From positions 1,536,001-1,600,000 of the forward strand of contig OZ253553.1 in assembly GCA_965262715.1 (NCBI GenBank): a DNA stretch of 64,000 nt, written 5' to 3'. Positions 1 to 64,000 of the stretch are shown here, in pieces. Position 1 is the stretch's first letter. Each line of letters opens with the position of its first letter. The stretch is from Bdellovibrionales bacterium. Lineage in GTDB: Bacteria > Bdellovibrionota > Bdellovibrionia > Bdellovibrionales > JAUICD01. The notes beneath the pieces were generated by a model. That model did not search any database and was not told the origin of the DNA. It saw nothing but the letters and a program-made list of their open reading frames with translations. Made by a program: the position numbers and the translations under genes.

Positions 1-834
1 AATCAAAACTCACCTGATAGATATCTCAGATTACAAAAATTGATGGAACTAAGACATAATGCGCAACTTGCTAAAAACACAAGAAAAGTAACTTATAGAT
101 ACTATTTAGCACTTAACTTCCAACTTATAATTCTTACAAACCCTCGAGAAGATCCCTATTCCTTCTATTTAAGAAAATCTTCTGATCCTAATCACTTCCA
201 TCCAGAAAGTATAATAACACCAGACATGGATTATGATGATATATCTATAGCAATAATAGAAAAATTATTTAGTGACTTCATCGATCGATACTCATTTCCA
301 GAAGTGATTATAATGCCCACAATAGAAAGCTCAGGAAATATAGGAATTATATCTGAAAATAGAACATCCGGAACTGACGTGCACTTTATTGCTTTAAATG
401 ATAAACCTACTTATGCACATGGTTGGAACATGTCACCACTCATGTATCTTAGTCACGATTTAGCTCATACTTTTGTAAAACCAACTTATGATATGAATCT
501 ATTTATTGAACTTTTCTTTTATAACTTGAGATCTCTCCCAAAATCTCAAAGACAAAGAATTGAGCTTGTTTTTTATGAACTCACCCATGAATCTGGGTAC
601 AGACTTTCAACAATAACAGAACCTATTCAAGAAGTAGTAGCAAGACATCTTCGCGTTGACCCTAAAGATCCTTATGATATTAGTGACTTTTCACAATTTA
701 TACCTGGGCATAATCATACTCTCTCTGATGTTAACGCATTTCTTCAACAAGCCCGAGATGATTTTGTCAGATTCTTCCATAAAACCCGTGCTAAGCTTAC
801 CTTTGTACAACAACTAATCCTTAAAAATCAATAA
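1..834 (+). CDS. Hypothetical protein, probably 5'-truncated by the window edge; possible HxxxH metal-binding motif
   Basis: Frame is open from base 1; SHDLAH and YELTHES motifs; no family recognised. Confidence 0.6.
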   Translation, partial: NQNSPDRYLRLQKLMELRHNAQLAKNTRKVTYRYYLALNFQLIILTNPREDPYSFYLRKSSDPNHFHPESIITPDMDYDDISIAIIEKLFSDFIDRYSFPEVIIMPTIESSGNIGIISENRTSGTDVHFIALNDKPTYAHGWNMSPLMYLSHDLAHTFVKPTYDMNLFIELFFYNLRSLPKSQRQRIELVFYELTHESGYRLSTITEPIQEVVARHLRVDPKDPYDISDFSQFIPGHNHTLSDVNAFLQQARDDFVRFFHKTRAKLTFVQQLILKNQ

Positions 835-1020
835 AATTGTTTGGAAAAACCATACTCGATTCAATGATAAATAAAAGTCAGGTATATGCTGTGATTTTAT
901 GTCTATAAAAGCCCAAACTTTTTACCTAAATCTAGATGATCTTTAACTAGAAAATATTCATTTTTAATTGAATGAAGACAGTTATTTTATTGAAATAACT
1001 TGTAAAATACTATATACTTA

Positions 1021-1101
1021 GTAATATATTGACTACATAAAAATTTTGTGATATATTGAATACAAAAAATATTTGTAGTATATTGAGCACATAAAAACAA
1101 T
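1021..1101. promoter_or_regulatory. Three tandem 27-bp operator-like repeats upstream of the HipA-type operon
   Basis: Units start at 1021, 1048 and 1075: gtaatatattgactacataaaa / gtgatatattgaatacaaaaaa / gtagtatattgagcacataaaa. Confidence 0.65.
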
Positions 1102-1134
1102 ACTATCAGTATAAAATAATAGGATGGATTCTTA

Positions 1135-2046
1135 ATGGAAAACAAATGTATAAAATGTAAAAAATCTTTACCTCGACTGATTTACTATGGTCTTCACAAA
1201 TCTTGCTTTTTGGAATGGTTTGGCCTTTCAGAAACTCAAGAGTTTCAAAACCTAGACCCCAAAAAATCAAGCACCTCTTCTAATAATTTGCAAGTAGAAA
1301 AAAAGAAAGACACTTTTTATCATGGACGTTATTTAAAGTATTCAGCTTCCTTAAATGGAATCGACTATATTTTAAAAGTTCAAGAGGAAAAATACCCTGA
1401 CTTGCCAGGTATGGAATACCTATGTAATCGTATCGCTAATTTATTGTCTTTAGAAGTACCAAAATATTACCTTATTATTTTCAATAAAAAACTAACATTT
1501 GTGACCTATAATTTTATGCAAGACTATCAAAAATCTACATTACATCATATCTATAAGTTTCTACTACCTGAAGGAGAAGAAAACCATAACTGTTCTAAGC
1601 TGATTGAAGTTATCGGAGAGCAAACAAATCAATTAGCAGATGTCACTAAATTTATAAAAATATGTCTATTTGATGCTTTGATTGGAAATAATGATAGACA
1701 TGGGAGAAATTTAGGAATCATAGATACACAAGATAGAAAAAAACTAGCACCTATGTATGATAATCCTTCATATTTTGGGATTGAAGAGGAATCTATGTTA
1801 GAAGCTGATTTAAATCCAAGTTGTTGTATTTGGACTGATTCTTCTAAAGAACCTAAGTTTTTAGACTATATAAGAGAATTTGAAAGGCTAGGGTTTCAAA
1901 AAGTATGTAGAGAATTTAAAAGAAATTTTTTAAATCAATTTAAATCTATCAAACAAGAAGTGCATTTAGCATGTATTTCTAAAAAAAGAAAAAAAGCTTT
2001 TTTAAAATTCTTGCAAAAAAAGGTACAAGACTGTGAAAAATGTTAA
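1135..2046 (+). CDS. HipA-family Ser/Thr kinase toxin lacking the N-terminal subdomain
   Basis: IGNNDRHGRN and LAPMYD HipA catalytic motifs; EYLCNRIA helix; N-terminal CxxC..HxxC. Confidence 0.85.
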   Translation: MENKCIKCKKSLPRLIYYGLHKSCFLEWFGLSETQEFQNLDPKKSSTSSNNLQVEKKKDTFYHGRYLKYSASLNGIDYILKVQEEKYPDLPGMEYLCNRIANLLSLEVPKYYLIIFNKKLTFVTYNFMQDYQKSTLHHIYKFLLPEGEENHNCSKLIEVIGEQTNQLADVTKFIKICLFDALIGNNDRHGRNLGIIDTQDRKKLAPMYDNPSYFGIEEESMLEADLNPSCCIWTDSSKEPKFLDYIREFERLGFQKVCREFKRNFLNQFKSIKQEVHLACISKKRKKAFLKFLQKKVQDCEKC

Positions 2047-2677
2047 AAAGAAAACCGTAGCTGTAGATGTTTACTTTGAAAAATACACTTCAAGGCAGTA
2101 TGTAGGTCGTTTGATATATAAAAAAAATCAATTTGTATTTTGTTATGATGATGCCTATCTTTACTCTGGTAAAGCAATTGCCTTAGGACCTGATCTACCT
2201 TGTCTAAAAAAAGAACACAAATCTAAAAAGTTATTTATCTCCTTTGAAGACCGTATACCCTCAAGACAAAATCCTGCCTATAAAGAATATTGTCAAATGA
2301 CAGGTATTTCACCACAAGAAAAGGACCCTCTGGTATTGCTTTCAACTATTGGACAAAAGGGACCTTCCTCGTTTGTTTTTGCCCCTGTTTATGATGATGA
2401 ATTTACAAAAGAAGATTTAAACGCATTTCGCAAAAGCTTAAGTCTTTCTATTAGAGATTTTGCAAAATTATTTGATTTTGCTCCTGCTACCATCCATCGA
2501 ATTGAGCAAGGTAAATCAAGTGGAAAGGACACTTTAAAAAGGGTCGAGTTATATAATCTCTTCCCCGAAGTTGCTTTATATGAAGTAAATCGATTTAGCC
2601 ATAGAGTTGGTAGTAAGATAGGCCAACATGTTAAAAAAATACTTGAATTTAAGCTATCTAAAGATGATAAGAAATAA
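2033..2677 (+). CDS. HipA N-terminal (HipS-like) domain fused to an XRE-type HTH; putative antitoxin
   Basis: VGRL..FVFCYD..LF..FEDRIP..LLSTIG pattern, then FRKSLSLSIRDFAKLFDFAPATIHRIEQGK HTH; overlaps the kinase stop. Confidence 0.8.
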   Translation: MKNVKKKTVAVDVYFEKYTSRQYVGRLIYKKNQFVFCYDDAYLYSGKAIALGPDLPCLKKEHKSKKLFISFEDRIPSRQNPAYKEYCQMTGISPQEKDPLVLLSTIGQKGPSSFVFAPVYDDEFTKEDLNAFRKSLSLSIRDFAKLFDFAPATIHRIEQGKSSGKDTLKRVELYNLFPEVALYEVNRFSHRVGSKIGQHVKKILEFKLSKDDKK

Positions 2678-2688
2678 TAGTTTTGTAT

Positions 2689-2908
2689 GGATTTGTTGCA
2701 CAAAGATTTAAGGATGAGATTTGTGAAAGGCTCGAAGTAAGCGTAAGGCCAGCGTCTTTGGAGATAAAGATTTCATAAAATACTTTATTCTATAATAAAT
2801 CTTAAAATAACAGAAATACAAGGCGCGGGGGTTGCCTGTTGCTTATGGAAGAAGCCTTTCACAAATCTCTGGCATATAAACTAAAGTTGATGTTTGTGCA
2901 ACAAGGCC
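2689..2908. mobile_element. Nested MITE-like relic: outer IS903-like inverted ends, inner 154-bp element with a perfect 17-bp TIR
   Basis: Outer ggatttgttgcacaaa (2689-2704) / tttgtgcaacaaggcc (2893-2908); inner gagatttgtgaaaggct (2716-2732) / agcctttcacaaatctc (2853-2869). Confidence 0.7.
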
Positions 2909-2932
2909 ATTTTGTATACTAATAAGAATTTT

Positions 2933-3805
2933 ATGAAAAAAAACAAAGAGTGGCTTTGGAGTTTTCCAAGCAAAACATTTCTAGTAGGAGAATATAGTGC
3001 ACTCGTAAGCGGAGGGTGTTTGCTTTTAAATACATATCCTAGATTTGTTCAATTAAAAAATGGACAGTTTTTAGATCCTCATCAACAAAAAGGAGGATTT
3101 GGAGCTTCTAGCGCGCAATGGCTTTGCAGTTACCTCTCTAGTAATCATCTCACTAAAGATGAAAAAGAACATCTTTTCAATTCAAATAAAAACGAATTAG
3201 ATGCTAATCTAGCTATTAAATTAAAAAATGCTTATCAAAAAGAAATTAAAAAGTCTGAACCTGCACTGAAGATAACTCCTAGTGGAGTAGATATCTTATC
3301 ACAATGTATAGGTCAAGTTGCTTATATTAATGTACAAAAAAATATTTTTAAGTCCTTAAAATGGCCATTTAAGGATCTTAGTTTTTTGATTTTTCCTACA
3401 GGAAATAAAGCCTTTACACTTGAGCATTTAAAAGAAGATATTCAGATTCAAAATTGCAAGCTGCTCTCTGAAAAAAGCCAAGATGTTATTGATGCTTTTT
3501 TAAATCACAAAGAAACTGAGTTTTTAAGTACCCTAAAGGAGTTTGATCTCCATTTAGAACACTTAGGTTTTTGTTGCACGCAAACTCTAGCTCTCAAAAA
3601 AAAGATAAGAAACCATTTTCCACAAGTTATTGTTAAAGGCTGTGGTGCTCTTGGAATGGACACCTTATTACTTATTTGCAAGTCTGATGTTCTTTCTGAT
3701 GTAAAAGATTTTATTCAAAAAGATATCCTAATTCAACAAAATGATCAGATCATCACAACTCAGGACCTCACAGATGGTATTCTCCTCCTCAATGACCTAA
3801 AATGA
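2933..3805 (+). CDS. GHMP kinase, probably phosphomevalonate/mevalonate kinase-like
   Basis: PSKTFLVGEY, GGFGASSA, PSGVD and KGCGALGMD motifs; start moved to ATG 2933 because the ORF-track start lies in the repeat. Confidence 0.75.
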   Translation: MKKNKEWLWSFPSKTFLVGEYSALVSGGCLLLNTYPRFVQLKNGQFLDPHQQKGGFGASSAQWLCSYLSSNHLTKDEKEHLFNSNKNELDANLAIKLKNAYQKEIKKSEPALKITPSGVDILSQCIGQVAYINVQKNIFKSLKWPFKDLSFLIFPTGNKAFTLEHLKEDIQIQNCKLLSEKSQDVIDAFLNHKETEFLSTLKEFDLHLEHLGFCCTQTLALKKKIRNHFPQVIVKGCGALGMDTLLLICKSDVLSDVKDFIQKDILIQQNDQIITTQDLTDGILLLNDLK

Positions 3806-3901
3806 GGAAGAAAGCCTGCATAACTCTAAATCACTATATTAAAGTACGTTCAGATGAGACATAGTGTTTTTAAGATAGCTTCCAAACATTATCTCATTTA
3901 C

Positions 3902-4174
3902 TTAAGCAACATTTTGCTTTTGACGAGCCTCCCAAAGATCATATTCTGCTTGCATACGGACCCACATTTCCGCTGTTGTTCCAAGAACCTTTTCAAGCAC
4001 AATAGCAAAATCTGGAGAGATACTCCTTTTGCAATTAACAATTTCATTGATCTTACGATGATGACATCGACATAATTTAGACAAAGCTGTCTGTGTCAAA
4101 TTAAGCTCATCCATATAAACATTAAGTAAAACTTCACCTGGATGCATAGGCTTAACATTTTTAATCATAATCAA
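3902..4174 (-). CDS. higA: HigA-family antitoxin (XRE HTH)
   Basis: HPGEVL..LTQTALS..INEIVN..R.IS..A..L....GT.AE.W..MQ..YD pattern. Confidence 0.9.
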   Translation of the reverse strand: MIMIKNVKPMHPGEVLLNVYMDELNLTQTALSKLCRCHHRKINEIVNCKRSISPDFAIVLEKVLGTTAEMWVRMQAEYDLWEARQKQNVA

Positions 4175-4464
4175 CCTCTATGATAATTTTCAATCTTAAC
4201 ATCCACAAATTTATTATCCTTAAACTTAACTGTGATACACCAAGGCAACTGAATTGTCACACTCCAATCATCCCTTCTATTTCCTTTTAATTTGTGAAGA
4301 CGTAAGTTTGAAGGGTTTTTAATCTTTAAATCATTTAAACTCTCTGTCGAATGCATAATGGCCATTATGGCTTTAGCCTTTTTCCAAAGAACCTGTGGTA
4401 GAGTCTTTGATCTATCTGTCTCCCAAATATCTTTGGCAATTTTATTACCTAAACTAACAATCAT
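4171..4464 (-). CDS. higB: HigB/RelE-family toxin
   Basis: PSNLRLHKLKGNRRDDWSV..WCITVKF...V.IENYH; overlaps higA upstream. Confidence 0.85.
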   Translation of the reverse strand: MIVSLGNKIAKDIWETDRSKTLPQVLWKKAKAIMAIMHSTESLNDLKIKNPSNLRLHKLKGNRRDDWSVTIQLPWCITVKFKDNKFVDVKIENYHRG

Positions 4465-4655
4465 TCTGGTATTACACTATACCTAATTATGTAATATGTC
4501 AACCCTAAAAGCCAAAAATACCTTAATAAGTACAAAAAATGATCTTAAAAGACAAGGTTTGTATAAAAGGCTCTATAATAAAATCCAAAATGAAAGCAAG
4601 TATATCTAAAATTGATGTTTGTACAACAAAGCCCCTTAAAGCTTATATAATATAA

Positions 4656-5603
4656 TCATCCTTTACTTCCAGAAATAGATTGAATCATCTGCTCAATAGG
4701 AAACTTCGTGATTGAAAAACCACAAAGTAACATAATAAGATAAAATAGAAAATCATTTGAGATGGGTATGTTCTCATACCATATACTAATAAAAACAGCA
4801 AGAGCAGGTACAATGATAAACATAAAAGATAAAATAACGAGATTCATTTGTTTTAAAAGAAAGAAGTAGAGCGTTGATACTACCACTAAAATAAAAACAA
4901 GATAAACCAATGCTAAAATTGAATCTTTTGAAAACTCAATAAAGTTTGGTTGCTCTAATATTAAGCCCATAACCATTAGAAGAATTCCACCAATACCCAT
5001 TGGCAAAATATGAAGAGTAATAACACTTATACCTCCACATTTTTTCTTAATATATATATATGAAAAAGCATGTATAATTGCCGATATAAGGATTGCAACA
5101 ATACCTGTCAGGCTAGAATAATTTAGACTTAAGTGTAACTTCACAATCATCATCAAACTTAGAAAGCCAATCACTATTCCTGCGATTTGTGAGAAAAACA
5201 CTCGCTCTTTTAACATTATTGCTGAAAAAATAAGTGTGAAAACTGGCATTGTGCTAAACAACAAAGCCATCAACCCTGAAGATACAAATTGTGCACCAAA
5301 ATTGATTAACCAAAAAGGAATAGTGAAGTAAAAAATTGTAAGGTACATAAAAGAAAACAAAGTGCCTTTTGGAAACCAAATAGTTTCACCTCGCGCCATA
5401 GCAAAAACAAAAAGCATCGGAGAAGCGCCCAAAAAACGTAAGCCCGTAGCTGTAAATGGTGGTATGGTTTCAACAGCAATTCTGGTAGCCAGCCATACAG
5501 TTGCCCAAACTAGACAAATAAAGATAAACAAAATAGATATAACTGTATTGGTAGTGTACCATGTAGATTTCCTATTGTTTTTATAAGATAATATTTCAGA
5601 CAT
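4656..5603 (-). CDS. EamA/DMT-family transporter
   Basis: About 10 hydrophobic segments; IPPF...LRF, VSSGL.ALL...P and LKERV motifs. Confidence 0.85.
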   Translation of the reverse strand: MSEILSYKNNRKSTWYTTNTVISILFIFICLVWATVWLATRIAVETIPPFTATGLRFLGASPMLFVFAMARGETIWFPKGTLFSFMYLTIFYFTIPFWLINFGAQFVSSGLMALLFSTMPVFTLIFSAIMLKERVFFSQIAGIVIGFLSLMMIVKLHLSLNYSSLTGIVAILISAIIHAFSYIYIKKKCGGISVITLHILPMGIGGILLMVMGLILEQPNFIEFSKDSILALVYLVFILVVVSTLYFFLLKQMNLVILSFMFIIVPALAVFISIWYENIPISNDFLFYLIMLLCGFSITKFPIEQMIQSISGSKG

Positions 5604-5782
5604 AAATACCTTTTATTAAAACAAACTAAGATAATGATTCACTTAAAACACTGAAACATAGTCTTCAAGTAGGATTTCATAAATTGATTTATAATGTTAG
5701 AGTTTTCTTGTGTTTTAACATATTTTATCAATACTTTAATAGTTACACCGATATTCAAGTGATATAAAATGGATTTCTTACT

Positions 5783-6664
5783 ATGGAACTAAAAAATACA
5801 ACTCAACAAAAAATAATAAAAATCTACGGGAAGGTTATCATTACTGGAGAACATAGTGTCCTTAGAGGAGGACTTGCCATAGCTTATCCTCTCTACAATA
5901 AATCCTTAGAAATGGCCATTTTACCTCAAGAACACATCAAAGATGATAAAAACTTTCAACCTATTGACCAAAAGCTGCTTCAAAAAGCACTAGAAGCTTG
6001 TGGAAAATCATTATCAGATCTAGAAGAATCCATTTTTATTAAAAACCCTTTAGATGGAGGAGGATTAGGCAGTAGTGCAGCCTTATGTGTGGCATTGGGT
6101 CGTTTGATGGTAAGCCAAGGATGGCTTTCATCTTCTGATCTCTTTAAATACTGCCATACCCTTGAACACTTTTTTCATGGAGAAAGTAGCGGCCTGGATA
6201 TTGCTGTCATTTTAAAAGAAAAACCCATCTCCTATCAAAGAGAAGAAGGAGCAAAAGATCTATTAATCAATTGGTCTCCTTGTTTTTGTGTGTCTTTCTC
6301 TGGTCAAAAAAGCCTGACCGCTCAAAATATAAAATTTGTTCAAAACCAAAAAATAAAAAATACAGACCAAAAGATGTCTTATGCCTCTCAGTTGACCATT
6401 AAAGCACTACAAAAAAATCCAACAAATGGACTGCCTCTCTTAATAGAAGCTCTCCAAACAGCCTATTTATGCTTTCAACAGTGGTCTTTGGTCCCAGATA
6501 CTGTAAAAAAACATATAGATCAATGTCAGAAAGAGAAAGCTATTGCCAGTAAACCTACAGGTTCAGGTGGTGGAGGTCATGTTTTAAGTCTTTTTAATCA
6601 TCTACCCTCGCAAGTCATCTATACTGCCGCCCCCCTAAACCCTCCTAATCATCAATCTTTATAG
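5783..6664 (+). CDS. mvk: Mevalonate kinase family (GHMP)
   Basis: GKVIITGEH, GGGLGSSAA, EHFFHGESSGLD and KPTGSGGGG motifs. Confidence 0.85.
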   Translation: MELKNTTQQKIIKIYGKVIITGEHSVLRGGLAIAYPLYNKSLEMAILPQEHIKDDKNFQPIDQKLLQKALEACGKSLSDLEESIFIKNPLDGGGLGSSAALCVALGRLMVSQGWLSSSDLFKYCHTLEHFFHGESSGLDIAVILKEKPISYQREEGAKDLLINWSPCFCVSFSGQKSLTAQNIKFVQNQKIKNTDQKMSYASQLTIKALQKNPTNGLPLLIEALQTAYLCFQQWSLVPDTVKKHIDQCQKEKAIASKPTGSGGGGHVLSLFNHLPSQVIYTAAPLNPPNHQSL

Positions 6665-6731
6665 AAGTGGTCTCAAAAATGCTAAGTCTAATTTAAACTT
6701 ACCTAAATGTAATGATTTAGAGTTATGGCAA

Positions 6732-6803
6732 GCCCCTTTCATAGGCAGCAGGCATCCTGTCTTGCATTTTTGTTATTTTATGATTTTATTATAGAATAGT
6801 GTA
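6732..6803 (-). repeat. Partial inverted copy of the interior of the 2716-2869 element
   Basis: Reverse complement tacactattctataataaaatcataaaataacaaaaatgcaag..tgcctgctgcctatgaaag aligns to ~2781-2855. Confidence 0.7.
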
Positions 6804-7106
6804 CGTTACATTCTATTGCAGTTTTTTTGTTCTTAAATAATAAGAAGTATTTGAAATGTATTAGCTTCAACTCAAAAAATGCTTCCAGCTCTAAATGAAA
6901 AAGGTATTTTTTGGCTTATTAAGGTCAGGCAAAGGCCTAGCTCAAAGAAAATTTAAGTTTGTTATCTTTTGTGGTCTTTTTTAGAAAGATTATCAGATTA
7001 AATTGTTAAAGCTAAAGGGACTTTTTCCCGATCTTTTATATTGAAATAAACTAAACAATCCAGACCTTAGTATTTAACAGGTATAATAAAAATATAGGAA
7101 AATAAA

Positions 7107-7766
7107 ATGAGCTTAAAGCTTTGGGGAAACTTTCTCTTATTTTTATTAATAGTAGAGAGTTTTCAAGGGACAGTGTTTGCCAAATCTCCTTTAGTTCTTC
7201 AAATGAAAGTTTCTCATCCCAGAAATGTTGATCAAGTCTCTCTTATTTTTAAAGAAAATACAGTAAATCTTGTGAACAATGTTCATCAAATCTCTTCTAA
7301 TTCAAAACATAGAAAACCAATACAGTTAGGTCAGTTTCAAACAGGTTTAACACGTGATTTTAAATTGTTTAGAAGGCAGATTCAGGCTTACAAAAAGCTT
7401 TTGGATAAAAGTCAAACTCGTATAAATAAATCCCAAATTTTAAGAGCTATTGGTTCTGTCAAAAAGGTCACACCTCACGTGCCTAGTATATATATTGGTG
7501 GTGATGGAAGGGTTCGTGAAGTCAAAAAAGGCCATCCTTATTTTCAACCTTTGAAAAGAATTTTGATGAAATCCATGCAGAAAAAGTACAAATGTGTCTC
7601 TTGCGCTACGTATGACAAAAAAGGGAAATCTATTATCAGGACTGTCAAGGAGCAAGGTAAATCTATACAGAAGAGAACATTTTCAAGGAAAAACCTCCAA
7701 TGCTTTCAAGTGGACAAGAAAAAAATGGAATGTGTGGATGAGACCTATGGCATATTTGAAATTTAA
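7107..7766 (+). CDS. Secreted basic hypothetical protein
   Basis: Signal peptide ending VFA; Lys-rich; four C-terminal Cys. Confidence 0.7.
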   Translation: MSLKLWGNFLLFLLIVESFQGTVFAKSPLVLQMKVSHPRNVDQVSLIFKENTVNLVNNVHQISSNSKHRKPIQLGQFQTGLTRDFKLFRRQIQAYKKLLDKSQTRINKSQILRAIGSVKKVTPHVPSIYIGGDGRVREVKKGHPYFQPLKRILMKSMQKKYKCVSCATYDKKGKSIIRTVKEQGKSIQKRTFSRKNLQCFQVDKKKMECVDETYGIFEI

Positions 7767-9765
7767 GGCTTATAGGCTTCTGCTTATACAAATAAGCCTT
7801 TTAGGGGCTTTGTATTTAAGCTTTCCGGTTATTGCGCAAGAAAGCTTGATTCAGTTTGATGTAGCCTATGAACTAAGATCTATAAAAGGGGTAACAGATC
7901 AAAATAAACCAGAATCTTTTTTTATAAGGTTGGAAAATGGTCAAGTGGATTTAAATCCTTTTTTTGTGCGTGCAAATAGTTTATTAGAACAATCCAATAG
8001 AGAAAATGCATCTTTTATTGAAAGAGATTTGGGTTCTATTTTAGACTACTCTAACGAGCTTTGTGGAGAGCTTCCAGAGCGAAGTCAAATCCAGGCTTGT
8101 CAAAGCAATGTAGGATTGAGAATTGAAAGTCAAAAAGCTCAAATGTTAGAAAGACAGGCTGAAAGAGTTTTGTTCTCGAGATTTTATGATAGAGTTACAG
8201 TTCCTTCTCAAAACGAAGTTGATAAAGTAGCCAATAGAATACACGATTATTATATCAATAGAGGAGGGTGTAGAGCAAATTATTGTCTAAATAACGATAT
8301 TATGGATACATTGCTTTATGGATCTTCTATGCATTACAATCAAGTTCTGGACGTCCTTAATGAAGCAGGATTTACAAAAGAATGTTTAAAACATGTTTTA
8401 GAAGAGATTGCAGCAGATTATTGGATTGATCCATTTTCCGGAATGCCTAAAACTTGTGGAGGCTTGAACGGATCAGATCAAAGAGTTTGTCGTCAAATGC
8501 AATCTGATTTTAGGCGTGTGACAAATCGTATTGAAAATATGGTCAAAGAAATCCAGCCTACCAAAGAAGCAGATGTCAATGTTTCTTTATCCTGTTCGAC
8601 AAGCAATGATTTGATGCAAAATCTTACCAATGTGTTATCAGAAATAGAAGAAAGATCCTGTACAAATTATTCTGAAGGAGAGCAAAGGCTGCCTCAACAG
8701 ACAGCTTCATACAGTGGTTTTTATAGTGTAGAGAAAGAATCAAATGGCAATTACACAGTCACTATCCCCATTATTTTTTCTCCTGCCGATGATTATGATG
8801 GAGATGTTCCTGAAGATCAAATCAATGCTCACTATTTAGAAAGAACACGAACATGTATGGATGAGGCTAGTCCTCACATGCTAGGCCCTAATGGAGAAAG
8901 ATTGAACTTTAATATTGTAGATGGTTCATCATTAGATGCAAGTTCTTGTCAGCAGCCAAACAAAATTTCTATTCAAAGCACTGGCACAAGATCAAATGCT
9001 GACAGCTATGCCGCTGATATAAGTTGTTCAAGCACTACACATGAATTAGGACATGAAATGGGATTGGCGGATGAATATGCAGAAATCACTAAAGGAAGAA
9101 ATGTGATTGTCCTTAACGGAAGTATTGAGCAAGAAGGACAATCCATAACAGAGACATTTCTTCCTAACTATAATTGTCGTGTTATACAGAACAACAGTTT
9201 GATGGCAAATCATAGGGAAAGATTTGGAAGTGTGCAAGATGAACACAATGATTCTTTGTTAGATCCTACACATTTTCAAGTGATTTTATATGGAACAGCC
9301 TGTCAGTCAAGAGGTGATATTAACCTTTATCAGAAGTGCGCTTCATTAGCCTATGAAACACTCTACAAACCTAACAGTGAAGAAGATAATTGTCCAGAGA
9401 TAAAACAGCAATGTGAAAGATCAAATATATTAGGTAGAGACCTTGAAAGGGACATTGAAAAACTAGAAGCTCAACTTAAAGAAAAACTTGATCAAATATT
9501 TTTCATGAATAACCAAGGTCTTTCTAATTTTCTTGGAAATGAATCCTTGTCGCATATTTTAAGAAGAGCTACAGAAAAAACGAGAGCTAATCCAGGTATA
9601 CTTACAAGAAACCTCTTTACTATACAAGAATTAAGAGATATCGAGAACACCTTGGACCCTGGTCTTTATAATGGTTTTAAGATGTTTTTAAATCAAAGAG
9701 ATCGAAGTTTAATCGAAGTTAAGCATTTAAGACTAGATCTAAGGCGTTCAAGATCGCTGCCATAA
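7747..9765 (+). CDS. Secreted Cys-rich zinc metallopeptidase-like protein
   Basis: Signal-like N-terminus from ATG 7747; THELGHEMGLADEY zincin motif with downstream NSLM Met-turn-like segment. Confidence 0.7.
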   Translation: MAYLKFKAYRLLLIQISLLGALYLSFPVIAQESLIQFDVAYELRSIKGVTDQNKPESFFIRLENGQVDLNPFFVRANSLLEQSNRENASFIERDLGSILDYSNELCGELPERSQIQACQSNVGLRIESQKAQMLERQAERVLFSRFYDRVTVPSQNEVDKVANRIHDYYINRGGCRANYCLNNDIMDTLLYGSSMHYNQVLDVLNEAGFTKECLKHVLEEIAADYWIDPFSGMPKTCGGLNGSDQRVCRQMQSDFRRVTNRIENMVKEIQPTKEADVNVSLSCSTSNDLMQNLTNVLSEIEERSCTNYSEGEQRLPQQTASYSGFYSVEKESNGNYTVTIPIIFSPADDYDGDVPEDQINAHYLERTRTCMDEASPHMLGPNGERLNFNIVDGSSLDASSCQQPNKISIQSTGTRSNADSYAADISCSSTTHELGHEMGLADEYAEITKGRNVIVLNGSIEQEGQSITETFLPNYNCRVIQNNSLMANHRERFGSVQDEHNDSLLDPTHFQVILYGTACQSRGDINLYQKCASLAYETLYKPNSEEDNCPEIKQQCERSNILGRDLERDIEKLEAQLKEKLDQIFFMNNQGLSNFLGNESLSHILRRATEKTRANPGILTRNLFTIQELRDIENTLDPGLYNGFKMFLNQRDRSLIEVKHLRLDLRRSRSLP

Positions 9766-9975
9766 CTCTTTCTTCAAGATTATTCTTCAAGTGAAGATCA
9801 TGTCTCTACATTAAAACCTATCATAGAAAACCTAAATGAGAAGTTGGAAACCAACCCTGAAATATCCAATGATGATTTATTGACTCCTCAACAGATAACT
9901 GACATCCAACGCCTTCATATTATTTCACCTGATTACCGTAAGACCAAACTAGCTTAATGAAAAATCTTAGGTTAT

Positions 9976-10461
9976 TTACTTTGCTTCTTCTGTTGAAGGT
10001 GGAGTGTCATCTGCTTTTTTTGAATCAGATTTGATATTATCAGTACTGTTAGACACTGCTTTATCCTGAGTATCATCTACTGATTCTTGATTTACATTCT
10101 TGTCCGTAGATTTGTCCTCTTGAACAGGAGCTTTACTCTCTACTTTTTTTGTGCCTTCCGGTACAGTCTTAGCCGGTGTCTCAACTGGCACAGCCTCGGT
10201 TGGTCTATAACCTTCAGTATCAAGTACACTATCTTTATTTTCCGAAGATAGACGTGTCAGTAAAATACAAGTCATTGCAAAAAAAATGACAACGACCTTT
10301 GTAGATTTTGTAAGGATATTTTCAACACCAGTTGCGCCAAATAAAGTATTAGACCCCCCGCCTCCAAAAGTAGAACCCATCGCTCCCTTAGAATCCTGGA
10401 CTAATACTAAAAGAATCAATATAATAGCTATTGCAATATGCACTATCACTAAAAAGTCCAC
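9976..10461 (-). CDS. secG: Preprotein translocase subunit SecG with a low-complexity C-tail
   Basis: LVLVQDSKGAMGSTFGGGG..LFGA.G..N.LTK.T; follows tpiA. Confidence 0.93.
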   Translation of the reverse strand: MDFLVIVHIAIAIILILLVLVQDSKGAMGSTFGGGGSNTLFGATGVENILTKSTKVVVIFFAMTCILLTRLSSENKDSVLDTEGYRPTEAVPVETPAKTVPEGTKKVESKAPVQEDKSTDKNVNQESVDDTQDKAVSNSTDNIKSDSKKADDTPPSTEEAK

Positions 10462-10496
10462 TATATACCTCTAAGACCTTTCTATCTTAAAAACAC

Positions 10497-11276
10497 TTAA
10501 GGGTCAACGGCTTTTAATTTGCTCTTATGTAAGGTTCTTGCAATAGCAAGAAAGCTTTCTAACTTAAGAGAAGCCCCACCAATTAGAAAGCCATCAATAC
10601 TTTCTAGCATAGATAAAGACTGAGCATTTTCTGGGTTTACACTGCCACCATAAAGTAAAGGAACTCTTTCCTTAAAATCATTAATAGATGATAAAACTTG
10701 CCTAATATACAAACATGCTTCTTCGATCATTTCTAAACTTGGTATCTGTCCTGTCGCAATAGCCCATAGAGGCTCATAAGCAATGATAAAAAAGGCAGAA
10801 GAATCAACATCCTTTAAAGCTTTCTTGACCTGATCTGTTATAACTTCTTTAGTCCTTCCCGTTTTACGTTCTTTTTGACTTTCTCCAACACAAAGAAGAG
10901 GGATCAACCCCGCTTGCCAAGCTGCTAGCATTTTTTGAGAAATCAATTCATTGCTCTCCCCAAAAAGTCCTCTTCTCTCACTATGTCCTACTAAGACAGT
11001 ACTTGCTCCCATAGATTTTAAGATAGAAGGAGAGTTCTCTCCCGTATAAGCACCAGAAGATTTTGTGTAGCAATTTTGAGCTCCCCACATTAAAGAAGTA
11101 TCTCTAGTCTTCTCCGCAATAATATCACAAGAGAAATTTTGTGGATAAAAAACCAATTGACAACAAGAAGAAGGTAAAAAATCTTGAGCTTTTTGTAAAA
11201 GCAAATCAATAAACTCTCCAGCTTCCCTTGGAGTCTTATTAAGCTTCCAGTTAGCAGCACACCAATACTTTTTCAT
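10497..11276 (-). CDS. tpiA: Triosephosphate isomerase
   Basis: ANWK, GHSERR, AYEP.WAI, LYGGSV and GGASL motifs. Confidence 0.97.
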   Translation of the reverse strand: MKKYWCAANWKLNKTPREAGEFIDLLLQKAQDFLPSSCCQLVFYPQNFSCDIIAEKTRDTSLMWGAQNCYTKSSGAYTGENSPSILKSMGASTVLVGHSERRGLFGESNELISQKMLAAWQAGLIPLLCVGESQKERKTGRTKEVITDQVKKALKDVDSSAFFIIAYEPLWAIATGQIPSLEMIEEACLYIRQVLSSINDFKERVPLLYGGSVNPENAQSLSMLESIDGFLIGGASLKLESFLAIARTLHKSKLKAVDP

Positions 11277-11304
11277 GACTGACCTCTTTCACTAAGAGCT
11301 GTCC

Positions 11305-11444
11305 TCACTAAAAATAGACCAGCCTCTCGAGGTGAGCCTCTCGAGGCGAGCCTCTGGCTGTTTTTTGGCAATGACCACGACGATTAGCATCCTCGCAAAA
11401 TAGTCATTGCCTAAAAAATCCGTCTATTTTTAGTAGGGAGACTC
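11305..11444 (+). repeat. Structured dispersed repeat family A, copy 1 (core duplicated by 14 bp)
   Basis: Outer stem 11307-11319/11422-11434; inner ggcaatgac/gtcattgcc; core agcctctcgagg(t/c)g x2 then agcctctgg. Confidence 0.85.
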
Positions 11445-11465
11445 CCTTCGTTTTGTAACATAATG

Positions 11466-11561
11466 TTGAGCTGGACCCTCAATTTATCCAGCTAATTTCA
11501 AAATCATTGCCCTAAGGCCAGACTCTTTCTCATTTTTATCATTAGCTCTTATCACTTCTTA
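11466..11561 (+). repeat. Dispersed repeat family B, copy 1
   Basis: Aligns with the reverse complement of 38159-38266 (ttgagctgg..tcaatttat..aatttcaaa.tcattgccct..gactc..tcattagct.ttatcacttctta). Confidence 0.8.
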
Positions 11562-11644
11562 TTCTTTTGGCCTTCAATATTTAGTTTTCTCAAATAGAGG
11601 AATTGAACGCAAATGATAATAAGGAAATCGTTCTTATTCTTATA

Positions 11645-12859
11645 TTAAGAACTATAACTACTTAATACATCCAACCCAATTAGACTTTGACCTTGTAGGT
11701 ATTTCAAACTTGCACCACCTCCTGTTGATAAGTGTTGAGCTGTATAGCCACTCTTTTTTATGGCAGCAACAGAATCTCCCCCTCCTACAATACTTAAAGC
11801 GTCTGTCTGACTAATAGCCTTAGCAATTTCAAAAGTTCCTTTATCAAAAGGAGGTGTTTCAAAAAGTCCCATAGGCCCGTTCCAAAAAATGGTTTGGCTT
11901 TTTTCAATGACTTCTTTGTATTTTTGTAGCGTTTGAGGGCCAATATCACAACCAACATAACCTGCCTTAATCGAAGGACCATCCGTGATCTCAAAGTCTT
12001 CTGGTGAAATATTAAATAAATCTTTAGAAGATCTTGGACAAATCACATGATCAATAGGCAGTAAACAAGACTTGTCTCTTACAGCCAGACTTTTAAGCAA
12101 CTCCTTGATGGCTTGAACTTGATCTTTTTGAACAAGACTATCTCCTATATCTACACCTTGAGCCTTTAGAAAAGTATAAGCCATAGCACCACCAACTATA
12201 ACAGTATCTACCCTTTCCATAAGATTCTGCATCATACCTATCTTATCATTGACCTTAGCACCACCTAAAATAAGCACAAAAGGAGATTTTGCCTGAAAGA
12301 GAGAATCCAATATGTTCAACTCTTTTTGAACCAAAAAACCAATACCTTTGTTTTTAACCATTTGAGGTAAAGCCACAATACTCGCATGAGCCCTGTGACT
12401 AACAGAAAAGGCATCATTAATATAAATATCTGTGTAACTTGCAAAATGAGAAGCTAGAGTATGAGAGTTTTGCTCCTCACCTAAATCAAACCGTAAGTTC
12501 TCTAACATAATAATTTGAGAAGGGTTTAAACTAGTGATTAAATGTTTTGGCGCATCTCCCTTAACAGCTTCTATTAATAGAACCTCTATATTTAATTTTT
12601 CTGAAAGATAATCCGCTATAGGCATAAGACTGTAATGTGATTTGTTTTCTGGACGAGGACGACCAAGATGTGAGGCTACAATGAGCCTTGCTCCCTGATC
12701 TAATGCGTACTGAATTGTAGGTAAAACCAATGAAATACGCGTTTCATCAACAATTTGCTGATTCTTCATAGGGACATTTAAATCCAAACGTAGAAAGACT
12801 TTTTTCATGTCCATCTGAAAATCAGTGATACATTTTGTGACTTTGTTTTTATCAAACAA
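11645..12859 (-). CDS. pgk: Phosphoglycerate kinase
   Basis: RLDLNVP, SHLGRP, LENLRF, GGAKV, WNGPMG and STGGGASL motifs. Confidence 0.97.
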   Translation of the reverse strand: MFDKNKVTKCITDFQMDMKKVFLRLDLNVPMKNQQIVDETRISLVLPTIQYALDQGARLIVASHLGRPRPENKSHYSLMPIADYLSEKLNIEVLLIEAVKGDAPKHLITSLNPSQIIMLENLRFDLGEEQNSHTLASHFASYTDIYINDAFSVSHRAHASIVALPQMVKNKGIGFLVQKELNILDSLFQAKSPFVLILGGAKVNDKIGMMQNLMERVDTVIVGGAMAYTFLKAQGVDIGDSLVQKDQVQAIKELLKSLAVRDKSCLLPIDHVICPRSSKDLFNISPEDFEITDGPSIKAGYVGCDIGPQTLQKYKEVIEKSQTIFWNGPMGLFETPPFDKGTFEIAKAISQTDALSIVGGGDSVAAIKKSGYTAQHLSTGGGASLKYLQGQSLIGLDVLSSYSS

Positions 12860-12870
12860 GTTTAAAAACC

Positions 12871-13890
12871 CTATAAAATTTCAAGTAAATCCACCATGCG
12901 ATGAGAAAATCCCACCTCATTGTCATACCAAGCAAGTACCTTCACCATGTTATTTTCTAAAACCATGGTTGAAGGTAAATCCACAATGCAACTTGCTGTA
13001 TGACCTAAAAAATCTCTACTGACAAGAGGTAATTTTTCTACAGCAAGAATGCCATTTAAATCTCCGCTTGCAGCCTCTATAATGGCCTTATTGATCACTT
13101 CTACTGACACCTTGTGTTTAAGATGAGCCACCAAATCAACTAAACTCACGTTAGGAGTAGGCACTCGCACTGAAATGCCATCTATCTTACCCTCTAAATG
13201 AGGAAGGATCTTTCCAACTGTTTGAGCAGCGCCTGTACTTGTAGGGATAATCGACTGAGTAGCAGCACGCATACGGCGAAAATCCTTGTGATGATTATCT
13301 AATAACCTTTGATCATTTGTATAAGCATGTACCGTTGTCATAAATCCAGAAACAATTCCAAATTGCTCATCTAAAACTTTAACAAGAGGGGCAAGACAAT
13401 TCGTAGTGCAAGAAGCATTGCTTATCAGTTTATGCAATTTTGGATTGTATGTTCGATGATTCACTCCATAACAAATAGTCACATCAGAGCCTTCTGCAGG
13501 TGCTGATATCAAAACTTTCTTAACAGAACTTCTAAGATGTTCACACAAAGATTCCTTTGTTTTAAAAGCCCCTGTGCACTCTATCACTGTATCAACTTTC
13601 CATTGATCCCAAGGTATTTTGGAAGGATTTCTAGTTATAGAAACTGGAACATGAATACCATCTATAATAAGATGTTTATCGTCATAAAGAATATCCCTGT
13701 TCCAAGTGCCGTGCGAAGAGTCAAACTTCAGAAGGTGAGCCATCGCTTCTGTTGAAGAGCTATCATTAATGCCCACTACACAAAGCTTATTTGACTGTAT
13801 ATTTTCATGAGAATGAGACATGAACCGATCATAAATAGCTTTGAAAGTCATACGACCAATTCTACCAAAACCATTAATTCCCAGGCGCAT
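12871..13890 (-). CDS. gap: Type I glyceraldehyde-3-phosphate dehydrogenase
   Basis: GINGFGRIGR, ASCTTNCL and WYDNE motifs; ATG 13890 has a GGAGGT RBS. Confidence 0.97.
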   Translation of the reverse strand: MRLGINGFGRIGRMTFKAIYDRFMSHSHENIQSNKLCVVGINDSSSTEAMAHLLKFDSSHGTWNRDILYDDKHLIIDGIHVPVSITRNPSKIPWDQWKVDTVIECTGAFKTKESLCEHLRSSVKKVLISAPAEGSDVTICYGVNHRTYNPKLHKLISNASCTTNCLAPLVKVLDEQFGIVSGFMTTVHAYTNDQRLLDNHHKDFRRMRAATQSIIPTSTGAAQTVGKILPHLEGKIDGISVRVPTPNVSLVDLVAHLKHKVSVEVINKAIIEAASGDLNGILAVEKLPLVSRDFLGHTASCIVDLPSTMVLENNMVKVLAWYDNEVGFSHRMVDLLEIL

Positions 13891-14319
13891 AGACACCTCC
13901 TTATTATAGAACCTTATTGCAAAGATAAGCAGAAAATGACACAAACATAACAAAAAGTCTATTTCATAAGTGGCATTTCTAACACCTTATTTAAATAACT
14001 CTTCATTTACCAGACGGCGAAAACTTTTATGCAAAGTAGATAGTCTGTAAAGGTCATGGCTATTTTGTCAATAAACTCCTAGAAAAAAGTCTAAAAAGTG
14101 TATTTCATCAAATATTTCATAAAGAAAGTATGAATTTGCTCCATAGAAGCTTTAATCAATTCTTGTAGGATTTACAAATTCTGACTTTAGACTTGCTCTT
14201 AAAAGCGAAAACCCATGAAAAAAGCTGTTTTCAAAGAATGGAGTTTGCTTCATGGCCTCATAGATGTTATGTGTTAATAGATTTTAACGAAGTAGTTCTT
14301 GAGTGTGACAAGGAGCGTA

Positions 14320-14817
14320 ATGATGCAAACAGAATTTCAAATAGGAGAACATGTTGTTTATCCAGGTTATGGCGTAGCTAAAGTAACAAACATTGATACC
14401 AAAAAAATTATGGGCAATCCTCAAAGTTTCTACTGTCTAGAAATTCTAGATGGTGGAATGACAATTATGGTACCTCAGAGCAACACCCATAATGTAGGTT
14501 TGCGGTCAGTTATTGATCAGGGTGAGGCAGGTCGAGTGTTAGGTGTTTTAAAAAAACGAACTATGATAAAAATTGATCATCAGACATGGAATCGTCGTTA
14601 TAGAGAATATATGGAAAAAATTAAAACAGGTAATGTTTATGAAATAGCCAAAGTACTTAGAGATTTATTTTTATTAAAAACAGATAAAGAATTAAGTTTC
14701 GGTGAGAAAAAGATGTTAGATAAAGCAAGAGGGCTTTTGATTAAGGAGTTAGCTTTAGCCACACAAAGTAAAGAATCCGACATTGAAAATAAAATACAGA
14801 AAACCTTTAATAGTTAA
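14320..14817 (+). CDS. carD: CarD-family transcription regulator
   Basis: FQIGEHVVYP..GVA, WNRRYR and KELSFGEKKML motifs; AAGGAG RBS before ATG 14320. Confidence 0.93.
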   Translation: MMQTEFQIGEHVVYPGYGVAKVTNIDTKKIMGNPQSFYCLEILDGGMTIMVPQSNTHNVGLRSVIDQGEAGRVLGVLKKRTMIKIDHQTWNRRYREYMEKIKTGNVYEIAKVLRDLFLLKTDKELSFGEKKMLDKARGLLIKELALATQSKESDIENKIQKTFNS

Positions 14818-14893
14818 GCTAAAAGCAGCATTAAACAAAAAATCAAAACATAAATAACTAGACAAAAAGATGAGTTCCTACTAAAATAATAGC

Positions 14894-15241
14894 ATGTCAA
14901 ATATAGAAATCACTCGTCACACCTCTGTAAAAGCAGATGTAGCCTTTGAAAGAGTCAAAAGCATCATGTCAAGTAATTCTCAGATGAAAAAATGGGACCC
15001 TAACTACCACTGTGAGTTTGAAGAGAATGCCATCCATATTAAAGGAAAACACTTAAATGCTACCATCACAATCTCCCCATGTAGTGACACAGAAGCTGTT
15101 ACAAATCAAAATAAGGCTCAAACCGTTAGTATTATTCATATTAATATCTCCTTACCTTTAATGTTATCTCCATTTAAGAAGTTAGTAAAAACAAACTTAG
15201 AAAAACAATTAGATAAGACTTTTGGCAAAAAGTTATTCTGA
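14894..15241 (+). CDS. Polyhydroxyalkanoate-system (PHA granule region)-like small protein
   Basis: IEITRH N-terminus and ISLPLMLSPFK C-terminal motif. Confidence 0.55.
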   Translation: MSNIEITRHTSVKADVAFERVKSIMSSNSQMKKWDPNYHCEFEENAIHIKGKHLNATITISPCSDTEAVTNQNKAQTVSIIHINISLPLMLSPFKKLVKTNLEKQLDKTFGKKLF

Positions 15242-16268
15242 TAAAACACCCACAAAAACAGTGAAAAAATCAAAAAAGCCTTCCTTTCAATCAAACCCTC
15301 AACTCTTATCAAATACATCTAAAGTTTCCTTAGATAAGCAAATTAAAAGATCTAGCAAAATGAAAGAAGCAAATCCAAAAACTATTAAAAATAAATACCA
15401 CCTGCCATCTCATACAAAGAGTTTACCTCCTGTTCAACAAGATACTTTAAAAGCTTATTTGATGGAGGTGAAAAAATACCCTTTATTAACTCCTGAGGAA
15501 GAAAAACGCCTTGCTATCAAATATTTTGAAGAAGGAGATACAGACGCTGCCAGCAGCTTGGTGAAAGCAAACTTGCGTTTTGTGATTAAAATTGCTGCTG
15601 AGTATTTTAAGTTTGGACCCAAACTTATTGATCTGATTCAAGAAGGAAATATAGGTTTAATCCATGCTGTTAAGGAGTATAACCCCTACAAAGGAGTTCG
15701 TTTAATAAGTTATGCCGTTTGGTGGATTAGAGGTTATATTAAAGAATATTTATTAAGAAACTACTCCCCAGTTAAAATAGCCACAACACAATCTCAAAGA
15801 AAGATTTTTTATAACCTTCAAAAGGAAACAAAAAAGCTAGAGTTAGAAGGATTTCAACCCACAACAAAGCTGCTAAGTCAAAGATTGGATGTTCCAGAAA
15901 AGGATGTAGAGACAATGAAAGCTCGTATGGCATCAAAGCCTGTTTCTCTAGATGCCACCTTAGATAAAAGTGGAGGTTCTCATGTTCGTCTTATAGACAT
16001 GCAAGTAGGTGAAAGATCAGAAGACTCCCTTGAAGAATTCTTGTCTTCAAAAGAAGAGTTAGCGTCATTGACAAAACATGTGCGTCAAATACGCCCTTTT
16101 CTTAATGAAAAAGAGCTTTATATTTTGGACAACCGTCTTTTATCTGATCCACCATTAACTTTAAAAAAAGTTGGTGATGAATATGGTATCACAAGAGAGC
16201 GTGTCCGTCAGATAGAAACCCGCTTGATTCAAAAACTCCGTCAATCATTTGATGAATCATCTTCATAG
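15222..16268 (+). CDS. rpoH: RNA polymerase sigma factor, RpoH (sigma-32) type; start uncertain
   Basis: DLIQEGNIGL, SYAVWWIR, RpoH-box-like TTQSQRKIFYNL and region 4 TRERVRQIE. Confidence 0.85.
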   Translation: MAKSYSDKTPTKTVKKSKKPSFQSNPQLLSNTSKVSLDKQIKRSSKMKEANPKTIKNKYHLPSHTKSLPPVQQDTLKAYLMEVKKYPLLTPEEEKRLAIKYFEEGDTDAASSLVKANLRFVIKIAAEYFKFGPKLIDLIQEGNIGLIHAVKEYNPYKGVRLISYAVWWIRGYIKEYLLRNYSPVKIATTQSQRKIFYNLQKETKKLELEGFQPTTKLLSQRLDVPEKDVETMKARMASKPVSLDATLDKSGGSHVRLIDMQVGERSEDSLEEFLSSKEELASLTKHVRQIRPFLNEKELYILDNRLLSDPPLTLKKVGDEYGITRERVRQIETRLIQKLRQSFDESSS

Positions 16269-16419
16269 ATAAAGTAGATTAAAGTAACCAATTTTTTTGC
16301 TCCTATATTTTTTATCTTAAAAATTAAAACATAAGATTTTCTCTTTTAAAATAAATTTTCAAATATTGATTTTCAATGAAGTTTCGTTTATAGCCAAATA
16401 CTAAGAAGAGATAAGAGAA

Positions 16420-17628
16420 ATGAAGATACTCAATGATTACAATGATATTAAAAATATTAAAGTCAAAAAAATATCTGCCAAGCAGTTTATATCTACTTGG
16501 ATATCTATAAAACAAGGATATTGTAATGATAAAGTTCTATTAGACGTACGTTCTGAAAAAGAATTCTTATCTAAAAATCTACCTTCATTTATCTCTGCTC
16601 CTCTTTTAAAAGATGAGGAACATTCTTTAATTGGTACTCTTTATAAACAAAAAGGACCTTCTATTGCAATGAAAGAAGGTTTAAAACTATCTGAATTATA
16701 TTTAAAGGAGAGGCTGTCCACGTGGAAAAATATTACAGATTCAAAAGAAGTTTTTATAACTTGTTTAAGAGGAGGTCTACGCTCTCGAATTGTAGCCCAT
16801 TATGTACAATTTTTTACCAAAAGTTGCTACCAAATTGAGGGAGGCTATAAGGCTCTACGCTCTATTTTACTTGAACAGTTAAAGTATTTAGAAAAATACA
16901 ACTTTTATATTTTAACTGGAAAAACAGGTAGTGGAAAGACCCAATTATTAAATAAGCTTTCTATTGATATTGATGGCATTATTGATTTAGAAAAGCTAGC
17001 AAATCACAAAGGCAGTGCTTTTGGATATCCTATTTATCAAAACCAGCCGACTCAATCTAGTTTTGAAAATGCCCTACTCTTTGAACTCTTACAAAAAAAA
17101 TCACATTGTATTTTATTAGAAGATGAAAGTCGTCTCATTGGACAAAATCTCATACCTCCTCAAATAAAAGAAAAAATGAATAACTCCCCAGTAGTATATT
17201 TAGATGTAGATATTGATACAAGGGCAAAGCATATTTTCAAAGAGTATATTATTGATCTTATGCAGCAAGATATTTCTAAAGATACACTTTTTCAACATGC
17301 ACTAGAAGGGCTTAAGAGAATTTCAAAACGCCTAGGCGGAAATATGTTCCAATCTTTAAAGAAATCTATGAATCACGCATTCTCACAAGATCAAGGCATG
17401 AATGAAAAAGCCCATTTAGAATATATTCGTACACTATTAGAGACATATTATGATAAGAGGTATGATCATGCCTTTAATAAGAATAAAAGAAAAGTTTTAT
17501 TTCAAGGAAACTTTAAGGAGTGCAGAAAGTGGTTAACAGTAAGTCTCAAACTATCAAGCTCACACAAACAGTTAAGAAAGGAGGATGTGCCGCAAAACTC
17601 CCTCCAAAAAAACTCCAATCTATTTTAG
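16420..17628 (+). CDS. selU: tRNA 2-selenouridine synthase
   Basis: Rhodanese DVRS..EF, CLRGGLRS, GGYK, P-loop GKTGSGKT, DLEKLANHKGSAFG and EDES motifs. Confidence 0.92.
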   Translation: MKILNDYNDIKNIKVKKISAKQFISTWISIKQGYCNDKVLLDVRSEKEFLSKNLPSFISAPLLKDEEHSLIGTLYKQKGPSIAMKEGLKLSELYLKERLSTWKNITDSKEVFITCLRGGLRSRIVAHYVQFFTKSCYQIEGGYKALRSILLEQLKYLEKYNFYILTGKTGSGKTQLLNKLSIDIDGIIDLEKLANHKGSAFGYPIYQNQPTQSSFENALLFELLQKKSHCILLEDESRLIGQNLIPPQIKEKMNNSPVVYLDVDIDTRAKHIFKEYIIDLMQQDISKDTLFQHALEGLKRISKRLGGNMFQSLKKSMNHAFSQDQGMNEKAHLEYIRTLLETYYDKRYDHAFNKNKRKVLFQGNFKECRKWLTVSLKLSSSHKQLRKEDVPQNSLQKNSNLF

Positions 17629-18590
17629 GAGATCTTAATTTCCATTCTTCTTCTCAACTTCTAACAAAATCAGAGTCATGGGATGACGCAGCTATATGGG
17701 ATATATCCTCAGAGCCAAACGCTCTTATACAAACCTTAGATTTTTTCACCCCTATAGTTGATGATCCTTATCAATTTGGACAGATTGCAGCTGCAAATGC
17801 TATGAGCGATGTGTATGCTATGGGAGGTCACCCTAAACTTGCCCTTTCTATTTTAGCTTTTCCTGCAAGCATTTTAGATGTAGAGGTTATAAAACCTTTA
17901 ATGGAAGGAGCTTTAGATAGAATACATAAAGCAGGTGCGCTTTTAGTGGGAGGACATACGATAGATGATGACACATTGAAATTAGGATTTGCAGTAAGTG
18001 GTTTTGTTTCTAAAGATAAGTTTTGGAGTAATGCAAAAGCCCAAGTAGATGACAGTCTTGTTTTAACAAAACCTTTGGGGGTAGCAACTCTTATCGCCGC
18101 TTTTAAAAGAGAAAATACACAGCAAACAAGCAACTGGCTTGTCAGTGCCATTTCAAACATGATCCAATTGAACAATGTTATTGATTTTTGCGCTTTAGAT
18201 GATATTCACTGCGCAACTGATGTAACAGGTTTTGGCCTTTTAGGACATGCTTATCAAATGGCAAAAGCTAGCGGAGTATCTTTTGAACTCGAAAGTAGTG
18301 AAATTCCAAAACTACCAGGAGTCTCAACTGCATTAAAACAAGAGTGCTTTGTCAAAGCTCACTTTACAAATGCAGAGTATGTAAGAGATCATGTAGATTA
18401 TGGGGCAGTCACAGAAGATACAAAGCACTTGCTGAATGACCCTCAAACATCAGGAGGCCTGTTGCTTTCTATCTCAAAACGCCTTGTCTCCCAAGTGCTC
18501 CCGTGCCTTCATAGAGAATTTCCACAATCAAAAGTAATTGGAAAAGTTATCAAAAAACAAAAAAATAAATTTATTTTTATAAAAGGTTAA
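17529..18590 (+). CDS. selD: Selenophosphate synthetase, Cys-type
   Basis: GGCAAK, DFFTPIVDDP, TDVTGFGLLGH and DPQTSGGLL motifs; GTG 17529 follows AAGGAG. Confidence 0.95.
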   Translation: MVNSKSQTIKLTQTVKKGGCAAKLPPKKLQSILGDLNFHSSSQLLTKSESWDDAAIWDISSEPNALIQTLDFFTPIVDDPYQFGQIAAANAMSDVYAMGGHPKLALSILAFPASILDVEVIKPLMEGALDRIHKAGALLVGGHTIDDDTLKLGFAVSGFVSKDKFWSNAKAQVDDSLVLTKPLGVATLIAAFKRENTQQTSNWLVSAISNMIQLNNVIDFCALDDIHCATDVTGFGLLGHAYQMAKASGVSFELESSEIPKLPGVSTALKQECFVKAHFTNAEYVRDHVDYGAVTEDTKHLLNDPQTSGGLLLSISKRLVSQVLPCLHREFPQSKVIGKVIKKQKNKFIFIKG

Positions 18591-18679
18591 ATATTATTTT
18601 TGATTTTAATTTATCCTTGGAAAAGAATAAACGAAACCATTATAGAAATAAAAACTGTGTACAAGGACTTTAATTCTAC

Positions 18680-19650
18680 CTAGTTGTTATGACCTCTACC
18701 AGGGGGGTATGGTTTTATTGGTCGTCTTTGCAACTGGCGAAGTAAGTCAGCAACACGACCTTGTCTTATGCCCTCTTGACATAAAGATTGCGCTCTTCGC
18801 GACATATCTCTGGTGAAATAGTTATAGCTTCCTGCACCGCTTTTAATACTTGCATGATGTCTGGCAATAGGCGTATCTCTTTCTCTAAGAGAGATGACCT
18901 GTTGTGTATCAGTTCTGTTATTATTATCGATAACATTATATTCATGATAGCTTTCAGGAGCATAATAACTCTCTCCATCATAAATAATCTGAGTATTAAA
19001 TAAGTCTACTAGTGAGGTAAGTTGGGAATGGATATTATTTCTAAACCTAGGGTCATTAGTGCGTTTTAAAAATTGTTCAACACTTGAAGCTATTTTTCCA
19101 CAATGTGTCATTATATTTATATTTGGTAACCTTTCTCTTCCATGAAACTCTGTATGAGATGAATTATTACATATATTTTCACGACACTCATCTCTTAAAG
19201 CTTCTGCACGCTGTTTAAGAAATGATACTATAGTCCTTCTGTCCCTTGAACTAACTGTCGAATTATCACATTGAGCCTCTCTTCTCATTTCAGATAAAAC
19301 AGCTACAATAGAAGCCAATCCATCATCATCAATTAGATTAGATGTACAAGAATTATTTTCTGATGGCCTCTGATGATCATCAGGACGAGGAGCAATAGGA
19401 GCAAGACTCCTATAATGACTATTATTATTATTACAAGCAAATGTAAATTCTAATGCAATATTGCCATCTGCCTCAGTTCTGAAACCAGTGATCCCTTCAA
19501 GGTTTCTAGTAGGAGCAGGAGTAGGGGTAGAGGTAGAAAAATAGCCTGACTGCCTTGTAGTCCTCGTGTTGATCGCTGACCTTCAGCTATCTGATTGATT
19601 GTAAGAATGAATAAGAATGCCGCCAAAGATAAATAAATAGATATTTTCAT
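18680..19650 (-). pseudogene. Secreted hypothetical protein split by one frameshift
   Basis: Signal peptide from ATG 19650; a second frame is open from ~19584 to 18680; span 971 nt = 3n+2. Confidence 0.7.
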
Positions 19651-20015
19651 CGCCTAAACTCCCTTTTTAATATATTTTTCTTATTATTATTGTAATAAGT
19701 CCTTATCGATAAAGATGAACAAAAACTTAAACAAAAAATTATCCATTTTTATACTATTGTTTATATTTGATACACGTCTATAAAGTTTTTCTTAAGGTGT
19801 ACCAAAAAGAGTTATAAGCCTTTGAAATAAACATCAAAGTAGAACCTTTTTCTAAAAAACAATTCTCTATCTCCGTCAATCAGATTTCAGGCAAAGCTGG
19901 TAAACTGGATCTGGCAACAATTGATAGGAATCCATTATCGGTGTATCTATTTTTCAGAGAAAATAAATAAAGTTCATAGCTAAAAGCTGCTTACCTTTTA
20001 ATAAGCTATAAAAGG

Positions 20016-20109
20016 TTGATATTGATGGCAAAGGATTGTTCTTCCACAGATGAGATCACTTGAAAGAGTGATCTCATCGAGGACTACAAGGCTTTGCCAT
20101 CAATATCAA
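20016..20109. repeat. Long bulged hairpin, family C copy 1, downstream of lpdA
   Basis: Perfect 18-bp outer arms 20016-20033/20092-20109; perfect 12-bp inner stem 20049-20060/20067-20078. Confidence 0.85.
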
Positions 20110-20138
20110 AATAAAAAGTTCTAGATTTTTAGTATTTC

Positions 20139-21557
20139 TTAAAATTGACGGGCTTGGTTTTTGACATCAAGCGCTGCCTCTCTCATCACTTCACTGAGTG
20201 TGGGATGAGCATGAAAAGAACGACCAATATCTTCACTTGTTGCAGAAAACTCCATAGCAACAACTGCCTCGGCTAAAATATCAGAGGCTCTTGGACCTAT
20301 AACATGACAGCCTAATATTTGATCTGTTTGCTTATCTGCTAAAAATTTAACAAAGCCGCTAACCTCACCAATAGCTTTAGCTCTGCCGTTAGCTACAAAT
20401 GGAAATTTACCTTTGTTATAATCTATGTTATTTTCCTTTAAATATTTTTCTGTATATCCTACACTTGCTACCTCTGGCCAAGTATAAATAACAGACGGTA
20501 GAGTAAAGTAATTCACATAAGCTTTTTGATGAGCGATGATCTCTGCAACAGCCACTCCTTCTTCCTCCGCCTTATGTGCTAACATAGGGCCCTCAATGAC
20601 ATCTCCAATGGCATAGATTCCATGAACATTTGTTTCAAAGTTTTTATTGATCTGAATTTGCCCTCGATTAGAACACTGAATACCTAACTTATCTAAACCT
20701 AAACCCTCATTATAAGGTTTTCTACCAATAGCAACTAAACAGATATCACCTTTTAAAGAACTAGCTTGCTTATCATGATCCTCTACTTTTAAAGTCACTT
20801 CTTTCTTACCTATATTAGCAGAAATCACTTTCGTATTGATCAAAATATCCATACCTTGCTTAGTTAAAACTTTTTTAAGCTCACTACTTAGAGACTCATC
20901 CATTCCTGCGCAAATATGAGGTGCAGCCTCAATCACTGTGACTTTAGCTCCCAAACGTAACCAGACAGAGGCCATTTCTAAACCAACAGCTCCTCCGCCA
21001 ATAACTAAGAGATGTTTTGGCACATGAGATAAGCTCAGCGCTTCAGTAGAGCTAATGACTCTTTCGCCATCAAATTTTAAAAAAGGAAGCTCTATAGGAA
21101 CACTACCTGATGCAATCACAATAGAGTTGGTATTTATCTTTTGAGTTTTTTCATTTTCTTGAATTATTTCTACACTCTTGGTCGAAGTGATTCTTCCAAA
21201 TCCATAAAATAATTGAACCTTGTTTTTTTTAAGTAAAAAACTAATACCTTTTGTTAAATCTTGAACAATGTTTTCTTTCCTTTTCATCATAGTAGATAAG
21301 TCAAGCTCGTAATTCACTTTGATGCCATGCTTTGCTGCATCTTCTTTCATAAAAGCAAAGTGTTCAGAAGAATCAAGTAAGGCCTTACTAGGAATACATC
21401 CTATATTTAAACATGTTCCTCCTACACTAGATTCCTTTTCTACCACAGCTGTTTTTAAACCAAGTTGAGCTGCTTTAATAGCTCCTGTATATCCTCCAGG
21501 TCCTGCGCCAATAAACACCACATCAAAGTCCATCTTTATCATCTCCTTGCTTATCAA
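20139..21557 (-). CDS. lpdA: Dihydrolipoamide dehydrogenase (E3)
   Basis: GAGPGG, GGTCLNIGCIPSK and HAHPTLSE motifs. Confidence 0.97.
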   Translation of the reverse strand: MISKEMIKMDFDVVFIGAGPGGYTGAIKAAQLGLKTAVVEKESSVGGTCLNIGCIPSKALLDSSEHFAFMKEDAAKHGIKVNYELDLSTMMKRKENIVQDLTKGISFLLKKNKVQLFYGFGRITSTKSVEIIQENEKTQKINTNSIVIASGSVPIELPFLKFDGERVISSTEALSLSHVPKHLLVIGGGAVGLEMASVWLRLGAKVTVIEAAPHICAGMDESLSSELKKVLTKQGMDILINTKVISANIGKKEVTLKVEDHDKQASSLKGDICLVAIGRKPYNEGLGLDKLGIQCSNRGQIQINKNFETNVHGIYAIGDVIEGPMLAHKAEEEGVAVAEIIAHQKAYVNYFTLPSVIYTWPEVASVGYTEKYLKENNIDYNKGKFPFVANGRAKAIGEVSGFVKFLADKQTDQILGCHVIGPRASDILAEAVVAMEFSATSEDIGRSFHAHPTLSEVMREAALDVKNQARQF

Positions 21558-21579
21558 CTTGAATCACAATAAATATTTC

Positions 21580-22869
21580 TTAAATCTGAAGTAACATCCT
21601 ACGTATATCCTGCATGCTTTCCTTGACCTTCACTAGAAACCCTACAGCCTCACGTCCATCTATAATACGGTGATCATAAGAAAGTGCTACATACATAACT
21701 TTTCGAATTTTAATCTGACCATCTATGACCATAGCGCGGTCATTGATAGCATGCATACCAAGAATACCACTTTGTGGAGGATTTAAAATAGGCGTAGATA
21801 ATAAAGACCCAAAAGTTCCACCATTTGTAATAGAAAAAGTTCCACCACTTAAATCGTCTATAGAAATTTTCCCGCCTTTTGCATTTTGCGCAAATTCTTT
21901 AATCTCTATTTCAATTTTGGCTAAACTTTTAAGATCAACATCTCTTAAAACAGGGACCATCAACCCTCGAGGTGTACTGACAGCTACTCCTATGTTATAA
22001 AAATGATTGTAAACAAGATGATCATCTTTAATAAAACCATTCAATAAAGGATAAGTCTTTAATCCTTCAATACAAGCCTTGATAAATAAGCTCATTAAAC
22101 CTAACTTAACTCCATGCTTTTTGATGAACTCTTCTTGATACTGCTGTCTTAACTGCATGGTATCAGTTAAATCTATTTCATTAAATGTTGTTAATATAGC
22201 TGCTGTGTTCTGCACCTCTTTTAGGCGACGAGCAATAACACGTCGAATAGTTGAAAGAGGTTTTGTTTCTGTCCTTTGCCCAGTAACCTGTGTTTGTTTA
22301 ATAGTTGTTAACTCTAAGGCAGGTGTTTTTTGTGTTGATTCTTGATGTTGCATCTTCCCTTTTAAGTTCTGTTTTGTGATTTTGTTATCTTGAGCTAACT
22401 TCTCTACAAGCTCACTATCAACCTCTGGATCATTAATGATAAGGTGTCGAGCTGCTGGAGAGAATTTTTTAAGTGCATCTAAGTTTTCAATAGGCTTTTG
22501 ACCTGAGGAAGCACCTGATGACCTCTGAGCTTGTTGACTTATTTGCGGTTCTGGTTTTTCATCCACTGACTCTATGATTGGTGGTTTTGAACTGATTTTT
22601 TGAGCCTTATCAGCAGCTTTTTCATCACTAGTAGGTTCTAAGGCACCTACAGAACTTCCTACGGGTATGGTGCTACCTTTAGGTTTCAGAATTTTAAGTA
22701 TGCCTGGTTTTTCAGCTTCTATCTCAACAGAGGCCTTATCTGTTTCTAAAACTAATAAGACATCACCCACTTGAATAAAGTCTCCATCTTTTTTACACCA
22801 TTCAGCGATAGTGACTTCTAAGACAGACTCTCCGACTGAAGGAATTTTAATATCATAACTCACTTGCAA
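21580..22869 (-). CDS. sucB: 2-oxoglutarate dehydrogenase E2 succinyltransferase
   Basis: Lipoyl ETDKA; SYDHRIIDG; adjacent to sucA. Confidence 0.96.
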   Translation of the reverse strand: MQVSYDIKIPSVGESVLEVTIAEWCKKDGDFIQVGDVLLVLETDKASVEIEAEKPGILKILKPKGSTIPVGSSVGALEPTSDEKAADKAQKISSKPPIIESVDEKPEPQISQQAQRSSGASSGQKPIENLDALKKFSPAARHLIINDPEVDSELVEKLAQDNKITKQNLKGKMQHQESTQKTPALELTTIKQTQVTGQRTETKPLSTIRRVIARRLKEVQNTAAILTTFNEIDLTDTMQLRQQYQEEFIKKHGVKLGLMSLFIKACIEGLKTYPLLNGFIKDDHLVYNHFYNIGVAVSTPRGLMVPVLRDVDLKSLAKIEIEIKEFAQNAKGGKISIDDLSGGTFSITNGGTFGSLLSTPILNPPQSGILGMHAINDRAMVIDGQIKIRKVMYVALSYDHRIIDGREAVGFLVKVKESMQDIRRMLLQI

Positions 22870-22965
22870 TCTCCTTTGATTTTCACCTCTTTATAGTCTT
22901 TAAAACATCACTGAAAGTAGGATTCAATCATTTTTAAAAACTCCACTAATCTCCACTTAATATTT

Positions 22966-25743
22966 TCATTGCATTTGATTTAGTGCAATCTGAATGATTT
23001 TTTGTTGTTCTAGTTTATGTCTTTGGCTGGAACCCGTTGCTGGGCTTGAACTAGGAGGTCGCCCTATGTATTTAAACTCTTTTTCTAAATTAAGGGACCT
23101 TAGCAAAGAATACATGTAAAAGCTTACAAAATGAAAGGCTCCCATATTTTGAGATTCTTCCTGAACCCAACGGATTTGCTGTAAATGAGGATAATTTGCC
23201 AAAATGTCTCTTAACTTATGGTACGGAAAAGGATAAATTTGCTCTAAGCGCAAAACAGCTTGATGTTGTTCTGATTTTTGCAAGGCTTGTTTTTCTCTTT
23301 CAGCCATCAACTCATAATAAATCTTACCTGAACAAAGAAGAACTTCCCTGACTTTATTGGGATCAATGGTGTTATCAAGTAAAATTTCCTTAAACCCTAT
23401 ATCTTCAGTACAAATCTCATCAACATGAGAAATCACTTTTGGATGTCTTAAGAGAGACTTAGGTGACATGACAATAAGAGGCTTCCTAAAGTCTCTTATC
23501 TGTTGCCTTCTCAATAAATGGAAAATTTGGGCTGGTGTTGTAGGGTAACACACTTGGATATTGTTATTAATGCACTGAGTTAGATAACGCTCCAGCCTTG
23601 CACTGGAATGCTCTGGTCCCTGTCCTTCATAACCATGAGGTAAAAGCAGCACAATGCCACTCATGCGATTCCATTTTTCTTCTGCAGACACAATAAATTG
23701 ATCAATAATCACTTGAGCTCCATTGGCAAAATCTCCAAATTGAGCTTCCCAAATTGTGAGCATCCAAGGATTAGCTGTTGAAGCTCCATAGTCAAAACCT
23801 AAAACAGCAACTTCCGACAATAAGCTGTTGTGAATAAAAAAGTCAGCCTTTCCGGGGTTTAGTCCACTCAAAGGAGAATATTCTTTTTCTGTTTGAGTAT
23901 CAAAAAACTTAGCATGTCTATGAGAAAACGTTCCTCTTACGACATCTTGACCTGTAAGACGAACACTCGTTCCTTCTAAAATGAGAGCGCCATAAGCAGC
24001 CATCTCCGCAAAAGACCAATTGATAAGTTTATTATCAACATAATTTTGATAGGCTCTTTTGTATTGCTTTTCTAATTTAGGGTGCCAATGAAACCCTTTA
24101 GGAGGATGGGTCATCGCTTCAAATGTCTTATCAACATCTGTTTTAAGAGCTGCTGTCTCTACAAATAAAAACTGAGATTGATCATCATTGACTTTTTTTA
24201 AACCCTTCCAAGCTCCTCCAATAACTTCTATTTGTTTTTTTTGTGGCTCTGATCTAACAGTCTCTAGTATTTCCTGTAGTTGTGTTATTTTATTTTTATA
24301 ATATGTTTGCACTTCATCTGCAGTCACTACACCTTCATTAATAAGCTGTTTTGACCATATTTGATAAACCGAAGGATGGTTCTTGATCACCTGGTACAAA
24401 CGAGGCTGTGTGTACATAGGCTCGTCTCCTTCATTGTGTCCATATCGACGATATCCTAAGTGTCGAATCACAATATCTGACTTAAAAGCTTTGCGGTAGG
24501 CCACTGCTATCTGCGCAACCCGCACGACAGATTCAACGGCATCAGCATTGACATGTATCACAGGAATATCACAAACCTTAGTAATATCAGAAGAATAAGG
24601 AGTTGATCTTGCCTCTTCAGGATTAGTGGTAAATCCAATTTGGTTATCAAATATAATATGGATAATACCTCCAACTTCATACCCTTTCAACTTTCCCATT
24701 TGAAATAACTCGTAAACCACCCCTTGACCTGAAAAAGCAGCATCTCCGTGCATAATAATAGGTAGAATTTGATCTTTCTTGCTATCATTTTGCAATAGCT
24801 GCTTGGCCCAAGTGCTGCCTGCAACGACAGGGGTTACTGATTCTAAATGTGAAGGATTAAATGCTAAAGAAATATGTACAGAGCCTTTTTCAGTCTTTCG
24901 ATCTGCGGAAAATCCTAAGTGATATTTGACATCACCACCTGGATTAGTGAGATGAGCCTCTACCCTACCATCAAATTCAGCTAAGACATTCTTGACAGCC
25001 TTCCCCATAAAGTTAGTGAGCACATTGATTCTTCCTCTGTGAGCCATGCCAATAATAAGCTCTTTGATAGAAGCTTGCTGTAAGATCATCTCTAGAAGTG
25101 TGATACCTGTATCATTGCCTTCTATAGAAAAACGCTTCATTCCTACAAAACGTGAATGTAGAAACTTTTCCATAGCTTCCACAGATATAAGTTCATAAAG
25201 CAGTCTCTTTTTTTGCTCTGCACTGAGACGAGGAGAAATACCCTTATTTTCAAATTCATCGATCAAGAATTTCCTCTTATCTTCAGAACAATTATTAAAC
25301 TGCACACTAAGGGTAGAACAATAAGTTTTGATTAAAGAAGAAACATCATTAAGGTTTTGAGAATTAACACTACTACTGCTTGATGAAGCATGACTATTTG
25401 TTTGAGAGGCTTCTTGCTGCTCAGGTAAGCCTAACTTTTTGTAAAGCTCTTTTGGGTCTTTGTTGATTAAGTTTAAAGGATCAAGCCTGGCATAAATATG
25501 CGCCTGATTGCGTAAGTTCTCTATAACAGACTGGCCTTCAAAAGAAGGTTGTTTTTTAGGGGCTGCACTTTGATTTAAACCAAACTCAAAACCTTCAAAA
25601 AATTTTTGCCACTGTTGATCTACAGAATCTGGCTTTTCTAGATAGTCATTGTAGAGAGATTCTATGTATTCCTTATTGCTATTTGTAAAATAATCCGCCT
25701 TATTTTTTGTTACCACCCTCTGTGTTTTTAAAAAACCACTCAT
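22966..25743 (-). CDS. sucA: 2-oxoglutarate dehydrogenase E1
   Basis: GMAHRGR, HGDAAF.GQG, WEAQFGDFANGAQ and PHGYEGQGPEHSSAR motifs. Confidence 0.97.
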   Translation of the reverse strand: MSGFLKTQRVVTKNKADYFTNSNKEYIESLYNDYLEKPDSVDQQWQKFFEGFEFGLNQSAAPKKQPSFEGQSVIENLRNQAHIYARLDPLNLINKDPKELYKKLGLPEQQEASQTNSHASSSSSSVNSQNLNDVSSLIKTYCSTLSVQFNNCSEDKRKFLIDEFENKGISPRLSAEQKKRLLYELISVEAMEKFLHSRFVGMKRFSIEGNDTGITLLEMILQQASIKELIIGMAHRGRINVLTNFMGKAVKNVLAEFDGRVEAHLTNPGGDVKYHLGFSADRKTEKGSVHISLAFNPSHLESVTPVVAGSTWAKQLLQNDSKKDQILPIIMHGDAAFSGQGVVYELFQMGKLKGYEVGGIIHIIFDNQIGFTTNPEEARSTPYSSDITKVCDIPVIHVNADAVESVVRVAQIAVAYRKAFKSDIVIRHLGYRRYGHNEGDEPMYTQPRLYQVIKNHPSVYQIWSKQLINEGVVTADEVQTYYKNKITQLQEILETVRSEPQKKQIEVIGGAWKGLKKVNDDQSQFLFVETAALKTDVDKTFEAMTHPPKGFHWHPKLEKQYKRAYQNYVDNKLINWSFAEMAAYGALILEGTSVRLTGQDVVRGTFSHRHAKFFDTQTEKEYSPLSGLNPGKADFFIHNSLLSEVAVLGFDYGASTANPWMLTIWEAQFGDFANGAQVIIDQFIVSAEEKWNRMSGIVLLLPHGYEGQGPEHSSARLERYLTQCINNNIQVCYPTTPAQIFHLLRRQQIRDFRKPLIVMSPKSLLRHPKVISHVDEICTEDIGFKEILLDNTIDPNKVREVLLCSGKIYYELMAEREKQALQKSEQHQAVLRLEQIYPFPYHKLRDILANYPHLQQIRWVQEESQNMGAFHFVSFYMYSLLRSLNLEKEFKYIGRPPSSSPATGSSQRHKLEQQKIIQIALNQMQ

Positions 25744-25852
25744 TTTTAACCTTTCTTCTATTTACAAATGCCACCTAAAGTTTTTACAGCCAGCTTAGAT
25801 ATTAATATAAAGATGAAATAACAAGCAATAGTAAAGAGAATGTATTTTACAT

Positions 25853-26539
25853 CTAAAGCTTCATTTTACCATCATCTGTATAGATATACTCCATTTTAAT
25901 GTGTGGAAATTGATGTAATTTAAAATACATTCTTGCCAGCTTTCTGAAAACTTCTTTTTGTTCGTATTCACCAGACTTTCTAACACTGTTGATTTGACTT
26001 AGAATAAACTTTCTAGCTTCTATAGGATGAACACAAATGCCATTAAGTACTTGATATAATTTGCCTATTAGCACAAGCCGTCCTTCAAAACATTCTTTTT
26101 TTTTCAAATAAGAGATTTTTGAAATCTTATCAACTTGAGTCTTCTTATTGGTTATTAAATCTTTAATGATCACACTATCTTTATTTACCTTTATCAACTC
26201 AAACAAACTATGTTGATGATGAGAAAGAGTTTCTAATAAAGAAAGTTCATCCTTGTCTATTTTTAGACTTTCCTGAATCTTTTTTGACTCCATAACCTCT
26301 TCTATCGATGTTAGACCCGTTTGTTCAAGATGATAATCAAACAAGTACCAATCTAGAAATTGAGACATTTTGATATCAAATTGATGTGAATCTTCCTCTG
26401 AAGGCAGCAAATAGCCAAAAAAATCTTTTTTAGCAAACTCCACATCCTGTCTATAAACAGCTGCTGTGAAATATGTCACAACTTTGTCTAAGGGCTTATA
26501 ATATTTCATATAGTTTTTTTCTTCTCTATCTAAAAACAA
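25853..26539 (-). CDS. Hypothetical protein
   Basis: 228-aa ORF abutting rluD; FLDWYLFDY and SLFE motifs; function unknown. Confidence 0.7.
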   Translation of the reverse strand: MFLDREEKNYMKYYKPLDKVVTYFTAAVYRQDVEFAKKDFFGYLLPSEEDSHQFDIKMSQFLDWYLFDYHLEQTGLTSIEEVMESKKIQESLKIDKDELSLLETLSHHQHSLFELIKVNKDSVIIKDLITNKKTQVDKISKISYLKKKECFEGRLVLIGKLYQVLNGICVHPIEARKFILSQINSVRKSGEYEQKEVFRKLARMYFKLHQFPHIKMEYIYTDDGKMKL

Positions 26540-27553
26540 TTATTTATTTTCAATTCCACTAGCAAAGAGAATATTCAATAGATCATCTGGCCAACCCACT
26601 TCAAATTCTAAATATCGATGGTCATAAGGATGTCGAAAGCCTAATTTAGAAGCGTGCAAAGCAAGTCTTGGTAAATTTCTTATAGATTGTTGTAACTCAG
26701 GGGGTTTTAGCAAATGAATACGCTTTTTTTTACCATAAACCCAATCTCCCACAATAGGATGGTTTTGCTGTGCAAGATGTACACGAATTTGATGTGTTCT
26801 TCCTGTTCCTAATGTTAAATGTAATAGAGATACTCCATTATAAGACCGTATAACATTGTAATATGTGATAGCTTCCTTACCTTTCTGGCTCTCTTTTTGA
26901 GGCACACTATAAAAACGTTTCCTGTCTCTAGGATGTCTGGCAATTCTTGATTTAATTTGACCAGAAGATTTTTGAGGCACTCCAAAGACCAAAGCCCAAT
27001 AGCAACGTGTCACTAAGCGAGATGCAAATTGTTTGACGAGTTCTAAATGAGCAAAATTACTTTTGGCAATGACAAGTAGCCCGCTGGTGTCTTTATCAAT
27101 ACGATGGACAATACCAGGTCTATATCGATTTATTTGGTCACTTTCTAATAAACTTGTTGTTGATTTAAAAAAAGAAAGATTTTTTGTATAGCCAATCAGA
27201 GCATTCACAAGTGTGTCTTGAAAATGCCCAGCCCCTGGATGCACAACAAGGTGGGCTGGTTTATTGACCACAAGAACCCAGTGATCTTCAAAAATAATGT
27301 TGAGCTCTTGAGAAGAAGGCATAATCTGTGTCATGTTATTTTGATTTTGAGAAAGGTAAAGTGTCAGAGTATCACCTTCTTTACATTTGTAAGAAGGTTT
27401 ACAAGGTATATTATTTGCAAAAATTGAATGCTCCTGAAAAACTTTTAAAGTATTTGACCTGGACAAGAAAGGTACTTGCCTAGACACTACAATATCTGCC
27501 CTTTGACCCTTGAGCTTTTGGTCTATAAAAATAGCGATTTTTTTCTTAGACAT
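26540..27553 (-). CDS. rluD: RluA/RluD-family pseudouridine synthase
   Basis: S4-like N-terminus; VNKP, GIVHRIDKDTSG and TGRTHQIRVH motifs. Confidence 0.92.
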   Translation of the reverse strand: MSKKKIAIFIDQKLKGQRADIVVSRQVPFLSRSNTLKVFQEHSIFANNIPCKPSYKCKEGDTLTLYLSQNQNNMTQIMPSSQELNIIFEDHWVLVVNKPAHLVVHPGAGHFQDTLVNALIGYTKNLSFFKSTTSLLESDQINRYRPGIVHRIDKDTSGLLVIAKSNFAHLELVKQFASRLVTRCYWALVFGVPQKSSGQIKSRIARHPRDRKRFYSVPQKESQKGKEAITYYNVIRSYNGVSLLHLTLGTGRTHQIRVHLAQQNHPIVGDWVYGKKKRIHLLKPPELQQSIRNLPRLALHASKLGFRHPYDHRYLEFEVGWPDDLLNILFASGIENK

Positions 27554-28154
27554 AAAGAGCTTTGTACAAGGACATATACGAATCTACAACTCTCTTGGTA
27601 TCTAATGAGAGACATTTAGCATATTGTGAAATAAATCCTCTGACAAATACAGGAGCTGGGAGTAATTGATATTCGTTATTCTCAATAGCTATAAGATAAG
27701 GTTTTCCAATGCGTGTTATGAGAGATATCTGACTTATTGAGATATTTTTGTAATTGCGGATACTTTGTAAAAAAGGACCATCAAAAACATCTCGCTCTTC
27801 TATTTGTTTTTCAAATATGGGGTTTTTCTTATAATGACTTTTAATTGCCATATTTCTACTTAATAGCCGTTGTTTTTCTTTATGAATATTCACAGACTTT
27901 GAGATTTCTTTATCATAGGCCTTACGCCTCATAGGATGGCTCAAAATAAAATAGGCTTGATCTATAAGCTTGCGAAGGTCTTCTATTTCCTGTTTAGAAA
28001 ATACAGATAGGACATTGCGATTATGAGACGAATATGTGTTTTTAGCTCTAATATAAGCTGTGTGGATCTCTGTATTAGAAGATGAATTAGGTATTTCTAA
28101 TGTGTCATAGTATGTTCTTGTTGCTTGACTTACTTTGATCATAGGACCCATCAC
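27546..28154 (-). CDS. DnaJ-like N-domain plus RodZ-type HTH protein
   Basis: YYDTLEI..EI..AY..AY..LS.P..R..YD without HPD; then YL.AIE....LPAPVFVRGF...YA..L.LD. Confidence 0.75.
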   Translation of the reverse strand: MMGPMIKVSQATRTYYDTLEIPNSSSNTEIHTAYIRAKNTYSSHNRNVLSVFSKQEIEDLRKLIDQAYFILSHPMRRKAYDKEISKSVNIHKEKQRLLSRNMAIKSHYKKNPIFEKQIEERDVFDGPFLQSIRNYKNISISQISLITRIGKPYLIAIENNEYQLLPAPVFVRGFISQYAKCLSLDTKRVVDSYMSLYKALYV

Positions 28155-28342
28155 TTATTTAGTTATCAAGTGGTAAAAAATTTACATTTACATACAATTT
28201 TAACAATATAAATTCATTTTGTTAAAGAAAAAATGCACCTCATATTTTATTAGAAAAGAAGGTTGCCTTACTTACCTTAAAGGCTAATGCTATTTTTTGA
28301 TCTTGTCTACTGACATTTACTGAAACGATCTATCATAAACCA

Positions 28343-29134
28343 TCATAAAAAATATATCAACCAAGAGAAAATTGGAGTTGCAAATAAGATACTATCGATA
28401 CGATCTAAGGCACCTCCATGGCCTGGCATAAAATAGCCAGAATTTTTAACACGAGCATTACGTTTTAAAAGGGATTCAAAAAAATCTCCAATTTGCCCTG
28501 CAAAAGCAGTGATTATGCAAGTGGAGATGAAAAACATAGCAGATAAATTTGTATACCAAAGAAAATAGCAAATATAACCTGCCAACCCTGATCCGCAAAG
28601 GCCACTTAAAGAGCCAATCCATGTCTTCTGAGGGGATAAATGAGGGAGTACCTTTTTCTTTCCCCAAAGATAACCAAAGATATAAGCCATAGTATCTCCA
28701 ACAAATATGATAGCACAAAGGGTAATAAGCAGCCTTATATCAAGTTTAAGCATTTCTATGATTAAAGACGGAATATACCCTAAATAAACCACCCCAAAAG
28801 CCATAGCAAAAATAAACCATTGATGTGTTTTTTGAGAGGATTTTAACAGTTCATTGAAAATCAGAATGAGAGATAAAGAGGGTATTAAAATATATAGATA
28901 GGGCAAATCTGCTCTATGCAAGCAAATTTGACAAAGCAGGATAAAACAAATCCCTGTTATGACATTTTTTTTTTGTTTTTTGTCAATTATAAGATGCATA
29001 TATTCCCATGTAGCTATTAAGCATACAAGAGTTACGTAGATCTGAATGCCTTTGATATTCCAAAAGATATATGCACCTACGAGAAGTGTAAGTGCTATAA
29101 TCGCTGAAAGACATCTTAAATAAAAGTTTTTCAT
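28343..29134 (-). CDS. cdsA: Phosphatidate cytidylyltransferase
   Basis: SPQKTW.G, GDFFES.LKR and PGHGGALDRIDS motifs. Confidence 0.95.
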   Translation of the reverse strand: MKNFYLRCLSAIIALTLLVGAYIFWNIKGIQIYVTLVCLIATWEYMHLIIDKKQKKNVITGICFILLCQICLHRADLPYLYILIPSLSLILIFNELLKSSQKTHQWFIFAMAFGVVYLGYIPSLIIEMLKLDIRLLITLCAIIFVGDTMAYIFGYLWGKKKVLPHLSPQKTWIGSLSGLCGSGLAGYICYFLWYTNLSAMFFISTCIITAFAGQIGDFFESLLKRNARVKNSGYFMPGHGGALDRIDSILFATPIFSWLIYFL

Positions 29135-29164
29135 CTTTGTGAATATTTAATGTTCTTAGATTCC

Positions 29165-29866
29165 CTAAGAAATAGCACCAAATCTCCGCTTTCTTTTGTG
29201 ATAAAGGTTAATAATACGGTTTAAATCTCTTATAGAAAAGCTAGGCCAGTTTTTTTTAAGAAAAAATAGCTCAGCATAAGAGGCCTTCCAAAGCAAGAAA
29301 TTAGAAAGACGTTTTTCACCACTGGTTCGAATAATAATATCTGGATGAGGTAAAAAGTATGTTTCTAAATAGCGATGAATAAGCTCCTCTGTTATATCTT
29401 TTACTTTTATTTTCTCTAATAAAACATCCTTTGCAATATTTTGCATTGCCAGCTGGATTTCTTGTTTGCCTCCATAATTTAAAGCAATGGTTAAGGTCAT
29501 TCCTGTATTTGTTTTTGTCTTTTCTATAGATTTTTTAATTTTTTGCTGTATATCAAGAGAAAGTTTTTTTGTATATCCAATTGAGCAAAACCTTACATTG
29601 TTTTTCATCATTGTGTGGATTTCACTATCTAAGTATTTACTTAGAAGCCTCATAAGAATATCTAATTCTTTTTGTGGTCGTTTCCAATTTTCCGTGCTAA
29701 ATGCAAAAAGAGTGAGATATTTAAGCCTCTTTTTGACAGAAGCTGTAACAATGTTATGGACAGTTTCGGCTCCCATATTATGGCCATAAGTACGAGCATA
29801 CCCTTGTGTTTTTGCCCAACGGCCATTCCCATCCATAATAATTGCAATATGTTGCGGAGTATTCAC
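29165..29866 (-). CDS. uppS: Undecaprenyl diphosphate synthase
   Basis: HIAIIMDGNGRWA, FSTENWKR and RTSGEKRLSNFL motifs. Confidence 0.96.
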   Translation of the reverse strand: MNTPQHIAIIMDGNGRWAKTQGYARTYGHNMGAETVHNIVTASVKKRLKYLTLFAFSTENWKRPQKELDILMRLLSKYLDSEIHTMMKNNVRFCSIGYTKKLSLDIQQKIKKSIEKTKTNTGMTLTIALNYGGKQEIQLAMQNIAKDVLLEKIKVKDITEELIHRYLETYFLPHPDIIIRTSGEKRLSNFLLWKASYAELFFLKKNWPSFSIRDLNRIINLYHKRKRRFGAIS

Positions 29867-29878
29867 TTAAACCTCGTT

Positions 29879-30020
29879 TCACTCAAAATAAACCAGCCTT
29901 TCAAGGCGAGCCTCTGGCTGTTTTTGGACAGTCAGCCTGAAGACTTACGTTACGGGATATATCCCCTTCAAGAAAATGCTGACTGCCTCAAAAATCCATT
30001 TATTTTGAGTAGAGAAAATC
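29879..30020 (+). repeat. Family A copy 2
   Basis: Outer stem 29881-29892/29999-30010; core gcctttcaaggcgagcctctgg; inner cagtcagc/gctgactg. Confidence 0.85.
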
Positions 30021-30354
30021 TCTTCATTTTTTTATAACATGTTAAGGAAATCCTGCATAAACACCATTATAAATAAAATACAATTTTATAAACATTTTGT
30101 AATTTAATCATCTGTTTGTGAATTACACAATAATTCTTTAAAGTTGCCTTATAGTATTTCTGTTTGTAAGACTTTACTACTTGTTTGCTAAAACGGCAAA
30201 TCACTTACTGATAACAGACACAGGCTGTCTGTTTCCTTGATTGCCCGATCACCGTATTAAAATAAAGACTTAATAAGATATAGTTTACAACTTCAATATC
30301 TTACCTCGAAATGGCAACACCACCTTAGTTATAAGCCTAAATCATTATTGATAT

Positions 30355-31575
30355 TTACACACCACCACCAATATTAGATAGTTCAAAGATAGGGATCATA
30401 ATGGACATAACGATGATACCAATAACCGCTCCTATGAAGATAATGAATAGAGGTTCCAATAAACTCGTTAACCCATCTACTCTTGTTTTAACTTGAAAGT
30501 CAAAGGCATCAGCCACTTGCGTGAGCATGTTTTCTAAATCCCCTGTTCTTTCACCAATTTTGATCATATGAATGACAATCGGAGGAAATTGGTTTGATTT
30601 TTTCAGAGGCGCAGCAATCGACTCACCTTCACTGATATTATCTCTTGCATTTTCAATAGCTATTGCTAGTACAGAATTGTTAACTACATTTTTCACAATA
30701 TCTAAAGCCTGCAACATAGGGACACCTCCAGTAAGAAGAGTGGCTAAAGTTCTTGTAAAGCGGCTGACAGCAATCATTCGAGATAAACTCCCCATAAGAG
30801 GTATTTTAAGGAATATTTTATCCCAAGCTGCAGAGCCAGCTGGAGTTTTTTTCCAAAAGTGAAACAAAAAGTAACATCCCATAGACCCTATAAGCACAAT
30901 GAACCAATAATTAACTAAAAATCCACTAAAGCTAATGACCACTGCAGAATACCAAGGAAGAGTTAACTCTGGTGATTGGTCAAAAATAGTTGTAATTTTA
31001 GGGATCACATAAACAAAAAGGCCCATCAACATGATCATTGAAAAACCCAACATAATGATAGGGTAGAGCATAGCTGATTTGACTTTTTTATTAAGTTGGT
31101 CTTCTGCCTCTGTAAACTCAGCTAACCTCAAAAGAATCACATCCAATGTTCCTGACATTTCACCGGCTTCACACATAGACACATAAATTTTACTGAAGAG
31201 TTGTGGGTATTTCTTAAGAGATTTGTGCAATGGCTGACCTTCTGTAACTTGATTTTTAATTTCAGAAAGTGCCTCTTTAAGTGAAGGATTGTCTACTTGA
31301 TCACTTACAGCGCCTAATGTTTCAACAAGTGGAATATCTGCCTTCAAAAGGGTGGCTAACTGACGTGTCATTAATGACATATCTTCCGTAGATGCTTTAC
31401 CTCGATGATTTTTTTTTGATTTACTGCCTACAGGCTGCCTCTTGCTTTTGATATCAATGACAAAGATACCCTCTCGTTTTAACTTACCCTGAGCTACTCT
31501 AAGGCTATCTGCATCAATTGTTCCATGTGTGTTCTTCCCTGCCTTAGTCAGCCCTTTGTATTCAAATCTAGCCAT
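30355..31575 (-). CDS. gspF: Type II secretion inner-membrane platform protein GspF/PilC
   Basis: TRQLATLL, AGEMSGTL, KSAMLYP, GERTGDL and SLLEP duplicated T2SSF domains. Confidence 0.9.
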   Translation of the reverse strand: MARFEYKGLTKAGKNTHGTIDADSLRVAQGKLKREGIFVIDIKSKRQPVGSKSKKNHRGKASTEDMSLMTRQLATLLKADIPLVETLGAVSDQVDNPSLKEALSEIKNQVTEGQPLHKSLKKYPQLFSKIYVSMCEAGEMSGTLDVILLRLAEFTEAEDQLNKKVKSAMLYPIIMLGFSMIMLMGLFVYVIPKITTIFDQSPELTLPWYSAVVISFSGFLVNYWFIVLIGSMGCYFLFHFWKKTPAGSAAWDKIFLKIPLMGSLSRMIAVSRFTRTLATLLTGGVPMLQALDIVKNVVNNSVLAIAIENARDNISEGESIAAPLKKSNQFPPIVIHMIKIGERTGDLENMLTQVADAFDFQVKTRVDGLTSLLEPLFIIFIGAVIGIIVMSIMIPIFELSNIGGGV

Positions 31576-32133
31576 TATGTATAAATTCCTTATAAATTAT
31601 TTTTGAGAATTTAAAATTTCTAGTATAAATAACTCTTAGAAACTTTCTCTATTTTATTAATTCATTCTTTATTTATTCAATCAAGAAAATCAATGATGAG
31701 CAATGGCCTTGTTGTACAAAGCGGAGATTTAATGAATGAATTTATATGCTATATGTTGTTGAATCACTGATCTTACGCAACTTTTATAATTTTAAGAGGT
31801 TTGTTGTTGTTTATTGATTTATCTAAGTCAAATCTTGATGAATTGCCATCTTTTGAAATCTGGGAACATGGGAACACGGAAAACTGGCAATCTGGCCTTC
31901 AAGAACTGAGAAGAAATATCGATTCTTATATAAAAATGTAACTTATGTGTCCAGAATGAACCTCTAAGGTCCTAGTTATCAGATACAGATTGCCTGCCTG
32001 CCGGATTACCAGAAACTGGAAAAACCACAGACAGATAATGTAACTTTAATAAAGAGATGTTCTTCGTTTACACAGGATCCAGTAGACTGGCATCAAAGGC
32101 ATTCAGGCAAATTGTTATGTATATAGATTTTCT

Positions 32134-32604
32134 TTAAAGGTCACCTAAGATTTGCTCTATATGTCCTTTAACTGTCACATTAGGATAAATTTTTTGAATT
32201 TTTCCATTAGAATCAATCACAAAGGTTGCTCTTTGAATGGATATAATTTCTTTTCCAAACATGTTTTTAGGTTTTAAAACACCATACTTTTGACAAACTT
32301 GACCTTGATCATCTACTAAAAGAGAAAAGTTCAAGCCATATTTATTCACAAATCTTTGATGAAGATCTTCTGAATCTCTACTAACTCCAAGGATAACTGT
32401 TTTTTTGTTTTTAAACTGCTTCATGTTATCTTTAAAGTCACAAGCCTCTATTGTACAGCCTGGAGTTAAATCCTTAGGATAAAAATAAAGAATCACTGTT
32501 TGGCCTTGAAAGTCCTTTAAGGAAACCTTTTGACCTGTTTGATCTTTTAAAGAAAAACTAGGAGCCGTATCTCCTTCTTTTAAACTCACTTCTTTCTCAC
32601 CCAT
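32134..32604 (-). CDS. bcp: Peroxiredoxin BCP
   Basis: YFYPKD.TPGCT.EAC motif; RBS before ATG 32604. Confidence 0.93.
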   Translation of the reverse strand: MGEKEVSLKEGDTAPSFSLKDQTGQKVSLKDFQGQTVILYFYPKDLTPGCTIEACDFKDNMKQFKNKKTVILGVSRDSEDLHQRFVNKYGLNFSLLVDDQGQVCQKYGVLKPKNMFGKEIISIQRATFVIDSNGKIQKIYPNVTVKGHIEQILGDL

Positions 32605-32705
32605 TCTTGTACTCCCTTTTTGTACAATTAATATTTTTGACATTATACCATTATTGTGGGCTTTTAAAGAAAAAAATATTTGAGTTCCCAATTATTTCAA
32701 AATTC

Positions 32706-34973
32706 TTATAGCACCTCAAATCCTGCATGTTTTGTGATGAATTTTCTTATGGAGTTATCCTCAAAAAGAACAGTAACTCTCTGCCCTTCACCTCTACCCT
32801 CTGTTTGATAAACAGTACCAACTCCAAATCGACTATGTCTTACACGACATCCCTTACTAATAGATTTTTTTTCATCTACTTGAGATTCATAGTCAGGCAT
32901 TTTATCAAAGTCATCTTTGTGATAATCATTTGGCTTCTTGTAAGATGGCAATTTGTTTACAGTATTTGAATTAAGCCCATAGTAAGTAGAGCTTTTCATC
33001 GAGTGATATGGCTTATGAGCATTCATTATTATATATTCTGTTGGAATTTCTGTGAGAAATCGACTAGGCATAGGATAGCCTTTTTTATAAGAAACCGTTC
33101 TTCTCTCTTTAGCATAAGTTAAATAAAGTTTTTCTTTAGCTCTTGTCATACCAACATACGCAAGTCGACGTTCTTCCTCTAAAGAATTTGACGAGTCAAA
33201 AGAGTCTAAGGCACTTGCTGTAGGAAAAAGCCCTTCCTCCATCCCAACTATAAAAACATAAGGAAACTCTAATCCTTTGGATACATGAAGAGTCATTAAA
33301 GTGACATAATCTTGAATCTCCTGAGAGCCTTCTAATTCATTGATGAGCGCAGTTCTTTCTAAAAAAGCCTGAAGTGTTGCACCTTCCTTTTTCTCCTCTT
33401 CAAAATACTTGATGGCATTGTGCAACTCTTGTAGATTACCTATTCTCATATCCGCTTCTTTTTTCTCTTCAGCTTCCTTTAACCTTTGAACATAATGAAT
33501 TTTTTCTAGTATTAATTTATAAATATCAGAAACTAAAAGATTTTGTAATTCTCCTTTCAAGTCATTCATAAGAGTTAAAAAATCTGAGATTTTTTTCAGT
33601 GTTGCAACAGGTAATAAACTTTGAGATATAGCAAAAGCGGCTGCCTCTACTAAAGAAGTTTGATTTTGGATAGCAATACTTTCAATTTTTGATATGGTTG
33701 TTTTGCCAATACCTCTTGCAGGGGTGTTGATAATTCTTAGAAAAGCAATGTTTTCTGTAGGGTTTAAAAGAAACCTTAAATAAAATAGAATATCTTTAAC
33801 TTCTCTGCGTTCATAGAACTTTGTTCCTCCTACTAACCTGTGGGGGATATTTTGAGATAAAAGCTGCTCTTCTAAAATACGAGATTGAGCATGTGTTCTA
33901 TAAAAAACAGCAAAATCACTAAATTTAGCACCTTTTTCGCTTATGAGTCTTTTGATTTCGTGAATCACTCTTAAAGCTTCAGTTCTTTCATTACTCTCTT
34001 GTTGGATAGCAATTTTATCTCCTATCTGCCCATTAGAAAATATTGTTTTGCCTTTTCTCTGTCTATTATGGGAAATCAAGTGAGAGGCTGCATTAATAAT
34101 AGTTTGAGTTGAACGATAGTTTTCTTCTAATTTAATAATCCTTGCCTCAGGATAATCTTTTTCAAAACTTAATATATTGTGAATATCAGCTCCTCTCCAT
34201 CCATAAATGGATTGATCTTCATCTCCAACAACGCAAATATTTCTATGATTTTTTGCTAGCGTTTTTAAGAGCAAATATTGGACATGGTTTGTGTCTTGGT
34301 ATTCATCTACATGGATAAACTGAAAGAAATTTCTATAAAAATCTAAAATCTCTTTATCTTTCTTAAATAAAAGATAAGTTTTTAAGAGCAAATCTGAGAA
34401 GTCTAAGAGATTAGAATTTTTCATTTCTTCCTCATAAGCCCTATAAAAGCCTACTGTTTGAAAGTCATAAGAAAGCTTTTGACTGACTTGGTCTGGCTGA
34501 AGTGCTAATCTTTTCGCTTTATTGATTTGATTTTGTAAGCGTTTAGGTGGATATATCTGCTCACTCATATTGAGATGAGGCATAATTCTCTTAATGATCT
34601 GAAGCTGTTCTACGCTATCACAAATATTAAAAGATACTTGATAACCTAAATGATCAATGTGCTTCCGCAGAATATAAGCTCCTAAAGCATGAAATGTGCC
34701 AACCCAAGGAGGGATGATATCATGGATACCTTGTGTTTTAAGCAGGGAAAGACAACGATTTTTCATTTCATTTGCTGCTTTATTTGTAAAAGTAACAGCT
34801 AGAATTCTTTCGGGTTGGGTCTTTTTTTGGAGAACTAAATTGACAATACGGTAAGCTAAAACCTTTGTTTTACCCGAACCAGCACCTGCTAGGATCAATA
34901 AAGGACCTTCTAGATGATCTACCCCTAATTTTTGATTTTGATTAAAGTCTTTATCAAAAAGTCCCTGCTGCAT
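32706..34973 (-). CDS. pcrA: UvrD/PcrA DNA helicase
   Basis: AGAGSGKT, DEYQD, ENYRS and EEERRLAYVGMTRA motifs; C-terminal Tudor-like domain. Confidence 0.93.
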   Translation of the reverse strand: MQQGLFDKDFNQNQKLGVDHLEGPLLILAGAGSGKTKVLAYRIVNLVLQKKTQPERILAVTFTNKAANEMKNRCLSLLKTQGIHDIIPPWVGTFHALGAYILRKHIDHLGYQVSFNICDSVEQLQIIKRIMPHLNMSEQIYPPKRLQNQINKAKRLALQPDQVSQKLSYDFQTVGFYRAYEEEMKNSNLLDFSDLLLKTYLLFKKDKEILDFYRNFFQFIHVDEYQDTNHVQYLLLKTLAKNHRNICVVGDEDQSIYGWRGADIHNILSFEKDYPEARIIKLEENYRSTQTIINAASHLISHNRQRKGKTIFSNGQIGDKIAIQQESNERTEALRVIHEIKRLISEKGAKFSDFAVFYRTHAQSRILEEQLLSQNIPHRLVGGTKFYERREVKDILFYLRFLLNPTENIAFLRIINTPARGIGKTTISKIESIAIQNQTSLVEAAAFAISQSLLPVATLKKISDFLTLMNDLKGELQNLLVSDIYKLILEKIHYVQRLKEAEEKKEADMRIGNLQELHNAIKYFEEEKKEGATLQAFLERTALINELEGSQEIQDYVTLMTLHVSKGLEFPYVFIVGMEEGLFPTASALDSFDSSNSLEEERRLAYVGMTRAKEKLYLTYAKERRTVSYKKGYPMPSRFLTEIPTEYIIMNAHKPYHSMKSSTYYGLNSNTVNKLPSYKKPNDYHKDDFDKMPDYESQVDEKKSISKGCRVRHSRFGVGTVYQTEGRGEGQRVTVLFEDNSIRKFITKHAGFEVL

Positions 34974-35245
34974 AAGATACTCTCCAGTTACTCAATCCTA
35001 AGATAGTAATAAAACATAAGACTGCACGTGATTCATCCTTTTTTTTACTTTTATCATAGTGCCCAACAAAAGATTAAAGAGCTTATGACGAACAAAAGTG
35101 TTTATAAATTTAAAGATGAGATAAAAGAGCTCTTTGCCTTCTAAACTCGATCATTCTGCAACTCTAAAAATTGGGCAAATAAGGAAGGATTGGTCCATGA
35201 TCAAAAAATAGTGCTTCTTATATAGCTTAAAAATTAAGTTTGGTA

Positions 35246-35863
35246 TCAAATTTGAAAAGAACCTAACGTAAGGTATCTTCCAGTTGTTTTGCAATACTCT
35301 GAATAATCTTTGTAATGTTGAATAAGAAACTTTTCTTCTTCTTTGATTTGCAAGTGAATACCCAAGAAACCTAAAACTGCAAACATTAAAAAGATATAAT
35401 TTGGAATAGCAAAAAAGAAACCTAAAAATATCATGTTGAGGCCAAGAAAAATTGGGTTTCTAGAAAAAACATAAAGTCCAGATGTTATAAGGTCATCCTT
35501 TGTTTGTTCATCTATTCCAACACGCCAACTTTTTCCTAAATGAATTTGCGCTGTTAACATCAATAAAAAAGCAAGTGCCATGAGAACAAGACCGCCTGCC
35601 CTATAACTAAAATCAGTCAAAAAATAAATTAATGGAATTTCATTTTTAAAAAAATCTAAGAAACCAAATAAAGCAGCAAATATAAAAAATGAATAAAGTC
35701 CAATGATATTAGCTGTTTCTATGAAACTTTTTACAGCAATTTTCCGGATGCCAAAAAAAACAAGCGCGTTTTTTCTGAATAAATAGGCATGAATTGCTGC
35801 TAAAATTAAGATATCAAGGAGAAAAATTATTGCAAAAATAGATGAAAGCTTTTCAATCTGCAC
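35246..35863 (-). CDS. Isoprenylcysteine carboxyl methyltransferase-family membrane protein
   Basis: LGKSWRVG..LITSGLY..SRNP, EEKFL and Y.EY....GR motifs. Confidence 0.85.
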   Translation of the reverse strand: MQIEKLSSIFAIIFLLDILILAAIHAYLFRKNALVFFGIRKIAVKSFIETANIIGLYSFFIFAALFGFLDFFKNEIPLIYFLTDFSYRAGGLVLMALAFLLMLTAQIHLGKSWRVGIDEQTKDDLITSGLYVFSRNPIFLGLNMIFLGFFFAIPNYIFLMFAVLGFLGIHLQIKEEEKFLIQHYKDYSEYCKTTGRYLTLGSFQI

Positions 35864-36072
35864 TTAAATATCATACCCTCTTAATAGCTGGTTTTTTGCC
35901 AAATTTAGTCTTCATATTTACACTTTGCAAGCTTGTCTGCTCTATTAACGCAAGCGCATAAAGGGCACTTAAAAATACTTGGGCAAAACTAGAGGTTGTT
36001 TTGATGTAAATCATTGAAATTTTTGACAGGCTCCCTCAATGGATTCAAAAGGAGAAGGGTAGATAGATAGTA

Positions 36073-37854
36073 TTATTTTAGGTTCACTTCAATAGGTAGC
36101 CCTAATGATTTCATAACTTTTAATGCATTTGTAGATGTAGCTGGTCCTTTTTTGATTTTGTGATCAAAAACTAAAAGATCATCTACCGTTTGATCTGTAA
36201 AATGCCAGTTTTCTAAACCTTTAACAGCTGTTGCCAGCTCTATATCATGAGTTGTGATCAATCCTAAACTTTTTGAGTCACACAGCGCTTGAATAAGAGC
36301 CTTAGAGCCAATTAATCTTTCTCTACTATTTGTGCCTTTGAATATTTCATCAATCAAAAATAAAGAAGGCTGCTTGTTTGCCTCAGATAATAAGTGGCTT
36401 ATACGCGATACTTCTGAATAAAAATAAGATGCCCCTTGTTGAATAGAATCAGAAACCCTTATACAAGTTAAAGTTTTCCCAAAAAAAGTTTGAAAGTCAT
36501 CAGCAAAGACACTAGCTCCTATTAAAGTCAGCATTTGGTTGATCCCTATTGTTCTTAAAAACGTGGATTTGCCTGACATATTCGAACCTGTAATGAGAAT
36601 AATAGGATGGTCAGATTGGATTGTAATAGAGTTTGCCTTAGCTTCAGATCTTTTTATGAGTGGATGAAAAACATTTTTTGCATTTATAGATATGTTTTTA
36701 GAAAATGTAGGAAGGGTTTTTGTTTGAAAAACATAAAGAAAAATCAAAGATAATTGGACTTCCGTTTTTGCCATTGAGTCTTTTAGATCACCATAAATAC
36801 TACTGAGCTGAGAAGTCGTCGTCATAAGTCTGTTTGCAAAAAACTGATTCCAAGGCAAAATAGAGTTAATCATCAGTAGAATTACAGGATGAGACTGAAA
36901 ACTCAAAAAACTCACTAAAGTTGAAATATGTGAGAAATGTTTTTGAGGGTTATGCTGAATCAGTTTATCTGATAAATCGGATAGATCATTAGATTTTGCT
37001 ATTTTGTACATTCCATGAAAATAAGAATATTGAAAAGGTAAGTGGTTTTCTAAGGATTGAGCATAAAAGAAAGCTTGTGAATTGTATTTAAGAGAGTACA
37101 TCGAAAATAAAAAGAAAATCACCCATGCAGTAGAAAAAGCGGTGAATAAAGATGGAGTGGGAAAATAACAGTAAAGAGCAAATGTCGTTACAAAGGTCCA
37201 AAAAGCTATCCATAGACTTATTTCAGTAATTTTAGGACCTGAAAAATTTTGATGATTTTTTAAAAGATCTTCAAAACTAGATATATTTTTAGGTTTGTTT
37301 GCCTGATCTTCTGGGATAAGCGCGCGTGTTCGCGCAATCCATTTTACAAATTGTGAAGTTATTTTCTGCCATTTCTTTGTTCTAGTTTGTCTATCTAAAA
37401 TGGACTTTTCCGAAGAATCACCTTCTAATAAAAGCTTTAAAAATATCTGTTTTGAATGAGGTGATAAAGTTTCATTTATTAAGGCAAAGATAGACCGAGA
37501 CCCCATAAGATCTAAGTCATTTGATATGTCATTTAAGGTTGCTGGAGGATATGACTCATCCTCATAAATCCCGTCCTTCCGCTTTTGCTGCCTGTTATAG
37601 AAGTTTTGCAGCTGTTTAAGCTCTCTAAGATGCTTTTTAAGAGATTTTGTTTTTTGAATATAGTAGATGAAAGGGATACCAAAAATAATTAGGCTCGGCA
37701 GGCCTAGATGCCAAGTAGGTAAAAATGCAGCCAAGAATAAACCAGATATGAGCAACGCAATCCATATCAGTCTTGAATTAAAAGCTTTTTCTAATTCTGC
37801 TTGTCTCTGCTCATATATTTTATCTAATTTTTTATATCTCTTTTTTATGTCCAT
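36073..37854 (-). CDS. Membrane-anchored MutS-domain-V ATPase
   Basis: N-terminal TM segments; TGSNMSGKST, SYFYSE, DEIFKGTN and TTHD motifs. Confidence 0.85.
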   Translation of the reverse strand: MDIKKRYKKLDKIYEQRQAELEKAFNSRLIWIALLISGLFLAAFLPTWHLGLPSLIIFGIPFIYYIQKTKSLKKHLRELKQLQNFYNRQQKRKDGIYEDESYPPATLNDISNDLDLMGSRSIFALINETLSPHSKQIFLKLLLEGDSSEKSILDRQTRTKKWQKITSQFVKWIARTRALIPEDQANKPKNISSFEDLLKNHQNFSGPKITEISLWIAFWTFVTTFALYCYFPTPSLFTAFSTAWVIFFLFSMYSLKYNSQAFFYAQSLENHLPFQYSYFHGMYKIAKSNDLSDLSDKLIQHNPQKHFSHISTLVSFLSFQSHPVILLMINSILPWNQFFANRLMTTTSQLSSIYGDLKDSMAKTEVQLSLIFLYVFQTKTLPTFSKNISINAKNVFHPLIKRSEAKANSITIQSDHPIILITGSNMSGKSTFLRTIGINQMLTLIGASVFADDFQTFFGKTLTCIRVSDSIQQGASYFYSEVSRISHLLSEANKQPSLFLIDEIFKGTNSRERLIGSKALIQALCDSKSLGLITTHDIELATAVKGLENWHFTDQTVDDLLVFDHKIKKGPATSTNALKVMKSLGLPIEVNLK

Positions 37855-38035
37855 CTTTTTTTGATTTCCTTTAAAAGGCCTTATATCAAATAATGTCAGT
37901 TCAAACCGTAAGTGCAACTTTTTTATGATTATAGATATTTTTAAAAGTTATATGAAGCCATCTCAAAAATACATAATAGCAGTAAATAATATGAAATTGC
38001 AAAACACAAAACATAACATAACTAAAGATGGCTTC

Positions 38036-38275
38036 TTACTCAAAATGAACAGACTTGACGAGAGCCACGATAGTGGCCCTACGGAAAGCCGGAAGGGTCC
38101 ATTACCATTCGAGTTCAATGCTTCGACTTGCAAGCACTTTATTTGAATACCGAATAAGTAAGAAGTGATAATAGCTAATGATATGAATGAGAAGAGGCTT
38201 GCCTCACGAGTCTAGCCTCAGGGCAATGATTTGAAATTCAAGAAATAAATTGAAGGCCCAGCTCAATTTGAGTGA
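38036..38275 (-). mobile_element. 240-bp element with family-A-like termini, containing family B copy 2 and a GC-rich multi-hairpin segment
   Basis: Ends ttactcaaaatga (38036) / tcaatttgagtga (38263-38275); hairpins gccac-gata-gtggc and cgg-aaag-ccg; B copy at 38159-38266. Confidence 0.6.
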
Positions 38276-38411
38276 AACAGTCCTTTTATGTGGTACTTAA
38301 GTTAAGAGGTTGTTTTGAAAACGTGGACATTAGAATTAATTTTGAGATGAGTTCATAATATTAGAATTAAAGTTCCAATACAAAACTTATTTTTGAGACC
38401 AGTTCTAATAA

Positions 38412-38507
38412 GACTTAATGCATAAGTTAAAAGATGAGATCTTCCGCAGAGAAATTGCTATCAGCAATTTCTCGAGGACTTCGAGGACTTAACTTATGCA
38501 TCAAGTC
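38412..38507. repeat. Long bulged hairpin, family C copy 2, downstream of queC
   Basis: 19-bp outer arms with 1 mismatch; 11-bp inner stem; same cttccRca and gaggact junctions as copy 1. Confidence 0.8.
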
Positions 38508-38543
38508 ATTGCCTTAAAGGTTTTTTCTTCGTTTTGATTTTCT

Positions 38544-39194
38544 CTAAATTTGAGCCACATCAAAAGCAGCTTTTGCTCGCAGACAAGATTCACACAATCC
38601 ACAAGGCACATCTCCTCCCTCATAACAAGACCAAATCATATCAAAATTAACTCCTATACTCTTTCCTAGTTGAACAATCTCCTTTTTACTCATTTGAAGC
38701 GTGTAAGATTTAACCTGCACTTGAGAAAAAGTAGAAAGATTAAGTGTATTATTGATAGAGTTCACAAACTCTTCAGAATTATCTGGAAAAGTCATTGCCT
38801 CTTCCTTATTAAAACCTACAATGATATCAGTTTTTTTTCCTTTTGCAAAAGCTGCTGCAATATGAATAAAAATAGCATTTCTATTTGGAACCCATACCTG
38901 TTGAGCACTTTTTTGTATTTGCTCCATATCACCTAAATCAACATTTTTAGGCAACCTTGCAAAAGAAGATGTTAATGCGGATTCACTTAAACTTTTTAGC
39001 CATGGAAGAGTTAAGACTTGAGAAGATATTTGAAGCTCCTTTGCAATTTGAGATGCTCTAGATATCTCTTTTTTAGAAGCCTTTTGACCATAATCAAAGC
39101 ATAAGGCTGTTACATTTTTATAGTCTTTTTTAGCTAAGTAGCAATTAACAGTAGAATCTAAACCTGCTGAGAGCAATACAATAGCATTTTGCAC
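38544..39194 (-). CDS. queC: 7-cyano-7-deazaguanine synthase
   Basis: LLSAGLDS, FDYGQ, WVPNRN and WSCY...PCG.CESC motifs. Confidence 0.93.
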   Translation of the reverse strand: MQNAIVLLSAGLDSTVNCYLAKKDYKNVTALCFDYGQKASKKEISRASQIAKELQISSQVLTLPWLKSLSESALTSSFARLPKNVDLGDMEQIQKSAQQVWVPNRNAIFIHIAAAFAKGKKTDIIVGFNKEEAMTFPDNSEEFVNSINNTLNLSTFSQVQVKSYTLQMSKKEIVQLGKSIGVNFDMIWSCYEGGDVPCGLCESCLRAKAAFDVAQI

Positions 39195-39309
39195 AACTTT
39201 TTCCTTATCACAAACAATACACTAATATAAACTTTTTTATCCAAAAAGTACACTATGTCGCAAAAAGAGTCTATTTAAGAATAATAAAAAATAAACTCGA
39301 ATATATTGA

Positions 39310-39379
39310 ATCTGACTATTTTACAGTTGACTATGAGATAGTCATGACTATATCATAGTATATATGAAAATAGTCAGAT
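39310..39379. promoter_or_regulatory. 70-bp imperfect palindrome of GACTAT boxes overlapping the ATPase start codon
   Basis: 28 of 35 positions symmetric about 39344/39345; central atagtcatgactat. Confidence 0.7.
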
Positions 39380-40497
39380 ACCTCAAATCACAAATTTCGC
39401 AAGATTTGCTTCGCAAAATGGCTTTTATTGGAGGTCCTAGACAGGTTGGTAAAACAACACTAGCAAGACAGATTATTAAAAAATCCTCATCCTATCTCAA
39501 TTGGGATAACCTGGAACATCGTCAACTGATCCTAAAAAATCAAATACCTACTCATCTGCCAGAACTTATCTTTGATGAGGTTCATAAATTCTCTCATTGG
39601 CGAAATTTTATTAAAGGTATGTACGATACTTATAAAGACAATATAAAAATCATTGTGACAGGTTCTGCAAGATTAGATCATTTTAAAAAGGGAGGAGATT
39701 CTCTTTTTGGTCGGTATCATTACTTTCGACTTCATCCCTTCAGTCTAAGGGAATTAAATAAGAAACCGACTGCCAGTGATGCTAATGATCTTTTGCACTT
39801 AGGAGGTTTTCCAGAACCTTTACTTAGTGGAAGTCAAAAAACTTATCGCCGTTGGTCTTTGGAAAGACTCAATAGAGTCGTTTACACAGACATCAATGAT
39901 CTAGAAAATATTAAGGAAATATCTAGTATAGAACTTTTAATACAGGCCCTGACAGACCGTATTGGTTCACCACTATCCATAGAAAACTTAAGGCAAAGTT
40001 TACAGGTAAGTCATAACACTATATCCAGATGGCTTTCTATTCTAGAGACACTTTATGTGTGTTATCGTATTTCTCCTTTTGCTAGTCCAAAGATTAGAGC
40101 AGTTAAGAAGGAGCAAAAGTTATATTTGTGGGATTGGGTACAAGCTAGCACGCCAGCAGCTCGTTTTGAAAATATGGTCGCTTCGCAGCTTCTTAAATAT
40201 TGTCATTTTATACAAGATACCGAAGGATATCTTATGGATTTGCAGTATATAAGAGATAGAGACGGACGTGAAATCGATTTTGTAGTTTTAAAGGACAAAA
40301 AACCATTATTTGCAGTAGAGTGCAAGCTATCAGAGCAATCTTTGTCAAAAAATATTCATTATTTTAAGCAAAGAACCACTCTCCCTGAATTTTATCAAGT
40401 GTATTTAGAGAAAAAAGACAAAGATTACGGTCGCGCAGATGTTTATGGTCGATGTTTGCCTTTTTGGAAATTTTGTCAAATTAAAAAAATGCCATAA
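39364..40497 (+). CDS. AAA_14 ATPase with DUF4143 and a C-terminal PD-(D/E)xK-like domain
   Basis: GPRQVGKT, FDEVH, VTGS, GGFPE, FENMV and REIDFV...VECK motifs. Confidence 0.9.
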   Translation: MKIVRYLKSQISQDLLRKMAFIGGPRQVGKTTLARQIIKKSSSYLNWDNLEHRQLILKNQIPTHLPELIFDEVHKFSHWRNFIKGMYDTYKDNIKIIVTGSARLDHFKKGGDSLFGRYHYFRLHPFSLRELNKKPTASDANDLLHLGGFPEPLLSGSQKTYRRWSLERLNRVVYTDINDLENIKEISSIELLIQALTDRIGSPLSIENLRQSLQVSHNTISRWLSILETLYVCYRISPFASPKIRAVKKEQKLYLWDWVQASTPAARFENMVASQLLKYCHFIQDTEGYLMDLQYIRDRDGREIDFVVLKDKKPLFAVECKLSEQSLSKNIHYFKQRTTLPEFYQVYLEKKDKDYGRADVYGRCLPFWKFCQIKKMP

Positions 40498-40516
40498 TCT
40501 ATGTAAATATTCTATG

Positions 40517-41329
40517 TCACAAGAAGTAACTTATTCCAAAAGTGAAATATGTATTATGCAGACGTAATTTTTCATTTACTGTATCTGTCTCTCTGTTATT
40601 TCTGTTATCTGTTCCAAGACCTTCTACAATTCTCTCATATTTGCTAAATCTAAGTTGATCAAATCCTACCTCCATTGTAATTGCAAAATGGGAACTCAGT
40701 ATTACTCCATATTTTATACCAACTTGATAAGAAAAAGAATCCCAAAAACCTCCAAAACTACGATCTTCCTGTTGCTCTCCTCCCTCTTGAGGTTTAGACA
40801 CTGCCCTAAAATATTTTAAAATATGTAAACCTAGAGTTGGGCCAACAAAAACTTTTGTTGAAAATATCTTTGTAAATACAAGATTTTGTATTAAGAAAGT
40901 CAATTCATGAAATTCTACTACATCGATTTCCTTATGATCGCCTCTCAAATTAGTACGTACTCTCAATCCTAAACTGCTGTTTAATCGATCATACTGTATT
41001 ATACGATAGAGAATATCTCCTGTAAAAACATTCATTAATAATCCCACTTCAGTCTCATTACTGATCTTTGTTAAGCCAAACGAGCCTGTAAACTCAAATC
41101 GATAATCAGGCACCTGAAAAGCATCATTTACCTTAATATCTGTATCTGTCTTTACATCTTGAACTTGAGTATTTGCCGCTATTTCATTAGCATGATCAGG
41201 CTGCGCTGAAGCTTTAGTGCTATCATCTACACTCTCAACCGTCACATTTGCATAGCCAAAATGAGAATAACTTAAAACACCTAAAACAATTATAAAGTGA
41301 ATAAGTTTCTTATAATGATAAACAAACAT
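40517..41329 (-). CDS. Outer-membrane beta-barrel protein, paralog 1
   Basis: Signal peptide, alternating beta-strand pattern, C-terminal FGISYFL. Confidence 0.7.
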   Translation of the reverse strand: MFVYHYKKLIHFIIVLGVLSYSHFGYANVTVESVDDSTKASAQPDHANEIAANTQVQDVKTDTDIKVNDAFQVPDYRFEFTGSFGLTKISNETEVGLLMNVFTGDILYRIIQYDRLNSSLGLRVRTNLRGDHKEIDVVEFHELTFLIQNLVFTKIFSTKVFVGPTLGLHILKYFRAVSKPQEGGEQQEDRSFGGFWDSFSYQVGIKYGVILSSHFAITMEVGFDQLRFSKYERIVEGLGTDNRNNRETDTVNEKLRLHNTYFTFGISYFL

Positions 41330-41392
41330 AAAACCCCCTTCATATTAAAAAGTATGCTTAACTTTTTGAATTTAACAAACTCAACCATCAAA

Positions 41393-42274
41393 TTACAAAA
41401 AATAGCTAAGGCCTAAAGTTACATACATATTACTTAACGGTAAATAAACATCTCGTTCCTCTATTTCATCATCATTTGCCTTTTCTTTGTACTCATAAAC
41501 CCCAAGTTGATGAAGTCCTATTTCTGTTGTAAAAGCAAAATGAGAACTAAGCATTATACCCGTCTTTATACCAAGTTGATAAGAAAGCCAATTCAAGAGA
41601 AATCTCGAGCTTGTTATATAATGACTATCTTTATAATCAATTCTTAAAGACTGCCAAAGACCTATACCAAGAACCATGCCAAAAAACCCTCGTATCTTCG
41701 ACTTATCTTCAAAAAAGATAAGAGTTTGCGATAAAAAAGCTACCTGATGAAATGTAAATTCTCCAGCATAAATAGAATTTGAAGAATCATTACCACTACC
41801 AGGATGGCTAAAAAAGGTTCGATATCTTAATCCTATACTACTCATCCAACGATCATATTTCATTATACGGTAAAGAATATCTGCTGACAAATTCCATTGC
41901 AAAGGAGTGCGTGTATTACTAATGTTTGTAACACCAAAAAGGCCTGTGACCTCAAGTTTATGATTAGGCATTTTAAAATCATTTGTCTCAACACTTGTCT
42001 TTACTTCAGCTTGAGTTTCTGCCTCAACCTTATTGACATTATTTGTTGTTACCTCTTGAGTTTGAGCTTCTTCCTCAACCTCACTATTTGTTTTTAACTC
42101 CTGAGGTTGAGTTCCTACCTCACTCTCCTTGACATCATCAGACTGTATTGTCGAAGTCTCAGTATTGTCATCTGCATTTTCAATTACTATACTCGTATCA
42201 CCAAAATGAGAGTAACCTAAAACACTTATAACAACTATCAAATGAACAATCTTCTTATAATAACAACTAAACAT
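41393..42274 (-). CDS. Outer-membrane beta-barrel protein, paralog 2
   Basis: Shares DILYRI..YDR..SS.GLR and SYQ.GIK.G..LSSHFA with paralog 1; C-terminal LGLSYFL. Confidence 0.7.
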   Translation of the reverse strand: MFSCYYKKIVHLIVVISVLGYSHFGDTSIVIENADDNTETSTIQSDDVKESEVGTQPQELKTNSEVEEEAQTQEVTTNNVNKVEAETQAEVKTSVETNDFKMPNHKLEVTGLFGVTNISNTRTPLQWNLSADILYRIMKYDRWMSSIGLRYRTFFSHPGSGNDSSNSIYAGEFTFHQVAFLSQTLIFFEDKSKIRGFFGMVLGIGLWQSLRIDYKDSHYITSSRFLLNWLSYQLGIKTGIMLSSHFAFTTEIGLHQLGVYEYKEKANDDEIEERDVYLPLSNMYVTLGLSYFL

Positions 42275-42302
42275 AAAAACCCCTTTATATCAAAAAGTAT
42301 GT

Positions 42303-43277
42303 TTATTTTTTACCTTTTAACTTAGCAAATTCAATCACCAACGGAGATGCAATGTATACAGAAGAATACGTTCCAATAATCACACCAATACCTAGTGCAA
42401 AGGCAAAATCTGTGATCACTCCTCCTGCAAAAGTATAAAGACACAACACTGCCAAAAGTGTCGTAATAGTTGTAAGTAGAGTACGTGACAAGGCATCATT
42501 GATCGAGCGATTGAGCACCCAAACAAGTGGACGGTTTCTATAAGTTATGAGATTCTCCCTAATCCTATCAAAAATCACAATGGTATCATTCAGTGAATAA
42601 CCAATAATTGTTAAAATAGCTGCTAAAATTTGGATATTGATCTCTTTATCTAACATAGAAAAAATTCCTAGTGTGATCAAAGAGTCATGAAAAAGACAAA
42701 TAACAGCACCAGGCGCAAAGTTATAATCAAATCTCAGTCCTACGTAAATCAAAATCAATAAAAGACTATAGAAAACAGCTAATGCTCCATTGCGCTTAAG
42801 CTGATTGCCAACCTGTGGACCCACAGAGTCGATTCTTCGAATATCAGCATTAGAAAATGCTGATGCAATTTTTTCTCTAACTCGTAAAATAATACCTTGA
42901 ATCTGTTCATTGATTTCTTGCTCCGTACCTGATTGAGGAGACTCAAAACGGATCAAAAATTCATTGGCATCACCAAACTGTTGAACACGAGCAGATGATA
43001 GATCAATTTCTGCCAACATAGAACGTATAGCTGCAACATCTACACCTCCATCAGAAAATTGGACTTGTATCTCTGTTCCACCGGAAAAATCAATGCCATA
43101 GTTAAGCCCCTTAACCACAATCATTGCAATAGACCCTATAACTAAAAATAAAGACAAAAAAGCAAAAATTTTATTTTTGCCCATAAAGTCTATAAGAGCT
43201 TCTTTTTGCTTAACCTGCTTAGTGTTATGAGACTTTGTAGCAGATGTTTGATAAACCTTTTTATTTTTTTTATTCAT
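42303..43277 (-). CDS. secF: Protein translocase subunit SecF
   Basis: GIDFSGG, VGPQVG and GYSLNDTIVIFDRIRE motifs. Confidence 0.96.
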   Translation of the reverse strand: MNKKNKKVYQTSATKSHNTKQVKQKEALIDFMGKNKIFAFLSLFLVIGSIAMIVVKGLNYGIDFSGGTEIQVQFSDGGVDVAAIRSMLAEIDLSSARVQQFGDANEFLIRFESPQSGTEQEINEQIQGIILRVREKIASAFSNADIRRIDSVGPQVGNQLKRNGALAVFYSLLLILIYVGLRFDYNFAPGAVICLFHDSLITLGIFSMLDKEINIQILAAILTIIGYSLNDTIVIFDRIRENLITYRNRPLVWVLNRSINDALSRTLLTTITTLLAVLCLYTFAGGVITDFAFALGIGVIIGTYSSVYIASPLVIEFAKLKGKK

Positions 43278-43296
43278 AATTCACTCTCATCTTTTC

Positions 43297-44994
43297 TTAT
43301 ATTGTTAATTTAGTTCGACTAAACTTACTCGTATAAAAATCTAAAACAGTTTTAGTCACAGCAATAGCCGTAAAAAGTGATGTGACAATCCCAATTAACA
43401 GTGTCACCGCAAAACCTCTCACAGGTCCTGTTCCAAAATACATCAAGATAATAGATGTAGCAGCAGTAGTGATATTGGCATCAAAAATAGCTGATAAACC
43501 CTTTGAATACCCTTCTTTAACAGCCATGTTGAGACTACTACCTTTTCTTAAGGCCTCTTTAACCCTTTCAAAAATAATCACATTGGCATCAACGGCCATT
43601 CCTATTGTCAAAGCAATGCCTGCAATCCCTGGGAGAGTTAGGGTGGCTTCTATAGCTGTTAAAACAGATAAAATTAAAAACATATTAAGGACAAGAGCTG
43701 CATCTGCAATCAAACCAAAAGTTTTATAATAAAAGGCCATGAAAAGTAAAACCAAAATACCGCCAATAATAATAGCCGTTTGCCCTTTGGCAATAGAATC
43801 TGCTCCTAATGTCGGCCCTACTGTCCTTTCTTCAATTTGCTCTAGCCTGGCAGGCAATGCTCCAGCTCTCAAAGCCATAGCAATGCCCTGCGCCTCTACT
43901 TGCATATCTTCAAAATTCTGTCCACCACCTAGAGTGATCTGCGCATTTCCACCAGCAATTCGAGTTTGAATCACAGGCGCAGAATTGACAACATTATCCA
44001 AAACAATGGCCATTCTTTTGTTGACATTTGCTCCTGTTAGGTCAGCAAACTTTCTGGCCCCATTTGTATTGAACTCTAAATTCACTATAGGTTCTAACCT
44101 TTCCCCTTGACCAGTTCTAGCATTTCTAAGGTCATTACCTCCTAAATCTGTCATTTCTAAAAGGTAAGGGATCCTTGCTGTTTCAATTGTTTCTACATTT
44201 TCAGCTTTTTGAAAAAGAATTCTCTGGTTAGCTTTTAGTTGACTTTTGGTATCTTCATTTAATTTTTTGACATAATCATGATAAGACAAAGACTGCAGGC
44301 TGTACTGCCCCTTTTCTTCAGCATCTGCTATCCACTTATCTAAATTTTCAGCATCCTCAACCACCAACATAAACTCTAGCCGAGCTGTTTGATGGATGAG
44401 ATCTTTTGCTCTTTGATAATCTTCATCCTTAACACCAGGTATTTGGATCAAGATACGATTAGACCCTTGAGCAGCTATATAAGGTTCTGCAACTCCAAGA
44501 GCGTCAATTCTATTTCTTAGAGTTTCAATAGCTTGACTGACAATGTTTTCTCTTAAGTCTCTTAAGTTCAATTCATCTGGCCAAATTGTGAAAGAAGAAG
44601 TACCCATATCACTTTGATCACCTTCTTGGGTGATCAAATAGGTAGGCCAATCATTTTCTAATAAACTGCGAACAGTGTCCTTATTTGAAGAAGGCATTTG
44701 AATATGTATGCTATCTCTTTCACCTTGTTTTAAACTCTTAACAGTAACGCCATTAATACCTTGAGAAGTAAAATAATCTTGAAGAGAAACAGACCTACGA
44801 GCCATCTCTTCTGATATGACCTCATCAATATTAGCCTGCATCACTAAATGCAAACCTCCTTGTATATCCAAGCCAAAAATAATTTTTTTCTGGGACATAA
44901 AACTAGGCAGTTCTATAAAGTTAGGAGCCACAGATAACCCTGCCACAAGTAAGATAGTCCCGATGAGCAAGACTCGCCATTTCAGTGAAGTCAT
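43297..44994 (-). CDS. secD: Protein translocase subunit SecD
   Basis: GLDIQGG, VGPTLG and GMAVDANVIIFER motifs. Confidence 0.96.
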   Translation of the reverse strand: MTSLKWRVLLIGTILLVAGLSVAPNFIELPSFMSQKKIIFGLDIQGGLHLVMQANIDEVISEEMARRSVSLQDYFTSQGINGVTVKSLKQGERDSIHIQMPSSNKDTVRSLLENDWPTYLITQEGDQSDMGTSSFTIWPDELNLRDLRENIVSQAIETLRNRIDALGVAEPYIAAQGSNRILIQIPGVKDEDYQRAKDLIHQTARLEFMLVVEDAENLDKWIADAEEKGQYSLQSLSYHDYVKKLNEDTKSQLKANQRILFQKAENVETIETARIPYLLEMTDLGGNDLRNARTGQGERLEPIVNLEFNTNGARKFADLTGANVNKRMAIVLDNVVNSAPVIQTRIAGGNAQITLGGGQNFEDMQVEAQGIAMALRAGALPARLEQIEERTVGPTLGADSIAKGQTAIIIGGILVLLFMAFYYKTFGLIADAALVLNMFLILSVLTAIEATLTLPGIAGIALTIGMAVDANVIIFERVKEALRKGSSLNMAVKEGYSKGLSAIFDANITTAATSIILMYFGTGPVRGFAVTLLIGIVTSLFTAIAVTKTVLDFYTSKFSRTKLTI

Positions 44995-45293
44995 TTCGTC
45001 TCTCCTTTTAAAGGACCTGCAATTTGATTTTTTAGAATTTTAACTTTAACTCCAGAAGCAATCTCTAAAGTAATAAATTTATCTGTAAGGCCTTCTATCT
45101 TCCCTAAAAAACCACTCATTGTTATCACCTCATCCCCTCTTTTTATCTCCGACAAAAACTTTATATGTTCCCTTCTCTGTTTAGCTTGAGGACGAATCAG
45201 AATAAAGTAAAAAACTCCAATGATCAAAATCCAAGGAAACATTTGCTCTAAAAAATTTGGAGCTGACACAGCCTGAGCATAAATTAAAGACAT
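44991..45293 (-). CDS. yajC: Preprotein translocase subunit YajC
   Basis: FYFILIRPQ..GDEVIT..G; lies between tgt and secD. Confidence 0.95.
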   Translation of the reverse strand: MSLIYAQAVSAPNFLEQMFPWILIIGVFYFILIRPQAKQRREHIKFLSEIKRGDEVITMSGFLGKIEGLTDKFITLEIASGVKVKILKNQIAGPLKGETK

Positions 45294-45420
45294 TATATCC
45301 TCCTCTTATTTAAAGGCCCAAAGCTTAAAGGCATGATTATCCCCTCTCACATTTTCAATTGATTCAATCACTATAGGTATTATTTTTCAACAAGTCACAT
45401 TATTTTAAAAGTTATTTTTA

Positions 45421-46737
<1,317 letters not shown>

Positions 46738-46806
46738 TCACTTTTTAAATATATTTATGATAGTGAAACTATCAAAGCTTTATACAAACCTATAAGGCAG
46801 GTTATT

Positions 46807-48552
46807 ATGCTATTTAAACAATCTCTGATCGTCATAATAATTTGTATAAGTCCACATTTATATGGACAAAGCCTTCCTGCTTTAAACTCTACTCTAGATG
46901 AGGGTACTAATAGAACCTTTCCAACTCTCCGTCTTCCTTCGGCATTTTCTTATCACATTCTAAGCAATGTTACAGAATTCCAATTTTCTGTTTTTATAAG
47001 TCATATATCTTTCAAAAGAAAGGTCCAATTTTTAAATACAATGGAATACAGTAATATTATACATGCCTTAGAAATGAAAATAGCAGACATACTACATTAT
47101 GGAAATAATGTGCTCGCCGTATTAGCAAATTTATACCCTTCCACATTTATGAGGCTCCTTGACTTAGAAGATGAACCTGGAGGAAAGAAAGTTATAGGTC
47201 TTTACCTTCAGGATATTGAGTTTCATGAAGATCGTTCCAGTGAAAATAGATGGATTATAGATAACTTTATCTTTGGCCTTATAACAAGTGATGGTCAACC
47301 CTTAATCACAAAAATACCTTGCAATGAAGAATGTCATCAGGAAATTGAAGAAAAGATGGAGCTTGATAGACTTCATTCTCAAATATTGAGCAGACTTGGT
47401 TATAGTATGTCTCAATCTTTTGAGGATCTTCTTATAAGAGAAAATATTCCTCAAAATCATACTTTAACTCTTTATCTAAAAGATCTCTCTCCAGAAAATA
47501 AGTCTGTCAGTAGTTTTAAAGATATAGAAAGAATCAATATAGGAGTAATTGTGGAAGATGATGAACAACGATTTATTAGGGAGATCGATTGGATTATTGA
47601 AAAACCTGATTTGCAATATACCACAACTCATGTTCAATCATCTATTCTTACTGCATTTCACGAGTCTGCTCATGAATTAGTCAAAAGGGTTTTCTTATCA
47701 AATGACTATATAGGTTACACTTCAATAGAACCCGCCTTATTTTTTTTTAATAATAAATGGACTTATGCACAAGGTTTATCTATAAGTTCCGATCCATTAT
47801 ATTCGATTGATCAAAATAATTGGCTTCAAAAAGCAACTGTATTACTTGCTGGCATAGTTTCTGAAAGACTTCTGTCTAACACACAGATTTTGAAGGTTCC
47901 TACTACTCCTGATTTAATCGAAGCTGTTTTTGTAGTCTTTAATGATATATGTCTTGAAAGAGATGATATTCATAATGAACTGCCTTGTTTTTTAACAGAT
48001 GACTTTAATCGTTTTAATGAATGGTTCTCAAACAGTCATCAAACTGCATCATTTGAAGATTCTCTATTTATGAGGGAGGTGAATCCACGACTATCTCTTG
48101 TTCGAGCTTCATCCCACAATATTCTAGTTAACAACTTAGATGTTTTAATACAACTTACACGACTGACTCTACAAAGAGGATCATTGGACAATCAAAACCT
48201 TCAAGATTTTTTTCAAAGAGCTCCCGTTCAAAGAATACATGGAGACATCTCTATTCTAGAGAATTATAGATACGCTCTACTACCTGATATTGGCCCAGAT
48301 ATTTTGGATAGAAATCTTTCTTTATTATTTTCTCTAGATTCTCAAGAAAGTATAGATAAAGTTAGAATATCTTCTGTAGAAGAGATTTTAGAAGAAGCCG
48401 AAGAAGTTAGAATTCCTGGATATGTTCTTTTAAGCATTCGCAAAGGACCAATACTTGACATAGAACAAAATTACGCTCAAGGTCTTCCATCTCTTTACCT
48501 CAGAGAAGCTATCGATACATTTGTATTAAGTCTTACTGGAGCCTTTCATTAA
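46807..48552 (+). CDS. Secreted protein with an FtsH-like (M41) metallopeptidase domain and no AAA domain
   Basis: Signal-like N-terminus; TAFHESAH and LLAGIVSE resemble FtsH TAYHEAGH and LGGR.AE; no Walker A seen. Confidence 0.6.
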   Translation: MLFKQSLIVIIICISPHLYGQSLPALNSTLDEGTNRTFPTLRLPSAFSYHILSNVTEFQFSVFISHISFKRKVQFLNTMEYSNIIHALEMKIADILHYGNNVLAVLANLYPSTFMRLLDLEDEPGGKKVIGLYLQDIEFHEDRSSENRWIIDNFIFGLITSDGQPLITKIPCNEECHQEIEEKMELDRLHSQILSRLGYSMSQSFEDLLIRENIPQNHTLTLYLKDLSPENKSVSSFKDIERINIGVIVEDDEQRFIREIDWIIEKPDLQYTTTHVQSSILTAFHESAHELVKRVFLSNDYIGYTSIEPALFFFNNKWTYAQGLSISSDPLYSIDQNNWLQKATVLLAGIVSERLLSNTQILKVPTTPDLIEAVFVVFNDICLERDDIHNELPCFLTDDFNRFNEWFSNSHQTASFEDSLFMREVNPRLSLVRASSHNILVNNLDVLIQLTRLTLQRGSLDNQNLQDFFQRAPVQRIHGDISILENYRYALLPDIGPDILDRNLSLLFSLDSQESIDKVRISSVEEILEEAEEVRIPGYVLLSIRKGPILDIEQNYAQGLPSLYLREAIDTFVLSLTGAFH

Positions 48553-48712
48553 AAAGGTAATGTATATTAGGTTTATAACACTTTAAACCCTTTTTTTTCC
48601 GGGAGTCAGGCAGCCCGGTAATCAGTTGCCGGCAACCGTTGACTGGATTGCCAGTTTGCCGGATCCTAGATTTATAATAATGTATACATATAAAAACCAT
48701 TGATCTATTTTT

Positions 48713-49744
48713 CTAGCTATTATCCCATACAGAAAGATCACCGTAACTATAAAAACAAAAATGACGATCTATAGCCCATTGATAACCCTTCAAAACTCTC
48801 TCTCCTCCTGCAAAGGCTGCCACTAAAGCAAGCAAACTACTTTTAGGCTGATGAAAATTCGTTAACATACAATTGATCAATTGAAACTTATGCCCAGGGA
48901 TAATCATTAAATCTGTTGGACCTGCAAACCCTTCATCTACCTCAGGCAACATTCCAAGAGCAAAGCTCTCTATCACTCTGACAGTTGTTGTTCCAAGAGC
49001 TATTATTTTTTTTCCTGCCTCTATAGATTCTATATCCCTAACTACATTCTTAGAAATAAAACACCACTCTGAATGTATCTTTTGATGATGGATTTGATCT
49101 TCATCTAAAGGTAAGTAAGTGCCAAGTCCTATATGCAATGTCACTTCACCAACTTTCACACCTCTTTTTTGAAGATATAGTAAGTCTTGTGTTGTAAAAT
49201 GCAAACTTGCAGTAGGAGATGCACTACTGCCATTGATTCTCCCATAAGGATTTTGATACCAAAGGTCATCTTCAAAAGGTTGCTCTGTATTTTTTCTTTG
49301 CTTTTGAATGTAAAAGGGTAAAGGCATTTGGCCGTGTTTTATGAAATAATCTAAACCAATAGGTTTAGAAAGCAAGGCAACTTGATAACGTCCTTCTTCA
49401 ATAAGCTTTAAAGTCAAATTATCCGGCAAATAAATTGTTTGTTTTTTGATCTTACTCGATTTACAAAGCACTTCCCAAATTAGATCTGATTTTTGAAGAG
49501 CAAAAAGAATATCATAGGTGTCACCTCTCGCAGTCTGCCCAATAACTCTACGCTTTTCTACCATAGAGTTATTGATCAATAACAAATCTCCTTCTTGAAA
49601 CTGCTCTAAAAGGGTAGATATATTTATCTCTTTGAAGTCTTCAGGGTTTTTACTATAAAGTACACGAGAAGGTCTGATAGGCTTTATAGGCACAAGATTA
49701 TCAGGACAGTTAAAATCCAAACTTTTTATATCAAACATAGGCAC
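48713..49744 (-). CDS. queA: SAM:tRNA ribosyltransferase-isomerase
   Basis: G.MPLPFYI, SPTASLHFT, TLHIG.GT, TNFH.PKS and YSYGD motifs. Confidence 0.93.
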   Translation of the reverse strand: MPMFDIKSLDFNCPDNLVPIKPIRPSRVLYSKNPEDFKEINISTLLEQFQEGDLLLINNSMVEKRRVIGQTARGDTYDILFALQKSDLIWEVLCKSSKIKKQTIYLPDNLTLKLIEEGRYQVALLSKPIGLDYFIKHGQMPLPFYIQKQRKNTEQPFEDDLWYQNPYGRINGSSASPTASLHFTTQDLLYLQKRGVKVGEVTLHIGLGTYLPLDEDQIHHQKIHSEWCFISKNVVRDIESIEAGKKIIALGTTTVRVIESFALGMLPEVDEGFAGPTDLMIIPGHKFQLINCMLTNFHQPKSSLLALVAAFAGGERVLKGYQWAIDRHFCFYSYGDLSVWDNS

Positions 49745-49895
49745 TCCATTAAAGATGACTATAATATGGAATATTTTTAATTCAAGATAAGTTTCCTCAT
49801 TTACAACTAACAGAGCAGTTCTTACTCAATAACAAAATTTTATGATATTGTATATAAAAACTCACCTCTAAACATGTACATGTAACAACGGTGGA

Positions 49896-50050
49896 TTCAA
49901 AACTTTATTAGGGGATAAATTATCTTCTAGAGAGTTTAAACGTCAAGCAAATGAAAACTCCTGCTTCCATGATAACCTAAATAACTTAATCTCAAAAATA
50001 TAAAAAATACTCAACAATATCTCTCTATCTAAATTCTTCTGCAACAAAGC
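49896..50050 (+). mobile_element. IS5-family (IS903-group-like) remnant: transposase C-terminal scrap plus right end
   Basis: 49896-49955 translates FKTLLGDKLSSREFKRQANE; ends in gcaacaaagc, like the IS903 GGCTTTGTTG terminus. Confidence 0.6.
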
Positions 50051-50236
50051 TATTCTAAATTATCTCTTGGAACCACCATTTAGTTAATTTTAATTCATGT
50101 TATAATTACTAGCAACCATCTCAAAAGTTTTAAGTTTTTTATAAAAATGACTTTTTTTGCTACTAATTTTTTAAAAGACAAAGCCTATATATTCTAGTTG
50201 ATTTTTATTTCTATCTTTTATCTGAAGTGAGATTCT

Positions 50237-50353
50237 CTAGAGATGTGGCCTCAAAAGATGGTAGATATGAACTGATTCTTTGAAATAATATACATTTTCA
50301 ATTATCTTAAGATCATCTGTAAGAAATTTAATCAAGATATTAGGATCAATCAT
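50237..50353 (-). pseudogene. Possible PIN/VapC toxin fragment
   Basis: Translates MIDPNILIKFLTDD..., resembling the VapC DTNILIRFL start; only 38 aa. Confidence 0.35.
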
Positions 50354-50612
50354 TTGACATTCTTCTCTATTAGACGGTGTTACATACCAATACTTAATCA
50401 TAGTTAAAAAAGCGATTTGACCTCTGTTAATAAATGACTTAGCATAAAGGCTCTAATTAATTTTCTATCCGTTTCTAATAAATATGTATAAAGTTAGAGC
50501 GATAAATATGGGTAAATTTTAACATTAAAAACAGAAGGGCAAAAGATAGACACATTAAGTCATTATTGGTTAATCTTCAGTAGATATTCATATAAAAATA
50601 CATGGTGAAGCT

Positions 50613-51680
50613 ATGTTTATATTTCAACAACGAACACTTTTTGAAAAAGAATCAAAATCATATAGACTTCCGAAAACTCAGTATTTAGGTAGTAAACAAA
50701 AATTGACAGAGTGGATTTATCAGTGTTCACCGAAAAATATAGAAACAGTTTTTGATGCATTTAGTGGGACATCTTCGGTTGGTTATTACTTTAAAACTCA
50801 AGGGAAACGGGTTGTAGCTAATGATTTTCTAAGATTCAATTATCATATTGGCAAAGCTCTTATTGAAAATAAAGAAATAACTTTAACTCAAAAGGATGTT
50901 GAGTTGCTTTTACAAAAAAATAAAGAGGCTGACTCTTTTATAGAGAAAACTTTTACAGGAGTATTTTTTGAAAAAGATCAGGCACAATTCCTTGATAATT
51001 TTCGAGCAAATATTGAATTGCTTGATAATAAATATAAGAAATCTTTAGCTTTTACAATTATAAATAGAGCATTAACAAGGAAAGTATTATTAGGCCATTT
51101 TGCTCATTTAAAAGCTTTAGCATATAGTAAAAATCTTGAACGCATCAAAAGAAATCCTACAATCATACGATCGGTAAAAAATTTATTTCTTGAATTAGTG
51201 AATGATTATAACAATTCTATTTTTAATAATAGAAAGAAAAATAAAATTTATTGTGAAGACACAATACCTCTTATAAAGTCCTTAAAAGACATAGACTTAG
51301 TTTATTTTGATCCACCTTATTATGGTTGTCATCCTGATTATCAAGCATTCTATCATTTCTTAGAAACTTATGTTGAATATTGGAAAGACAAGACATTCAT
51401 TAATGGAACAAAACAATACTTTCCTAAGAAAAAAAGTGGGTTTATACACAAAAATGAAATCATTAATTCGTTTAAAAAACTTTTCAAAAATAGTTCCCAT
51501 ATCCCTTACTGGTTAATCTCTTATAATAGTAAAAGTTATCCTGATAAACAAACTATGACAAATCTAATCAAAGAGTTTAGACAGGTTAAAACCTATGAAC
51601 ATGAATATAAAAATCACTACGGTGGCAAAGGCTCTCGTAAAGGAACACGAGAATATTTATTTTTGTGTTATAATGAGTAA
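50613..51680 (+). CDS. N6-adenine DNA methyltransferase, D12/Dam class
   Basis: YLGSK, DAFSGT and YFDPPY motifs. Confidence 0.92.
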   Translation: MFIFQQRTLFEKESKSYRLPKTQYLGSKQKLTEWIYQCSPKNIETVFDAFSGTSSVGYYFKTQGKRVVANDFLRFNYHIGKALIENKEITLTQKDVELLLQKNKEADSFIEKTFTGVFFEKDQAQFLDNFRANIELLDNKYKKSLAFTIINRALTRKVLLGHFAHLKALAYSKNLERIKRNPTIIRSVKNLFLELVNDYNNSIFNNRKKNKIYCEDTIPLIKSLKDIDLVYFDPPYYGCHPDYQAFYHFLETYVEYWKDKTFINGTKQYFPKKKSGFIHKNEIINSFKKLFKNSSHIPYWLISYNSKSYPDKQTMTNLIKEFRQVKTYEHEYKNHYGGKGSRKGTREYLFLCYNE

Positions 51681-52776
51681 TTTTATGACAGAAAAATTTA
51701 ATAAATTCAAACAGGACTATCAAGACAATAAACTTAATACTTCAAAAGAAGAAGGTATTTATTGGTTAAAACTTAGATCTATTTCTCGCCCAATTCTTAT
51801 GAAAGAGTTTTGTAATTATTCCAACATTGATCATAAAAATATAAAAGGGAAAGAGCTTTTTGAATATATTTATAAAAAACAGCCAAATGAAAAAATTCTT
51901 AATAAATTTATCAATAATAAGTATCGAGAGGAAAGAGAAGAGAGAAGGAAGAAAGAAACAGAATTAATTTCTGAATTATATAAACTCACTGTTTTCGATT
52001 GGGGAGGTTTATATCAAAATAATTTAGAGCGTACAATTGTGAATAATTATATAAAAAAGATAAGAGATTTCAATCTTTTGAATAAAAAAATAGAAAATGA
52101 AATCCAAAAAAGTATGAGAAGTTATGTGTTATCTTCTTGGTATAATCATTGGACTTCGATTCTTATTGAAGATATTTTTAAAGACCATGAGAAAGTTACC
52201 CCTGCGATTGGCCTTATTAAAAAAGTTGATTTTTTTATAAAGGATATCCCCTTTGATTTAAAGATTACGTACTTTCCAGATGGTTTTATTAAGAAGGAAA
52301 GAAAAGAATTAGGATTGAATACAGAGATTCAAGAGCTTAAAAAATTTGCAAGAAAAAGAGAGATTAAATATAACACAAAACAAAAAGAGAAAGATATTTT
52401 TCTTGAACTCTTAACAAGATTTAGTGAAAGTACTAATCCTAATATAAAAAGCTTCTGGAAACAATTTAATCAAACGAGAAAAAAGATCATAAAGAACACT
52501 ATAAAAAATCCAAAAGAATTAATTCGTTGGCTTTATGAAGAACAAGGTGAACGCCGCTTTGACTCTGCCAACAGGTTATTTTTAATACTTATTGATGAAA
52601 ATAGTTTAGAGAACAGTTGGAAAATGAAACGAAATATAGATTTATTAAAAAATGAAATAAAAGAATACTTAGGCAATTTTAACTTCAGAGATAAAAGTCA
52701 ACTTAAAGTTAGCTTTGAATGGAAAGATGGAAAACAATACTCACCTTTATCTGATCTGATATTTATTAAAAAATAA
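51673..52776 (+). CDS. Probable cognate type II restriction endonuclease
   Basis: Overlaps the MTase stop; E..VDFFI..PFDLK PD-(D/E)xK-like motif; very AT-rich. Confidence 0.7.
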   Translation: MSNFMTEKFNKFKQDYQDNKLNTSKEEGIYWLKLRSISRPILMKEFCNYSNIDHKNIKGKELFEYIYKKQPNEKILNKFINNKYREEREERRKKETELISELYKLTVFDWGGLYQNNLERTIVNNYIKKIRDFNLLNKKIENEIQKSMRSYVLSSWYNHWTSILIEDIFKDHEKVTPAIGLIKKVDFFIKDIPFDLKITYFPDGFIKKERKELGLNTEIQELKKFARKREIKYNTKQKEKDIFLELLTRFSESTNPNIKSFWKQFNQTRKKIIKNTIKNPKELIRWLYEEQGERRFDSANRLFLILIDENSLENSWKMKRNIDLLKNEIKEYLGNFNFRDKSQLKVSFEWKDGKQYSPLSDLIFIKK

Positions 52777-52865
52777 ATAACTGATCTCTCTTAGGAAAAT
52801 AAAAGCTCACAGAATATTACATTAAAAACTTAAATGTAGTGACTAATTTGTAACACGAAGTTAGG

Positions 52866-52938
52866 TAAATAACTTAATCTCAAAAATATAAAAAACACTC
52901 AACAATATCTCTCTATCTAAATCCTTGTGCAACAAAGC
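52866..52938 (+). repeat. Second copy of a 73-bp IS-end direct repeat (first copy 49978-50050)
   Basis: 70/73 identical by eye. Confidence 0.9.
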
Positions 52939-52940
52939 CA

Positions 52941-53047
52941 ATTCTTACTAGAAAATAAACCACGATCTCCCAACTATAAATCTTCTAACTTGGAACTTCT
53001 CTCTGGAGCTTGTCAATCACTGAAGACAGTGTTTCACCCTCAAATGT
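52941..53047 (-). pseudogene. IS1634-like transposase fragment, frameshifted
   Basis: Translated pieces TFEGETLSSVIDKLQR, RRFIV and GDRGLFSSKN resemble the DDE-region ADRG motif. Confidence 0.5.
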
Positions 53048-53094
53048 AAATAATATCGGTGTTATCCAGTCCAATGTGTTTTTTTGTTTAAATC

Positions 53095-53132
53095 AAAAAA
53101 GGTTTTAGAGTTTATTATGACTCTAAAACCTT
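53095..53132 (-). terminator. Rho-independent terminator of 53158-53763
   Basis: Stem aaggttttagagt/actctaaaacctt followed by a T-run on the minus strand. Confidence 0.85.
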
Positions 53133-53157
53133 CTTATTATTATAACGATATCGATAG

Positions 53158-53763
53158 TTAATTACGGCATGAATCAAAAAGCTCATAATATCCATTTGGA
53201 TCTGTATGACCTTCTGGTACACCATTAAACTCAGCTGGCATATACCTTATAAAAGGATATTGATCACGACTACCAAAACAACTATAATTTATAAGTGGAT
53301 GGCCACCGTCATCTGTCTTAACAGGCTCAAAATTTTTATAAAGTTTAAATGCATTAGGCGAAGAAAAATCTTGACCTCCTATAGTCAACACTGCTTTTAA
53401 TCTTATCATGTCACCTTGACAGATCTGGGTTCCATTCCAGTAATCTGACCAATTATAACCACTAGCTGGAAGATAAGATGTTTGGTTTGCCTGTAGTGCC
53501 AAATCGAAACCATTTAATTGAGTAGAAGTTCTTTTCACATCCACACACTCAGCTTTCACTTTTATTGCCCCATTTGGATCGTTATGATAAGCTGCTGTCC
53601 AGTTAGTGAAATAAATCGTTTTTTGACCTGTTAAATGTTGGTTTAAATCCACACCTAATTCACTACTAGAAATGGCCTGACCAAAAGCATGAGTGTTTAA
53701 GAATAAAGTGCCTAAAATACAAAAAGTTAAAGTTAATATTGATTTCAAATCTATAGTTTTCAT
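53158..53763 (-). CDS. Secreted hypothetical protein with four Cys in the mature part
   Basis: Signal peptide ending AFG; RBS and terminator present. Confidence 0.8.
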   Translation of the reverse strand: MKTIDLKSILTLTFCILGTLFLNTHAFGQAISSSELGVDLNQHLTGQKTIYFTNWTAAYHNDPNGAIKVKAECVDVKRTSTQLNGFDLALQANQTSYLPASGYNWSDYWNGTQICQGDMIRLKAVLTIGGQDFSSPNAFKLYKNFEPVKTDDGGHPLINYSCFGSRDQYPFIRYMPAEFNGVPEGHTDPNGYYELFDSCRN

Positions 53764-53818
53764 TATTGCCCCTATGTATACGATTGTTTATATTTGTATA
53801 CTCCTCACTTATGACTCA

Positions 53819-53834
53819 TGCTATTTTGATGCCA
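53819..53834 (-). promoter_or_regulatory. Sigma-54 -24/-12 promoter
   Basis: tGGcatcaaaataGCa (GG-N10-GC); IHF consensus WATCAANNNNTTR at 53887-53899 and 53946-53958. Confidence 0.6.
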
Positions 53835-54263
53835 TATGCTAAACTGGGAATCATTTTCTGCACGAATAAAATCATTTCTGATTGAATATCAAGTGCTTAC
53901 GTGTTATAAATGTGCAATGTAATGTAATGTAAGGCTACAGGTGTATAACTTATTGATAGTAGCTAAATAGAATTTAGTGTCTTATCAAAAGTGTATCTTT
54001 ACAAAAAAAGTCAAATTCTGCCTGTTAAACATTCAATTTATTATCGATCTTAATAAATTTGATGTTATAAACAAAATCTGAGTTTGACAGTTGAAGAAAT
54101 AAAGCTGAGTCATTTTGAGATGAACTCTAAATTTATGTTTGTTTTATCATCTAAAATGATTTTTCGACTTTGAAAGGTAAACAGCACTTAATTATGAACT
54201 CTTGAGATTCACAACTGGTTAAGGTAAGTGCTTACAAATTTAGAGAATATTTACCATATCACA

Positions 54264-55097
54264 TCATTTTGTATTGGCTGTTTTATTTATTTCTTTTACT
54301 CCCTCAACCACTGCTTTAGGGTCTAAACTTTTCGGCTCTAAAAAAGTACTGACCATATCTAAAGGAATTGGGAAAACAATGGTGTTTGTCCTATCGCCTG
54401 CAATCTCATTGAGAGACTGCAAATAAGCTAGTTGAAGAGCAGACGGAGATTGCGCTAATTTATTGGAAGCTAACATAAGCTTTTCAGATCGTTGAAGCTC
54501 TCCTTCAGCACTGATCACTTTAGCCCGACGTTCCCTTTCTGCTTCAGCTTCTTTAGCCATAGCTCTTTGCATCTCCTTTGGCAGGTCAATGTGCTTGACT
54601 TCCACCATCTCCACTTTAATTCCCCATGGGTTGGTCTGCTCATCTAATATGCTCTGCAGCCTAACATTAATCGCATCTCGTTTTGTTAAAAGCTCATCCA
54701 AAGAAACCTGTCCAACAACAGATCGCAGAGTCGTTTGAGAAAGCTGACTACTCGCAAAATAATAATCCTCTACCGCAAGCACAGCCTTTTCTGGGTCCAT
54801 AACCTTGAAATAAACCACCGCATTGACTTTCATAGAAACATTGTCACTTGTGATCACATCTTGAGTAGGAATATCCATTGTTATTGTACGCATGCCTACC
54901 TTCTGCATACGATCAATACCAAACGGGATCAAAAAACGTAAGCCCGGACCTTTTATACTCATAATTCGACCTAATCGAAAGACAACACCACGTTCATACT
55001 CAGCAATGATACGGATACCTGATGAGATCAGATAGAGTATGAAAACCATAAAAACGACTGTACCTAATCCAAAACCATCCATTTTAAGCCCTTTCAC
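54264..55097 (-). CDS. SPFH/band-7 stomatin-like protein
   Basis: [24 protein letters not shown] and AEAERERRA motifs. Confidence 0.93.
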
Positions 55098-55178
55098 GTG
55101 ATTTGATTATTTTTAACTAGGTAAAAGTCTCATAAATCATCTCAATTTACAAGGACTTTATTACACATAAGGTCATTT

Positions 55179-56522
55179 TTAGGAATCTTTCTCGTGAAAC
55201 TGTTCACCAGACGTCTCACAAGGCGTTACATAGATAGCTAGATTTTTTATTTTCTTAACAATCACCTCTTCATCTAATGACACTTCACGATCACTTATAG
55301 CATTCCAAATGCTTCCATCTAAAGACACTTTGCATTTATTTTTAGGAAAAGTTTTTACCACTACACCTCTTTTGTCCAATAAAGTGTCCTTACCATAATT
55401 AAAGGAAGGGAAATGACGCGTTTTAAGAACAATACGCCCCAATAAGATCATCAACAGCCCCATACCTAAAGCAATAGGAACAACTGTACTCATAAGTGGC
55501 AATTCATACCCAAATTTATTATTTTCATCAAATAAAAAGATGCCTCCAAGTATAAAAGATGCAATTCCACCTATTCCTAAAGCTCCAAAACTAGGGACAA
55601 AAAGCTCTCCCAACATAAATCCCATTCCAAGCAATATCAATAAAACACCTGCCCATGACACATCCAACTTGTGAAAGCTTATAAGAGAGATCACAAATCC
55701 CATAAGACCTACCACTCCTGGAATAAACATTCCAGGGTGTGTGATCTCATAATATAAAAGACCTAAACTCCCCATAAAAATAAAGAAAATTAAAGTGGGA
55801 TCTGTGAAAATATCTAAGACTTTAAAACGAATATCTGTATGAAATGAAGTGATAGGAGCTTCCTGTATAGAAATGACTTTATCCCCAGTCAATTTAACTT
55901 CTTTGCCTAAAGCTTGCCGTAAAAAATCTTGCTTAGATGTAGCTACAAAATCAATAGCCCCGATCTTCAGAGCCTCCCTAGCTCCTATAGATTTAGCGTC
56001 TGTGACCATATCACGACCAAACTCTTTACTGCGACCACGTTTTTCTATCAGACCTTCAATCCAGCTTAAGGTGTCATTGACAACTTTCTTTTTCATATCT
56101 TTGGATATATCCTGCCCTCCTCCTTGAACGGGAGTTGCAGCCCCAATGCTCGTGGACTCTATAGCTCCTGCCACATGACAAGCTTGCACAATAATAGCTC
56201 CTGCACTGGCCGCATGTGCCCCTGCAGGGTAAATAAAGCAAAGATAAGGAATAGGAGAATTTAAAATCTTCTCTACAATCAACCGCGTAGTTTGAAGCAC
56301 ACCCCCTGGAGTATTGATCAATAAGAGAATACTAGAACAGGATTGCGCAATAGCAGCCTCCTGACCTCTATCAATATAATCATAAACTGCAACACTAATG
56401 GGATGTTCTATCCGTAGTTCTAAAGAACAATTTGATTCTGCCGCATTTGTAAAAAGACAAACCCCAATAAATAAAAAAATAATAATAGAGTTTTGTTTTA
56501 AAAATTGTAAAAAAGACTTCAT
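55179..56522 (-). CDS. nfeD: Long-form NfeD membrane serine protease
   Basis: INTPGG, AASAG and IGAATPV motifs; TM region; OB-fold tail; upstream of the SPFH gene. Confidence 0.9.
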   Translation of the reverse strand: MKSFLQFLKQNSIIIFLFIGVCLFTNAAESNCSLELRIEHPISVAVYDYIDRGQEAAIAQSCSSILLLINTPGGVLQTTRLIVEKILNSPIPYLCFIYPAGAHAASAGAIIVQACHVAGAIESTSIGAATPVQGGGQDISKDMKKKVVNDTLSWIEGLIEKRGRSKEFGRDMVTDAKSIGAREALKIGAIDFVATSKQDFLRQALGKEVKLTGDKVISIQEAPITSFHTDIRFKVLDIFTDPTLIFFIFMGSLGLLYYEITHPGMFIPGVVGLMGFVISLISFHKLDVSWAGVLLILLGMGFMLGELFVPSFGALGIGGIASFILGGIFLFDENNKFGYELPLMSTVVPIALGMGLLMILLGRIVLKTRHFPSFNYGKDTLLDKRGVVVKTFPKNKCKVSLDGSIWNAISDREVSLDEEVIVKKIKNLAIYVTPCETSGEQFHEKDS

Positions 56523-56609
56523 CAGTTCCTCATTTATTCCTAATACTCACCATGATAGAAAGGTTACCTTTATTATTATAACAGACAATAAACCTATAAG
56601 CAGCTATTT

Positions 56610-57104
56610 TTAAGCAACGCAACGACAAGTTATATTTTTAATGTCTTTCCACACAGTTTGCTTTAAATGCATACATTTCTGATCTGAGCCTGCAGATAAG
56701 ATTTCATTTAAACTATATGTCCACACCCAAGTGCATTTTTGAATATCTGTTTTAATAGCTCCTCTACTCCATTTGTCTTTTAATTCAGGAGAAAGAAGTG
56801 ATTCTCCTAAAAGAATAAAATATGTAGGAATAGATGGAAACATTTGTAGACTTTGTATTTGCCCTGCAATTTCTTGAACTTCTACAAAAATTTTTGGATG
56901 AGAAATAGCCTCTTCAGTAGCTTTTTTGATTTTATAGAGTAATTGATTCTCCTGAGATGTCCTATCTACAGAAACAACCAATTGTACACTGGCCACAGAA
57001 GAAATCTGCCTTGAGAGCTGATAAGATAATGCCTCAGGTACAAAAACACCCTTAACTCCTAAGACATCCTTTAAATAAGAAAAATAAGCATTTCTATTTA
57101 CCAT
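56610..57104 (-). CDS. Hypothetical protein
   Basis: 164-aa ORF; C-terminal K..VWKDI weakly recalls UDG-like folds. Confidence 0.6.
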   Translation of the reverse strand: MVNRNAYFSYLKDVLGVKGVFVPEALSYQLSRQISSVASVQLVVSVDRTSQENQLLYKIKKATEEAISHPKIFVEVQEIAGQIQSLQMFPSIPTYFILLGESLLSPELKDKWSRGAIKTDIQKCTWVWTYSLNEILSAGSDQKCMHLKQTVWKDIKNITCRCVA

Positions 57105-57330
57105 TGCACAATGAACCTACACGATTTGCCCTAAGAAGTAAAATAAATTTTACACGCCACATTCTTATGAATTCTCACCAAAAAATAAACAGCTAGATAA
57201 AGCCAAAGATTTTTAAACAAAGTGTAAGTGCAAATTGCAAGCGCCACCCTTTTGTATTTCCCTTGATTCTAAGCCTTTCTATGTTAAAACAAAATTAATG
57301 AACTCTTATTAACTGTGAAAGGAGTAAGTT

Positions 57331-58036
57331 TTGTCTTTTAGTTCTGCGTGTCCTCTTGGGCAGCATTATGTTAAAGATCACACTCGCAGGACAAAAAAAA
57401 GTGGGATTGTTTCTGTATCTACACATTGTCGAATTAACCCAAAAGGAAAAGAAAAATTACTTCACGCATCAAACCTCAGACATTTGTATTATAATCGCTT
57501 GAAAAAAATATATCCTAAACTCCCAGCCATCAAAGGTTTTAAAGGGTTTCATGAATATGATCCTATGATCCAATTTTGGACAGAGTATTGGAAAGACAAA
57601 GATGTGTTGCCTAAAGAAGTTGATCCTTTGTTAATTAAAGCTATGATTGCTGCCGAATCGAGTTTCCGTCCAAGAGTAAGAACCAAAGACTCTAGAAGCA
57701 CAGCTACAGGACTGCTACAGGACTGCTACAGGACTGCTGCAATTGACAGAGAGCACATTAAAGACTCTTAAAGGCAATCCAGATAAAAAAGGTTATATTG
57801 AGGTTAAAGACTATCCCATTTACTTAGAGAATGATGAACGCTTAGATCCACTCGTAAATATAGCAGCAAGCATACGATGGCTGGGACATAAAATAAAGAC
57901 ATCTCGCAAGAGAAACTCAAAAGATATAGCTGAAAGAATATTTCCGGGAGTCATGTTTTATCATTCTTGGAATCAAGAGGGAGAAGATTATGTACAGAAA
58001 GTTTATAGGTATTACAATGCGACACTTAACAAGTAA
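57331..58036 (+). pseudogene. SLT-family lytic transglycosylase frameshifted by an 11-bp tandem repeat
   Basis: LIKAMIAAESSF, ATGLLQ, LDP.VNI and YV.KV motifs split over two frames; removing 22 bp restores one ORF. Confidence 0.85.
57703..57735 (+). repeat. (GCTACAGGACT)x3 tandem repeat
   Basis: Exact units at 57703, 57714 and 57725. Confidence 0.95.
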
Positions 58037-58700
58037 ATATATAGTAAGTATTTTTATGGCTGTATTTTTAATGTCATGCAGCCATATAGCTTACATGGTA
58101 CATGAAGAAGAACAAACTTCAGAAGATTTTGATAAGTATGTATATTCTGAAGCAAATCATCCTTCTAAAAAAGCAAAATATGAAGAAATTTACTGCACTC
58201 CAGAAGATAAGAAAAAGAGAGTGAAAACAACGAAAATAACGATTGATTCTCTTAATGTTCCTTGTGGCCTTGCTAAAATACAACCGATAGAAAACAGAAC
58301 CTTAGAGATCAAACGCATTTTTTTAGGTGCAGAAAGACTACCTACTGGCGATCTATTATTAGGACATCATCTTTTGCTTTTAAAAGCTGATAATAAAATT
58401 TTACAGGAGGTAGAAATAGAAAAAGAAGATGATCCATTTTGGCGTCATGTTGTTTTTGTTAAAATTAGAAAAGATGCTTATTGGCAAGATATCAACAATG
58501 ATGGATATCCTGAATTTGCTATATTGCCAACAGAAATGGGCAATGCTATTTATAGGCCTGCCTATATATATACATTAAAAAACAACTCTTTCTATGTTTA
58601 TGGAAAAGGAAAGTATATATGGTATACAGGTCAGCATGTTTTATTAAACTGCCCAAAATGTTGGGAATATGATTTAGATGAATGCAAAAAATGCACATAG
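58017..58700 (+). CDS. Putative lipoprotein
   Basis: Basic/hydrophobic leader with LMSC lipobox-like motif; DINNDGYPE Ca-binding-like motif; overlaps the SLT stop. Confidence 0.7.
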   Translation: MRHLTSKYIVSIFMAVFLMSCSHIAYMVHEEEQTSEDFDKYVYSEANHPSKKAKYEEIYCTPEDKKKRVKTTKITIDSLNVPCGLAKIQPIENRTLEIKRIFLGAERLPTGDLLLGHHLLLLKADNKILQEVEIEKEDDPFWRHVVFVKIRKDAYWQDINNDGYPEFAILPTEMGNAIYRPAYIYTLKNNSFYVYGKGKYIWYTGQHVLLNCPKCWEYDLDECKKCT

Positions 58701-58729
58701 TTTTCTAATCACCAGTCTAATGAAACAAG

Positions 58730-58948
58730 TTATGATTTCCATCGCAAATTTAATTTTTTCTTTTTTTCTACACAATCCTTAAGATACATATCAATAAGTT
58801 TTTGGTAGGGTATATCTGTCTTGTCACTCATTGCTTTAAAATAATCAATCACCTCAGGGCTGAGATTTATCCCAACGCTTTTTTTAATTTTTCCCTTATA
58901 AGGATTAGGTATTTCTCTCATCTTTTTTAAATTATATTCTTTCTTCAT
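58730..58948 (-). CDS. BrnA-family (CopG-like) antitoxin
   Basis: MKKEYN..NPY..I.L...VIDYFK......IPYQ.LI..YL pattern. Confidence 0.85.
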   Translation of the reverse strand: MKKEYNLKKMREIPNPYKGKIKKSVGINLSPEVIDYFKAMSDKTDIPYQKLIDMYLKDCVEKKKKLNLRWKS

Positions 58949-59224
58949 AAACTTTCCTTTCTTTTGTTGAGGCCTGCCTTGCTGAAATTAATCGGACTAA
59001 TTGATCTTCTTCATGATAACAATGAATGACAATTAATATCTTCTTAAAACAACTTTCTCCAATAATAAGGAACCTATCTTCTCTTTTTTAAGTGCTCTTT
59101 ATCATAAAAAACTCTGGCAAAAGCACCTTCAAAAACTGTTTTTGCCTCTTCAAACCAAGTACCATGTTTTTTTTCTATTTTGCTGATTTTTAGACTCATC
59201 CCACTTGAAAAAGATGATATCTAT
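58932..59224 (-). pseudogene. BrnT-family toxin pseudogene with two frameshifts
   Basis: FKWDESKN..N, HG..FEEAKTVF, EDRF..IG and RLISARQA..KER lie in three frames; shifts fall in A8 and A6 runs. Confidence 0.85.
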
Positions 59225-59391
59225 ATAATATCTATATTAAATCTATATATCAAGACTATCTTTTAAAAAGATTTTTATAAAATGTGACAAAGCATTGACT
59301 TTCTTTGCTTTAAGTTAGAAAAAAGTTTTAGATATTTAGTATTTTATTGATTCCCATATAAATAAAAGCCACAACACGAGCAGACAAGATT

Positions 59392-62300
59392 ATGTGGAAC
59401 AAAATTAAATTAATAATCCACCACTGTATCATCTTTACTATCTGTTTGTCCCTTGTTTGCCATGCACCAACGCCCCTTAAAGCTCAGGAAAGCCTTATTC
59501 AAGATATGCCACTTGTGGACACCGTCATAAGTCATTTAGGCATAGGCACCCATCAAGAATCTTCGGGACAAGAAACCGTTTCCTATCGTCAAATTGACAC
59601 ATGGACTCTTCTGCCACAAGAGCTTCAATTTCATCCAAAAGCAGGCAGAATGCATCCAGAAGATATCACCATTGCTGTAAAACATGAATATCCTGATAAA
59701 ACAGAAATAGCTCATTATATCTATGGAAGACCTAATACAGTCAATAACAAGCATTTATCTTTTGAAGCACCTTTTTACGGAGAAGAAGAAGCTTTCGTCC
59801 CTAAGTTCGAACTTCAATATGAAGAAGATCCATTTTGGTCCCTCAATAAAGAGATTGTCACTATTGCTAAATATGGCCATTATATTGTCTTTATCACTAG
59901 AGATCATATCTATGAAGATCACCTACAGCTTTCTTTTATTGATTTAAGTTATTTTCAATCTACTCTCGGAAAAGAAGAAGGTTATCCTGCTATCTTTCAA
60001 ATGCCTGTTCCATTAAACAGCCCTTTCAGCTCATTAACAGTGGAAGAAGGATTATTGAAAGTTAATGATTATGAAATATCACGAGAAATGTTAGATGAAT
60101 TTGGTTATCTTCAAGCCATCACTTGGAACATTCAAGCTAACCTTATCCGCAGTGAAACTTTTGAAGAGATGTCTCCGTTTATTGATAGCTTTTTAGAAAG
60201 CATTGAATCAAGTCAGCAAACTATTAGAAACACTTTAATAACTAATACACGACCTTCAATGACAAAGTTTAATACTCCCCAACAACTAAATATGTTTCAA
60301 CAACAATTAAGAAGAGCAATAGAAACTGCAAGAAACTCTGTCAAAAAAATCAATGATGAAAAACACAAAACCCAGACAGCATGGGAAGCATCTCAAAGAA
60401 TCACTGCTGATTATTTAATAGACCATCAAATGGCTCAAACACGGATGCAAAATGCATTACAACTACAAACTGAGGCTCGAAAATTTTTTGGACGAGCTAG
60501 AATACTCTTTGAAAGATTAAAAATGCCTCGCCCTGCGGACGGTGGTTCTATCAGACAAGCCTTAGCTTTTGTCCTAGGGAGCCTTAGAGGTCCAAATGGT
60601 CAAAAAGCATGGCAATTCAAAGAAGGGGTTTTACAACTTATCCACAACCCTAAGTTAAAGTTTGGGGTTCCATTTACTTTAGCCCTTTCATTAGGAGCTA
60701 CTTACCCCGCTAGAGCTTATGATTATATGTATCAAGTTATAAGCCTTGGTGGCATTATATTAGATAAGATAGGTGAAAATTTTTTAACATTGTACAATCT
60801 TTTCAATACAGCTGTATCTGCAAACGGCTTTTTTCACCCCCAACAAGTTTGGCAAGCTTATGTAGTAGAAGGAGACTTTTCTGCCTTTGCTATAGCAAAT
60901 ACTATATTGATACTCGGTCCTTTAAGTGCTCTTGCTATCTCTCATCTCACAGTGAATGCTTACCATGCATTATCTGATTTGAAAGAAGAGGCAACTTTTC
61001 AAGCTAATCATCATACAGGATCTATAAAAACAAATATTCAAAATACCTTAGGCTCGTTAAGGCAGGGTTTTATCCACCAACAAAATCAAAATAGACGTAA
61101 TTACCTTATTGATCAAGCTATAAGCTCTATAGATGCTAGAGAAAGAGACTTTACTGAAGAAGAAACAGAACAAGTCATTCATATTTTAAAAGAAAGACAC
61201 GATGCAGAGCAAACCTTTATAGGAAGGTTTTTAGAAAGAGTAAGCGCTCCTCTAAAAAGATTAAAATTCTTTCAGAATAAAGAAGTTAATAACATAGAAA
61301 TTCGAAGCCTTAGAAGCGCCATTATGTATCTTATTTTTAGTTGGAGATCTTTTGAAAATACTAATATTGCATACGCTCATTTATATCATAAATACATATT
61401 TTTAAAAGTAACTTATTTTTGGAAACCTCCTACTTTTTTAGGATTGATTTATTATCCTAACGCTTTAAATGTTATTACTCATTATGGAATTGAATCTAAA
61501 GCTCCTCACCCTATAACTACAGCTAATGGAGGAAACCGCCCTTTCTGGAGAGAATATCCTCTCTTACTTGCAAATCTTATTGGAAAAGGACCATATAAGG
61601 CTTACAAAGAATGGGAAAGCCATATTATACCGATCGAAAATCTCATTAAAGAAGAAGTTCAAAAAAGAGCATTGAAACTGACACTTCAAAAAATCAAAAC
61701 TAGGTCCCTAAGTCATAGAGCTTATACAGCATCAGATACACAAGATGCTATTTCAAATCTTAATGGACAAAATGAAAGACTTTATATGGCGTTAACAGAC
61801 CGTCTCTTTGCAAAGACTTTTCAAAGAGTTATATCACCGGTGTTTGAAAGCGCTCATTGCTATCATGCTATTGAAGTTTGCCTGGATCAGATAGATCAAT
61901 ATAAAGAATCCACATTAGATGTTATCAAAAGTGTCAATCCTTCTAGGCAAGATATTAACAATGCAATTGATCAAATAGAAAGTGACGTCCTTACAGAGGT
62001 AGAAAACAAGGAGTCATCACCTCATCGCACTGCCAACAGAGTTCAAAGGTTAGTTCATAATGCACTTTATAAAAACCTTAATCATAACAAAAATATGGCT
62101 ATTGAACTGTGGCTTGTTGTTAAAGAACAGATGCAAGATACAAGAGCGCGCTCTAGGAATGCAAGGAAAAGTCTTTATCAGTTTTTTGAAAAAATCCCTA
62201 AGCTTTATATCACTTGGGCTGCTGGATCAGGTATTATGTTAAGTGCTCTTGCTGGGGACATACCTAGAACAGACGTTATGGTCCCATTAACAAATCAGTT

Positions 62301-63108
62301 TCCATATTACTCTCAATTCCTCTTTGGTGTTGGTTTTTTGTTTTATTCTATCAAGGATATGTTATCCTCCTTTGGCACAAATCTTCAAGTAGAGTACCAC
62401 CTCACAAAACAAGGAGTTTTTAATCATATACCAAAAGGTGAAGATGTTCATTTAAACTTTATACAATGGTTTTTCAAGCAGTTTAAGAATAAAGACAACA
62501 CAGTCCTTAAACATATAAAAACCATGACGAGGATAACATGGGCCAATGTACCTGCTACATTACTTTTAACATCCACCATATATCCTCTTATTATGGGAAG
62601 ATTTCCTTTAGATCTATATCTTATAAGTTATTTAGGTTATTTTATGTTCCCTATCTGGGCTCTCAATATAAAGATTGAACAGGCTATGGAAGCCGCTATG
62701 TCTGGTTATTGGATGAAGTTTTTTTCAGAAGACAAATTAGAAAATCATCCTTTAGCTCAAAATTATGATCTCAAAAAGAAGGTCCTATTTAAAACCATTA
62801 TGCTTATCTTTTGGACCTTTCTTTATTTGAATATACTGTCTGCAACTCTAAATAATCTTCAATATATGGGCGATGAATCCTCAAGAGAATTTGCTAGAGT
62901 TTTCTTTTTTGGTCATCCACCTACAGTTTGGGCTGTGAAAGGCTTCAATGTAATTAAGGAATTCTTTGATCAGACACCCCTCCTTATAAATACAATCATA
63001 GATACGTGTCAAACAGCCCTGACAAATGGTTATGATGGATGGGACCCTACATTGGATGGACCTCCTCCTGAAAATGTTAAAGTATGGGTGCCAGAAAAAG
63101 CAAATTGA
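59392..63108 (+). CDS. Large secreted/membrane hypothetical protein (1238 aa)
   Basis: Signal peptide, helical middle region, several hydrophobic segments; no family recognised. Confidence 0.8.
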   Translation: MWNKIKLIIHHCIIFTICLSLVCHAPTPLKAQESLIQDMPLVDTVISHLGIGTHQESSGQETVSYRQIDTWTLLPQELQFHPKAGRMHPEDITIAVKHEYPDKTEIAHYIYGRPNTVNNKHLSFEAPFYGEEEAFVPKFELQYEEDPFWSLNKEIVTIAKYGHYIVFITRDHIYEDHLQLSFIDLSYFQSTLGKEEGYPAIFQMPVPLNSPFSSLTVEEGLLKVNDYEISREMLDEFGYLQAITWNIQANLIRSETFEEMSPFIDSFLESIESSQQTIRNTLITNTRPSMTKFNTPQQLNMFQQQLRRAIETARNSVKKINDEKHKTQTAWEASQRITADYLIDHQMAQTRMQNALQLQTEARKFFGRARILFERLKMPRPADGGSIRQALAFVLGSLRGPNGQKAWQFKEGVLQLIHNPKLKFGVPFTLALSLGATYPARAYDYMYQVISLGGIILDKIGENFLTLYNLFNTAVSANGFFHPQQVWQAYVVEGDFSAFAIANTILILGPLSALAISHLTVNAYHALSDLKEEATFQANHHTGSIKTNIQNTLGSLRQGFIHQQNQNRRNYLIDQAISSIDARERDFTEEETEQVIHILKERHDAEQTFIGRFLERVSAPLKRLKFFQNKEVNNIEIRSLRSAIMYLIFSWRSFENTNIAYAHLYHKYIFLKVTYFWKPPTFLGLIYYPNALNVITHYGIESKAPHPITTANGGNRPFWREYPLLLANLIGKGPYKAYKEWESHIIPIENLIKEEVQKRALKLTLQKIKTRSLSHRAYTASDTQDAISNLNGQNERLYMALTDRLFAKTFQRVISPVFESAHCYHAIEVCLDQIDQYKESTLDVIKSVNPSRQDINNAIDQIESDVLTEVENKESSPHRTANRVQRLVHNALYKNLNHNKNMAIELWLVVKEQMQDTRARSRNARKSLYQFFEKIPKLYITWAAGSGIMLSALAGDIPRTDVMVPLTNQFPYYSQFLFGVGFLFYSIKDMLSSFGTNLQVEYHLTKQGVFNHIPKGEDVHLNFIQWFFKQFKNKDNTVLKHIKTMTRITWANVPATLLLTSTIYPLIMGRFPLDLYLISYLGYFMFPIWALNIKIEQAMEAAMSGYWMKFFSEDKLENHPLAQNYDLKKKVLFKTIMLIFWTFLYLNILSATLNNLQYMGDESSREFARVFFFGHPPTVWAVKGFNVIKEFFDQTPLLINTIIDTCQTALTNGYDGWDPTLDGPPPENVKVWVPEKAN

Positions 63109-63114
63109 CCTATT

Positions 63115-63241
63115 TCACTCAAAATGAATTGGCCTCTCGAGGCGAGCCTCTGGCCATTTTCTGGCAATGATTCCAACAGTTTTCACTGTCGGTAAAAGAA
63201 TCATCGCCTAGAAAATCTATTCATTTTGAGTAAGGAGACTC
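63115..63241 (+). repeat. Family A copy 3
   Basis: Outer stem 63117-63129/63219-63231; exact core; inner ggcaatgattc/gaatcatcgcc. Confidence 0.85.
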
Positions 63242-63335
63242 TCCTTGTTTCTTAAAACAATGTTAAGGAAACCATTTTTCAATCACCTTAATGATCTGAG
63301 ATGAATTCTATAAAATTTCCTACTATCTTTTGGTG

Positions 63336-63363
63336 TTGACTTTGTGCTACCTTCAGTTAAATT
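63336..63363 (+). promoter_or_regulatory. Possible sigma-70 promoter firing into family A copy 4 and rpiB
   Basis: TTGACT-16 nt-TAAATT. Confidence 0.4.
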
Positions 63364-63366
63364 AAG

Positions 63367-63495
63367 GAGTCTCCTTACTAAAATGCATGGCTTTCTAGGC
63401 AATGACCTACTTGCCAAACGGCGTGAAGCCAGTTTGGGGACAATGCCAGAAAGTGACCAGAGGCTCGCCTCGAGAGGTCAGATGCATTTTAATGA
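63367..63495 (-). repeat. Family A copy 4, inverted relative to copy 3
   Basis: Outer stem 63377-63388/63482-63493; core ccagaggctcgcctcgagagg; inner ggcaatgacc/ggacaatgcc. Confidence 0.85.
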
Positions 63496-63536
63496 GACAA
63501 AGACCAGTTTATTTTAAGTGAGATAAGTACTACGTA

Positions 63537-63995
63537 ATGGATAAAATTTTTATTGCTGCAGATCATGCAGGTTTTAACCTTAAAGAAAAAATAAAAACAA
63601 ATATAGGTCAAACTTTGAGCCATATAAGTTTAATTGATTTAGGTGTTCATCTTTCTAATGGAAAACTTCAAAAAGTTGATTATCCAGATTATGCTTCCTT
63701 AGTTGCTCAAAAAGTCAATAGAAAAGAAGGGATGGGTCTCCTTATCTGTGGATCAGGTCAAGGAATGTGTATGAGAGCTAATAAATACCCTTATGTGAGA
63801 GCTGCACTCTGCTGGGACATACCCTCCACCATACTGGCAAGAGAGCATAATAATGCTAATATTTTATGTCTTGGAGCTAGATTATTACCATTAACTTTAG
63901 TTGATCAAATTATAAAAACTTTCTTTGAAACCTCATTTGATGAAAAATCAAGGCATCAAAAACGTGTTGAAAAAATCTCTCAAGGAATATCATAA
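63537..63995 (+). CDS. rpiB: Ribose-5-phosphate isomerase B
   Basis: ADHAG, DYPD, ICGSGQG and REHNNAN motifs. Confidence 0.96.
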   Translation: MDKIFIAADHAGFNLKEKIKTNIGQTLSHISLIDLGVHLSNGKLQKVDYPDYASLVAQKVNRKEGMGLLICGSGQGMCMRANKYPYVRAALCWDIPSTILAREHNNANILCLGARLLPLTLVDQIIKTFFETSFDEKSRHQKRVEKISQGIS

Positions 63996-64000
63996 CTTAG

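Follow-up and report, generated by a model that had tools for sequence, protein, structure and literature searches.

Several bacterial repeat families spread without an identified enzyme. Among them is bcr1 of the Bacillus cereus group, which is lineage-restricted, dispersed in up to 130 copies and regarded as mobile from its genomic pattern (PMC3184786, PMC6542083). As far as the cited accounts go, bcr1 resembles the element described here, which was identified in the genome holding the analysed window (G000) and in a second carrier genome (G001), in its compensatory changes, its branched fold and the lack of an identified enzyme. In those accounts bcr1 is interpreted as an RNA, and each of its copies bears a TTTAT motif and direct repeats of 5 bp, neither of which occurs in our element. 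The latter also differs from the bcr1 of those accounts in its polar junctions with deletion or long duplication, its DNA-type loops on one strand and its preference for tRNA ends.

The REP, BIME and REPIN sequences with their RAYT (TnpA-REP) are, like the element, high-copy, intergenic, nested and present in tandem arrays with flanks, and share with it a bulged hairpin probably read as single-stranded DNA. They are tagged palindromes of 20-40 nt or inverted doublets, whereas the element is an asymmetric three-way junction of 146 nt with no constant GTAG tag, and no RAYT was found in G000 or G001. The attC sites have a variable sequence, a strand-specific fold of single-stranded DNA, an extrahelical base and a variable apical part. 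The element likewise keeps a strand-specific fold and an extrahelical base (97%), a likeness in the way of working and not of membership; unlike attC it has no integron integrase, no cassette array and no precise crossover core.

The element is small and non-autonomous as MITEs are, and makes long variable duplications as IS1634 and IS1549 do; it is unlike MITEs in having no terminal repeats matching any insertion sequence (IS) tested, one imprecise end and mostly no duplication. With the single-strand priming signals of phage G4 (its origin) and RSF1010 (ssiA), as the cited source describes them, it has in common the mini-hairpin GCGNNAGC on a single strand (PMC13037366), and differs from them in having no linked replicon, Rep or primase gene. 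Retroelements such as SINE-like sequences and retron msDNA would call for a reverse transcriptase (RT) in every carrier genome; three RT matches were identified in G000 (two group II intron, one retron St85-like) and no RT candidate in G001. On these comparisons the closest parallels in the way of working would be attC and REP, which are likewise read by their fold, and bcr1 shares with the element the lack of a known enzyme; the element appears to belong to none of these classes. New are the likely folding strand, opposite to the one first read, the polar insertion, the abutment on tRNA ends in two genomes and the overwriting by other subtypes. The family was not found in the literature on neighbouring topics, which is not proof of its absence from print.

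Copies in the window and range of the family

The window is a 64,000-nt stretch of G000, a genome of 2.94 Mb and 33.6% GC from a Bdellovibrionales bacterium; labels such as G002-G004 denote relatives. An earlier note, made from the letters of the window, had flagged four copies with four pairs of outer-stem arms, a swapped inner stem and an A-rich bulge. All of these are present, and a covariance model run on the window recovered exactly the four copies. They are listed below with their associated features; the strands given for copies are those of the likely folding strand, opposite to the orientation of the note.

11302..11467, minus strand: copy 1, covariance model 115 bits, between pgk and tpi (names from Pfam)
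11327..11354, plus strand: the 14-nt insert, present twice in tandem within the side hairpin of copy 1 ("fixed core" of the earlier note)
11468..11620, strand not assigned: a different repeat, about 150 nt long and with 24 genomic BLAST hits, inserted in the tail of copy 1
29876..30050, minus strand: copy 2, full length, covariance model 124 bits
29901..29914, plus strand: variant of the 14-nt insert in copy 2
29951..29965, plus strand: a palindromic insert of 15 nt, optional in the family, within the apical hairpin of copy 2
63112..63271, minus strand: copy 3, full length, covariance model 138 bits
63137..63150, plus strand: 14-nt insert in copy 3
63286..63369, minus strand: fragment of a four-helix-bundle gene (TIGR02436, residues 40-67) between copies 3 and 4
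63368..63498, plus strand: copy 4, inverted, covariance model 60 bits, upstream of rpiB (63537-63995)
63460..63473, minus strand: 14-nt insert in copy 4

Copy 1, with its two tandem inserts, has a tail split by the second repeat family, and the last bases of this tail resume at about 11621-11627, past the inserted repeat. The fixed end of copy 2 lies 9 nt before the GTG start of an uppS-like ORF (29165-29866, minus), that of copy 3 lies 3 nt past the stop of ORF 59392-63108, and the tail of copy 4 is truncated at the four-helix-bundle fragment. All four copies fold far below their shuffles on either strand (DNA z -4.4 to -8.1; equalled by 0 of 200 shuffles). The family of about 150 nt (24 hits; 11468-11620 in the window) both enters the tail of the element and itself receives the 14-nt insert. 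Elsewhere in the window, HipA C-terminal and HipA N-terminal domain genes adjoin at 1135-2677, and ORFs 59392-63108, 46807-48552 and 7594-9765 (1238, 581 and 723 aa) have no Pfam or NCBIfam match.

A profile built from the four window copies gave 464 hits in G000, and one built from 78 representatives gave about 460, of which 284 were intact at both ends (reversed-genome control, 0). The repeat covers 59,781 bases, equivalent to 2% of G000, and its hits group into 225 clusters. Only 4% of element bases fall within ORFs of at least 120 aa, which make up 77% of the genome. The copies are dispersed, nested, variable between strains and found in both orientations to genes. Nearby gene starts number 39 beyond the fixed end and 8 beyond the tail, and 19 of 208 fixed ends lie at most 12 nt from a same-strand stop, compared with 2-5 in later windows. 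The replichores hold 94 and 105 clusters, without bias. No autonomous version with an ORF between the two ends of the element was found in G000. This genome also contains several more small repeat families, some of them structured and often adjoining the element; one comprises about 51 regions with a long hairpin, and several have in common a CTCAAAAT-like end motif.

BLAST identified the element in 3 of 41 relatives. The covariance model, with 21 candidates scored per genome, identified it in 3 of 150 genomes of the order sample (G000, G001 and the mis-binned contigs considered below) and in 1 of 150 of the phylum sample. A degenerate pattern scan of species genomes returned 109 stretches, all in one Bdellovibrionales MAG record, and none in viral or metagenome contigs. 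No Rfam family reached its gathering score (best E 0.81), in agreement with the earlier note, whose author did not recognise the family. By these scans the element appears to be found only in one Bdellovibrionales genus.

Fold and likely folding strand

In the orientation of the earlier note the 146-nt unit begins with GTTTC(A/C)CT, followed by an outer stem of 11 bp, a side hairpin of 5 bp with a TCT loop and an inner stem of 16 bp with one bulged T (97% conserved). The apex is a 7-bp hairpin beside an A-rich bulge. The 3' part, missed at first, is a conserved unpaired tail of 40 nt ending in TGTTAAGGAAA, in which G(T/G)A(G/A) precedes a weak small hairpin; this tetramer is variable (G91 T62 A92 G50%). 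A weak inverted motif of about 10 nt is present at the ends of the element. The overall fold is a three-way junction with one bulged base.

Mean identity among the 78 representatives is 70%, and every one of the 17 top corrected mutual-information pairs is a predicted pair. An alignment of 50 diverse copies, drawn from G000, a near relative and loci L090-L169, has 97.2% of 2090 cells paired and 30 of 42 pairs changing on both sides. Of 500 shuffles none reached the observed value; kinship among copies inflates these counts, and slid controls nonetheless paired at only 33-46%. The covariation of the helices supports the earlier claim that structure is conserved over sequence.

The "fixed GC-rich core" of the same note is in fact an insert of 14 nt that is optional in the family, although each of the four window copies has it: 135 of 183 end-to-end copies are without it, and the exact core 15-mer occurs 46 times against 284 intact copies. 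Given this optional character, the idea that the core forms two mutually exclusive hairpins, as a two-state switch, is not supported. The 14-mer has 221 occurrences in 157 runs (control, 2), mainly within the side hairpin and also at GCCTC sites elsewhere, such as a tRNA-Asp duplicate. The 15-nt insert recurs at one position of the apical hairpin, and this shared position is its support, its reversed-genome control being uninformative (43 vs 25). Nor are the apical segments, for which the note envisaged a check against phage or host targets, guide-like: they fall into a few subtypes, in each of which a G-N-N-A loop closes two self-complementary arms, and BLAST of a whole copy against phage and plasmid collections gave 0 matches.

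The loops distinguish the two strands. The mini-hairpin GCGNNAGC occurs on the strand opposite to that of the earlier note in 45 of 228 unique copies and on the latter in none; in the 50 aligned copies the numbers are 38 and 0. This sequence is described, in the source cited, as a very stable DNA mini-hairpin of single-strand priming sites, whose RNA counterpart has much lower stability (PMC13037366). The apical loops, read on the opposite strand, are c-GTGA-g, c-GTAA-g, c-GAAA-g, c-GGTA-g or c-GACA-g, and the side loop is c-AGA-g in 66 of 78 representatives. Among the 50 copies 29 apical loops are GNRA, 18 GNYA and 3 other, so the third loop base is not restricted to purine; the GNRA loops, the majority, fit RNA as well. 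G·T pairs occupy 44 of 3036 cells (1.4%) on the strand of the note and 63 (2.1%) on the opposite one, compared with 60 of 830 in the tRNA stems of this genome, a scarcity that could also stem from arm-to-arm correction during copying and not from selection. With DNA parameters the opposite strand folds lower in 21 of 26 copies. The folding form is likely single-stranded DNA of the opposite strand.

Junctions, tRNA gene ends and turnover

Insertion is polar. The fixed end lies within 0-6 nt of the target, and the other end is accompanied by deletions or, in a minority, by long duplications. The 195 unique flank pairs gave no signal of a short target duplication (2-8 nt). Founder ends whose flanks are free of the element were put to a strict test, which identified a long direct repeat ending at most 7 nt from the fixed end in 10 of 122 clean ends. 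Random non-coding points gave 11 of 500 (p=0.003); shifting the anchor gave 0 of 127, and mirroring it to the tail gave 1 of 127. Two of the ten are in a CRISPR repeat and two in arrays, which leaves about six clean cases, with duplications of 28-58 nt and 0-5 extra bases at the fixed end; the other 112 founder ends show none. In a looser test the upstream flank was repeated downstream at 37 of 200 unique copies, mostly array members, against controls of 4 and 23 (the latter upstream). Further duplications restore the ends of a ribosomal-protein gene (rpmJ, we presume from its translation), of the gene before what we take to be rplN, of tRNA-Arg and of tRNA-Pro.

Insertions in four-helix-bundle genes, for which intact alleles are known, have lost about 2-4, 29 or 55 nt on the tail side. 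Arrays consist of the element plus its downstream flank, each new unit restarting at the fixed end with 0-6 extra bases, and copies insert into one another at recurring places. The extra bases are A-rich on the folding strand. The junction consensus at -2/-1/0 is C47/T76/G65%, CT-rich, and the flanks in general hold no more hairpins than controls do (n=154, p=0.75). Among the sequences disrupted by insertions are genes, a CRISPR repeat, a tRNA-Pro copy and other copies of the element. The CRISPR array concerned (G000:C1:2603447-2608400) has 59 repeats, presumably of the Cas12a type; the element lies in the last repeat and is amplified there, and a copy of the CRISPR-element junction is found at about 2694236. 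One CRISPR spacer that resembles the element (score 16) is no outlier among 145 spacer-like sequences (mean 12.7, sd 1.8, max 18).

Of the 38 tRNA genes called by ARAGORN in G000, 5 have the fixed end 0-4 nt beyond their 3' end, where 0.04 were expected, four of these five joins being at CCA within 0-1 nt; three further tRNAs have it on the other strand, at 2-8 nt from their 5' end. The corresponding number for G001 is 4 of 35 tRNA calls, with distances of 4-9 nt beyond the 3' end, and the Val, Ser and Leu tRNAs of this genome have the fixed end on the other strand, at 3-7 nt from their 5' end; these counts omit two weaker cases with one mismatch. Only tRNA-Asp and tRNA-Ser(GCT) are targets common to both genomes. 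This symmetry of 3' and 5' ends points to the foot of a folded DNA stem more than to a mature RNA end, although the flanks in general show no excess of hairpins. Other tRNA-like sequences of G000 are a tRNA-Pro copy at about C1:2823900 whose anticodon arm is replaced by a variant element (an intact tRNA-Pro(TGG) being located elsewhere, at 937316), and four tandem tRNA-like units with an unreadable anticodon before tRNA-Trp (C1:2198524-2198960, ARAGORN).

Turnover is visible between close relatives. In a strain of 95% identity (180 differences in 3781 nt; run X5) the place of copies 3 and 4 is taken by 161 different letters. Three small contigs of the G004 assembly (C1, C4 and C11; L208-L212) are 86-95% identical to G000, whereas the main G004 contigs are far more distant; judged on these identities the three are probably mis-binned from a near relative. 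This relative, about 90% identical, has copies at sites that are empty in G000. At one insertion shared with G000 it carries a different, fully paired inner module and side hairpin, and copies are thus overwritten in blocks. Block overwriting explains the mosaics and not the origin of the paired subtypes.

Mechanism and rival explanations

The earlier note had left open a structured non-coding RNA, a cis-regulatory leader or a mobile element recognised as single-stranded DNA. The last of these fits best; a single non-coding RNA gene or a leader is at odds with 460 dispersed, nested, strain-variable copies in both orientations. Our tentative reading, which falls a little short of probable, is a selfish folded element of single-stranded DNA, copied by one-ended joining with host proteins. 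What it has to accommodate is observed directly: the three-way-junction fold, loops that differ between the strands, the polarity of the junctions, copies nested in one another or lined up in tandem arrays, turnover at strain level and block replacement of inner modules.

According to this proposal the element would move as a folded single DNA strand, opposite to that of the earlier note, and be joined by its one fixed end. At the target a nick, a stalled nascent strand or an R-loop, for instance next to a folded tRNA gene, would supply a free 3' end, and this would be joined to the GAAAC end of the element, or prime copying from it, with 0-6 extra bases. Copying would then run through the tail and return to the chromosome, where a return upstream would give a duplication, a return downstream a deletion and a return into a neighbouring copy an array. 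The other end would be resolved by replication or recombination. The fold and the invariant positions would be read by a protein, probably of the host replication or repair machinery, because no dedicated transposase is common to both carrier genomes.

The enzyme search comprised named families: Y1, RT, IS110, Rep_trans, relaxase, Y2, tyrosine recombinases, IS, Rpn and Cas1. No transposase, RAYT, RT or integron integrase matching the element and common to G000 and G001 was found; markers put the completeness of the two assemblies at only 90-93%, and a gene for such an enzyme may therefore have been lost or left out of the assembly. G000 has a single Y1 gene, of the IS200 type with its own terminal hairpins and no adjoining element copy, and G001 has none. 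IS110 was not found in G000, Rep_trans (PF02486) was found in 0 of 5 genomes and relaxase (PF03432) is absent from G000 and G001; Y2 (PF04986) was found in 0 of 5 genomes, but its positive control also matched nowhere. The best integron integrase match scored 75.5 bits against a cut-off of 265. Each genome has two tyrosine recombinases, of which one is XerD-like and the other a short form present in 51 of the 61 genomes examined in the order, and no dif-like core was matched inside any copy in support of a dif/Xer likeness of the tail. At L006:1459-2016 (minus) lies a single-copy, catalytic-domain-only tyrosine recombinase of 185 aa, found in 51 of 61 genomes of the order.

Further candidates were rejected. 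Rpn nucleases are described in the cited work as leaving 3'-OH ends able to prime synthesis (PMC5350276). They are multi-copy in G000, but 16 are present in G003, which is free of the element, and they are therefore only a possible source of nicks. Cas1 is also present in G003. The retron St85-like RT, which lies 570 bp from one copy, occupies a single locus and is missing from G001. Downstream of tRNA-Asp (L003:1282-3054, minus) a retron St85-family effector and an RT are fused in one protein of 590 aa. The four-helix-bundle (TIGR02436) genes are expanded in G000, G001 and G004 (19, 14 and 19), but all element hits of G004 are on the three contigs that look mis-binned, so G004 proper has these genes without the element; they are frequent targets, not partners. 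In G000, G001, G004, G021 and G025 they are cassettes present in several copies, flanked by short repeats and with a hairpin that covers the ribosome-binding site, and three G004 copies carry an insert of their own of about 66 nt at one site.

Against one-ended joining of single-stranded DNA stands the fact that no enzyme and no excised or single-stranded form was seen, nor any interpretable excision joint in the contigs. A replichore bias is established for IS608, a lagging-strand element of single-stranded DNA. Its absence here counts against an element of that kind, since such elements are expected to be biased. The small share of copies with long duplications, the lack of hairpin excess in the flanks and the GNRA majority among the loops weigh on the same side.

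Template jumping by a reverse transcriptase is an unlikely explanation, although the best placed of the rivals. Group II intron RTs are reported in the cited work to switch to 3' ends of RNA or DNA, adding A preferentially (10.1101/792986), and a group II intron RT is present in G000, where CCA is the join, within 0-1 nt, at four of the five tRNAs; the extra junction bases are A-rich on the folding strand, and 29 of 50 copies have GNRA loops. G001, however, has no RT candidate despite many recent-looking concatemers, and at its tRNAs the joins fall 4-9 nt away from the end. That joins also lie antisense to tRNAs and genes, the little G·U and the GNYA loops (18 of 50) likewise argue against RNA templates.

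A REP/REPIN- or PATE-like element, cut and joined by an HUH nuclease (Y1/RAYT) that was since lost or is unassembled, is a decidedly unlikely explanation. The cited reports have RAYTs cutting at CT or CA beside bulged or perfect hairpins (PMC8266576) and REPINs nesting and forming arrays (PMC3116915), and folded single-stranded DNA with a conserved bulge, the lack of a short duplication, the CT-rich junction, the nesting and the arrays would suit such an enzyme. The one Y1 gene of G000 nevertheless belongs to an IS200-type element with hairpins of its own and no copy beside it, and there is none in G001; the GTAG-like tetramer is variable, no inverted doublet unit was found and there is no strand bias.

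A regulatory element maintained by the host (a terminator, mRNA stabiliser, promoter or protein-binding site) and spread by recombination or gene conversion is no easier to credit. It would agree with the 96% of element bases outside long ORFs, with the non-random placement (39 vs 8 gene starts; 19 of 208 fixed ends near a same-strand stop) and with the swapping of modules at a fixed site, but copies disrupt genes and each other, vary between close strains and occur in one genus only, and conversion alone gives no single fixed junction end at unrelated sites.

Long variable duplications have been reported for IS1634 and IS1549, for which no mechanism had been put forward by the time of that report (PMC2266710). 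IS1634 copies of G000 have exact abutting target duplications of 38-294 nt at 12 of 23 tested, and the family is also present in G001; its co-occurrence with the element in G004 fails, since the element-bearing contigs look mis-binned. The ends of the element matched none of those of IS30, IS256, IS5, IS3 or five IS1634 groups, and IS1595-like and IS200 elements have no multi-copy ends for comparison. A MITE moved in trans by IS1634-family transposases is the least likely of the rivals, since the duplications at 12 of 23 copies, the presence of the family in G001 and the weak inverted end motif of about 10 nt are set against IS ends unlike those of the element, IS duplications that abut both ends exactly (those of the element have extra bases and a loose tail, and are mostly absent) and strand-specific loops for which a DDE enzyme would not account. 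The IS1634 copies of G000 (38-294 nt duplications) are a good set for studying long variable duplications.

Beyond one-ended joining with host proteins, a wider claim, speculative and rather unlikely, would make the element the type example of a class of selfish DNA without transposase, in which the mini-hairpin would serve as its own priming or joining signal for host replication proteins, capture free 3' ends, including those at tRNA genes, and copy the element in by one end. The family offers hundreds of copies, empty alleles, a fixed end, a folding strand and invariant positions, which makes the mechanism testable with oligonucleotides and extracts. If an enzyme yet to be named copies the element, the folded strand would be the bait with which to find it, and if neither this nor host proteins do so the element would be one more lineage-specific repeat. 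If host proteins copy it, the element would represent a route to selfish DNA without a transposase.
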